From: a virus
Lineage: Duplodnaviria; Caudoviricetes
Virus record (IMG/VR): IMGVR_UViG_3300028586_000752
Location: 1 to 54,957 of that record
Reading direction: 5' to 3' (one strand)
Length of the DNA: 54,957 bases
Within the stretch, counting starts at the first letter, position 1; the number at the start of each line of letters is the position of its first letter. A model generated the notes under the pieces. The model searched no databases and was not told the origin of the DNA. It worked only from the letters and a program-made list of their open reading frames with translations. This document shows, piece after piece, positions 1-54,957 of this stretch. Made by a program: the position numbers and the translations under genes.

Positions 1-1557
1 GTGAAGATCGAACTGAGCATGCCGCTCATCAAGGCCCTCAAGCTGGGGCAAAAACCGGTCGCAATCGATGCGGCAGGGAAGCTGGTGTTTGAGGCCGACC
101 CGACCAACGCCCCATACATCGTCTACGACGCGAGCCAGGATGCCCCGCCTGGCTTTGGCGTGAAGGTGGCCGGCAAGAAGACGTTCATTGTGCGCAGAAA
201 GGTCAACGGCAAGTCCGTGCAGCCGACGGTGGGCAACGTGGCCGACTTCATGCGAGCCAAGAGCCCGCTCACTGAAGCCCGCCAGGTGGCCGCCAAGTTG
301 GTCGAAGGCATCCTGTCCACTGGACGCAACCCCAACGTCGAGGCCCGCAAGGCCGTCGCCCTCATCCCTACGCTTGGCGAATTGTTCGCGCTGTATCGGG
401 AGCATGTCGCCACCCGAAAGCGCAAGCCGGCGAGCCAAGAAACGCTCCGCGTGTTTGATCGCAGCGTCCGCCGATTTGAGGCGCTGGGCTGGCTTAGACG
501 GAAAGTCGACGAGTTTGAGTCAGCGGAGATTCTCTCGGAATTCGAAAAGGCATCGAAAGAGGCTCCAGTCGCCGCCGAACAAACCTTCCGTCTGGCGATC
601 TCCGCATTGAACTGGAAGATGCGAAACGAGCAGCTTGACGCGAGCGTGGCCGGTCGAGAAGTCGCCATCCGCGCTAACCCATTCATCACGCTCGCGGCGA
701 ATGGGCAGTTTCTCACCCGCGAAGAGAGGGAGCTGCATTATCAAAAGAGTTCCGTGAGGAACCCTCTGACGCCATCAAAATCGCTTGGGGAATTTCTCGA
801 AGTGGCTTGGGCGAAACGATCGACGAATGACAACGCGACCGGCGTCGATTATCTGATCGCGATGCTGCTTTGGGGTTGCCGCAAATCGGAGCACGCTCAA
901 TGCGTATGGCGGGAATTTGTCCCGGCCGGCAAAGAGAAGGAGATGAGCTACGTCGATTTGAGCGACGATCCGATGTGGGGGCCTAGCGTCTATTTCCACA
1001 AAACGAAAAACACAAGGGCCCATCGCCTTCCGCTTACTCCATTTGCGGCGGAGCTCATGCGTCAACGCCAGCGGAGCTCGGCGGAGGAATCATCGATCCG
1101 CGGCTTCGGATTGAAATCCCGCCATTTCGTTTTCCCTGCGCGCTCTAAACAATCGAAGACTGGGCATTATTCTGATTCGACGGATCTTCGTGGCGCGATC
1201 ATCGACGAGGCCGGCATTCACAAGCTGACCAACCACGATTTACGGCGGTCTTTTGGCGCGATCATGACGACTCTTTGCGCGCCCGAGCCAATCAAGAAAT
1301 CCTTCTTCAACCACTCCGCGTCCAACATCACTGAGATTTATACGCCGCCCGAGTGGAATATGTTGCGGGAATGGATGTCGAAGATCGAGCAGAAGATCTT
1401 GATGACGGCCCCAAACGCTTACAATGCGTTGAAGCCCTCCGACTGGCCCCCACTGCCGGCGCCTGAGCCGCATGTGTGCCGCCCGCCAAAACCACGGACT
1501 GGCCGCCCGAAGAAGGCCAGCACGACCGCAGATGAAAGAGAGACCGAGGATGTTTGA
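1..1557 (+). CDS. int: Tyrosine recombinase/integrase with N-terminal arm-binding (DUF4102-like) domain
   Basis: Catalytic set WGCRKSE (R), KTKN (K), HDLRRSF (HxxR), FNH, EIY (Y); N-terminal PGFGVKVAGKKTFIVRRK arm-binding motif. Confidence 0.93.
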   Translation: MKIELSMPLIKALKLGQKPVAIDAAGKLVFEADPTNAPYIVYDASQDAPPGFGVKVAGKKTFIVRRKVNGKSVQPTVGNVADFMRAKSPLTEARQVAAKLVEGILSTGRNPNVEARKAVALIPTLGELFALYREHVATRKRKPASQETLRVFDRSVRRFEALGWLRRKVDEFESAEILSEFEKASKEAPVAAEQTFRLAISALNWKMRNEQLDASVAGREVAIRANPFITLAANGQFLTREERELHYQKSSVRNPLTPSKSLGEFLEVAWAKRSTNDNATGVDYLIAMLLWGCRKSEHAQCVWREFVPAGKEKEMSYVDLSDDPMWGPSVYFHKTKNTRAHRLPLTPFAAELMRQRQRSSAEESSIRGFGLKSRHFVFPARSKQSKTGHYSDSTDLRGAIIDEAGIHKLTNHDLRRSFGAIMTTLCAPEPIKKSFFNHSASNITEIYTPPEWNMLREWMSKIEQKILMTAPNAYNALKPSDWPPLPAPEPHVCRPPKPRTGRPKKASTTADERETEDV

Positions 1558-2143
1558 CGAGAAGACCTTCGCCCAGCTCGACGCCGCCGCCCGGCTCCAC
1601 ATGCTGCCCGACTCGATGATGTTGAGCAGCAAAGAGGCCGCGGCGTTCTTGCGGCTGTCTCTTCGCACACTGGAAGACCTCCGCCGCAGTGGGGATGGGC
1701 CGGCGTATGCCCAAGCCCCGGGCGGCTCGAACCGACCATGCCTGTATCAAAAGGGCGATCTGCTGGCATGGATCAGCAAGAACAAGATTGGCTCCGTGGC
1801 TGAGAACGCCACCCGCAATGGCATCGTCTTCGCTCTGGCCGGGCTGGTCGAGGAGTCCGCCTTCTGGGTAACCTCGTCGGGGTTGATCATGGGTGCCGTG
1901 GAGAGCACGCCCGTCGCCGACGTCCCGCGACTGCTTGCTGAATGCTCGATCGAATGGCTCCCGGCGATCGAAGCGGCCGCCACCGGGGATTGGATCGGGG
2001 CCGACGCGCATGAAGAGTTCGGCCGGCACGTGCAATCCAAGCTGAGTGATGCGGCGTCTGCGGTGCTGGCCGGTGTAGAGCGAACCGTGCTGGCAGAGAT
2101 CACGGCCGACGCCCCATCAGCGAGAGCAGCGCTCCGGGATTAA
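1550..2143 (+). CDS. AlpA/excisionase-like HTH protein with C-terminal extension
   Basis: LSSKEAAAFLRLSLRTLEDLRRSGDGPAY...YQKGDLLAWI is an HTH_17/Xis signature; ATG at 1550 overlaps the int stop. Confidence 0.8.
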   Translation: MFDEKTFAQLDAAARLHMLPDSMMLSSKEAAAFLRLSLRTLEDLRRSGDGPAYAQAPGGSNRPCLYQKGDLLAWISKNKIGSVAENATRNGIVFALAGLVEESAFWVTSSGLIMGAVESTPVADVPRLLAECSIEWLPAIEAAATGDWIGADAHEEFGRHVQSKLSDAASAVLAGVERTVLAEITADAPSARAALRD

Positions 2144-2219
2144 GACGGGCGGCGTTGAATCTCTTTCTTTATTGCGGGAAGGTTCCCATTGAACCCTGGC
2201 AATTAAAAGAGGAGATAAA

Positions 2220-2798
2220 ATGCTCGAACGAAAAAACCCGCATCGCCTGCTGGACTTCCTTATTGAGAAGTTCAAATTCAGAAATGATGCCGAGCTTTGC
2301 CGCCATCTCGACGTCCCGTCCCCAATTATCAGCAGAATTCGCTCTGGAAAACGTTCGCTAGGGGACGGCTTGCGTGTTGCGATCATGGAGCGTTGCGGCA
2401 TGACGCTTGATCAGGTTCGAGCCGCTGCTGGGGAGACGCCACACCGAACCAATTTTTGCCGAGGCAGCATCAGCCTGCTCTTTATCATGAAGAGCGATGG
2501 CTTTGATGGAACGCTCTATGGCAATGGTGGGCTTGGCGATCTAGCGGGCGTAAGCGATTCTCATCAAGAGCTCGAAGCCATGCATGCTGAAATTACGTCA
2601 AACCTCTCTGACGACCGAAAAGACGGCCTCATTGTCGACTATGACTCATTTGAGATCCAGCAGATCAACAGGCGTAGGCTTGGCAGCGATGGCTCCATTT
2701 GGCGTAGTTGGGAATATCCGAAGTCAAAAGTTTACGCCAATGCGCAAAGCAAGGCCGCCATTCTTGAACTTCAGCGCCTCGTGAAAGAGCGCGGCTGA
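2220..2798 (+). CDS. XRE-family HTH regulator (candidate repressor)
   Basis: NPHRLLDFLIEKFKFRNDAELCRHLDVPSPIISRIRSG HTH; GAGGAG SD upstream. Confidence 0.7.
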   Translation: MLERKNPHRLLDFLIEKFKFRNDAELCRHLDVPSPIISRIRSGKRSLGDGLRVAIMERCGMTLDQVRAAAGETPHRTNFCRGSISLLFIMKSDGFDGTLYGNGGLGDLAGVSDSHQELEAMHAEITSNLSDDRKDGLIVDYDSFEIQQINRRRLGSDGSIWRSWEYPKSKVYANAQSKAAILELQRLVKERG

Positions 2799-2804
2799 CT
2801 CTCT

Positions 2805-3416
2805 CTACAACCGACCAGCCCGGCCCGATGCTTTCGGTGCCGGGCTTGCCTTTTTCGACTCAGCAAGCAACGCTTCACGCTCCAGGTCGGCCGGCTCGTG
2901 AAACCATGCGGAGTTGATCTCGTGTTGGATGAGCAGGAAGAGGTCGCCGCTCCGCAGCATATCGCCGTCCTCCAGCACTCTGAACGCCGGGATGTTGAGG
3001 TCTTGATCTGAGAGCAGGCCATGCTGATGTCCGTCGACGGCCTCCCGAACCAGGTCGTTGGCGAAGTCGATCCCCATCCGCCAAAGGATCTCCCCAAGCT
3101 CCGGCCAGTATTTGATTTGAACAGCCCGCCCCTGAGCGTTCTTGTCGATCGCGGTATGGACAGCGTAGAAGCTCTTCGTTTGGTCGCGGCGGTCCCGGCA
3201 GTGCAAGCTGAACAGGTGGCCGTCGGTGGTGATCAGATAGATCCAATCATCCATCCTCACCGAGGTCTCAGGTCGGGCAAGCACGGCGCCGGCTTCATGC
3301 TTCGCGAAATCCCTGCGCACATACTTACCGTCGATGAATGGCGTTACGCTCCGAAGCCATGAGCGCCACTCGTATTCGTCCATGGACCGCACGTCTAGTT
3401 CGTCTTGATCGCTCAC
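2805..3416 (-). CDS. Hypothetical protein with C-terminal GRL tag
   Basis: GGAGG then GTG at 3416 (start uncertain, the ORF is open to 3533); ends EREALLAESKKASPAPKASGRAGRL. Confidence 0.7.
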   Translation of the reverse strand: MSDQDELDVRSMDEYEWRSWLRSVTPFIDGKYVRRDFAKHEAGAVLARPETSVRMDDWIYLITTDGHLFSLHCRDRRDQTKSFYAVHTAIDKNAQGRAVQIKYWPELGEILWRMGIDFANDLVREAVDGHQHGLLSDQDLNIPAFRVLEDGDMLRSGDLFLLIQHEINSAWFHEPADLEREALLAESKKASPAPKASGRAGRL

Positions 3417-3740
3417 CACGCCTCCACGAGAATGGAAAGACTTGATGGTAGCAGAGAGCGTCAGCGCGGTTGCAAGAAAAACAAAGCCCCCGGGTAGGAG
3501 GCCTTGAATCATAATCGGAGCCTGCGACATCATCCGCAGTCATGCTCCGAGGGGTTCCCACGCCCCTGATTTTTCCCCAACGACGCGCCCGGCCGTTTGA
3601 CACTCGCTACTCGGCCTGTGTAAAGCGTAGCGCTGAGACGGAAGCATTGTCAATGGGAAACATGGAGCCATGATTTTGCGCGATGCGATCTTGAACATTG
3701 CGCGCTATAGTCGGCGCCAAACCCACCACCAGGAGTCGAC

Positions 3741-4211
3741 ATGGACGACATCTACAACCCGGCGGCACAGATCGCGTTCGGGCAAGCGCGATCAGCCAAT
3801 CTCCAAGCCAGCTTCGCACAGCAGACGGCCGACGCTGCGGAGTCGAAAGCCCGGATCGCCCAAGAAAGCCTCGACATGCTTCGAAGCCAGTCGGCGGGCA
3901 GCGAGGCCCACAACCGACGGATGATCTCAGCCCTAAGCCGGCAGGTCGAAGCATTGCACGAGAAAATCTACGGCTGTCAGCTTTTGATCCAAGAGCGGGA
4001 TCGGCTGATTCTTGAATGGACGCACTCGCACGAGACGTTCAAGTTTCTCGCTCGGGATCTTGGGACCATGCTTGGCGTTGACCGGGAGGAGCGGCAACGG
4101 CTTTACGACGAGCTGGCCGTGGGACTGGCGGAGGAAGACCCATCGTTCGCCAACACGGAGATCCTCAAAAAAGCAAAAGCCCGACTCGCGGGCTCGGGTG
4201 AGGCTGGCTGA
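3741..4211 (+). CDS. Hypothetical coiled-coil protein
   Basis: AGGAG SD before ATG; helical, heptad-like sequence. Confidence 0.65.
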   Translation: MDDIYNPAAQIAFGQARSANLQASFAQQTADAAESKARIAQESLDMLRSQSAGSEAHNRRMISALSRQVEALHEKIYGCQLLIQERDRLILEWTHSHETFKFLARDLGTMLGVDREERQRLYDELAVGLAEEDPSFANTEILKKAKARLAGSGEAG

Positions 4212-4215
4212 GGAT

Positions 4216-4446
4216 TCACAATCGGCCAGCTTTCTTGGGCTTCGAGCCCGGCTCACTGCATGCGGCGCGTAAGGCTCGGGCCTGTTTGTGGGCATCCCAC
4301 TTGGCTTGAATACGAGCATGGCGATTCGGATCAGTGAATGCTCGCGTCATCACGAAACTCGATCTTGCGATATAGAGGCGATACTCAGAAGGGCTCATGC
4401 TGAGACGCTCAGACTCGCTCGGGACGACAAATCGAATATCCTCCAT
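4216..4446 (-). CDS. GRL-tag array protein 9
   Basis: TGATG coupling to the upstream gene; ends QAKWDAHKQARALRAACSEPGSKPKKAGRL. Confidence 0.75.
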   Translation of the reverse strand: MEDIRFVVPSESERLSMSPSEYRLYIARSSFVMTRAFTDPNRHARIQAKWDAHKQARALRAACSEPGSKPKKAGRL

Positions 4447-4871
4447 CAAAGCCTCCCTTTCTTTCCATGCGAGCCCGTCTCAATGCATGCGGTGCGCAAG
4501 GCTCGGGAGGCTTTACGAGCATCCCAAGCGCCTTGAACTTGCTTGGCTGTGCGGATGCGGGTGAGCCCATCGACTGATCGGACGAAGTCTGGATGATTTG
4601 GGTAACTCGACATCCCAACGCCACGGCCGGCAAACCACGAGGCAGAGCCGCACTCGGACCGAATCCATCGCCGAAATCTGGCAATCCTCCCAACTACGAT
4701 CTTGGAGGCACACTCGACCCACTCCCCATGCGAATGATCGATGTAGAACTGTTCGATATCCTCCCGCGTCATCAACCCCATCACGATATCCTCCCGCGTC
4801 ATCGACTCTATCACGATACCCTCCCGCGTCATCGACCCCATCCAGACACCCTCCCGCGTCATTGACCCCAT
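4446..4871 (-). CDS. GRL-tag array protein 8 with 4 N-terminal 10-aa repeats
   Basis: [10 protein letters not shown]-type repeats; ends QGAWDARKASRALRTACIETGSHGKKGRL; TGATG coupling at both ends. Confidence 0.75.
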   Translation of the reverse strand: MGSMTREGVWMGSMTREGIVIESMTREDIVMGLMTREDIEQFYIDHSHGEWVECASKIVVGRIARFRRWIRSECGSASWFAGRGVGMSSYPNHPDFVRSVDGLTRIRTAKQVQGAWDARKASRALRTACIETGSHGKKGRL

Positions 4872-4873
4872 CA
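4754..4873. repeat. Tandem repeat, 4 x 30 bp
   Basis: Units cgatatcctcccgcgtcatcaaccccatca, cgatatcctcccgcgtcatcgactctatca, cgataccctcccgcgtcatcgaccccatcc, agacaccctcccgcgtcattgaccccatca. Confidence 0.95.
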
Positions 4874-5149
4874 CAGCCTCCCTTGCGTTGTGCGTGGGCC
4901 GGGCTGGGTTTCAGGCGCGGCCGGCGTCTCTTGATCAAGCTCGCGGGCGGCTTCTTGGGCGAGGGAGGATTGCACAAGTCGGGCAGTGTGCGCATCGAAA
5001 GTGACGCTTTCGAGTAGCGTGGGATTGCCGCGAATTTTTATGCCGCCGTCGCACTCAACGATAGAAACATATGAGTCAGGTGATCCGTCGCCAAGGACCG
5101 CCAAGTAAAACGCATCCCGCCAAACAGAATCCGAGCCGCAAAATCTCAT
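4871..5149 (-). CDS. GRL-tag array protein 7
   Basis: TGATG coupling; ends [23 protein letters not shown]. Confidence 0.72.
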
Positions 5150-5508
5150 CAAAGCCTCCCTTGCGTGCCGGAGCCAGTCGCACCAGGGCCAGCGGCGTCG
5201 GCGATCTCTTGGCGGTGGGCAGCCTGCTCTTTGTCCTCGATGTAGCCGATCGCCATCCGACGCATGCGGTCGGCGATAGATGATGCCCCCGCGATGTCGC
5301 CAACGGAGTGGTAGTTGTGGAAGAGCTGGTTCAGCAAATTCCAGGCATGCCCATCAAAGTTGGCGGCAGACTCGCTCGACGTCGCATCGGGCATTCCGAA
5401 TGCTTGGCGAATGGACTGCATCGAGCAGGAAGCGGCCGGCGATTGATCTTCCTGCTTGGCCGGCTCCCCGAGGAGAGCGAGCAATGCGGCTTTGAGTCGT
5501 TTGAGCAT
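5149..5508 (-). CDS. GRL-tag array protein 6
   Basis: GGAGG SD then ATG at 5508 ([10 protein letters not shown]); ends [19 protein letters not shown]. Confidence 0.72.
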
Positions 5509-5579
5509 GGGGCCTCCGCGATGGTATGCATCCAATATCGCAAGGCTCCCGGTGGAAGCCAAGGCCGGCTGTCAGCCAG

Positions 5580-5831
5580 TCAAAGCCTCCCTTTCTGTTT
5601 GCGTGGGCCAGACTGCGTTGGCGGGGCGGCCGGCGTGGAAGTTTCATTCATCAGGTCGACGGACTCTCTGAGACGGCTATTCTCATCAAGAACGGCTTGA
5701 ATATCCTTCGCCAAACTGTATATCGGATGACCACACCCCAAATCCTCGTAATCATCGATGGCCTCGTATGGGGAGTAGCCAACCTCCAAGATAGAAAGCA
5801 GGTCCGAGAGACGCTTAGCTGCGGTCCCCAT
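5580..5831 (-). CDS. GRL-tag array protein 5 (acidic N-terminal part)
   Basis: TGATG coupling; ends PAAPPTQSGPRKQKGRL. Confidence 0.72.
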   Translation of the reverse strand: MGTAAKRLSDLLSILEVGYSPYEAIDDYEDLGCGHPIYSLAKDIQAVLDENSRLRESVDLMNETSTPAAPPTQSGPRKQKGRL

Positions 5832-6118
5832 CAAAGCCTCCCTTTCTGTTTATTCTCGGCCGGCGCGGTTGGTTGAGCGGCGAGCGATCGACGGATGGCT
5901 CGGGCGTCCCAGTCGGCTTGGATCGCGTCGGGCATGCGGATGCGGGAGAGGCCGCCAATGAAGACGGTTAGATCTTCGTAAATGCCGCATCGCAGGCCGC
6001 TGAATTCTTCCGCCTTGCGCTTCCCGCTTCGAATTTCTTTGCGCCACAAAGGGAACTGGTGGAGGATAAATATCCTGAGTTGTTGCAGCCTTACTTCGCG
6101 TGAGAATGCAAGCCTCAT
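5831..6118 (-). CDS. GRL-tag array protein 4
   Basis: GGGAGGCTCTGATG coupling; MRLAFSREV...QADWDARAIRRSLAAQPTAPAENKQKGRL. Confidence 0.75.
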   Translation of the reverse strand: MRLAFSREVRLQQLRIFILHQFPLWRKEIRSGKRKAEEFSGLRCGIYEDLTVFIGGLSRIRMPDAIQADWDARAIRRSLAAQPTAPAENKQKGRL

Positions 6119-6378
6119 CAGAGCCTCCCTCCCATCTTCTTCCCCGCCCCAATACCACTCGCCCGGCGAATGGCTCTTGCATCCCAACGAGCTTGCACAA
6201 TTGAACGGGGCAGCCAGCGATGGAAGGCTGGAGACGCATCTCGATAAGGGCTATTGTCATCAACCTGCCGGCAGCCTTGGCGGAAGTTCTTCGCTCCTTG
6301 AATGGTCAAGTAGCGCACGAGCTCATCAAGCTGTCGGAGCGTGAGCGAAGCGATTTCGGTTTCCGGTCTTAGATTCAC
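6118..6378 (-). CDS. GRL-tag array protein 3
   Basis: GTGA start/stop overlap at 6375-6378; ends HRWLPRSIVQARWDARAIRRASGIGAGKKMGGRL. Confidence 0.75.
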   Translation of the reverse strand: MNLRPETEIASLTLRQLDELVRYLTIQGAKNFRQGCRQVDDNSPYRDASPAFHRWLPRSIVQARWDARAIRRASGIGAGKKMGGRL

Positions 6379-6478
6379 AGCCTCCCTCCCGTCTTCTTCC
6401 CCGCACCGCCACCACTCGCCCGGCGAACGGCTCTGGCATCCCAACGGGCTTGCACGTGCTCTCGCGGGAGCCAGCGAT
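6122..6478. repeat. ~100-bp direct repeat pair (6122-6221 and 6379-6478) encoding the shared C-terminal module
   Basis: Both copies begin agcctccctccc(a/g)tcttcttccccgc and encode RWLPRxxVQARWDARAxRRASGxGAGKKxGGRL. Confidence 0.9.
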
Positions 6479-6590
6479 TGACGACGCCATGCTCAGGTCG
6501 GGATGGATGATCAACTGCCCACCGCCGATAGCATTGGCGTTCATAACGCATTTCGGACATGAAAAAGCGCTCCCATTCTGCGTCGGTCAT
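6375..6590 (-). CDS. GRL-tag array protein 2
   Basis: ATGA overlap at 6587-6590; MTDAEWERFF...VQARWDARAVRRASGGGAGKKTGGRL. Confidence 0.75.
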   Translation of the reverse strand: MTDAEWERFFMSEMRYERQCYRRWAVDHPSRPEHGVVNRWLPREHVQARWDARAVRRASGGGAGKKTGGRL

Positions 6591-6808
6591 AGCCTTGCTC
6601 CCTTGCTCGATGCGGCGGGCTGGTTGCATACTCGACGCAATGCTCGGGCCTCGCGGCGGGCGTCCCATCGTGCTTGGACGAGGCGGCGGCTCGGGCCGAA
6701 AATGGTTTGCAAAAACTGTCTCACGCTACGCGCCTGCCGAATACGTTCCACTCGTGATGCGGCTGCCAGCGCTTGACGAATACGCGTCGATCGCTCCAAG
6801 CCTTCCAA
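6587..6808 (-). CDS. Tag array protein 1 (ARL end); 5' end uncertain, possibly disrupted
   Basis: Ends VQARWDARREARALRRVCNQPAASSKGARL. The best SD+ATG (~6852) is in another frame and an in-frame TAA lies just upstream of 6808. Confidence 0.55.
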   Translation of the reverse strand: MEGLERSTRIRQALAAASRVERIRQARSVRQFLQTIFGPSRRLVQARWDARREARALRRVCNQPAASSKGARL

Positions 6809-7188
6809 CTTTTACAAAATCTCTTCCAATTCCATCTCGCTCTCCAAAACATCTCTCTCTCCCTTATTTATCGCTCACCGCCCATGCAGCAGCAAGCCCG
6901 GCCATCAGTTCGACGAGCGGGGTCGATGGTTTGCGTCGGCGGGGGTGTTTGCCAGGGCGCGCGGAAGTCATTTTCGCGGGTTGCAATCTCGGCGGAGGTG
7001 GGCGGGCTATCGGCGGGGAGAGGGGGCGGGATTGGAGGATTGGGCGGCGGGCTTGGCTTGGGGGGGGGCGGGCGATGGGGCTCGGTAGCGGCGTGCGGGC
7101 TGATGAGACGAGGTGGGCTATAGGGCAAGGAGGAGGGGGCGATTGATGGCGGGGAGGGAGGGTTGCTGGAAAGGCTATGGGAGGGTGC

Positions 7189-7213
7189 TAGATAGATAGT
7201 TTTTATCTATCTA
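7189..7213. promoter_or_regulatory. AT-rich palindrome, operator-like
   Basis: TAGATAGATA-gtttt-TATCTATCTA, perfect 10-bp arms in a GC-rich non-coding stretch upstream of the tag array. Confidence 0.5.
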
Positions 7214-7302
7214 TGATGGTAACTCTTTTGGTTTGCGAGTGAGGTTTCGTGCATGGGGAAACACGCCCCACCTCCAGCCCGCCCCAAGCCATCCACCCAT
7301 GA

Positions 7303-7330
7303 GAAAAGCCCTCCGCTTCGAGAGGGCTTC
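7303..7330 (-). terminator. Intrinsic terminator after the DUF4942 gene
   Basis: Minus strand gaagccctc-tcgaagcg-gagggctt-ttc. Confidence 0.65.
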
Positions 7331-7349
7331 GCATTGCTTTATCGGGGAG

Positions 7350-8132
7350 CTAGGCCTTGGGCTTCGCGAGGGCGGACGGATATCGACTCGCCAAGACCTC
7401 ATTCATCTTAGCGACAAGATCTGGCCGCTTGAAGTAGACGTGCAAGTTCCCGTTTTGAAAGCCCACGATCGAGATGTAGTCTGACTTGAATTCCGAGACG
7501 GGTTGATGGTCTGAGAGCATTGCGAAGTTGTCGCGATGGTCGGGCTGAGGCTTATCGTCCATGACGTGCATGAAGCGGATGAGGTCGTCGACGTGCAGTC
7601 GGTTCTGACTGTAAACCCATGGGTTTCGCCCATTAAGAATGATCTTCTTGCCGAAAGCGACGGGGGAATTGGTCTTGTGCGACCACGAAAGAGCTCGATA
7701 CAACTGCTCGATGCCGTCGTCCATCATCTGTTTGCGCTTCAAATGCAGCTCTGAAAACGTAGCTTTGATGCTGTCCATGGTGAGCGCGGGAATCTCGCGA
7801 TTCTGGATTTTCTGGCCCCAGTCTACGACGTCTCTCGCGCTCATGAATGAAAGCATGCCGCTTTCGTGCATCAAGTGATCCCACGCCTTTGCATCGTAGC
7901 CCGAGATTAGCATCTCAAAGATTTTGTCGTCTTGAATAGCGTGGCGGAATCCGCTGATACTCGCAAAGCTCATGTCATACATCTCCGGATGCTTACCCCC
8001 ACGGTCGAAGCCGCTGGCGAGGAAGATGTCGTGAGCCTCACCGATCGAAGCGCGGGCGGCCTGCACCCGCTCGACGAAGGCGTTGCGTTGATTGACCAGG
8101 TTCGCGATGCTGATGCTCTTCACAAGTTCCAT
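7350..8132 (-). CDS. DUF4942-domain protein
   Basis: YDAKAWDHLMHESGM, YRALSWSHKTNSPVAFGKKII and FQNGNLHVYFKRPDLVAKMN match the DUF4942 pattern; GAGGAG SD. Confidence 0.8.
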   Translation of the reverse strand: MELVKSISIANLVNQRNAFVERVQAARASIGEAHDIFLASGFDRGGKHPEMYDMSFASISGFRHAIQDDKIFEMLISGYDAKAWDHLMHESGMLSFMSARDVVDWGQKIQNREIPALTMDSIKATFSELHLKRKQMMDDGIEQLYRALSWSHKTNSPVAFGKKIILNGRNPWVYSQNRLHVDDLIRFMHVMDDKPQPDHRDNFAMLSDHQPVSEFKSDYISIVGFQNGNLHVYFKRPDLVAKMNEVLASRYPSALAKPKA

Positions 8133-8264
8133 GTGTTCTCCTCGGGTTGATGGTTGCGCTCTCTGTGCTCAGATTTACCCTCTCAAAGCATTAGTGCAGG
8201 GGCAAGGCGTTTCATCGGCGATCGGCGGCGATGTGGAGAAAATGCAACGCATACGCGGGCCATG

Positions 8265-8295
8265 AAAAGGCCCTCCGATGGAGGGCTGATTTTTC
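8265..8295 (-). terminator. Intrinsic terminator, possibly bidirectional
   Basis: aaaaggccctcc-gat-ggagggc-tgattttt. Confidence 0.7.
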
Positions 8296-8307
8296 GGGTT
8301 GAGCGGC

Positions 8308-8658
8308 TTACGCCATTTCAGCCAGCTCCGCTTCCCAGTGTGCGTAACGTTCTTCATATTCTTCGTAGAGCTCGTCGACCAGGGCGGCGTCTTCAAGCTT
8401 GAAGAGCAACGCTCCGACGGCTTCCGCGAAGTCCTCCTCCTGCTTTTCCCAAAGATCGAACGTGCTGCCATCGTGATCATCAAACTCGAACAGCTCGTTT
8501 TCGAGATAGGCTTCGATCACCGCGGCGAACTCCTCGCGGCTGGCTTTGCGGCCGGAGAACTTGAAGGCGGACGCGCTCGAAAGTTGAAGGATCTCGATGC
8601 CCGCGTCGCTGTCGACGCCGAAGACGTATTCGCGGAGGGATTTTTCGGTGATGTTCAT
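8308..8658 (-). CDS. Small, highly acidic protein (DNA-mimic/anti-defence candidate)
   Basis: CAGGAG SD, ATG 8658; about 30 D/E versus about 9 K/R in 116 aa by manual count. Confidence 0.7.
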   Translation of the reverse strand: MNITEKSLREYVFGVDSDAGIEILQLSSASAFKFSGRKASREEFAAVIEAYLENELFEFDDHDGSTFDLWEKQEEDFAEAVGALLFKLEDAALVDELYEEYEERYAHWEAELAEMA

Positions 8659-8813
8659 GTGTGTCTCCTGGTGGTTTTGGTTGTCGTGCTCTCTCGGCAC
8701 GAATTCATCTTCTGACATTGCATCGGGCCGGGCAAGGCCACTGGTCGGGGATAAGCGGCAGGCGGGATGGGCGGCGCATTTCGACCGCTCGTCTTTTAAT
8801 GTGATTTTGCATC

Positions 8814-8841
8814 TTGCGTTCGCCATGGCGTTTGGTAACTT
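8814..8841 (+). promoter_or_regulatory. Sigma70-like promoter candidate
   Basis: TTGCGT-16 nt-TAACTT with TG extension; the spacer contains the palindrome CGCCATGGCG. Confidence 0.5.
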
Positions 8842-8888
8842 GGTTTCACCCGAAGAGAGCCGGCGACCAAAACCACCAGGAGACAACC

Positions 8889-17674: not shown

Positions 17675-17810
17675 TTAACAATCTCTAAGATCAAAAGCTT
17701 TAAAGATAAAACCTTAAGACTAAAAACAAAAACCGGGCGTGCCTGCAGGCGCACGTGGCGACGCGCCACGCCTGCGCCTGCGTGTGTGCGCTCAGGCGCA
17801 CACACGTAAT
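17675..17810. promoter_or_regulatory. Candidate oriT/origin: A-rich repeats plus two adjacent inverted repeats
   Basis: AAGA(T/C)..AAAA repeats ~17687-17732; IR1 17745-17781 (gcaggcgca-cgtggcg / cgccacg-cc-tgcgcctgc); IR2 17781-17806 (cgtgtgtgcgc-tcag-gcgcacacacg); upstream of mob. Confidence 0.5.
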
Positions 17811-17944
17811 AAGGAAAAACCAAAAACCGTGGGCTGCGAAAAACAAATGCACCATAGGAGAATCATGTGAACAGCGATGCCCTTACCGGGCCTCGCAGCG
17901 GCTTCGCCGGCAAACCTGAACACAGCGACCACCATCAAGCTCGA

Positions 17945-18025
17945 TGAAATCTTTCTGAAATCTCATGAAATATTTCACTTGGCTTCATGATGCTGCGCGG
18001 GGGTGAAATCTTTCGAAAGATTTCA
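17945..18025. repeat. TGAAAT-motif cluster including a perfect 22-bp palindrome
   Basis: tgaaatctttc-tgaaatctca-tgaaatatttca (17945-17977); tgaaatctttcgaaagatttca (18004-18025); inverted copy at 16588-16610. Confidence 0.8.
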
Positions 18026-18434
18026 TGCTGACTGCGGCAGCTTTCCCGTGTGCGATGCCGCCTCGTCTTGCTCCACCAGGGCAGAAGTCGGGCCAGCTCC
18101 AGCCCGCCCCGGCCTTTCCGGCGCTGAGGCGCAGCCGATCGCCGCCGACGTCGACGCGCAGCGGCCCGGTCCAAAAGTGCCTTTCGCGCGAAGCGCAGCT
18201 CCGCGCCCCGACATGCTTTGCTAACCAGGTGCGACCGTTCGGCGCCTCATCACAAAAAGAGGCTCGGACTCGTTGCTTTCGCGAGCACCGCGCGATAACT
18301 TGAATTCAAGACGCGAAGGGGCCGCAAGAACAGCGTCGAACAACGAAGCGTGGTCGCTCTCTCTCAAACTCCTCGGTTGTCGCTTCGTATATGCAAAGGG
18401 CTGCTTCGGCAGCCCTGTTTTTTCGGGAGAAGCC

Positions 18435-18983
18435 ATGGCGTCGTTCGCATTCACACTGAACCGACCGCCATTTGGCAAGCAGCGCGCCATCCCGACACGC
18501 CCCCACGGCCGCGGCAAGGCCCGCATGATGACGCCACCGGAGACGAGGGACTACGAAGAGACGATCGCAATGGCCTGCGCCGACGCGATGTCCAAAGCCG
18601 GAATTTGGGAGGCCCTGCAAGGCCCGGTCCGCGTTGACATCGACATGTTCTATGCGATCCCCGAGAGCTGGCCCGAATGGAAAAAGGCGCTCGCCTCCGG
18701 CGAGAAGATGTGGTGCACGGTTCGTCCGGATGAAGATAACGTAACCAAATCGGTTTACGACGGCATGAACGGGGTGGCATACGGGGACGACGCTCAGGTG
18801 GCCGCGGGCGATCGCCGCAAGGTGTATAGCCCATCCCCGCGGGTCGAAGTTCGGGTTTCGCAGCTTGGCCTTTTCGATGGCGACGAGTTCGACGACGGTG
18901 CGGGATACGTGAAGTTGGCTCGCAAAAAGGCCACCGGCCAAGGCGCTGCAGGCCACGAGCCGTGCCCATTCGATGATGGTTGA
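18435..18983 (+). CDS. rusA: RusA-family Holliday junction resolvase
   Basis: PPFGKQR, RPDEDNVTKSVYDGMNGVAYGDDAQV, PRVEVRV. Confidence 0.88.
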   Translation: MASFAFTLNRPPFGKQRAIPTRPHGRGKARMMTPPETRDYEETIAMACADAMSKAGIWEALQGPVRVDIDMFYAIPESWPEWKKALASGEKMWCTVRPDEDNVTKSVYDGMNGVAYGDDAQVAAGDRRKVYSPSPRVEVRVSQLGLFDGDEFDDGAGYVKLARKKATGQGAAGHEPCPFDDG

Positions 18984-19132
18984 CCGGCGAATGGGTGCTG
19001 AATGAGCGATTCGCGACACGCGCTTCGCGACAAGTGTTGACATTCACCGCAAAAGCTTGCGAACCGCTCAGCGTTTGATAGCTTGAGATGCAGACCCCGA
19101 CGAACGGGGCGCAGAAATTTCTCGGAGAAGAA

Positions 19133-19873
19133 ATGACGATCACCGCTGCTTCGCCGCTCAACGAGCGCGAAGAGAACTTCGCCCGCCTCGTCGCCCGTGG
19201 CGAAAACCAAAGCTCCGCTTACGCCATCGCCTACGGCCACGAGTCGAAAGGCGCTCAATCGAAAGCAAACGGCTCCCGCCTCGCGAACAAGCCGAACGTC
19301 CACGCCCGGATCGAATTCTACAAGGCAGCATACGCATCCAAGGTCGCGACGGAGATCGAATACGAGATCAAAGACGCGCTGCACGAGATCAACGATGCGA
19401 TGGCCCTCGCCCGGACGTGCGAGCACCCCACGGCGATGCTTGGCGCGATTCGCTTGAAGTGCGAGCTTAAAGGTCTGATTGGACCGGGCAAGGCGGAGAC
19501 GTCGAAACCGCTCACCGGCGAGGAACTCGACAAATCATTGGCCGGCCTGCTTGGCAAAGTGGATCTTCCTGGGCTTTTGAAGGCAACGGCGCCGGCCTCA
19601 GCCACGCTTGTCAATCAAGTCGCGCCCAAGCCGGCGGCCGCGGCCCCCGAGCTGCCGACGAAGCATGAGCTCATTGAGAAAGCCAAGGCGCTCAACGAGA
19701 CGAATCCGCCGCGACGTGGCGGCCGCACCAAAGAAGAACTCTCGAAAGTGGGGATCGACCCGGTGGCCGAGCGCTTCGTGCTCGAAAAGCCGGAGCAAGC
19801 GAAGGTGCACATGCCTGCTCTTCCGCCTCACATCGCTGCGAAGCTTGGCCTCAAGCCCAAGGCCGGGGAGTAA
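19133..19873 (+). CDS. terS: Terminase small subunit
   Basis: LNEREENFARLVARGENQSSAYAIAY...GSRLANKPNVHARI; directly before TerL. Confidence 0.8.
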   Translation: MTITAASPLNEREENFARLVARGENQSSAYAIAYGHESKGAQSKANGSRLANKPNVHARIEFYKAAYASKVATEIEYEIKDALHEINDAMALARTCEHPTAMLGAIRLKCELKGLIGPGKAETSKPLTGEELDKSLAGLLGKVDLPGLLKATAPASATLVNQVAPKPAAAAPELPTKHELIEKAKALNETNPPRRGGRTKEELSKVGIDPVAERFVLEKPEQAKVHMPALPPHIAAKLGLKPKAGE

Positions 19874-19876
19874 GCC

Positions 19877-21346
19877 ATGGTCCTCGACCTAGTGGACGAC
19901 GACGTCCAAGCGTGGTTGCTTTCGCAGCCGGACGACGTGAAAGCGGAGCTGTATCGCTACATCCTTGAACTCGACGGCCGCCGGCAGCGCAACAAGCTCG
20001 CGGAATACAAGCCGTATCCGAAGCAGCTTGAATTCCACGCGTCGTTGAAGGATTACGACGAGTCGATGCTGCTGGGTTCAAACCAAAGCGGAAAGACGTG
20101 GGCCGGGGCTTACGAGATGGCGATGCACCTGACCGGGCGCTATCCAGACGACTGGCCCGGCCATCGCTTCGACAAGCCGATTGTCGCGATCGCGGGCTCG
20201 GTTACGGGCGAGCTGACGCGCAAGGGTATTCAGCGGATGTTGATCGGCAAGCCCGAGGTTCGCAAGGAATGGGGCACCGGGACGATCCCGTTCGAGTGCT
20301 TCGGTGAGATCACGATGAAGACCGGCGTCAAGCACGCGGTCGACAGCATCTTGGTCAAGCATGTCTCGGGCGAATACTCCGTGCTCAAGCTTCTCTCTTA
20401 TGAGCAGGGCCAAGAGAAGTGGCAAGCGGACACCGTCCATCTTGTGTGGTTCGACGAGGAGCCGCCCTGGGACGTTTACATGGAGGGAATCACGCGGACG
20501 AACGCGACGCGCGGCAAGATCATGATCACGTTCACGCCGCTGCATGGGATGTCCCAAGTCGTGTCGCGTTTCTATCCGAAGCCGCAGGCTTCGAGCTGCG
20601 CTTACGTGCAAATGGGCGTGCAAGACGCGCTGCACTACACGAAAGAAGACATCGCGAAGATGCTCGAAAAATATCCGCCGCACGAGCAGCAAGCGCGAAT
20701 GTATGGCATCCCGCAATTCGGCGAGGGCTTGGTGATCAACCTGCCCGAATCGAGCTACACGATCGACCCATTCCAGATCCCCAAGCATTGGCGCCGTGGC
20801 GGCGGCATCGACTTTGGGGTTTCGCACCCCACGGCGTGTATCGAGATCGTTCACGACACGGACACGGACACGTATTACGTGATCGCTGAATACGTCGAGA
20901 AGGACAAGACGCCAATGATGATCGCCGAGGCTGTGAAGGACTGGGGCAAAGAGCTGCGCTGGTTCTGGCCGCACGATGGGCTCCAGCGCGACAAAGGCTC
21001 GCTGCTGCCGCTGGCGAATCAATATCGCGATCGCGGCATGAAGATGTGGCACGAGCAGGTTTCGCACGAAGAGGGCGGCAACAGTCTCGAAGCCGGCGTC
21101 ATGGAGATCATCGAGATGCTCTCGACGGGCAAGCTCAAAATCTTCAAGACGTGTCAGAAGCTCTTGCAAGAGATGCGGCAGTATCACAGACTAAAAGGGC
21201 TGATCGTCAAGGAAAACGACGACGCGATCTCGGCGATGCGATACGCGATCATGATGCGACGCTTCTTCGCCGCCGACGCTGAGAAGATTCCGGACTGGCA
21301 GAAAAATATCCGCTCCAAGCGGAAGTCGGGCACCTCCGGCTGGTGA
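19877..21346 (+). CDS. terL: Terminase large subunit (P22 gp2-like)
   Basis: YKPYPKQLEFH, GSNQSGKT (Walker A), VWFDEEPP (Walker B), ITFTP, GIDFGVSHPTA, ENDDAISAMRYA. Confidence 0.95.
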   Translation: MVLDLVDDDVQAWLLSQPDDVKAELYRYILELDGRRQRNKLAEYKPYPKQLEFHASLKDYDESMLLGSNQSGKTWAGAYEMAMHLTGRYPDDWPGHRFDKPIVAIAGSVTGELTRKGIQRMLIGKPEVRKEWGTGTIPFECFGEITMKTGVKHAVDSILVKHVSGEYSVLKLLSYEQGQEKWQADTVHLVWFDEEPPWDVYMEGITRTNATRGKIMITFTPLHGMSQVVSRFYPKPQASSCAYVQMGVQDALHYTKEDIAKMLEKYPPHEQQARMYGIPQFGEGLVINLPESSYTIDPFQIPKHWRRGGGIDFGVSHPTACIEIVHDTDTDTYYVIAEYVEKDKTPMMIAEAVKDWGKELRWFWPHDGLQRDKGSLLPLANQYRDRGMKMWHEQVSHEEGGNSLEAGVMEIIEMLSTGKLKIFKTCQKLLQEMRQYHRLKGLIVKENDDAISAMRYAIMMRRFFAADAEKIPDWQKNIRSKRKSGTSGW

Positions 21347-21382
21347 TCAGCGACCCATACAAAAATAAAAACAGGGGACAAG

Positions 21383-23635
21383 ATGGCGAACGCATACGAC
21401 GGCCACCACGGGCACATGGGCGGCCGGCCGAAGGGCATGGAGAAGCTCGACGAGGAAGAGATCGCCCGCCGGCAGTGGGCGCGCTACGAAGCCTCCTTGG
21501 CCCGCGGACATCGCGACTTCTGCTCTCTCGCGAAACTGTGCGAGAACATGTATTTGGGCGGCAAGCGGCAATGGTCCGTCGACGACAAGGCTTACATGGA
21601 AGGCCAAGGCCTTCCGCTCATCGAGTTCAATGCGATCGGCCCCGCCGTCGATTCCGCCGCCGGCTATCAGATCCACAATCGCCTCGAAGTTGCTGCCGTT
21701 CCGGTGGGTGGCCAAGCTGACGCGATGACGGCTGAGGCTCTCTCGAAAGTGCTCAAACAAGTCATGTCGTCGAACGACTACGCCCGCCACGAGACGTCGG
21801 TCTTCATGGACGGCGAAGTTCAGGGTCGCGGCTACTTCGAGATCATCAACGACTACGAAAAAAACGTGATGGGGGCGATCAAGATTCGCACGCTCGACCC
21901 GATGGACGTGATCCCCGATCCGGATGCGAAGAGCTACGATCCGGACGAATGGGGGGATGTGCAAATTCTTCGCTGGATGACGAAGTCGGACATCGCTCAA
22001 AACTACGGCGACGACGTGGCCGAGAAGGTCGCAAACGAAGCCAAGGGCACTCTAAACGCGGACTTCGGCGACAACGATTTCAGCGCGCGTCGCAATCGTT
22101 TCGGCGGCGAGCCCGAGTTCTATTCATACGAATCGCAATACGTCGACGATGAATCGGTGCGGCGCTATCGCGTGATCGATCGTCAATACTTCGTGCGAGA
22201 GCTGAGCCTGTGCGCCGTCTTCAACGAGAACGACTTGCGTGTGGTTGAAGGCCTCTCGGACGAGAAGCTCGCTGAGATCATCGCCCAAGGCGCGACGCTG
22301 ACCAAGCGCGTCATGAAGCGTATCCGCTGGACTGTTACGACGATGTGCTCGGTTCTGTTTGATGGATACAGCCGGTATGAGCATTTCACCGTCGTCCCGT
22401 TCTTCTACAAATTCCGCCGCGGCCTCACCATGGGCATGGTCGAGAATGCGATCGGGCCTCAGGTCGCTTACAACAAGGCGGTCGTGCAGTTCCTTCACAA
22501 CATCAACAGCGCGGCGAACTCCGGCTGGTATGTCCAGGAAGGCTCGCTCAAAAACATGGATGTCGCGGATCTTGAAGATCGCGGCGCCCAGAATGGCTTG
22601 GTGATCGTATACGGGAACGGAATGGATCGGCCGGAAAAGATCACCCCAAACCCCATTCCCCAAGGTATCGCGGAGATGATCAGCATGTCGCAGGCCGCTC
22701 TCAAAGAGAGCACCGTGCCCGATGTGGCCCGTGGCATCGGCGACGGGGTTGAGGTGTCCGGAATCGCTCTGCAAACGAAGCAATTCGCAGCGCAGCAGCA
22801 GCTCGCCATCCCGCTCGACAACTTGGCGCGCACTAGGCAAATGGTTGGTAAGCGGCTGATTTCGATCATCCAGCGCTTCTACACTTACGCGATGGTCATG
22901 CGGATCACTGAGCAAGATCCGAATACGGGCAAGGACGCACAGACGGAGCTCCCGCTGAATCAACCGCAAGAGGACGGGACGACGTTCAATGATCTGTCTG
23001 CGGGCGAATACGACGTGGCGCTGAATGAGCAGCCCACCACGGTCACTTACGGCAATTCGCAATTCCAACAAGTGATGGAGCTCATCACGGCGGGCGTGCC
23101 AATCCCTCCAGACGTGGCTTTGAAATACTCGATGCTTGCGGATAAATACGACATCATGACCCGGATGGTTCAACAGCAGCCGCAACAGGCCCCGGCAGAC
23201 CCCACGCTCGAAGCGAAAGCTGACTTGCTGCGTGCCCAAGCCGCTCAGGCTGCGGCCCAAACCGCGAGCATCCAAGCTGCGACGGTGCAAACCGGCGTCG
23301 AAACGATGTTCACCGCGACCCAAGCCGCGCAAGTCATCACGTCCGTGCCGCAGACCTCGCCGCTGGCGGACAAGCTGCTTGGCTCCGCCGGTTTCATCGA
23401 CAAAGACGCCGCCCCGATCGTGCCAGTTTCGCAGGCTACTTCACCAATCTCGGAGGCCGCCGCGGAAGTGGGACCAGGCGTGTCGTTGCAAATGGCGGCT
23501 CCGGCAGGCATCGGTGGGCAGACCACGCTCGATCCGCGAGCCAACACCAACCCCGAGTTCGCCCCAAAGCCTCAGTCCCCGACGAACGGCATGAATGGCG
23601 GCATTGAAACCCTTCGGCCGGACAGCGTAATGTAA
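21383..23635 (+). CDS. Portal protein (P22-like)
   Basis: 750 aa after TerL; MYLGGKRQW, EFNAIGPAV, PDPDAKSYDPDEW, VSGIALQTKQ. Confidence 0.85.
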   Translation: MANAYDGHHGHMGGRPKGMEKLDEEEIARRQWARYEASLARGHRDFCSLAKLCENMYLGGKRQWSVDDKAYMEGQGLPLIEFNAIGPAVDSAAGYQIHNRLEVAAVPVGGQADAMTAEALSKVLKQVMSSNDYARHETSVFMDGEVQGRGYFEIINDYEKNVMGAIKIRTLDPMDVIPDPDAKSYDPDEWGDVQILRWMTKSDIAQNYGDDVAEKVANEAKGTLNADFGDNDFSARRNRFGGEPEFYSYESQYVDDESVRRYRVIDRQYFVRELSLCAVFNENDLRVVEGLSDEKLAEIIAQGATLTKRVMKRIRWTVTTMCSVLFDGYSRYEHFTVVPFFYKFRRGLTMGMVENAIGPQVAYNKAVVQFLHNINSAANSGWYVQEGSLKNMDVADLEDRGAQNGLVIVYGNGMDRPEKITPNPIPQGIAEMISMSQAALKESTVPDVARGIGDGVEVSGIALQTKQFAAQQQLAIPLDNLARTRQMVGKRLISIIQRFYTYAMVMRITEQDPNTGKDAQTELPLNQPQEDGTTFNDLSAGEYDVALNEQPTTVTYGNSQFQQVMELITAGVPIPPDVALKYSMLADKYDIMTRMVQQQPQQAPADPTLEAKADLLRAQAAQAAAQTASIQAATVQTGVETMFTATQAAQVITSVPQTSPLADKLLGSAGFIDKDAAPIVPVSQATSPISEAAAEVGPGVSLQMAAPAGIGGQTTLDPRANTNPEFAPKPQSPTNGMNGGIETLRPDSVM

Positions 23636-23701
23636 AGCTGTGAGAGAGGCGGGATTTCCCGCCCATGCGACAGCACTCCGCACCGAACACAACAAGGAGA
23701 A

Positions 23702-24751
23702 ATGATGAGCCGCTACGACAACATCGAGATGACCGACGAAGACTTGGCTTTGCTTGGCGGCCCGGGAAGCGATGCGACTTCCAGCGCAGCCCCGGCCGCG
23801 GTCGAGCCAGCGCAGCCCGCTGCTAAATCGGAGGCTGATGCAGCCGCCGAAGCAGAAGCTGCCGCCACGGCCGAAGCTGAGGCGCAAGCGGCTGCGGATG
23901 CGGATGCCGAAGCTTCCGCTACTGCCGCCGCAGCGGAAGAGGAGGGCGACGACCAAGGCGAAGCCAAGCCGGAAAAGCCAGCGAAGAAAAACAAGGGCGG
24001 CTATTCGGTGCCGAACTGGCGTCTCGCCGAGGTGGCGGAAGAGCGCGATCGCGAGCGCCGCGAGAAAGCCGCGCTGCAAGCTGAGCTGGAAGCATTGAAG
24101 AAAACGGCGGGCAAGCCGGCTGAAAAGGCCGAGCCCGAGTTCGACTTCGACGCGGCCGAGGAACAGGTCGCTCTGCTGCTGATCGAGAATAATCCGAAAG
24201 AAGCGGCGAAGATCCAAAAGCAGATCCGCGAGGAGATCAAGAAGCAGACCAGGGCGGAGGCTTTGGCTGAGTCGGAGGCTGCGTGGAATCAGCGCGAAGC
24301 TGAGCGCACCGCCGCCGCGGAGAGCGTGGCGTTCGCGAACGCTGTCAAATCTGCGTATGAAGCCTACCCCGAGCTTGATGAGAGCTCGGACGACGCCAAC
24401 GAAGAGGCGATCGGCGCTGTGATCAAGTATGCCGATCGCTTCAAAAAGGCCGGCATGCCGAGCTCCGAGGCGTTGACCGAAGCCGTGGAGATGGTGATGG
24501 CGATGGCGAAGTTTGCGAAGCCCGCGCCGGCTGCGAAGCCCGCCCCCGCAGCCACGAAGAAGCCTGCTGGCCCCACCAAAGAGCAGGTCCAAGCGGCGGT
24601 GGAAGCAGCGAAGAGCCAGCCGCCCTCAACGTCGCAAGCCGGCGTCGGAAACCGCGCCGCGCCGGTCGCTCGCGACTTCTCGAAGCTGAGTCAGAATGAC
24701 ATCGCAAACATGTCGAAAGACGACATGGACAAGCATCTCGCGGGGCTGTAA
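23702..24751 (+). CDS. Scaffolding protein
   Basis: Ala/Glu-rich coiled coil between portal and capsid; VPNWRLAEV, YEAYPELD, C-terminal short helices. Confidence 0.7.
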   Translation: MMSRYDNIEMTDEDLALLGGPGSDATSSAAPAAVEPAQPAAKSEADAAAEAEAAATAEAEAQAAADADAEASATAAAAEEEGDDQGEAKPEKPAKKNKGGYSVPNWRLAEVAEERDRERREKAALQAELEALKKTAGKPAEKAEPEFDFDAAEEQVALLLIENNPKEAAKIQKQIREEIKKQTRAEALAESEAAWNQREAERTAAAESVAFANAVKSAYEAYPELDESSDDANEEAIGAVIKYADRFKKAGMPSSEALTEAVEMVMAMAKFAKPAPAAKPAPAATKKPAGPTKEQVQAAVEAAKSQPPSTSQAGVGNRAAPVARDFSKLSQNDIANMSKDDMDKHLAGL

Positions 24752-25013
24752 TCCGCGCGAATCTTTGGCAAAAAAACGTTTGACGAGTTGTTGATTTCAT
24801 GTAAGCCCGGCGATAAGCTGGGCTTACGTTTTGAAGAGCCTTGGTCTCTATAACCCATGCCATCGCCGGGCGGTCGGCGAAAAACAACCGTGAGGGTCGC
24901 ACCCTTGGCGCAATGCCTAAACAGTCGATTTGAGCCGCAGGCAGCGGCGGAAAAAACATGCCGGTGGCCTCGCGCCAAACAAAAACAAACTCAAATCCAC
25001 TGGAGACAATTCC

Positions 25014-26129
25014 ATGTTTACCCCCTTGGGCGCGCTGCAAGGCGAAGCCAAAAAAGCTTGGCTGAAAAGCGCTGTCAAACCGTTCCGTCAGCGGAGCGAA
25101 CTCGCAAAATACATGGGCGCTGGCGAGAACAGCCTCATCCAAACCGTCAACGAACTGACCCCCACCAACAAAGGTTCCGTGGCTCGCATCGGCCTGGTCG
25201 CCGACTTGAACGGCACCGGCGTGGTTGGCGACAACCAGTTGGAAGGTCGCGAAGAAGCGATGGACGCAATGTGGGTTGAGATCGAAATCGACCAACTGCG
25301 CAACGGCACTGTGTCGAAAGGCCGGATGGACGATCAAAACTCGGTCTTCGAGTTCCGCTCGCAAGCCCGCGACAAGCTGGGCTACTGGCGCGCTCGCATC
25401 TTCGACGAGCTGTTGATCTCGACCGCCTCCGGCATCAGCTACTCGCTGAACATGGACGGCTCGCCGCGCCTCTACAGCAACCAGGATCAACTGTCGTCGT
25501 TGCAATTCGCGAAATACGTTACCCCTCCAAGCTCGGGTCGCCACTTCGTTGTCGACGGCAACGGCAACTTCGTGAACGGCGACCAGTCGGCGATCACGCC
25601 CGCCTCGGTGCTGAGCTACAAAGTGATGGTGGCGTTGAAAGCCGAAGCCATCACCCGCGGGATCAAGCCGATCATCGCTGGCGGTCGCGAGTTCCACCTC
25701 TTCCTGTGCCATCCGAAAGCGCTGGCTCAGCTCAAGACCGACAAGGACTACTTGGCGTCGGTGCAGAACGGCGCTGAGCGCGGCATGGACAACCCGATCT
25801 TCACCGGCGCGACCGTTACCGTCGATGGCTTGGTGATCGCTCACTCGATGCGCGTCTTCAACACCTCCGGCGCCGCCAACGGCTCGAAGTGGGGTGCGGC
25901 CGGCGCAGTCAACGGGACCCGCTCGCTCTTGCTCGGCGCCCAAGCGCTGGCAGTGGCCGACCTGTGGGAGAACGGCGACTGGGAAGAAGAGAAGCGCGAT
26001 ATGGGCAACAAAGCCGCAATCGCCATGTCGATGATGTTCGGCATCTTGAAGCCAAGCTTCAAGTCGTTCTTCGACGGCAACACCACGCAAGACTTCGGCG
26101 TCATGGTGTTGGATCACTACATCGCCTAA
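25014..26129 (+). CDS. Major capsid protein, N4-gp56/DUF4043 family
   Basis: GVVGDNQLEGREEAM, IEIDQLRNG, FRSQARDKLGYW, DNPIFTG, LLLGAQAL, QDFGV; GGAG SD, ATG 25014. Confidence 0.88.
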   Translation: MFTPLGALQGEAKKAWLKSAVKPFRQRSELAKYMGAGENSLIQTVNELTPTNKGSVARIGLVADLNGTGVVGDNQLEGREEAMDAMWVEIEIDQLRNGTVSKGRMDDQNSVFEFRSQARDKLGYWRARIFDELLISTASGISYSLNMDGSPRLYSNQDQLSSLQFAKYVTPPSSGRHFVVDGNGNFVNGDQSAITPASVLSYKVMVALKAEAITRGIKPIIAGGREFHLFLCHPKALAQLKTDKDYLASVQNGAERGMDNPIFTGATVTVDGLVIAHSMRVFNTSGAANGSKWGAAGAVNGTRSLLLGAQALAVADLWENGDWEEEKRDMGNKAAIAMSMMFGILKPSFKSFFDGNTTQDFGVMVLDHYIA

Positions 26130-26137
26130 CAGCGAAG

Positions 26138-26157
26138 GCCCCGGCTTCGGCCGGGGC
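26138..26157 (+). terminator. cUUCGg hairpin after the capsid gene (weak terminator or stability element)
   Basis: gccccggc-ttcg-gccggggc with no strong U-tract; similar hairpins at ~27067-27084 and ~44701-44724. Confidence 0.55.
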
Positions 26158-26205
26158 TTGATGTGGTTCTGAACGACTCGCTCAACTCTCTCAAGGAACA
26201 AAAAA

Positions 26206-26610
26206 ATGGCAATCAAACTCAACTTCGCTCGGCAGTTCACGAAAGTGGCCTATGTCGAAGTCGCGGCTGCCGACTTGGCCGGCCTGTCCGGACAAGCTCA
26301 AATCGCGATCAAGCTTCCTCCTGGCAGCATCGTTACCGGCGGCGCGCTGGTCGTTACCACCGCCTTCAACTCGGCGACTTCCGACGCCCTCGTGGTCGGG
26401 GATGCTTCGGTGGCTAACCGCTACTTGGCCTCGACCTCGATCGCCGCTGCTGGCCGCACCGCTTTGACCGCGCCAGGATTCGTTACCGCTGGCGGTCAGC
26501 CTGCGATCAACGTGACGTGGACTGGTGTCGGCGCCGCGCCGTCCGCCGGATCTTTCCGTCTTGAAGTGCATTACATCGGCCGCGGCGTTGCCGACTTCAC
26601 CCAAGACTGA
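26206..26610 (+). CDS. Capsid-associated/decoration-like structural protein
   Basis: Beta-rich IKLPPGSIVTGGALVVTTAFNS, right after the capsid gene. Confidence 0.65.
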   Translation: MAIKLNFARQFTKVAYVEVAAADLAGLSGQAQIAIKLPPGSIVTGGALVVTTAFNSATSDALVVGDASVANRYLASTSIAAAGRTALTAPGFVTAGGQPAINVTWTGVGAAPSAGSFRLEVHYIGRGVADFTQD

Positions 26611-26668
26611 TAGCGTCTTCTGAGGGGGTGGGTTTGCGCCCACCCCTTCATCTATCAGGGGAGAAGAC

Positions 26669-27058
26669 ATGAGCGCTGAAAAACAAAAAATGGAACCCAA
26701 AACCTATTTCTCGACGACTGGCTTGACGGTCCCCGTGTGGGACGACACCGGCATGCACGTCGCGCACGTCAAGCCCGAGGGCACCGAGCTTCACCCACGG
26801 TTTTGGGTGAACGCACTGCGCCAAGGCTGCACCACCGAAGGATTCGAGTTGAAGACCGCCGCGCAGTTCATCCCGGCCGACCCGCTCGATGACTTGAAAA
26901 GCATCATCATGGGCATGGTGAGTAACCCCCAAGACGGCGACTTCACTGTGGCTGGACTGCCCGATCTGCGCAGCTTGCAAAAGCTGGCCGGCTACAAAGT
27001 GTCGCGCGAGGAGATGCTCGCGGCGTGGGAGCTGGTTCAAAAGCAGTTGGCGGAGTAA
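26669..27058 (+). CDS. Hypothetical head-region protein
   Basis: SD+ATG; C-terminal DFTVAGLPDLRSLQKLAGYKVSREEMLAAW module. Confidence 0.65.
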   Translation: MSAEKQKMEPKTYFSTTGLTVPVWDDTGMHVAHVKPEGTELHPRFWVNALRQGCTTEGFELKTAAQFIPADPLDDLKSIIMGMVSNPQDGDFTVAGLPDLRSLQKLAGYKVSREEMLAAWELVQKQLAE

Positions 27059-27106
27059 AGCAAGCCGGGCCGCTTCGGCGGCCCTTCTAATTTCTTGGAG
27101 GACGAG

Positions 27107-27760
27107 ATGAATCGTGGTGAAATGAAGGCATACTTGCGGCGAAAGCTGCAAGACGAAATCCTCGACTACCTGTGGCAAGACGAGGAGCTCGAAGACGCGA
27201 TTCAAGACGCGCAGTGCGAAGCGTCGATTCGCAACAATCTTGTCGTCGATCGGACTTCGCCACTGACCACGTTCGCGACGGTCGACGGGCAGGGCAGCTA
27301 CCCCATCTCGCGGCTGTTCTACAAAATCACTCGCGTTCTCGTCGACGGCCGCCCGTTGCGCATGACGACGCGCCAAGACGTCGAGCGTGAGCACTGCATT
27401 ACGCCACTAAACGGTGTTCCTCGCGCTTGGTTCTTCGACAGCGATTGGTCCATTCACTTCGACCGGCCGACGTCGGACGCGCACCAAGTGCAATTCGAGG
27501 GCTACCGCTACCCCAACGCCATGCTCGCGGACGAAGACGAGTGCGAGATCCCCGACGCCACCGGCTCAATCCATCGCAAGATGCTGCTCTGGGCGATGAA
27601 GCTGCTGAAAGAGAAAGAGGATCTCGAAGTTGAGCGGCAAGGCGATGCGGCCCGCCACGAAGCGGCGTTCGCGCGCGAATTCGGGCCAGCCGTCGACGTC
27701 TACTCCAAGGTGGAGCGGGCGCGTTCGAGCCGGCGTCAAGTCCGTCCGAACATTTGGTAA
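27107..27760 (+). CDS. Head-tail adaptor-like protein
   Basis: MKAYLRRKLQDEILDYLWQDEELEDAIQDAQCE; position in the operon. Confidence 0.65.
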   Translation: MNRGEMKAYLRRKLQDEILDYLWQDEELEDAIQDAQCEASIRNNLVVDRTSPLTTFATVDGQGSYPISRLFYKITRVLVDGRPLRMTTRQDVEREHCITPLNGVPRAWFFDSDWSIHFDRPTSDAHQVQFEGYRYPNAMLADEDECEIPDATGSIHRKMLLWAMKLLKEKEDLEVERQGDAARHEAAFAREFGPAVDVYSKVERARSSRRQVRPNIW

Positions 27761-27772
27761 GCGGGCGGCTCC

Positions 27773-28978
27773 ATGGCGAAGAAAATTCTCACGACGTTCA
27801 AAGGGCTCAACAACACGAGCGACCCGCTTGAACTCGGCAACTCATGGCTGACGACGGCCACGAATCTCAACATCACGAACGCTTGCCGCGTCTCTACCAG
27901 GGATGGGCTCGAAAAGAACCGCGATGGGTTGTTCAGTGGTGCGTTTAGCACCAAGGGCGGCGAGCGCATGTTCGTCGTGAATGCGGGCGTGCTCGAAGAG
28001 CGCGACGCGGCAAGCGGGGCATACCGTCCGCTGGTGGCCGGTCTTTCTTCGTCGCCGATGCGGTGGGCGGAGCTCAACAAGCAGATCTTCTTCAACAACG
28101 GCACCGATGCCGGCATTGTCGATGAGCGTGGCCGCGTGCTCCCTTTGAAATTCGACGCCCCGCCGCCGCCTCGCGTGGAGGTGGGCTCGGGATCGCTGGA
28201 AGCCGGGCTTTACCGCGCTTGCTGCACGTTCTTGCTGGATGATGGTCGTGAGACTGGCTCGGGCGACGTGGTGGAGGTCTACGTGCCCGACGGCGGCTCG
28301 CTGATTTTCAGTGAGATCCCGCAGGCCCAAGGGGCGGATGCGTGCGTCTACATCGCTCCCGCAAATTCGACCGTATTCCAGCTCGCCTTTGAGGGCGTGG
28401 GCACGGCGGCAACGTGGTCGCTTCCGGCAAGCCAACTCGGCATCGAGCTTCAAAGCTTCGCGCTCTCTTCGCTGCCGGACGGGGCGGACGAGATCGTTTT
28501 CTGGCGCGGCAGTCTCTACGCGTCGATGCACTCGCCCGCCGATGGGCTGTCGGTCGTCTGGTTTTCGAAGCCGCTGCAATTCCATTTATTCGATCTGGCG
28601 GCGGACTATGTCGTCGTCAAAGGGCGGGTCAATCAGCTCGTGGCGACGGATGCCGCGTTGGTGATTGGGACGGACTGGCGGGATGGGAATGCGATCTACG
28701 CTTACGCGCTTGGCGATGGCGGCGGCGCGCTGACCGAGCTGGCTTCGTATGGCACAGTCGACGGCCAAAACGCGGTTGCAGATGACGATGGCACAGCGCT
28801 ATTCTTGACTTGTCGCGGGCCTGCTCGTGCGATGCCGTATGAGCTTTTGGCCCCGCAAGTGAGCTTCGCACCAGGGCTGTCGGCTGGCGGAGGGTTCATC
28901 GAGCGGGATGGCGACAAGCGCTACGTGTTCTCAATGATCCCCGGGGGATCGCCGTGGAATGCGTGGCGCGGCAGGTAG
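27773..28978 (+). CDS. Tail nozzle/head-closure-like protein
   Basis: FKGLNN...ATNLNITNACRVSTRDG N-terminus typical of podophage nozzle proteins; beta-rich. Confidence 0.6.
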   Translation: MAKKILTTFKGLNNTSDPLELGNSWLTTATNLNITNACRVSTRDGLEKNRDGLFSGAFSTKGGERMFVVNAGVLEERDAASGAYRPLVAGLSSSPMRWAELNKQIFFNNGTDAGIVDERGRVLPLKFDAPPPPRVEVGSGSLEAGLYRACCTFLLDDGRETGSGDVVEVYVPDGGSLIFSEIPQAQGADACVYIAPANSTVFQLAFEGVGTAATWSLPASQLGIELQSFALSSLPDGADEIVFWRGSLYASMHSPADGLSVVWFSKPLQFHLFDLAADYVVVKGRVNQLVATDAALVIGTDWRDGNAIYAYALGDGGGALTELASYGTVDGQNAVADDDGTALFLTCRGPARAMPYELLAPQVSFAPGLSAGGGFIERDGDKRYVFSMIPGGSPWNAWRGR

Positions 28979-29032
28979 TAAAAAACAGGCCGGCGAGGCC
29001 GCCCAAAAACAATAACAACATCGGGAATCGCA

Positions 29033-29488
29033 ATGATCAAACTCTCCACCGGCCTCGTGAACAACATGCTGGGGCAGCTCGGCTTGAAAGAGGCAATGAA
29101 CGCTGGGTGCGTCGAGATTTATACCGGCGCCCAACCCGCCACCGCCGACGCCGCTCCAACCGGCACGCTGCTCGCAGTCGTGACGAAAGATGCGGGTGCA
29201 TTCAACGCCGGCTCGCCAACCAACGGTCTGACCTATTCCGATCCGGTTGGCTCGACCATCACAAAGTCCTCAGACAACTGGAAATACGTCCCGATTGCCG
29301 CCGGTGTCGCTGGCTGGGCACGCGTTAAAGCGAACGCCGTAGATAACGGTGGCGTGTCGGCGACCGCGCTGCGCATCGACATGTCCGTGGCCTCCGCCGG
29401 TGGCGACATGACGGTGGTGAATCCACAGTTCACTGTCGGCGTGGCCGGCACGATCGATCAGTTCTCGCTGACCTTCCCGATGCAATAA
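29033..29488 (+). CDS. Virion structural protein (paralogue of 44272-44679)
   Basis: EIYTGAQPATADAAPTGTLL...GVAGWAR...GGDMTV. Confidence 0.7.
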   Translation: MIKLSTGLVNNMLGQLGLKEAMNAGCVEIYTGAQPATADAAPTGTLLAVVTKDAGAFNAGSPTNGLTYSDPVGSTITKSSDNWKYVPIAAGVAGWARVKANAVDNGGVSATALRIDMSVASAGGDMTVVNPQFTVGVAGTIDQFSLTFPMQ

Positions 29489-29498
29489 GGGGGCCGCA

Positions 29499-31808
29499 GT
29501 GGCGGACAAGTTTGACGGCCCGGGCGGGCCGGTTCGCCGGCCGCCTGTGAAAATTGTTCTTGCTGGCGAAGAGTGGGTTGCCCCCGCTCTCGCGAAGCTT
29601 AAGGAGTTGAAGAAGCTTGTTGGCGATCGTGGCACCAGGCGTCAATTTTGGCTGCCGGAAGGCGATGGTGGAGTCCAAGTCGAGATGTTTGTCTCGCCGG
29701 CCGTCGACCGGCTCATGATCAACGGCGAGAGCATCGACATTTTGTCGGGCATGACCGACATGAGCTACATCGTCGAAGTGCCAGTCGAGGGGGCGGAGCC
29801 GCCACGGACGCAAGAGGTTCTGCACCGTTTTTACCCAAGCTCGCTGCAAGCCGCGCGGGAGAAGAAGCCCCGGGCGTGGCGCGATGAACCACGGCTGGCG
29901 GTAGAAGCGACGGCGGAGAACACGCGAATTCCGGAAGACACCACCGTGCAAGTCTTCGGGCAGACCGCGAACGTCGCGCCGGCGATGTATACGGGGAAGA
30001 TGTGCAAGGTCGCGAGCCTCGCTATGGGCCTCACGAAAGTCGCGATTCAGTATCAACACTCCTTCTTCTGCACGCACGGCATCTTCACCGCCAAAAGTGG
30101 CGCGCTGTGGCTCATCGAGATCAGCATGGCGAATGGCGTGGTTGCGATGCCGCTGCCGGTCTCGAAGATAAAGCTGCGCGACAAAGTGATGATGGAGGCC
30201 ATCGTCGCCGCTGGCATTCCCGCGCTTCCTACCGGCGTGGCAATCCCCAAAGATCTGGCGGCCGCAATCACCGATGGACGCGTCCTCCGGCTGATGACCG
30301 CGGCCGAGCTTAACAACCGCTTCTACGCTGACCATATCCCCTTCTACGGCGATTGTGGTTGGGCTTTTAGCGAGAGCGGGGCGAACGCGGTGAACACGTC
30401 GTGGAACAATGTCGTGGAGGACGATTACATCCACTCGTATCTCCATCGCATCGACATCATCGAGAGCGACACGGGCCAGCTCGCGGCCGCGCTCACCCTC
30501 GTTTCGAGCGGCATTCTCTTCAACGGCAACAGCGCGACACGCTTTCTCGTCCCGAGCGGCCAGTCGGCTGATCTGCTGACGTTTCAGATGAAGAAAGCGA
30601 ATACGCCTTTTCAAGATCCACCAGGTGAAACGTGGGGCGGCCCGCTGCACGCGTTCTTCGTTGGCGAGGCACTCAAAGTCTACGAGCAGACGGTCTACAA
30701 AGGCGGTCCATCGACGCCCGCAAGCGGTGGGTATTCTCCCTATGACTGTTTTCTCGTAGGCGGATCAATCAATACTGGCTCCGACTTCGGCTACACCCCG
30801 GTTGCGAAGGAGGCTTACATCAGCTCGACGCTCTCGGGCGAGATTGTCCGTGGCGACTCCATCGATTTCTCCGGCCCGGGCATCACGCCACCCCGGAATG
30901 ATCAATCATACGAGCTTGGCACCCACAAAATCGAAGACGTGCCGACTGGGCCTTACTTCGCCGGGCCGAATGCGTTCGCCGGCGGGGGCGGTGCGATCGA
31001 TGGATGGCTCGTTACGCGAGTCTTCACTGTCGTCGCCACCAGTCGCGAGGAAACTGTTCCTGCGGAAGTCGTTCAGAACTGCCTCGTGATCTCCCCAAAG
31101 AACCGGTCTTGCGTTTTCGTTGGCACCACGAAATTTACAGGCGAGCGGCGCACGGTCGAGAGCAAATACTTCCTCGGCTACATGCTCAAGATTGGCGAGG
31201 GCTTTGACGTCTGGACGAACGCGCCAATCTCTCAGCCACCAGGGCAGTTTTATGGTGGGCCGTGGCGGGTCAATTATTCTGGCCAGCTTGCGCAATCCAA
31301 TCCGCAAAACTCATATGCGGCCGACATCTTGGCCGGCAGCTCGTCGATCGACTACTCCATGCAGCAGACGATCAACATCGGCTTTGGCGTGGTCTCCGCA
31401 TCCGTGTTTTTCCCGAAGGGAGGCAATGCCAGCGATCCTTTCAATCTGAACAACGAGATGGCGCTGAGCACGTCTTACGAACCGGTCAGGGATTACAGCA
31501 TCGGGGCTCGCGTAGTTCGGCCGTCGACTCGCGAGGGGACGATGACCGCGCTGAACGGCCCGCTGATCACGTCGTCGATCATCACTGGAGCGACGGAGGA
31601 GACGAAGTTTTCAAGAATTTTCGCGGTCTCCCCGGACGTCAACGGCATCTTTGCGGCCATGTTTTCAAGCCGCTCAGCCTTCCTCGGCTCATCGTTGGCA
31701 AGCAAGAACCAGGGCGATCTCGCGGGCGAGGGGCTCTCAGTCCAGCCTGCGGATGGCGAAGACATGTCCGAGCTCGGCATCCTGCCATCTTGGGTTGGAT
31801 ATTCGTAA
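29499..31808 (+). CDS. Putative tail/virion protein
   Basis: 769-aa ORF in the structural operon, beta-rich C-terminal half. Confidence 0.6.
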   Translation: MADKFDGPGGPVRRPPVKIVLAGEEWVAPALAKLKELKKLVGDRGTRRQFWLPEGDGGVQVEMFVSPAVDRLMINGESIDILSGMTDMSYIVEVPVEGAEPPRTQEVLHRFYPSSLQAAREKKPRAWRDEPRLAVEATAENTRIPEDTTVQVFGQTANVAPAMYTGKMCKVASLAMGLTKVAIQYQHSFFCTHGIFTAKSGALWLIEISMANGVVAMPLPVSKIKLRDKVMMEAIVAAGIPALPTGVAIPKDLAAAITDGRVLRLMTAAELNNRFYADHIPFYGDCGWAFSESGANAVNTSWNNVVEDDYIHSYLHRIDIIESDTGQLAAALTLVSSGILFNGNSATRFLVPSGQSADLLTFQMKKANTPFQDPPGETWGGPLHAFFVGEALKVYEQTVYKGGPSTPASGGYSPYDCFLVGGSINTGSDFGYTPVAKEAYISSTLSGEIVRGDSIDFSGPGITPPRNDQSYELGTHKIEDVPTGPYFAGPNAFAGGGGAIDGWLVTRVFTVVATSREETVPAEVVQNCLVISPKNRSCVFVGTTKFTGERRTVESKYFLGYMLKIGEGFDVWTNAPISQPPGQFYGGPWRVNYSGQLAQSNPQNSYAADILAGSSSIDYSMQQTINIGFGVVSASVFFPKGGNASDPFNLNNEMALSTSYEPVRDYSIGARVVRPSTREGTMTALNGPLITSSIITGATEETKFSRIFAVSPDVNGIFAAMFSSRSAFLGSSLASKNQGDLAGEGLSVQPADGEDMSELGILPSWVGYS

Positions 31809-31849
31809 CTTGTCGGGTAATCTGACTTGATCAAGGCGGCGTAGACCGC

Positions 31850-33838
31850 ATGGAGGCGCGCGTGGACCCGAGTCTTTTGCTGCACTTTGACAGCTTGCTG
31901 ACGAAAGATTCGTCGCTGTCGAACAATACCATCACTGTCTTTGGAGATCCCGCGATCTCCGGCGCCTCGCCAAAATTCGGTGCCGGTAGCGCAAGCTTTG
32001 TTGGCGGCGGCAATGGCGACTATCTGCTCGTCTCCGGGCCAGCGCAGAACATGCCGGCTAATGGCGACTTCTGTGTCGAGATGTTTTTTCGCACGACCAG
32101 CCAGCGAAACTTCGCCACACTCATCTCAAAAAACAATGGCGGTTTCGGCCCTGGATCATGGACGATCTTGCTGACGTCTAATGGCTTCCCGCGGATCTAT
32201 TGGTCTGACGCTAGCACGGGATCGCCCGTGCTGAATAGCTCTACTGGGGGGGCGAATGATGGGGCTTGGCATCATCTCGCTTGGGTTCGTCGCGGTGTAT
32301 TTATGCATCTCTACCTCGACGGCCTCCAAGTTGCAAGCCTCTACATCGAAACCATCTTCACCCAAGTCGATGCCCCGCTGTCCATCGGCAATGATTTAGT
32401 GTTTGCCCCGAGAGGATTTATCGGGAACTTGGATGAGTTGCGAATTACTCTCGGGGACTCAGTCTATGACGGCCGCGGAACCATCATCGTTCCAACGGCA
32501 CCATTTCCGGACCCAGAAGGGGCGGCAACACCGCTGAGTGGCTCATTGATCGCCACTGAGGCGGGCGACTCAATGGTAGCGACTGGCGCACGTGAGGTTG
32601 AGCACACGGCGAGCATGGTCGCTTCTGAGTCTCCCGACGCCATGGCAGGCTCCGGCAGCACGGTCATTGCCTATCGAGGCTCCGCCAACATGGTGGAGGC
32701 TCTTGACACGTTCTGGGCATCGGCCTCGCGGGAATACACGATCGCCTCCTCGATGTCAGTCGCAGAGGAGAGCGACACGCTCGAAGCAAGCGCCGGGGTC
32801 TTCATCCAGGAACGGGCTGTGGTGATGGGCCGGCTTCCGGCGATCACCGGCCGGGCGTCCGCGTCCATCGGTGCCGTGGTCCGCGCGACGCTGCCGATGA
32901 TCGCGGCTCGGGCGGTGGGTGGTGGCTGGGCTTCCGGGCGACTTCCAGCGCTGCGCGGCTCGGCGTCTGGGACCAATCCACAAAGCCTCACGGTCAATGC
33001 CGCGTTGCCGGCAATTCGCGGCTCGGCGACGATCAGCACGCCAAACGTCATCCGCATCCAAGGCAGGCTCCCGTCGATCGTGGGCAAGGCTTCTGGCGGC
33101 GCCGTCGTGGCTGGCAAGCTGCCGATGCTGTCCGGGCGGGCATCCGCGTCCAACGAGAGCTCCATCCGCGTCAGTGGCAAGCTGCCGGCAATCCGGGGAT
33201 CGGCGAGCGCCTCGTCGGAGCCGCAAGGCGCTGTGGTGCGCGCCGTTCTGCCAATGCTTGTGGCGGGCTCCTCTGCCCGTGCTGCGATCGTCCTGCCTCG
33301 ACTCGTAGGCCGTGGCCTCATCTCGAACTGGCCCGAAGTCGCGTTCCAGACCTTCGCGATCAATCTGCAGCACAAGGTCGATCAGGTGCCGCAGCCGGTC
33401 TTTGTCAACGAAGTTACGGCTTACCAGGGCTTTGCGAACGCGCGGCAGATCGTGCGCCACGGCGACAAGCATTTCGTCATCACCGACACCGCGATTTACG
33501 AGCACACCGGCGACACCGACGACGGCCAGCCCATCGCATGGGAGATGCAAACCGCTTTCAGTGATCTTGGGAGCCGCAACAAAAAGCAGGTTCGCTACAT
33601 GTATTTAGCCGCACGCATAGGCGGAGGCTTTACGGGGCAGATTATTCCAGGGGATGACGATCAGCAGAATCAGCCGAACTCCAGCCCACGGTCGCAGAAG
33701 CCGCAAAACGGCCGCATCTTGGGTGGACGCGGCACTCGCTCGCGGTATTATGGATTTGGCGTGGCGAACGCATTGGGTGAGCGCATCGACATCGACGCGA
33801 TCGATATTGAGTTCGACGTAACCGGCCGCGGGCTTTGA
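31850..33838 (+). CDS. LamG/concanavalin-A-like domain tail protein with internal repeats
   Basis: SLLLHFD, KFGAGSASF, DFCVEMF, WHHLAWVRRG, FIGNLDELRIT; then ExxDxxxAxG repeats and VxGxLPxIxGxAS repeats. Confidence 0.8.
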   Translation: MEARVDPSLLLHFDSLLTKDSSLSNNTITVFGDPAISGASPKFGAGSASFVGGGNGDYLLVSGPAQNMPANGDFCVEMFFRTTSQRNFATLISKNNGGFGPGSWTILLTSNGFPRIYWSDASTGSPVLNSSTGGANDGAWHHLAWVRRGVFMHLYLDGLQVASLYIETIFTQVDAPLSIGNDLVFAPRGFIGNLDELRITLGDSVYDGRGTIIVPTAPFPDPEGAATPLSGSLIATEAGDSMVATGAREVEHTASMVASESPDAMAGSGSTVIAYRGSANMVEALDTFWASASREYTIASSMSVAEESDTLEASAGVFIQERAVVMGRLPAITGRASASIGAVVRATLPMIAARAVGGGWASGRLPALRGSASGTNPQSLTVNAALPAIRGSATISTPNVIRIQGRLPSIVGKASGGAVVAGKLPMLSGRASASNESSIRVSGKLPAIRGSASASSEPQGAVVRAVLPMLVAGSSARAAIVLPRLVGRGLISNWPEVAFQTFAINLQHKVDQVPQPVFVNEVTAYQGFANARQIVRHGDKHFVITDTAIYEHTGDTDDGQPIAWEMQTAFSDLGSRNKKQVRYMYLAARIGGGFTGQIIPGDDDQQNQPNSSPRSQKPQNGRILGGRGTRSRYYGFGVANALGERIDIDAIDIEFDVTGRGL

Positions 33839-33867
33839 TCGACAAGAAAAACAAAAAGGGATAAACC

Positions 33868-35769
33868 GTGGCTACTCCGGAACAACTACAGTCGCAGAGC
33901 ATCTCGTGGGCGAACGATCTCGTTACGCAATCGAAAGCTTTGAACGAGGCGGCGCAGCAAGCGATTCAAGCGATCGACACGGGGTCGATCGACTACTCGA
34001 TCCCACTCGCCCAAGCTTTCAAAGAGCCGGATCGCATCACCCGGCCTGAGCTGCATTCCGTGGCGATCGAGACTCCGGACGAGCCTCAGCGCCCCGGCGA
34101 CTTCCAAGAGGTGTCGCCCCTCGATGTGGGAGCTATGCCGATCTTCACCGCGGTTGCCCCCACGCTAACGATGCCATCGACGCCGGCTGGCATTGGCTCG
34201 TTCAACATCGTGGCCCCCGAGATCAATATCGAGGCAAAATTCCCGACGCCGCCGGCCGCCCTCGATAATCCGAACTTCCAAGCTCCTGCGCTTGGGACGT
34301 ATGCCGCCCCGGTCAAACCCGACATCGTGCTGCCGACGTTCGATGATGTCGCCCCAGATGACGACATTCCTGCCCTTGGGGACGTGTCCGCCGCGTTCGT
34401 GAGTGCATACCGTGAGCAAGCGCCGGCGATGATGACGGCGGTGGAGTCGAAGCTCGACGGCTTCATGTCGAAATACAATCCGCAATACCACTCGCAGCTT
34501 GCCAAGATCGAGGGCCAACTCTCGAAGTATCTCGACGGTGGCAGCGCATTGAAGCCGGCGATCGAAAACGCATACTACGAGCGCTCGCGCGACAAGCTGA
34601 GCTCGGAATACCTTCGCAACCTCAACGCAGCCGATGCCGATGCCGCCCGTCGCGGCTTCACGCTGCCACCCGGGGCACTCAACGCGGCCCGCCTCCAGCT
34701 GCGGCGCGACGCTGGCGACAACTTGGCCCGCTCGGCGATCGAGATCGCGACGAGCCAAGCGCAGATGGAGCAGCAGAATCTTCAATTCGCGATCACCACT
34801 TCGAGCCAAATGCGGACATCTTTCTTGCAGATCGGGCTTGGGCATCAAAGCGCAATGATCCAGACGTTGACAATTGCGGTTCAGATGGCCCAAGAGACGG
34901 CCGATCTCATGGTGCAGGGTTACAACTCGGCTCTCGAAGGATTCAAGCTGCGGCTGAACGTCTACCAAGCAAAAGCTGCTGTTTTTGAGACGTTGCTTCG
35001 CGCCGCCCAAACGGGAATCGAGATTTACCGCGCCGAGATTGAGGCGCTCCAAGCCCTGACGAACGTCGACCGCGCGAAAGTTGAGCTCTACACGTCGCAG
35101 CTTCAAGGCTTGCAGACGCTGGCGAATGTCTACAAGACGCAGGTCGACGCCACGGTGGCGAAGGCGGACTTGGAGAAGATCAAGCTTGATGTCTACCGCA
35201 CGCAAGCGGAAGTCTACTCGACCCAAGTGCAGGCGAAGAACGCGGAATGGGGCGCATACACGGCTCAGATCCAAGGCGAGCAAGCAAAGCTCAGCGTCTT
35301 CGAGACGCAAGCTCGGGCATACCAAACCCAGCTCGGCGGCTACTCGGCTCAGATTCAAGCCAAAACCGCGGAGCTCGATGCAACGATCCGCCGCAATGAA
35401 GCGATCACGCGTCAATACGAGGCGGAGACTCGCACGTTCGCTTCGGTCGTGCAGGCACGGGGCGAAGTTGCTCGCAATGATCTCGCAAACCAATCGCTGG
35501 CCGTGCAGGCTTTCCAAGTCGAGGCCGCCGCCGCTGTCGCCGAAGCCCAAAGCCGGGCGAGCTACTATCAAAGCGTCAACCAGGTCGGCATTGAACAGGC
35601 CCGACTCTTCACGCAGCAGAGTCTTGAAAAAGGCAAGATGAAGTTGGAGCAGACGAAAGCTATTGCTGACTCAACCATCTCGCTTGGCCGGACCATCGAG
35701 GGCGCCGCTGGTGCTGCGATGTCGGGCGTGGTCTCGCTGGCGGCGACGACTCTCAACACGAACGGTTGA
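33868..35769 (+). CDS. Internal virion/ejection-like coiled-coil protein
   Basis: Pro-rich N-terminus, AARRGFTLPPG motif, long Ala/Gln/Tyr-periodic helix. Confidence 0.65.
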   Translation: MATPEQLQSQSISWANDLVTQSKALNEAAQQAIQAIDTGSIDYSIPLAQAFKEPDRITRPELHSVAIETPDEPQRPGDFQEVSPLDVGAMPIFTAVAPTLTMPSTPAGIGSFNIVAPEINIEAKFPTPPAALDNPNFQAPALGTYAAPVKPDIVLPTFDDVAPDDDIPALGDVSAAFVSAYREQAPAMMTAVESKLDGFMSKYNPQYHSQLAKIEGQLSKYLDGGSALKPAIENAYYERSRDKLSSEYLRNLNAADADAARRGFTLPPGALNAARLQLRRDAGDNLARSAIEIATSQAQMEQQNLQFAITTSSQMRTSFLQIGLGHQSAMIQTLTIAVQMAQETADLMVQGYNSALEGFKLRLNVYQAKAAVFETLLRAAQTGIEIYRAEIEALQALTNVDRAKVELYTSQLQGLQTLANVYKTQVDATVAKADLEKIKLDVYRTQAEVYSTQVQAKNAEWGAYTAQIQGEQAKLSVFETQARAYQTQLGGYSAQIQAKTAELDATIRRNEAITRQYEAETRTFASVVQARGEVARNDLANQSLAVQAFQVEAAAAVAEAQSRASYYQSVNQVGIEQARLFTQQSLEKGKMKLEQTKAIADSTISLGRTIEGAAGAAMSGVVSLAATTLNTNG

Positions 35770-35874
35770 TGCTGCCGAGCGGGGCCCCTGCACTTGTTGA
35801 GTGTGGTGGTTTTTGCGCATAAGATGATTTTCACAGGCCGAGTCGGCCGCCCAGAAAAATAAAAAGAGGAAGAC

Positions 35875-37473
35875 ATGGCGACTGGAATTGGCGATCTCGG
35901 CCCACGCAAGCGCAAGAACGATCCGCGCGAAGCTTTGAACTTCGCGACCTATGGTCCCGACGGGATGGCTGGCCCCTCGGCAGAAGAGCTTGCTCGCCGA
36001 CGCTCTGAGGCGATCTTCAACGCATCCGCTCCACGCACCGCCGCATCGATCGCCGACTTCAACAAGGCCGCCGCCGGCGCCGGGGAAAGCTTTGACCAGG
36101 GCAACGTGGCCCGCGGCATTGGGCAGACGGCACGCGCTACGTTGGCCGGGGCGGCCGCTCCTGTCGCTGCATACCGCGACGGGGCTTTGACTACGCTGGA
36201 TAGCCTCAAAACGTCCCGCCGGGCGATCTCGGATTTCGCGAGCGATGTCTACAACACGACCACGGGAACCGCCGCCACCGCCGCCGAGCAGCTCTCGCAA
36301 GGTTTCAGTGGGCAAGGACCGGCTCTGTCGTCCGCGAGCGCGGCGCCAAGCCAAACCGAGATTGACGCTTACGCGAAGTCGCGTGGCCTCACTTCCAAGC
36401 CGCCTGCCTCCGCGGCTAAGCCCGCGTCGCTCGCAAGTCTAGCCTCTCCGGCTGCGGCCTCTCCCGCCACACCATCCAAGCCGGCTTCGCTTTCTTCGAT
36501 CCCGAATGCGCCAGCTCCATACGCTCCGATGGCTGACAACCGTGCCGGCGGCCTCGCGTCGGTCAGCCCTGAGCAAGCCGCTCAGCTTGCGAAGTCGGCG
36601 CCGACCATGCCAACCCCCACAATCGGCACCGCTCCGCAGGATCGCCCGACGGTGCGTGGCATTGCCAGCTTTGTCGAGCAGCCGGCCGGCTCCACGTCGT
36701 TGAGTCAGTCGCGGCCCGACGCCCCGGTGGCTCGGCTCGATCGCGGGACGTTTTCCGTCATCGGCGGTAACGAGCCTACCGCGGCGCCGCGCATGCCTCA
36801 GTTCAAGGAACTCAACAGCCGCACGATGTCGCTCGGCGAATACGCTGACGCAAAGGCCTTCAACCGCAACTTGGCGACGTCGCTCGGACTACAAAATCAA
36901 GCGGCACAAACCGCCATCCAAGGTCGGTCGGCCGATGCCCGTGCCCGCATTGATGAACTGGGCGAGCAAACTAGGGCGGCAGCGCTCCCGTCGCAGATCG
37001 CTGAACGGGAGGCGCAAGCTGAATCGAACCGAGCGAACGCGTCGCGGCTGTCGTCCACAGCGCCGCTCGCTCAGCGACGGTCACAGTTGGAGTTGGCTGT
37101 GTTGAACGGGGACGCTGCCGCCGCCCAAAGCCTCAAGAGCTTGGCGGAAGCGAACGTCGGGTCGAAAGACTTTGATTTGTCGCGTCGCACGGCGTTCCAA
37201 AAGGCATATCAAGACGACGTGAAGAGGTTGGCCGATGCAGGCCAGCCAGCTCGAACCGAGCAGATGTATGCAAACTCGCTCTCCGATGAAGATCGCTCGT
37301 CATACGGGAAGCAGAAGGTCGACTTCCCGAAACCATCGGCCTCGATCGTCAGCGACTTGCAGGCACGGTATAAAAAGGCGAACGACGACAAGAACTCGGC
37401 CCTCAAAACCGAGCTGCTGCGCCGTTGGGCGGATACGTTCGGCGAAGACGGCGCGAAGTATTTGTCGAAGTGA
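35875..37473 (+). CDS. Internal virion/ejection-like low-complexity protein
   Basis: GAGG SD; Ala/Ser/Pro-rich; precedes the giant protein. Confidence 0.6.
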   Translation: MATGIGDLGPRKRKNDPREALNFATYGPDGMAGPSAEELARRRSEAIFNASAPRTAASIADFNKAAAGAGESFDQGNVARGIGQTARATLAGAAAPVAAYRDGALTTLDSLKTSRRAISDFASDVYNTTTGTAATAAEQLSQGFSGQGPALSSASAAPSQTEIDAYAKSRGLTSKPPASAAKPASLASLASPAAASPATPSKPASLSSIPNAPAPYAPMADNRAGGLASVSPEQAAQLAKSAPTMPTPTIGTAPQDRPTVRGIASFVEQPAGSTSLSQSRPDAPVARLDRGTFSVIGGNEPTAAPRMPQFKELNSRTMSLGEYADAKAFNRNLATSLGLQNQAAQTAIQGRSADARARIDELGEQTRAAALPSQIAEREAQAESNRANASRLSSTAPLAQRRSQLELAVLNGDAAAAQSLKSLAEANVGSKDFDLSRRTAFQKAYQDDVKRLADAGQPARTEQMYANSLSDEDRSSYGKQKVDFPKPSASIVSDLQARYKKANDDKNSALKTELLRRWADTFGEDGAKYLSK

Positions 37474-37559
37474 TGCCGTCCGTCGGCGGCGTTGCAGACG
37501 TCGCTTTGCGTGGGTAATCTGAACCCATCGCCCCGCTAGAAGGGCGCATAAGGGACGCT

Positions 37560-40500
37560 ATGGCAAACGAGAAGAAGATCCCCAACCCGTTCGAGGGGCT
37601 CGACCCCGTTGAGGGTTCCACCTCCGCTCAACCAGCAAAGGCTGCCGCGGCTGAACCGAACCCATTCGATGGACTCGATGACGCGCCGGCTCCACGTCGC
37701 GGCTATGGGATTGGCGACTTTGCGGCGGATGTGGGCGTTACCGCCGCCAAGGGCGTGATCGGTGTGGGTGAGGGCGTCGTCGGGATTGCTAACATCCCCA
37801 CGCTGGGCCGGGCCGGCAAAGCGTTGTCTTCGATCGGCTACGATCCGCGGGCCGCAAAAGAGCAGCTCGACAGCTATCGCTCCGAAGGGCTGAATGATCA
37901 GCAACGGGAAGTCGACGCGGCCGATGGCTTCACCGACACCGCCAAAGCGCTCATCTCCAACCCCGGCGCTCTCGCTGCCACTGCGGGCGAGTCGCTCCTA
38001 AGCATGTTCGCGGGCGGGGCGATCGGCCGCGGGCTGCGCAGTCTCGCTCCACGCCTCGGGACCGGCCTTGCCGCCGGCATCGGTGAAGGTGCGATCTCTG
38101 GCGGCCAGACCGCCGAGCAAATTCGTCAAGAAACCTCGTCCGGCGATTTGACGCTGGGCCAGACTGCGATTGCTGCTGGTTCCGGCGCGTTGACCGCAGG
38201 CTTGGGAGTCGCGGCGGGCAATCTGTCGCGTAGGCTTGGACTTGCTGACGTGGACGAGTTGATCGTCGGTGGCACGCCAGCGGCCACCGCTGGCGGCAAG
38301 GGTATCGCCCGCCGCATCGGTGAGGGTGCGTTGACCGAGGGCGTGATCGAAGAGCTGCCGCAGTCGGTGCAGGAGCAAGTCGCTCAGAACGTCGCGCTCG
38401 ATCGAGAGTGGGACGAAGGCGTGGGTAAAGCCGCCGCTACCGGAACGATCATCGGTGCCGCAATGGGTGCCGGAGGCAATGCCGTCGCCGGTATTCGTTC
38501 CCGCGGTGCGGGGTCGACCGAAACGCCGCTGGCGGATCAGGCTCCCACGCCAGGAGCTCCCACGCCAACCCCGGCGGGCCCCACGCCAACGCCGGCCGCG
38601 CAAGACCAGGGCGCGCCAGCTTCACGACGGAACGGGTTGTCGAACCAAGACGCTATCCCCGACGACGACCTTCCCCCGGTCGCTCAGCAGGCCCCTGTCC
38701 CGGCAGCGGAGGTCCCAGCAGCGCCGCAATCCGCGCAGCGTCCCGCTCGCGTGATGGAGCCAGAGGAAGACATCTTCGGCGATGCCGCGGCTGCTGAACC
38801 GCCCGCTGCCGACGCAATCCCCGTGTCATCTGCTCCTGCCGTTGCCACCGAGCCTTCGCCAGCCCCCTCGAACCCGGTGGCAGAACTCTCGCCAGCGGCC
38901 GCCGCGCTCGTTGCAGAGGCGGCTTCCCCATTGTCTCGACCGGCCGCCAGCTCGGTCCGGGTGAATGGTCAAGACTTCGTGCTCGATGAAGAGCAGCAGC
39001 TCGCGTGGGATGCGGCCGACGCTGCCCACGCCCGTTCCCTGTCGGGGATGCTGCCGGAGGTCTACCCACGCTCGGCGATCGAGAAAGAGAAGAAAGCTGC
39101 TGGCATGCGCTTGTCCGCGGAGCGCCGCCGCATCACCGGCGCGCTGACCGAAAAAGAGAAGCTCGCCGCCGCCGTCGACGCCGCGAAGATCCGCGCGGGC
39201 GACACGGTGCAAGCGCGCGTTGGTGATCAAGACATCACGGGCACCGTGGAAGGACTTCGCTTCGGCCGGGTGCGCATCAACACCGGCGGCGAGCAAGGCA
39301 TCGTCGAAGCTCCGCACTCGACCGTCAGCAAGCCACAGTTCGCTCCCGCCGCCGCGGAGCCGGCGCCTGCCGTGCAAGCCATCCCCGCGAACGTCGAGGC
39401 TGGCTCGGCGATCGACCCGCAAACCGGCGTTGTTACGATCGCCGATAGCGTCTCCGGGGTGGCGACGACGTTGAATCCCGCGGCCGGCCCGATCTCCGCC
39501 GCCGCCGCCAGCGCCGAAGTCGCAAACCAAAGCATCTCGCGGGCCAAACAGCAGTCGCAGGTTCAGGCCATGGAGGAGCTTGCCGCGGCAGACGCCGCCG
39601 CCGCTCCTCAGGCTGAGCCGACTTTCCACGCCGAAGGGATCTCCGCCCGTGAGCAGGCCGCCCGCTTGGAGACGTCGACCGGGGCCGCGTATGTGGTGGT
39701 TCCGACGGTCGACGACCAGGGCAACCGTGGTTTCCGGGCAGCTCCCGCCGAAGAGGCGTCGCAAGTCTACGGTAAAGACGCCGCCACCGACTTCGCCGCA
39801 GTGATGGAGCTGGCCGCCGCGAAGGATGGCGCGCCGCAAACGCTGCGCAGGTTGCGCGAAAGCGGGGCGAATCTCGACGCCATCGGGCCCGACGGCCGCA
39901 CCCCGCTGACGAGCGCGATTGAGGAAGGCGACACCAAAGCGGCCGCGCGCCTTGCCCGCGCCGGCGCGAACTTGGAGGCTGTCGACGCCAACGGCTTCAC
40001 CGCGCTGCAACTGGCGCTCGCCACGAACAACAATGCTCTCGCCGGTGCGCTGGTTCGTGAAGGCGCGAGCTTGGATCGGGTGCTTTCGATGTCGCAGCGA
40101 GACGCCGAAGAGAATCTTCCGAAGTCCGTGCAATCGCTTGTCGACCAGGCTGCTCAGCGCGACATGTTCACGCCAAAGGCAAGCGAATCCGCGGCGGAGC
40201 CAGTCCAATCGCTCCAATCGACCGCGGCGGGGCAGCCGACCGTGGAAGGAGATCGCCAGACGCTCAGCCGCGATGAGCTGGCGGGCAAGATCGAGCGAAT
40301 CTTCAATGGCGTGAAGCCGGGCCTTGGGACCGATTTGCTGCGCCTTTCGGGGTTCAGCTTGGAGACTGCCGCCGAGATTGGCGGCATAGGGCCTCGCACG
40401 TTCGGCGTAACCGAGATCCAAGGCGGGAAGGCGAACGTCCGCATCCCATTCGATAACATCCCGGCAGACTGGTCTGACGACCGCATCAAAGGCTTGGTCC

Positions 40501-43500
40501 TTCACGAAGTCGCGGTCCACGCCGCCGAGTTGGGAAAGTCGAAGTCGGAGTTCAAAGCGATCCAAAAACGCGTGCTCGACATGGCCCGGACGAACGACGC
40601 GCGTGCGATCAAGGCGTCGATGAGCATCCCCGAAGACACCGACCCCCGCTACTTCGGCGATGAGCTGGTCGCCTACTACATCGAGCAGAACCCGAACACG
40701 ACGATCGCCCGCCAGGTGGTCGAGTGGTTCCGCCAAGCGTTACGCTCGCTGACCAAAGGCTTCGCGCTCAAAGAGACCGGCCGCTTCAATCAGTGGGTCA
40801 ACGGTTTGACGCATGCCGAGCTTTTGAACATGGCGACGGATTCGCTGATTCAGCATGTCGAGAATGGCACGAATCGCTACGACGCTTCCACGGAGGAGGG
40901 CGGCGAGCGCTTATTCTCGCAAGGCTCCGCCGCCGCGACGCCGGCCCGCGATCCAAAAGCTGAGCTTTGGCGGGGCACGAAAGCGAAGATCAAGTATGTC
41001 GACAAGTTCACGACGATGCGCACGCTTGTTCGCAGTGTTGAGCGTGAGCTGGGCCAGCCCATCCCCGACGAATACAACCCGTCGCTCGCGCAAGACAGCG
41101 CGACGGCGATCGCCGGAGAGCAGTCTCGTTTGCTCGATGAGCAGCTCGTGAATCCGTTGCTGGACCTCCTGCGAGACAAAAAGATCTCCATGGACACGCT
41201 GTCGGATTACCTGCAGGCCCGCCATGCTCCGGAGCGCAACGCGGAAATGAAGCGGATTAACCCGAACCGCGCGAACAATGAAGCGCTGTCGGGGATGTCA
41301 AACGAGCAGGCGGCTCAGATTCTTGGGGTCGACATCGCTGGAATGCCGGCTGCCGACGCGATGGCCTTGCTCGACGCGGCTCGCCCCGATTTGCAAGCGG
41401 CCGCCGGCATGGTCGAAGCGATCATCGCCGACAACCGCCGTCGTTCGGTCGAGTTTGATCTCGAAACCAAAGAGACCGTCGACGCGTGGGACGCTAAGTA
41501 TGACTTCTACGTGCCGCTCAAACGCGAAGGCTTCGACGACGTTTTGCGTGGCAACTCCCCACGCCGCGGCACGGCTGGCTCGCTGACGCAAGAAGCGTCA
41601 GGCTCGGACAAACCCGTGGAAAACGTCGTGGCGCATGCGATCTTGGATGCCAAGAAGACGATCAACAAAGCGGCGCAGAACGACGCGCTCGCGGTCATGG
41701 CTGCATTCACTAAGCGATACTTGGACCCGTCGACGGCTCGCCTGATCAAGCCAACGCAAATCGCCGGCCACATTACCAGCCCTCAGGTTGGCGACACTAC
41801 CGTCTATGGGTTGCCGCAGAAGACGGTGTTCCAGACCGATGCCGATGGGAACATCATTGAAGCGCGGCTCCAAGACGATCCGTTCTACTCTGACAAGCCC
41901 AACGTCGTGGCTTACCGGGTCGCCGGCAAAGACTACGCGATCGAGTTCAATGAAGACTCGCCGGTCGCGCGCTCCATCGCCGTCGCTTACACCGGCGAGA
42001 ACGACATCAAAACCGATTCGGAGATCGTCAAAGAGATCGGCAAGATCACGCGCTACATCTCGCAGATCAACACGTCGCTCAATCCGTTCTTCGGCATCAA
42101 GAACATTATCCGCGACACCGGGCACGCCGCGATCGCGATCTCGAACACGCCAATCGCCGGCCGCCAAGCGGAGCTGCTTCGCAACCAGGTGCTCGGCACC
42201 AAAGCGGTGTTTGCGGAGCTCGCCGGAGCCAAACAAGGCAGCGTGGCGTCGCAGCAGCTTCGCAAGCAGTTCAATCGCTTCCGCGAGCTGGGCGGGAAAA
42301 TGGAGTTCTCGAGGATTTATGCGAACGCAGAGGACCAAGTTACGGCGCTGAAAAAGCAGCTCGACAAGGACTGGTTCCTCGACAATGCCGCCGGCCGCGG
42401 TCTCGAAAAAGTCATGCTCGACAAGCCGGCCAGCCTGTTCGTCGACAAGGCTGTCCGTCCGCTCGCCGCCGGCTTGGAGATCTGGAACGAGGCGTTGGAG
42501 AATGGCACCCGCTTCGCGATCTACAAAACAGCTCTCGACAACGGGGTGTCGGAGGCGCAAGCGATCTCCCTCGCTCAAAACTTGACGGTGAACTTCGGCC
42601 GCAAGGGCACCGACACGGCAGTCTTCTCGAACTTTTACGGCTTCTTCAATGCAGCCGTCCAGGGCACAACCTCGGTCGGCCGGACCATCTTCGATACCGA
42701 CAAGCCCGGCCCCTACGGCTTGCCGTTCTCGTTGACGCCAGCCGGCAAGAAGATCCTCGTTGGTGGCATCCTCGCAGGCGTGGCGCAAGCCGCGTTGATG
42801 GCGGCCGCCGGATTCGACGACGACGAGATCCGCGAGAACGACGCGACGAAGAACGTGCTTCTGCCACTGGGGGACAAAGAATATCTGCGCATCCCGATGC
42901 CGCAGGGTTATTCGGTGCTCCCCACCATTGGCCGCCAGGTCTTCAATGCGATCGTCTACGGGAAGCCGCTCGATCGAGTGGCAAAAACGATCGAAGCCAC
43001 CACCGACGGATTCAACCCGATCGGCAGCGGTGGCACGATCTCGCAGACTTTGGCGCCGACCTTCCTCGATCCGTTCGTGCAGCTCACGGAAAACAAGGAC
43101 TTCGCCGGCAATCAGATCTATCGCCGGGACTCGAACCGAAACAACCCAACGCCAGGACACGAACGCTCGAAAGACTCGGCCACCGCGTTCTCCAAGTGGG
43201 CGTCGCATGGGCTCAACAACCTCACCGGCGGGACCGACTACAAGCCCGGCGCGGTGTCGCCAACGCCTGATCAGATCGACTTCATGCTCGGCACGATCGG
43301 GGGCGGGCTGTTCCGCGAAGGACTTCGGATCGCCAATGCGGCGGAGTCTGTCGCGACGGGTGAAGACCTCGACGCGAGCAAGACGCCGATCCTCGCCGGC
43401 TACTACTCGGACGCGGACTCCAACGGCGCGGTGTCTTCGCGCTATGGCGATGTGCTGAAAGTGATCAACGCGCACGAGCTCGAAGTCGAAGGCCGCAAGA

Positions 43501-43715
43501 AAGACCAGGGCGACGTGTCCGGCTACTACACCGACTTCCCCGAGGCTCGTTTGATTCCTTTCGCTCAAAACATCGAGACGCAAGTGAAGAAGCTAAGTGT
43601 GGCGCGGCGCAAGGCCACTGAGCGCGGCGACAAAGAACGGGTCAAGGAGTTGGGCTCGCAGATCGCCGACGTGCAGCGTCGCTTGATCGAGAGGTTTAAA
43701 GAGGAGCGTCAATAA
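37560..43715 (+). CDS. Large polyvalent ejection protein: Gly/Ala N-terminus, 2 ankyrin repeats, zincin-like motif, C-terminal LPD38-like domain
   Basis: DGRTPLTSAIEEGD / NGFTALQLALATNN ankyrin repeats; LVLHEVAVH; ENGTRFAIY, NLTVNFGRKG, YLRIPMPQGY, ENKDFAGNQIY, SPTPDQIDF. Confidence 0.8.
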   Translation: MANEKKIPNPFEGLDPVEGSTSAQPAKAAAAEPNPFDGLDDAPAPRRGYGIGDFAADVGVTAAKGVIGVGEGVVGIANIPTLGRAGKALSSIGYDPRAAKEQLDSYRSEGLNDQQREVDAADGFTDTAKALISNPGALAATAGESLLSMFAGGAIGRGLRSLAPRLGTGLAAGIGEGAISGGQTAEQIRQETSSGDLTLGQTAIAAGSGALTAGLGVAAGNLSRRLGLADVDELIVGGTPAATAGGKGIARRIGEGALTEGVIEELPQSVQEQVAQNVALDREWDEGVGKAAATGTIIGAAMGAGGNAVAGIRSRGAGSTETPLADQAPTPGAPTPTPAGPTPTPAAQDQGAPASRRNGLSNQDAIPDDDLPPVAQQAPVPAAEVPAAPQSAQRPARVMEPEEDIFGDAAAAEPPAADAIPVSSAPAVATEPSPAPSNPVAELSPAAAALVAEAASPLSRPAASSVRVNGQDFVLDEEQQLAWDAADAAHARSLSGMLPEVYPRSAIEKEKKAAGMRLSAERRRITGALTEKEKLAAAVDAAKIRAGDTVQARVGDQDITGTVEGLRFGRVRINTGGEQGIVEAPHSTVSKPQFAPAAAEPAPAVQAIPANVEAGSAIDPQTGVVTIADSVSGVATTLNPAAGPISAAAASAEVANQSISRAKQQSQVQAMEELAAADAAAAPQAEPTFHAEGISAREQAARLETSTGAAYVVVPTVDDQGNRGFRAAPAEEASQVYGKDAATDFAAVMELAAAKDGAPQTLRRLRESGANLDAIGPDGRTPLTSAIEEGDTKAAARLARAGANLEAVDANGFTALQLALATNNNALAGALVREGASLDRVLSMSQRDAEENLPKSVQSLVDQAAQRDMFTPKASESAAEPVQSLQSTAAGQPTVEGDRQTLSRDELAGKIERIFNGVKPGLGTDLLRLSGFSLETAAEIGGIGPRTFGVTEIQGGKANVRIPFDNIPADWSDDRIKGLVLHEVAVHAAELGKSKSEFKAIQKRVLDMARTNDARAIKASMSIPEDTDPRYFGDELVAYYIEQNPNTTIARQVVEWFRQALRSLTKGFALKETGRFNQWVNGLTHAELLNMATDSLIQHVENGTNRYDASTEEGGERLFSQGSAAATPARDPKAELWRGTKAKIKYVDKFTTMRTLVRSVERELGQPIPDEYNPSLAQDSATAIAGEQSRLLDEQLVNPLLDLLRDKKISMDTLSDYLQARHAPERNAEMKRINPNRANNEALSGMSNEQAAQILGVDIAGMPAADAMALLDAARPDLQAAAGMVEAIIADNRRRSVEFDLETKETVDAWDAKYDFYVPLKREGFDDVLRGNSPRRGTAGSLTQEASGSDKPVENVVAHAILDAKKTINKAAQNDALAVMAAFTKRYLDPSTARLIKPTQIAGHITSPQVGDTTVYGLPQKTVFQTDADGNIIEARLQDDPFYSDKPNVVAYRVAGKDYAIEFNEDSPVARSIAVAYTGENDIKTDSEIVKEIGKITRYISQINTSLNPFFGIKNIIRDTGHAAIAISNTPIAGRQAELLRNQVLGTKAVFAELAGAKQGSVASQQLRKQFNRFRELGGKMEFSRIYANAEDQVTALKKQLDKDWFLDNAAGRGLEKVMLDKPASLFVDKAVRPLAAGLEIWNEALENGTRFAIYKTALDNGVSEAQAISLAQNLTVNFGRKGTDTAVFSNFYGFFNAAVQGTTSVGRTIFDTDKPGPYGLPFSLTPAGKKILVGGILAGVAQAALMAAAGFDDDEIRENDATKNVLLPLGDKEYLRIPMPQGYSVLPTIGRQVFNAIVYGKPLDRVAKTIEATTDGFNPIGSGGTISQTLAPTFLDPFVQLTENKDFAGNQIYRRDSNRNNPTPGHERSKDSATAFSKWASHGLNNLTGGTDYKPGAVSPTPDQIDFMLGTIGGGLFREGLRIANAAESVATGEDLDASKTPILAGYYSDADSNGAVSSRYGDVLKVINAHELEVEGRKKDQGDVSGYYTDFPEARLIPFAQNIETQVKKLSVARRKATERGDKERVKELGSQIADVQRRLIERFKEERQ

Positions 43716-43779
43716 AAAAAGGGTGGCATCGCGCGTAAAAAGCCACATAGCGCGCGTTGATGTCGCCATCCTTTTTTTA
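43713..43779. terminator. Long inverted repeat, bidirectional terminator-like
   Basis: taaaaaaagggtggc (43713-43727) pairs with gccatccttttttta (43765-43779). Confidence 0.6.
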
Positions 43780-43791
43780 TACGATGAATCC

Positions 43792-44211
43792 ATGGGGCAA
43801 GAGCATCGCCCCCAAGGGGGAATCGTGGCGATTGGATTTCGTGGCGTTCGACAAGACATCGAGATCCGCCAAGGGGCGGAGGGCGGGCCGTATCTGTGCA
43901 CGCTGACCAACCAAGATGGCTTGCCTTTCGATTTGACGGGGTGCCACTTCAACACGTCAGTCCGCAAGTCGTCGAGCTCTTTGCTGACGCCGTGGGCGCT
44001 GGCCGCGATGGAGTCGGCGGTTGTCGACGCGAAAGCCGGCCGCTTTCAGCTTTGGATCACGTCGCACAACACGGGCTTGATGGAGTGCGGCGAGACTGAG
44101 CAAGACCCGAAGTCGCGTTGGGTATGGCAAGTCGATCTCGTGGAAGCCGACGGTCGCATTTCCCCGGTGGCTTACGGGGCGTTGATCATCTTCCGAAACC
44201 TCTGCGTCTAA
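43792..44211 (+). CDS. BppU-like Ig-fold virion accessory protein (start uncertain)
   Basis: DIEIRQGA...LPFDLTG...AGRFQLWI...WQVDL...VAYG pattern. Confidence 0.55.
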   Translation: MGQEHRPQGGIVAIGFRGVRQDIEIRQGAEGGPYLCTLTNQDGLPFDLTGCHFNTSVRKSSSSLLTPWALAAMESAVVDAKAGRFQLWITSHNTGLMECGETEQDPKSRWVWQVDLVEADGRISPVAYGALIIFRNLCV

Positions 44212-44271
44212 CCAGCATCAATTTATCCACTGCCTTCCGGCAAAACAAAAACAACATCGGGAGCATCACCA

Positions 44272-44679
44272 ATGGCACTCACTTATTCTTTGGCGTTGAA
44301 GATCGATCGGCTCAGCGCCGCGAACACGCGCATCGGTGCCAATGGCATCGTTACGCTCTATGGCGGACAGCGGCCGGCATCGCCTGATGTCGCGCCAGGC
44401 TCCCAGCCTTTGGTTACGTTCGCGGCCTCGTCGACCTTCGCCTCGACTCCTACGACCGCAGTTTTGACGGCCAACCCGATCGCTCAAGGCACGGGGACCG
44501 CAGCCGCTACCGCGGCCGGGACCCCGGCGACTTGGGGCCGGATCGCCGACTCGACTGGCGTCGGCGTGATCGACTTCGAGGTGGGGGCTGGCAAAGACTT
44601 GGTGATGACGCCGGACGCGGTCATTAAGACGAATCTGTCGGTTACGATCGATCAAATCAAGATCACCGCCGGCAACTGA
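44272..44679 (+). CDS. Virion structural protein (paralogue of 29033-29488)
   Basis: TLYGGQRPASPDVAPGSQPLV...GTPATWGRI...GKDLVM. Confidence 0.7.
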   Translation: MALTYSLALKIDRLSAANTRIGANGIVTLYGGQRPASPDVAPGSQPLVTFAASSTFASTPTTAVLTANPIAQGTGTAAATAAGTPATWGRIADSTGVGVIDFEVGAGKDLVMTPDAVIKTNLSVTIDQIKITAGN

Positions 44680-44740
44680 GCGTCTCACGCAGAAACCCTC
44701 GCGGGCTGGCTTCGGCCGGCCCGCTTCGCAAGGAGCCCTC

Positions 44741-45502
44741 ATGTCCATCGTTCCATCGAAAGTCGTCCTGCCACCGGATTCCACCGGCAAAGCGATCGAC
44801 AACACCAACGTCACCACCTCGGCCGGCTCCGTGCATCGTCAAGTGCTCGTGCTCGCCGATCCGGAGAACCCATTGGCCTACGGCGCTGTTGGAAATGCCA
44901 CGCCCGCCGGCAATGAATACGCAAGCCTCGTGCGGCATGTCGGCGTGCTCAATGCGCAGATTACCGGGGCAAGCGGTGTGGCGATGCTGCCTGCCGCCGC
45001 CGCTGCCGCAGACACGATGCCGAATATGGCTGCAACTCAGGTGCTCGCGCCGGGTTTGATGTGGAATGGGTCGTCATGGGATCGGAGTCGCGGCAACACG
45101 AATGTGGCGATGGGCGACACCGGAGTGAAGACTGCTTCGTTTTCCGGCGCGACGCAAACGAATCACAGCGCGCGCGGGGCGAAGATCTTCATCGCCGTCT
45201 CTTCCCTGTCTGGGCTGCTCGCTTCCGTGGCTATTCAGCTTCAATTCTCGCCCGATGGCGGGACGTCGTGGGTGAACATCGGATCTAGCGTTTCGGTGAA
45301 TGGGGCGGGCACTACGATGATCAGCATCTACCCCACCAGCGAAAGTGTTGTGGGCTCAGTGCTAACGCTCTTGGCAATGGGCGTGAATAACTCCATGGCT
45401 TTCAACGCGCCGCTGCCCCGGACTTGGCGGCTCACCTACACCCTCGGCGGCACCACTCCCAGCGCGACGATCTCTGTGTCGTCCGTGGCCTACCTGACCT
45501 AA
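44741..45502 (+). CDS. Putative fibre/spike structural protein
   Basis: AAGGAG SD; WNGSSWDR and QFSPDGGTSWVN beta motifs. Confidence 0.6.
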   Translation: MSIVPSKVVLPPDSTGKAIDNTNVTTSAGSVHRQVLVLADPENPLAYGAVGNATPAGNEYASLVRHVGVLNAQITGASGVAMLPAAAAAADTMPNMAATQVLAPGLMWNGSSWDRSRGNTNVAMGDTGVKTASFSGATQTNHSARGAKIFIAVSSLSGLLASVAIQLQFSPDGGTSWVNIGSSVSVNGAGTTMISIYPTSESVVGSVLTLLAMGVNNSMAFNAPLPRTWRLTYTLGGTTPSATISVSSVAYLT

Positions 45503-45518
45503 CTGCGCCGGAGGCAGC

Positions 45519-46463
45519 ATGCTCCTCGACCTCTGGCTGTTCAGCACGTCGCCGCCTTTGGCCGGGTCGCTCGTCGTTTCGGAGGCGGATGACGTCGCGT
45601 TGGGTGGCGGGAGGGCCGTCGCTCGCGGCTCAATCGCAGCCGGGGATGCTTCCGACGGGATGGTAGGCGGCGGAAGCGCCCGCACCAGGGCGAGCGTATT
45701 GGGCTTTGTCGAACTGAGCGACGCCATGTCCGGGGCCGTGCGTGCGTGGGCCACGGCAAACGGTGGTCTTCGCGAGGGTTTCGACGTCTTAACCGCTGCC
45801 GGCTCATTGCGGTCGACCGGCTATCTTCTTGCCGCCGAATCGAGCGATGACGGGGCCATGGCCGGCTCCATGCGCCTTCAAGCCACGCTCCAAGCGATCG
45901 ATTCGCCGGACGATTTTGCAGCCTATGGCTTGCTTGGCGTTTCAGCTTTGGGCTTGCTTGCTGAGGCGGGGGATTGGCTGGCGGGAGCAGGAGCGCAGCC
46001 AAAAACCGGCGTCGGCGATTTTCAAGACAAAAGTGATGCTCTATTCGGTTCTAGCATAGTTTTTGCCACTGTAACGGCTACGTTAGTAGAAAAGATTGAC
46101 ACCATGGCTGGCGACGGGGCGGCTTTGGGTCGCGGGGCAGCCGGGTTTTCCGAGTCGGCCGATAGCATCAGCGCTGCCGGGTTTTCGCGCATCGGCTCCT
46201 CCGCCTCGCTGTTGGAGGCGGGCGACGTGGCGTGGATGGCGGGGCGGGTCATCCCGACGGCTGCGCCGCGCAGATTGATCTTTTCGATCGCCGCACCAGG
46301 GCGATTGGGGTTCCGGCTCGCGCATGAAGACCGGCGGCCTATGCTGGTCGGCGAGCTGGCCTTGGCGTCGATCTCCATCCGATTCGCGCAGCGCCGAAGG
46401 CCGGCGCTGACGATGGAGATGGCGCATGTTCGGGCGTTCGGCTTCAAGAACGCCTCCGCATAG
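45519..46463 (+). CDS. Repeat-containing fibre-like protein
   Basis: GGAGG SD; ~21-aa ExxDxxxGxG repeats like those in 31850-33838. Confidence 0.6.
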   Translation: MLLDLWLFSTSPPLAGSLVVSEADDVALGGGRAVARGSIAAGDASDGMVGGGSARTRASVLGFVELSDAMSGAVRAWATANGGLREGFDVLTAAGSLRSTGYLLAAESSDDGAMAGSMRLQATLQAIDSPDDFAAYGLLGVSALGLLAEAGDWLAGAGAQPKTGVGDFQDKSDALFGSSIVFATVTATLVEKIDTMAGDGAALGRGAAGFSESADSISAAGFSRIGSSASLLEAGDVAWMAGRVIPTAAPRRLIFSIAAPGRLGFRLAHEDRRPMLVGELALASISIRFAQRRRPALTMEMAHVRAFGFKNASA

Positions 46464-46518
46464 TGTCGTGCGGGTTTGCCGTTGCTCTTCGCCTTTGCCA
46501 TCGCCTTAAAGCGAGGGC

Positions 46519-47146
46519 GGAATGGGTCTCGGGGGATTTACCCAAAGACTTGAATTGCGTAGGGGGAGGGGTTCGAGGAATCCCCCGTAGTGATGTGCCC
46601 CGAAGGGGACAAGTCTGAAGGGCGCCAGACATAAAAGAAATTTTCGGATGAATCCCGTTGCCGGAGGCATGGCCCTAAGGCCAAGGGTTCTTACGAAAAT
46701 TCCCTTTTATGTTGAATCCCCCGAGAGCCATCCTATGCCGATTCTGACGTGCCCCGCGGAGTGAAAAATGGGGGGCCTGTTTTTTGCGCAGCGGGGATAG
46801 AGTGCCGCAGGACACGACCAGCCATTGATGGAAGCCCGTAGTAGAAATGGAGGGGGCCCGCTTGCGGGAGGATCTATTTTTTCGCAGGGCTTCCATCAAG
46901 GGGATCTTGGATCGCCATCGGACGAGACCAGCCGCGGAGCGGGCCCTTGGAGCGCCATAGGACGCGACCAGCCGCCAGGGGGCGGGCCGTTGACCCCAAA
47001 TGCTTTTCGCCGCGCGCCCGCCATCTTCCTTGCGCGGCCCTCTGCCTTTTGATTGAATGAGGATGCCGTCGGGCAATGCTTTGCCCGCCTTATTCACTGG
47101 ATGGCGCAAAGACGCCCTCCCGCTTATGAGCGCCGATGTCGCGCTC
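46519..47146 (+). ncRNA. Candidate large structured non-coding RNA (family not recognised)
   Basis: Nested helices 46522-46540/46713-46731, 46629-46646/46694-46712, 46825-46837/46887-46899 and 47054-47062/47088-47096; G-U pairs favour the + strand; three motif repeats. Confidence 0.6.
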
Positions 47147-47193
47147 CTGAATAACAACAAGAGCCCGACACCAGGGCCACAAAGGAAAGTGAC

Positions 47194-54957: not shown

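Follow-up and report, generated by a model that had tools for sequence, protein, structure and literature searches.

A multi-branched fold behind the virion genes of a provirus: a candidate RNA module at the 3' end of a late phage transcript

Introduction

Between the last virion gene of a provirus and the next gene on the same strand, 215 nt can be folded into a large multi-branched structure, and the question raised by this locus is what such a structure stands for: an RNA, encoded by one strand or the other, or a feature of the DNA itself. The locus (positions 46519-46733, hereafter the element) lies in an IMG/VR provirus record of 54,957 nt, with a completeness estimate of 72%, which was analysed over its whole length and is called the window below. 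An original prediction, made from the letters of the sequence, had seen in the element a novel phage non-coding RNA (ncRNA) of the + strand, possibly part of one ~630-nt RNA. Its fold, its coding status, its surroundings and its possible relatives are considered here together, and the explanations that they allow are weighed against each other.

Provirus context

The genes of the provirus, the helices of the element and the hairpins and repeats that follow it are collected in Table 1. The T5 A1-like protein encoded downstream of the gap shows 89% identity to a protein of Massilia sp. NP310 (WP_219864840.1 / QYG03999.1), and a 99.8% identical copy is found on a 511-kb metagenome contig; on account of these two matches, the element is assigned to a prophage integrated in a Massilia-like betaproteobacterium, and the host, as judged from sequence likeness, is probably such a bacterium from soil. 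Further relatives, carried by several metagenome contigs, reach 85-89% (P0020, P0021, P0023), 84% (P0002) and 70% (P0025, P0003), and at least six related prophage copies are present in public data. The sole public sequencing run containing the stretch is a DNA run of a leaf-litter metagenome, probably the sample from which the record came, and among the public runs no RNA sequencing run containing it is listed. PADLOC returned nothing relevant for the neighbouring genes, none of which belongs to a defence system.

Table 1. Genes, helices, hairpins and repeats of the window (positions in the 54,957-nt record).
Feature	Position	Strand	Basis or remark
Integrase	1-1557		Start of record
Excisionase-like HTH_17 gene	1472-2143		
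Block of mostly minus-strand ORFs	~10-18 kb		
Protein with sigma-70 region 4	11096-11698		
Block of small terminase (19088), large terminase, portal, major head and virion/tail proteins	through 45519-46463	+	
Upstream gene, last of the virion/tail block	45519-46463	+	Protein homologue, GC3 phase
Non-coding gap, 730 nt	46464-47193		
Multi-branched fold (the element): 13 helices, 77 bp (41 G-C, 31 A-U, 5 G-U)	46519-46733	+	RNAfold
Closing helix P1	46519-21/46731-33, 46523-25/46728-30, 46527-39/46714-26	+	RNAfold
P1, 5' strand	46519-46539	+	RNAfold
P1, 3' strand	46714-46733	+	RNAfold
Helix CCC/GGG	46541-43/46620-22	+	
Helix AGACUUG/CAAGUCU	46546-52/46610-16	+	
Helix AUUGC/GUGAU	46554-58/46590-94	+	
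Helix GGGGGA/UCCCCC	46562-67/46581-86	+	
Helix CCCC/GGGG	46598-601/46605-08	+	
Helix GACAUAAAAG/CUUUUAUGUU	46628-37/46704-13	+	
Helix AAUUUUCG/CGAAAAUU	46639-46/46694-701	+	
Helix GAAUCC/GGGUUC	46650-55/46685-90	+	
Helices UGCC/GGCA and UGGCC/GGCCA		+	
Terminator-like hairpin GACGUGCCCCGCG/UGGGGGGCCUGUU, then UUUU	46746-46785	+	Fold of 46734-46792, -19.7 kcal/mol
Direct repeat (24 nt) GAGYGCC...GGACNNGACCAGCC, copy 1	46800-46823	+	
Long hairpin, apical CCCG-CUUG-CGGG, T6 run 46877-82 in 3' arm	46816-46907	+	Inverted repeat; -43.3, z -4.61
Direct repeat, copy 2	46910-46933	+	
Direct repeat, copy 3	46950-46973	+	
Coiled-coil protein gene, first of the downstream block	47194-47754	+	AGGAAAG ribosome-binding site
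HslV-like peptidase	47762-48298	+	Downstream block
T5 A1-like protein	48425-50110	+	Downstream block
GH19 endolysin	50590-51384	+	Downstream block

Relatives of the gap

A blastn search with the gap gave no match in 50,697 phage records or 72,556 plasmids; viral contigs, searched with each of four neighbouring or structural proteins, contained no close relatives, and searches of genome contigs returned nothing. A search with an alignment of A1-like proteins yielded 7 viral and 7 metagenome loci (28-45% identity), which have only the A1-like gene in common, plus the endolysin in L009 and L003, and which show neither synteny nor any similarity to the gap. A covariance model built on the single sequence (R1) detected only the element and its reverse-strand hairpin in the 239,898 bases of window and loci, with none in locus L032 and none in the four related virus records searched; no paralogue of the element was found in the window. 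A triple 8-mer pattern retrieved one unrelated low-GC repeat from the viral contigs, and the literature yielded no description of the element. Acidovorax phage AP1, which carries the nearest portal protein (46%), was set aside because it is not collinear in this part. As seen from its flanks, the gap is a mosaic joint, the relatives being 64% identical in the upstream protein versus 85-89% in the downstream A1-like protein.

Coding status

Both genes flanking the gap lie on the + strand, and the element starts 56 nt past the stop codon of a genuine gene: the C-terminal 179 aa of the upstream product align gap-free, at 64% identity, to the P0026 cluster, with the same end point. Since this + strand gene has a homologue, the 159-aa - strand ORF that overlaps it (46022-46501) can be taken as a shadow frame, and the - strand ORF of 174 aa at 46675-47199 looks like another. 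The latter is Arg/Ser/Lys-rich and has no Pfam or PHROG match, nor any homologue among 5.8 billion protein clusters. The frame-specific GC3 signal of the flanking genes is absent at 46550-46850. The element is non-coding, and the earlier view that no convincing ORF overlaps it is upheld by the lack of a GC3 signal and by the fact that the sole long overlapping ORF is without family or homologue. Some small ORFs in the helix arms were also considered and rejected; they lack a ribosome-binding site, and their symmetry stems from the repeat.

Architecture of the fold

On the + strand, RNAfold gives 46519-46733 a minimum free energy (MFE) of -98.8 kcal/mol, with a centroid nearly the same as the MFE structure and a mean pair probability of 0.85 over the MFE pairs. 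Inside the long closing helix, P1, lie a three-way domain on the left (46541-46622) and a long hairpin domain on the right (46628-46713), and every helix listed in the original prediction is present where it had been placed. The closing helix had been described as 46522-40/46713-31, and 18 of these 19 positions are indeed paired, one of them as G-U, with a G-G mismatch at 46526/46727; in the computed fold, P1 comprises 3+3+13 bp with two 1x1 mismatches, at a pair probability of 0.79 for the outer 3-bp segment and of 0.99-1.00 for the other two. The left domain contains a 3x3 internal loop (GUA/GUA) in which tandem G-A pairs would presumably be possible on the + strand only. The GC content of the interior of the element is 0.53, versus ~0.60 for the phage.

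Some words recur within this architecture. The 9-mer CGGGGGAUU (46530-38), in the 5' strand of P1, has its partner at 46715-23 in the MFE structure or, alternatively, in an identical copy of the 9-mer complement at 46579-87, and the 9-mer together with its complement occurs three times within the element. The 9-mer CGGGGGATT is found exactly four times in the window; the element contains three of these sites, not all in the same orientation, so that the 5' strand of P1 can pair with a distal or a proximal copy; when up to one mismatch is admitted, the window holds 14 such sites against 18.4 expected, which is no enrichment.

Statistical strength of the fold

Dinucleotide shuffles of the element averaged -71.9 +/- 4.6 kcal/mol, none of the 200 reached the observed energy and the z-score is -5.80, so that the fold is far better than its shuffled controls, in line with the original prediction. 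Block shuffles of 4-, 6-, 8- and 10-mers gave z-scores of -6.4, -5.3, -4.8 and -4.6, respectively, and at each of the four sizes 0 of 150 shuffles came to the energy of the element, which indicates that the fold does not owe its stability to stretches of G, C or A/T. A z-score scan of the whole window with RNALfold placed the element (46522-46732, z -7.11) second of the 140 + strand hits with z <= -4, and 46510-46757 (z -6.71) likewise second on the - strand; comparably strong folds occur in about five places of the 55-kb window. In the top + strand fold (8643-8901), two divergent 5' regions, ribosome-binding sites and start codons included, form an inverted duplication; this is a DNA-level feature, and for this reason a high z-score alone is no sign of RNA in this window.

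Strand, RNA or DNA

The G-U pairs had been taken as a sign of the + strand, an argument that fails: when the - strand is folded afresh, it reaches -92.3 kcal/mol (z -6.36), and it too contains 5 G-U pairs. The mirror of the + fold loses 5 pairs on that strand and stands at -78.8 kcal/mol, 20 worse than on the + strand, and the refolded - strand is without the left three-way domain. With DNA parameters, the two single strands fold comparably (z -6.73 and -6.25). The reading as RNA is weakened by the fact that the - strand RNA and both strands of single-stranded DNA fold about equally well. What stands of the proposed novel phage ncRNA is thus an exceptional, non-coding fold in an integrase-bearing provirus, without an Rfam family; what falls is the G-U argument for its strand. 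Given that this argument does not discriminate, the orientation rests on the surroundings, namely the + strand of both flanking genes and the T runs of the + strand.

A consensus scanner, run over both strands of 46200-47400, returned no sigma-70-like promoter. The best upstream pair of -35 and -10 boxes detected by eye (TTGCTC, 18 nt, TTAAAG) misses key -10 positions. Co-transcription with the upstream gene fits the lack of a sigma-70-like promoter between its stop codon and the element.

Downstream hairpins and repeats

A terminator-like hairpin (stem, 46746-46781) begins 13 nt past the element. It is atypical in that its stem is bulged and its loop measures 10 nt, it escaped the consensus scanner, and on the - strand no U run stands behind its stem, as read from the sequence. 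The + strand of the window has 10 runs of T6 or longer, two of which come directly after the element, the first of them closing the terminator-like hairpin; those at 9842, 17593 and 18418 have a G+C-rich inverted repeat just ahead and are read as canonical terminators. The long hairpin at 46816-46907 may be a second, bidirectional terminator, and the two hairpins together suggest a transcript end near 46785 or 46882. An RNA of 630 nt spanning the gap is less likely with two T6-bearing hairpins so soon after the element, and that part of the original prediction is weakened.

Farther on, copies 2 and 3 of the direct repeat form 40-nt tandem units (46901-46975). The 20-nt repeat core GCCNNNGGACNNGACCAGCC has exact matches only at 46804, 46914 and 46954 in the window; with up to three mismatches, 6 matches are found against 2.7 expected. 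By eye, a hairpin can be seen after each copy of the direct repeat.

Possible explanations

The explanation that we put first, tentatively and well short of conviction, is that the element may be a structured RNA module, encoded in cis on the + strand, with which the late virion/tail transcript ends, and that it may affect the stability, processing or read-through of that transcript. This reading is supported by a fold beyond chance, by the non-coding status of the element, by the genuine + strand gene ahead of it and by the + strand hairpin with its U tract. Transcription, function on the + strand and each step of what follows are what we infer. Transcription leaving gene 45519-46463 would run through the 215-nt fold and then, 13 nt on, would meet the hairpin and U tract of 46746-46785; P1 and the branched domains might block 3'-to-5' exonucleases and/or offer an entry site to an RNase III-type (double-strand-specific) enzyme. 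How long the late mRNA lasts could thereby depend on the module, as could, jointly with the terminator or terminators, the read-through into the block of coiled-coil protein, peptidase, A1-like protein and endolysin. Against it, a plain exonuclease block would not require a three-domain fold of 77 bp.

Other RNAs would account for part of the same observations. A stand-alone phage ncRNA of ~210-270 nt, reaching from ~46519 to the terminator near 46785 and acting in trans as a protein-binding, sponge or base-pairing RNA, would agree with the compact closed architecture, with the well-defined ensemble and with the terminator-like hairpin directly behind; it might be made from its own non-sigma-70 promoter, the sigma-70 region 4 protein of the phage making promoters invisible to the scan possible, or be cut from the late transcript at the closing helix. 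We hold it to be decidedly unlikely, with no sigma-70-like promoter around it, a DNA run as the only public source, no paralogue in the window and no homologue in the 239,898 bases of loci. The same hairpin and U tract, 13 nt behind a long P1 that closes a multi-helix junction, recall a riboswitch-like conditional terminator between two operons, with the junction as sensor domain: with P1 formed, the hairpin would terminate transcription, and with P1 open, the 3' half of P1 and the bases adjoining it downstream would pair with the G-rich terminator arm, permitting read-through to the A1-like/lysis block. In fact, when the 5' strand of P1 is blocked in silico, the UGGGGGGCC arm of the hairpin takes 46725-46735 as its partner, and the three copies of CGGGGGAUU or its complement allow alternative pairings; however, the competition depends on G5 and C5 runs of low information, no promoter lies upstream, no Rfam riboswitch class matches and the next gene is 460 nt on, behind more structure and repeats, all of which makes a switch quite improbable. 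An RNA of the - strand, antisense to the flanking genes, would have in its favour the energy and the scan rank reported above, but it is very improbable as the functional molecule: U runs stand behind stems on the + strand only, the left three-way domain is lost, no promoter was found on that strand and no gene of that strand is nearby, the two ORFs there resembling shadow frames.

The element could also act, or merely persist, as DNA. Nested inverted repeats, as folded single strands or protein-binding sites with a role in replication, recombination or a module boundary, or else a functionless relic of inverted duplications, would agree with the equal folding of the two strands under DNA parameters, and they find company in the DNA-level duplication that is the window's top fold, in the concentration of three of the four exact CGGGGGATT sites in the element in both orientations, in the three direct repeats and further inverted repeats that crowd the gap and in the mosaic joint that the gap represents. 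We nevertheless consider this alternative unlikely, though less so than the stand-alone RNA, given that 13 different helices nest without conflict, as is expected of a folding single strand and not of arrays of duplex sites, and that CGGGGGATT is not enriched once a mismatch is admitted; a tailed dsDNA prophage has no known use for a signal made of folded single strand in such a place. Mobile or retro-element RNA is barely credible and largely refuted. A MITE with 19-bp terminal inverted repeats could be seen in ends that match at 18 of 19 positions and in an interior A+T-richer than the phage; nonetheless, 46440-46909 is covered only by the 58,712-nt source contig, at that contig's depth of 122.5, among the contigs of run X1 (2.66 Gb), where at >=80% likeness neither variants nor a second copy appeared, and being single-copy in the source metagenome the element is not a MITE. 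The flanks (...GAGGGC / TATGCC...) are without direct repeat, and hence without target-site duplication, and a terminal-repeat scan of viral contigs gave 14 loci with only a 16-nt word in common, as by chance. A retron msr-msd RNA, suggested by a closed layout in which small hairpins on the 5' side precede a long one on the 3' side, is opposed by the absence of any PF00078 match at E <= 1 in the six frames of the record (72% complete), in a search that was positive in 4 of 14 control genomes. The probability left over after these readings is assigned to none.

A bolder proposal, which we regard as a long shot, would make the element the first member of a new ~210-nt class of prophage RNA, whose P1-closed junction would sense a signal and, by competition with the terminator, gate read-through from the virion genes to the A1-like/endolysin genes; the signal might be a metabolite, a protein or RNA polymerase itself, and the RNA would be a timer for lysis. 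More broadly, if the element is a functional RNA, the few structured RNAs known from temperate phages of soil Betaproteobacteria would gain one that is in no catalogue. It would also show that phages place elaborate RNA structure where a late operon ends, possibly as a means of coupling the expression of virion genes to that of lysis genes.

Comparison with known families and systems

Over the whole window, none of the 4227 families of Rfam 15 reached its gathering score, and in E-value mode the matches were at noise level, so the original statement that no known family can be assigned is confirmed. Apart from the proV RNA motif, the matches overlapping the element were miRNA or viral models of 10-20 bits. 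The proV motif itself (RF03045), the one family to overlap the element with a low E-value, was rejected, since it scored 22.1 bits where its gathering score is 88.5: the match is carried by a ~35-nt stretch, GGCGCCAG..AAGAAAU.UUCGGAUG, aligned to an unpaired part of the model; on the element, hairpins 1 and 3 of the model would contain non-standard pairs and hairpin 2 would need a 57-nt insertion; and the search also matches 2 of 14 unrelated control genomes. The exact pattern of the stretch had no match in viral contigs, and the proV motif is absent from the main-text discussion of PMC5737381. As for tRNA and tmRNA, ARAGORN found no gene in the window, nor in 46400-47250 at default settings or with -ps, and its single call with -ps80 is an implausible one of 94 nt outside the element. 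Also rejected were a hammerhead-like core, seen by eye only; type III antitoxin repeats with a ToxN-like neighbour, for want of a family match; the spacer RNA of a DGR, as the record has no reverse transcriptase; and an injection-stop region of the T5 type, as this phage has an integrase and terminase layout. Judged by its sequence, the element is an orphan candidate outside any known family.

Several known systems nonetheless share some of its traits. We take the likeness to retron msr-msd RNA to lie in a helix closing the molecule from both ends, in small 5' hairpins and in a long 3' hairpin. The counterpart of the retron a1/a2 inverted repeat would be the 18/19 closing helix, a feature that is not retron-specific, and, unlike in retrons, the adjacent downstream gene encodes a coiled-coil protein and the record lacks a reverse transcriptase. 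ROOL and GOLLD RNAs (PMC5737381, PMC12286853) are likewise phage-borne, intergenic, heavily structured and of no obvious function, but they measure ~580-800 nt versus the 215 nt of the element, which in addition has no tRNA genes nearby and does not match their Rfam models. With terminating riboswitches the element has in common the P1-closed junction, and the hairpin and U tract 13 nt on, and a competing pairing is possible in silico; it differs in its position after a block of tail genes, in having no upstream promoter and in matching no Rfam riboswitch.

Structured elements that process or stabilise the mRNAs of phages and bacteria at 3' ends or between cistrons include the RNase III sites of phage T7, the sib retroregulator of lambda and the REP hairpins. 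These are single hairpins of ~40-80 nt, unlike an element of 215 nt with three domains and 13 helices. Like them, the element directly follows the last gene of an operon, on the same strand and within non-coding DNA, with a terminator-like hairpin adjacent, and, like RNase III sites, it offers a nearly perfect helix of ~19-21 bp, or about two turns of double-stranded RNA, which would suit the size required of such a site.

Surroundings of the branched fold

Downstream of the 215-nt branched fold, and within the same gap (46464-47193), a direct repeat of the form GAGYGCC...GGACNNGACCAGCC occurs three times at 46800-46975 and nowhere else in the window; two of the three copies build 40-nt tandem units, and each copy is followed by a hairpin recognizable by eye. 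Protein-binding sites or promoters for the plus-strand block beginning at 47194 are both possibilities for these repeats. On the other side of the gap, the last gene of the virion/tail block (45519-46463, +) shows a GC3 signal interrupted by an A+T-richer patch (45900-46100). Since the sole homologue of its product, the homologue-cluster protein P0026, spans the C-terminal 179 aa only, the N-terminal half may represent a separate or fast-evolving module.

Other stable folds in the window

The top local fold in the RNALfold scan of the entire window is 8643-8901 (z -7.5), which consists of two divergent 5' regions duplicated in inverted orientation; the two arms (8655-8686, 8861-8892) show 88% complementarity, each with its own ATG and GGAGAC ribosome-binding site. 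This region looks like a symmetric divergent switch. A long, highly stable hairpin (9907-9997, z -7.0) adjoins, in the same intergenic gap, the canonical terminator-like hairpin listed in the table, which is read as bidirectional. Furthermore, 51463-51710, located within a small ORF directly 3' of the endolysin gene, folds very stably on either strand (z -6.6 on the plus and -7.85 on the minus strand).

Coordinates of the terminator-like hairpin and the palindrome matches
Feature	Position	Description
Terminator-like hairpin, canonical	9818-9848	within intergenic stretch 9805-10028
TGAAATNTTTCR sites	16589-16600 and 17945-18025	palindrome matches

Repeats, palindromes and genes of note

ORF 52588-54957 (-) is helicase-like, matches both ResIII and type III restriction enzyme, and extends past the right end of the record. 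The 200-aa protein encoded at 11096-11698 (-) matches sigma-70 region 4 at the Pfam cut-off and could be a sigma factor of the phage, in which case some phage promoters may escape a sigma-70 scan. Among minus-strand genes, CATCAAAGCCTCCCTT is present in five to six copies across 4443-10603, heading the genes, and is interpreted as a start codon with its ribosome-binding site in reverse complement; a minus-strand ORF also contains 30-nt tandem repeats (n = 4, 4724-4873). The 12-nt palindrome TGAAATNTTTCR has seven matches, a number attained in none of 100 shuffles, and all of them flank gene 16543-17823 (-), in which a weak Mob_Pre match is found; these copies look like operator or origin sites.

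Follow-up and report, generated by a model that had tools for sequence, protein, structure and literature searches.

The operator hairpins of MS2, Qbeta and PP7 are protein-binding elements with a single bulged A, a short loop and few fixed bases; the bulged A lies on the 5' strand, and one site is placed at the start codon of an RNA genome. Three tandem repeat units in a non-coding gap of a provirus resemble these operators in that each contains a small hairpin (hairpin A) with a bulged A, few fixed bases and remaining pairs that covary, but here the bulged base belongs to the 3' strand, an invariant 8-nt tail is present and three copies occur, with the following start codon ~200-390 nt downstream of them. 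CsrB, RsmY and RsmZ likewise consist of short hairpins in repeated units and have GGA in excess, whereas the conserved GGAs of this locus fall in a stem and bulge, and searches for a phage CsrA, a promoter or a terminator were negative. In ToxI arrays the units hardly differ in sequence, have one common length and lie upstream of a ToxN-type gene. Tandem units in a phage non-coding stretch, potentially cut to unit length, are reminiscent of ToxI arrays and of the pseudo-ToxI mimics of phages, but the present units measure 110, 40 and ~43 nt, are alike in a 24-nt core only and have no neighbouring toxin. T7 RNase III hairpins and the REP/BIME stabilisers of E. coli are single or dispersed and are without a conserved small hairpin and fixed tail. 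They have in common with this locus the presence of intercistronic hairpins in a long operon, and the long hairpin of unit 1 (B1) is modelled as an irregular helix of ~30 bp, a size used by the enzyme; in contrast, each unit described here combines a small conserved hairpin with a fixed tail. Finally, iteron arrays are likewise made of direct repeats of ~20 bp (an example, the array L281, is considered below), but they are evenly spaced, near-identical and set beside initiator or helicase genes, whereas these units are spaced by 110 and 40 nt, show compensatory differences and lie in a late block. The element fits no family described so far and rests on one genome.

The window, i.e. the whole stretch of DNA that was analysed, is the IMG/VR record of a soil provirus (54,957 nt) with an estimated completeness of 72%. 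Family scans show a temperate, podovirus-like phage, and its gene blocks are listed together with the parts of the repeat locus in Table 1. The genes that flank the gap are all on the + strand and have late-function matches. No tRNA genes were found with ARAGORN, and no RNA-binding protein was recognised among the phage ORFs scanned (scans of 22, 29 and 31 ORFs).

Table 1. Positions of phage genes and of the elements of the repeat locus in the 54,957-nt window
Feature	Position	Strand	Remarks
Integrase	1-1557		Left end; family scan; excisionase-like HTH protein also at left end
Mostly unknown genes	2.8-17.8 kb	-	- strand block
Borderline Sigma70_r4 match	11096-11698	-	In - strand block
O-like initiator	15413-16546	-	In - strand block; family scan
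Mob_Pre-domain protein (nickase-like)	16543-17823	-	In - strand block, adjoins O-like initiator; E 4.2e-6, 27.1 bits vs cut-off 25.5
Single long + strand block	from 18.3 kb	+	RusA, small and large terminase, P22-type portal, major head protein
+ strand block, further members		+	SU10-type adaptor, head closure protein, Laminin_G tail protein
+ strand block, further members		+	2051-aa polyvalent protein (LPD38, ankyrin), small virion proteins
314-aa ORF	45519-46463	+	Upstream flank of gap
Non-coding gap holding the repeats	46464-47193	+	730 nt between 314-aa and 186-aa ORFs
Hairpin A1	46802-46815	+	GU-GCC-GCA-GG(A)C-AC; 5/5 pairs standard; -1.8 kcal/mol on +
Tail, unit 1	46816-46823	+	GACCAGCC; last CC opens hairpin B1; identical in 3/3 copies
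Hairpin B1, long, variable	46822-46901	+	13-bp perfect stem 46825-37/46887-99
Optional outer helix around A2	46907-46931	+	UUGG/CCAG; unit 1 without
Hairpin A2	46912-46925	+	UC-GCC-AUC-GG(A)C-GA; pair probability 0.44-0.68 by context
Tail, unit 2	46926-46933	+	GACCAGCC
Hairpin B2	46932-46942	+	CCGC-GGA-GCGG; -5.1 kcal/mol alone
Optional outer helix around A3	46947-46971	+	UUGG/CCAG
Hairpin A3	46952-46965	+	GC-GCC-AUA-GG(A)C-GC; pair probability 0.70-0.78 in two local contexts
Tail, unit 3	46966-46973	+	GACCAGCC
Hairpin B3	46972-46985	+	CCGCC-AGGG-GGCGG; -8.4 kcal/mol alone
186-aa ORF	47194-47754	+	Downstream flank; coiled-coil, hydrophobic C-terminal stretch (read from alignment)
Genes 3' of 186-aa gene		+	HslV-like peptidase, T5-A1-like protein, GH19 endolysin, spanin

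The GC content by codon position is flat in the gap (0.56/0.61/0.59), against a third-position GC of 0.71-0.86 in the flanking genes. The gap also contains two ORFs, one of 174 aa on the minus strand (46675-47199), whose translation is an R/S/G-rich string, and one of 75 aa on the plus strand, neither of which had a PHROG or Pfam match. The absence of GC3 periodicity, together with ORFs without family matches, thus indicates that the gap is non-coding, and, since units 2 and 3 repeat at an interval of 40 nt, which three does not divide, a protein repeat is impossible. No sigma-70-like promoter was found in 46000-47600 with a simple consensus scan, and none of the three terminator-like sites found by consensus scan lies in 46464-47193 on the + strand. 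The lack of a promoter and of a + strand terminator in the gap fits read-through within a single transcript, and the spacer is probably transcribed together with the late genes. Compact phage genomes seldom retain 730 nt without coding and, since temperate phage genomes are compact, a non-coding stretch of this length in the late block likely does something. When contigs of the source sample were compared with 46300-47400 at 80% likeness, the only match besides the source contig itself was a single contig of 69 nt, of which 40 nt aligned with 8 differences; no sequence variants at the locus were seen in contigs of the probable source DNA sample. This sample is the one sequencing run in which the stretch was found, and no RNA run with it is listed.

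The motif GCCNNNGGACNNGACCAGCC is present in three perfect copies on the + strand, at 46804-46823, 46914-46933 and 46954-46973, and nowhere else in the 54,957 nt, which agrees with the sequence-only reading that preceded this analysis. When up to three mismatches are allowed there are six matches, the three perfect ones and three elsewhere with three mismatches each, and this total is not unusual (shuffle mean 2.69; six reached in 7/100 shuffles). Judged from the size of the motif, without a tool statistic, three perfect matches to 15 specified bases within 170 nt are far beyond chance. The sub-motif GGACNNGACC occurs three times in total when both strands of the whole window are counted, each time at the repeat locus, and GACCAGCC occurs six times in the window, with three of these at the locus. 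The units start 110 and 40 nt apart (direct-repeat family D1), with an identity to the reference copy of 71-83% across 24 nt. Units 2 and 3 are 86% identical over 35 nt, which includes flanking bases beyond the motif (family D2), and unit 1 has 20/24 core positions in common with unit 3 within unrelated flanks. No tandem array was detected at the locus by TRF, including at a minimum score of 40. A covariance model built from the three copies scores 41.7-48.6 bits on these copies, which is high by construction, and at most 13.2 bits elsewhere in the phage, the informative part being that the phage has no further copy.

Several described types of repeat were considered and rejected. The spacing, the level of identity over 24 nt and the absence of a TRF array do not fit a ToxI-like type III TA array, and no ToxN/AbiQ-type toxin was found among 10 neighbouring proteins by PADLOC, the 186-aa protein having weak coiled-coil-type matches only. 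A CRISPR array was rejected, as the repeats differ at 7/24 positions and the intervals are very unequal. A k-turn, integron attC, a sigma-54 or ECF promoter, N4-type hairpin promoters, a Chi-like octamer and tRNA-like 3' ends were all dropped on sequence reading; the reverse complement GGCTGGTC has GCTGGT in common with the Chi sequence of E. coli.

In the three-copy alignment the motif itself folds as hairpin A, NN-GCC-NNN-GG[A]C-N'N', with five pairs, a three-base loop and the single bulged A. Across the 24-nt core the copies vary at 7 positions, three of which are in the loop while the other four form the two outer pairs, these being G-C/U-A in unit 1, U-A/C-G in unit 2 and G-C/C-G in unit 3. 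Compensatory changes, which had been named at the outset as a check on the stems, are therefore found in hairpin A, where both outer pairs vary on both sides among the copies; two-sided changes account for 2/9 of the tested pairs, and no unpaired cell occurs in hairpin A. In simulations of random substitution starting from unit 3 (200,000 trials per number of substitutions, k), all five pairs were kept together with a double change in 2.4% of trials at k=4 and in 1.7% at k=3. The observed covariation comes from three copies of one genome and carries little weight, being reached in 67/500 shuffles of a pair-shuffle control. The two-sided changes of the outer pairs, with no pair broken, fit selection on a folded single strand, whether RNA or ssDNA, and a duplex DNA site would not require variable positions to change as complementary pairs. 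The pattern is that of a selected folded element, and the proposal of a functional RNA module made in the sequence-only reading is partly supported to this extent, in that the differences between copies preserve hairpin A and hairpin B is exchangeable in sequence and length, but the CsrA/RsmA sponge and the tandem aptamers then suggested are unsupported.

The predicted stability of hairpin A depends on how much of its surroundings is folded with it, and the pair probability of A3 drops to 0.05 in the whole-gap fold. The optional outer helix has a pair probability of 0.20-0.64 at A2 in three contexts and of 0.12-0.73 at A3 in two local contexts, falling to 0.00-0.05 in the whole-gap fold; in unit 1, 2/4 of its pairs fail. 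This helix contains a U.G pair that only the + strand allows.

The adjoining hairpin B is different in every unit. In unit 1 an unrelated 80-nt hairpin is found at this place, and its 13-bp stem, already recognised from the sequence, is predicted in every fold with a mean pair probability of 0.98-0.99 in three contexts. The stem is contained in the inverted repeat I2, with 30-nt arms (46822-46851 / 46873-46902) that are 77% complementary, and hairpin B1 further includes an inner 9-bp helix with 2 G.U pairs and the apex CCCG-CUUG-CGGG. On sequence reading, the hairpins B of units 2 and 3 differ by one entire additional pair. The short hairpins B2 and B3 are present as had been described and fold when taken alone, but they are not robust, as other pairings compete in longer contexts; the pair probability of B3 is 0.24-0.39 in the 206-nt repeat segment and 0.00-0.02 in two longer contexts. 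Predicted pairs outside B1 vary in general with the amount of flank that is folded. The closing GG-GNNN-TTG(G/A) that had been assigned to each unit holds approximately, unit 1 having GG-GGATC-TTGG, which is longer by one base. An intrinsic terminator was considered and rejected, as GCCCUUGG follows B2 and GCCGUUGA follows B3, neither being a U run, and the gap has no terminator-like site on the + strand.

Relatives of the locus were sought at the level of the nucleotide sequence, of the neighbouring proteins and of the repeat pattern. Neither blastn with the gap and with 44000-50200 nor tblastn with both flanking proteins gave a match in GenBank phages, and the 314-aa and 178-aa proteins had no related loci in IMG/VR. 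The T5-A1-like protein was found at eight IMG/VR loci (30-56% identity), with the motif in 0/8 and the neighbour genes of the window in 0/8, and gave no match when used as a query against genome contigs. The C-terminal part of the giant protein was found at three loci, without synteny. For the 186-aa protein only two homologues were present among 5.8 billion clusters, one in Massilia sp. NP310 (80% identity) and the other a JGI metagenome protein (50%), and a 100%-identical protein is encoded on a 511-kb contig; an alignment of the three proteins of this type retrieved one spurious genome-contig locus and none in viral or metagenome contigs. Scanning IMG/VR with the tandem pattern returned one locus, which is a coding repeat, and the single-unit pattern returned 110 loci with one match each, in 20 of which both flanking pairs are complementary, near the ~15 estimated by chance. 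In JGI metagenomes the tandem pattern was found at at least 119 loci; among the matches listed, the full 20-nt motif was present in two and two full motifs in none, and by eye these matches were mostly coding sequence or simple repeats. A looser tandem pattern gave 49 loci, where the only non-coding arrays were L281 and L277, in unrelated contexts. That the motif is missing elsewhere, an outcome named in the sequence-only reading as one that would refute it, is thus what these searches gave, no second occurrence being found in IMG/VR, in GenBank phages or in the JGI metagenome matches listed.

What the evidence supports best is modest, namely three paralogous modules under structural constraint, placed in a non-coding spacer that probably shares a transcript with the late genes. 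The reading preferred here, with a probability of about 0.35, is that the units are repeated protein- or RNase-recognition hairpins within a late polycistronic RNA, in which hairpin B would be an indifferent structural element. The three units would act in cis as paralogous modules of a single strand in folded form, which is most likely the + strand of a late polycistronic RNA leading from the virion genes to the cluster of 186-aa protein, HslV-like peptidase and T5-A1-like protein. Each module would comprise a small sequence-specific hairpin, GCC-NNN-GG(A)C, with two free closing pairs, the 8-nt tail GACCAGCC, which does not vary, and a neighbouring hairpin for which neither sequence nor length would matter. 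Hairpin A and the tail may together form a repeated site for one RNA-binding protein or ribonuclease, from the phage or from the host, and the bound factor would affect expression by setting how the downstream cistrons are processed or translated, or how stable they are, with hairpin B as a structural spacer or stabiliser.

An unlikely alternative is that the repeats belong to an independent structured non-coding RNA of larger size, which also includes a domain at 46522-46735 and fills much of the gap. The region 46501-46740 is the most stable among ~912 240-nt windows of the + strand (z -3.83), and a long-range helix (inverted repeat I1) closes the 214-nt domain of several helices that it contains (46522-46735). 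The whole gap also folds more stably than shuffled sequence (z -3.67), and 730 non-coding nucleotides are rare in a compact phage. However, the whole-gap value comes from 20 shuffles only, and the repeat part is not unusually stable, the 206-nt repeat segment being unexceptional both against shuffles (z -1.19 on +, -0.83 on -) and against other 240-nt windows of the phage (z -0.46). Moreover, neither a promoter nor a + strand terminator delimits an RNA gene, and no Rfam family covers it. With Rfam 15 and the gathering score of each family as threshold, no family was detected in the whole window, so that known classes of riboswitch and ribozyme, and with them the tandem aptamers once proposed for the units, are not supported. 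At E<=10, six weak matches were obtained in 46300-47300, none covering a unit; that to RF03544 (46977-47039, minus strand) reaches hairpin B3 at its 3' end only, and the best nearby match, proV RF03045 at 46490-46679, reaches 22.1 bits against a cut-off of 88.5. A more elaborate form, in which the 214-nt domain and the three modules would make up an undescribed large phage non-coding RNA, without an Rfam family, that titrates or recruits a host RNA-binding protein or nuclease late in infection, as a decoy or sponge, is improbable.

It is also doubtful, to about the same degree as an independent RNA, that the repeats are a functionless young local duplication, produced by slippage or unequal recombination of a hairpin-bearing spacer. 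The similarity of units 2 and 3, which extends into their flanks, would be expected from such an event, as would the restriction of the element to this locus, with no relative found in the searches. On the other hand, all differences in the stem are compensated, which is improbable by random substitution (0.024 and 0.017 in the simulations), and unit 1 still shares its core with unit 3 although its flanks and its hairpin B differ entirely. The absence of a tandem array in TRF, also at the minimum score of 40, likewise argues against a young duplication.

Covariation of the kind seen here indicates a folded strand, and in this respect RNA and ssDNA look alike. The units could accordingly be ssDNA hairpins, on either strand, that serve as sites for the Mob_Pre-like nickase or as priming or packaging signals; the scheme of a hairpin plus conserved tail is typical of nickase, priming and packaging sites, and a Mob_Pre-domain protein is encoded beside the O-like initiator. 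Hairpin A is equally possible on either strand. It is weak on the + strand (-1.8 to -3.3 kcal/mol), while on the - strand a tetraloop caps a regular stem of 5 bp, one of them U.G (-3.5 to -5.0 kcal/mol; -3.8 kcal/mol for the complement of A1). As hairpin A folds better on the - strand, the functional strand is not settled. The neighbouring genes, all on the + strand, favour a + strand RNA, and so does hairpin B1, which folds at -40.6 kcal/mol on + and at -30.2 kcal/mol on -, a difference of 10 kcal/mol, and which has a CUUG loop and two G.U pairs that would become A.C on -. The functional strand is ambiguous, with a leaning towards +. The sites, however, lie ~29 kb from the Mob_Pre and initiator genes and inside the late block, three tandem copies are unusual for a nick site, and the G.U pairs of B1 favour RNA, so that ssDNA hairpins have only a small chance of being the explanation.

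Sites in duplex DNA at which a regulator or initiator of the phage would bind, in the manner of iterons or operators, are more improbable still. The units are direct repeats of a 20-24-bp word, and L281, a 23-nt x 6.1 iteron-type array that adjoins an AAA_25 helicase gene in a viral contig, has a unit with 17/19 positions in common with unit 2. This likeness is, by the analysts' own estimate, a coincidence of about 1 in 25 given ~147 comparisons. Iterons and duplex operators were rejected because the variable positions change as complementary pairs, the spacing of 110 and 40 bp is irregular and the replication genes are distant, with the initiator ~30 kb off.

The sequence-only reading had taken the GGA cores as pointing to a CsrA/RsmA-type sponge, and GGA is indeed enriched, with 11 copies in 192 nt against 2.8 expected, a number reached by 0.13% of the 192-nt windows of the phage; GGA also forms the loop of hairpin B2. 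Nevertheless, none of the three conserved GGAs is in a loop, their place being the 3' strand and bulge of hairpin A, and in the predicted fold both Gs are paired for most of the 23 GGAs of the gap. In addition, the phage record has no CsrA gene (0 matches to PF02599), and neither a promoter nor a + strand terminator of its own was found for such an RNA in the gap; a sponge is therefore very improbable. It is hardly more credible that the units are a local cluster of a host-dispersed REP/BIME-like repeat family carried by the prophage for, although they are short hairpin-bearing units in a probably transcribed spacer, there is no other copy in the 55-kb phage, only the one further source-run contig of 69 nt aligns at the locus, and two full motifs occur in none of the at least 119 metagenome loci among the matches listed.

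The recognition of repeated hairpins in a late polycistronic RNA by a protein or RNase, which is the reading preferred here, carries at present the weight of a single-genome observation with limited statistics. If true, it would mean that a phage lineage of which little has been sampled holds a new motif recognised by an RNA-binding protein or nuclease and, if confirmed in relatives, it may offer a handle on the processing of late phage transcripts or on the capture of host factors.

Upstream of the three tandem repeats (units 1 to 3) in the 730-nt non-coding spacer, folding of the plus strand predicts a domain of several helices, with the long-range helix AUGG-GUCUCGGGGGAUU / GAAUCCCCCGAGA-GCCAU closing it. 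The stretch 46501-46740 ranks first in stability among the approximately 912 windows of 240 nt on the plus strand of the phage (z -3.83). Small repeat families are present inside the domain, namely GAAUCCCCCG (two copies), the pair UUUUCGGAUGAAUCCC / UUUUAUGUUGAAUCCC, and UGAYGUGCCCCG (two copies), and it is overlapped by a weak match to Rfam proV (RF03045) at 46490-46679, which scores 22.1 bits against a cut-off of 88.5. The hairpin between this domain and unit 1 has the layout CCCCGC...GAAAAAUGG-GGG-CCUGUUUUUU...GCGGGG, and the plus strand is favoured for it because of its U.G and G.U pairs. In the linker preceding unit 2 (46903-46913), two GATC sites can be read 7 nt apart (GGATCTTGGATC). 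The runner-up in stability on the plus strand of the phage falls within a block of minus-strand ORFs.

Structural, repeat and gene features of the phage, with one comparison locus (L281).
Feature	Position	Strand	Basis or remark
Multi-helix domain, 214 nt	46522-46735	+	folding
Long irregular hairpin, directly 5' of unit 1	46755-46797	+	folding
Runner-up stable stretch	9781-10140	+	z -3.2 to -3.5, three overlapping 240-nt windows
Tandem repeat, 30 nt x 4.0	4754-4874		86% matches; overlaps minus-strand ORFs 4446-4874 and 4513-4995
200-aa protein, borderline Sigma70_r4 match	11096-11698	-	24.2 bits, cut-off 24.1
O-like replication initiator	15413-16546	-
426-aa protein, Mob_Pre (plasmid recombination enzyme) domain	16543-17823	-	E 4.2e-6
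2051-aa polyvalent protein: ankyrin repeats, LPD38 domain, DarB-like region	37560-43715	+
T5-A1-like 'DNA transfer' protein, weak N-terminal HTH	48425-50110	+
L281, unrelated phage or plasmid (IMG/VR contig)	L281 1488-2099		~750-nt non-coding region

A looser scan for the tandem pattern led to L281, whose non-coding region holds three distinct tandem arrays, with units of 23 nt (6.1 copies), 40 nt (2.8 copies) and 11 nt (4.5 copies). The 23-nt unit is identical to unit 2 of the window at 17 of 19 positions. An AAA_25 helicase gene adjoins the array region, which is probably a replication origin.

In the phage itself, the Mob_Pre gene lies immediately upstream of the gene for the O-like initiator, and the two make an unusual combination in a phage replication module; the Mob_Pre match scores 27.1 bits against a cut-off of 25.5. 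The 200-aa protein may be a sigma-like factor encoded by the phage. The polyvalent protein gene is situated within the virion gene block, 2.7 kb 5' of the spacer. The T5-A1-like protein has relatives in 1133 phage records by tblastn, every one below 60% identity, and its gene is placed in an apparent late block of a temperate phage.

Run X1, the probable source DNA sample of the phage, yields a contig of 58,712 nt spanning 46300-47400 of the window at a word depth of 122.5, and a protein identical to the 186-aa product of the ORF directly 3' of the spacer is recorded on a 511-kb contig. Taken together, these two records suggest that in this sample the phage may occur in two states, one integrated and the other separate and at high copy number.
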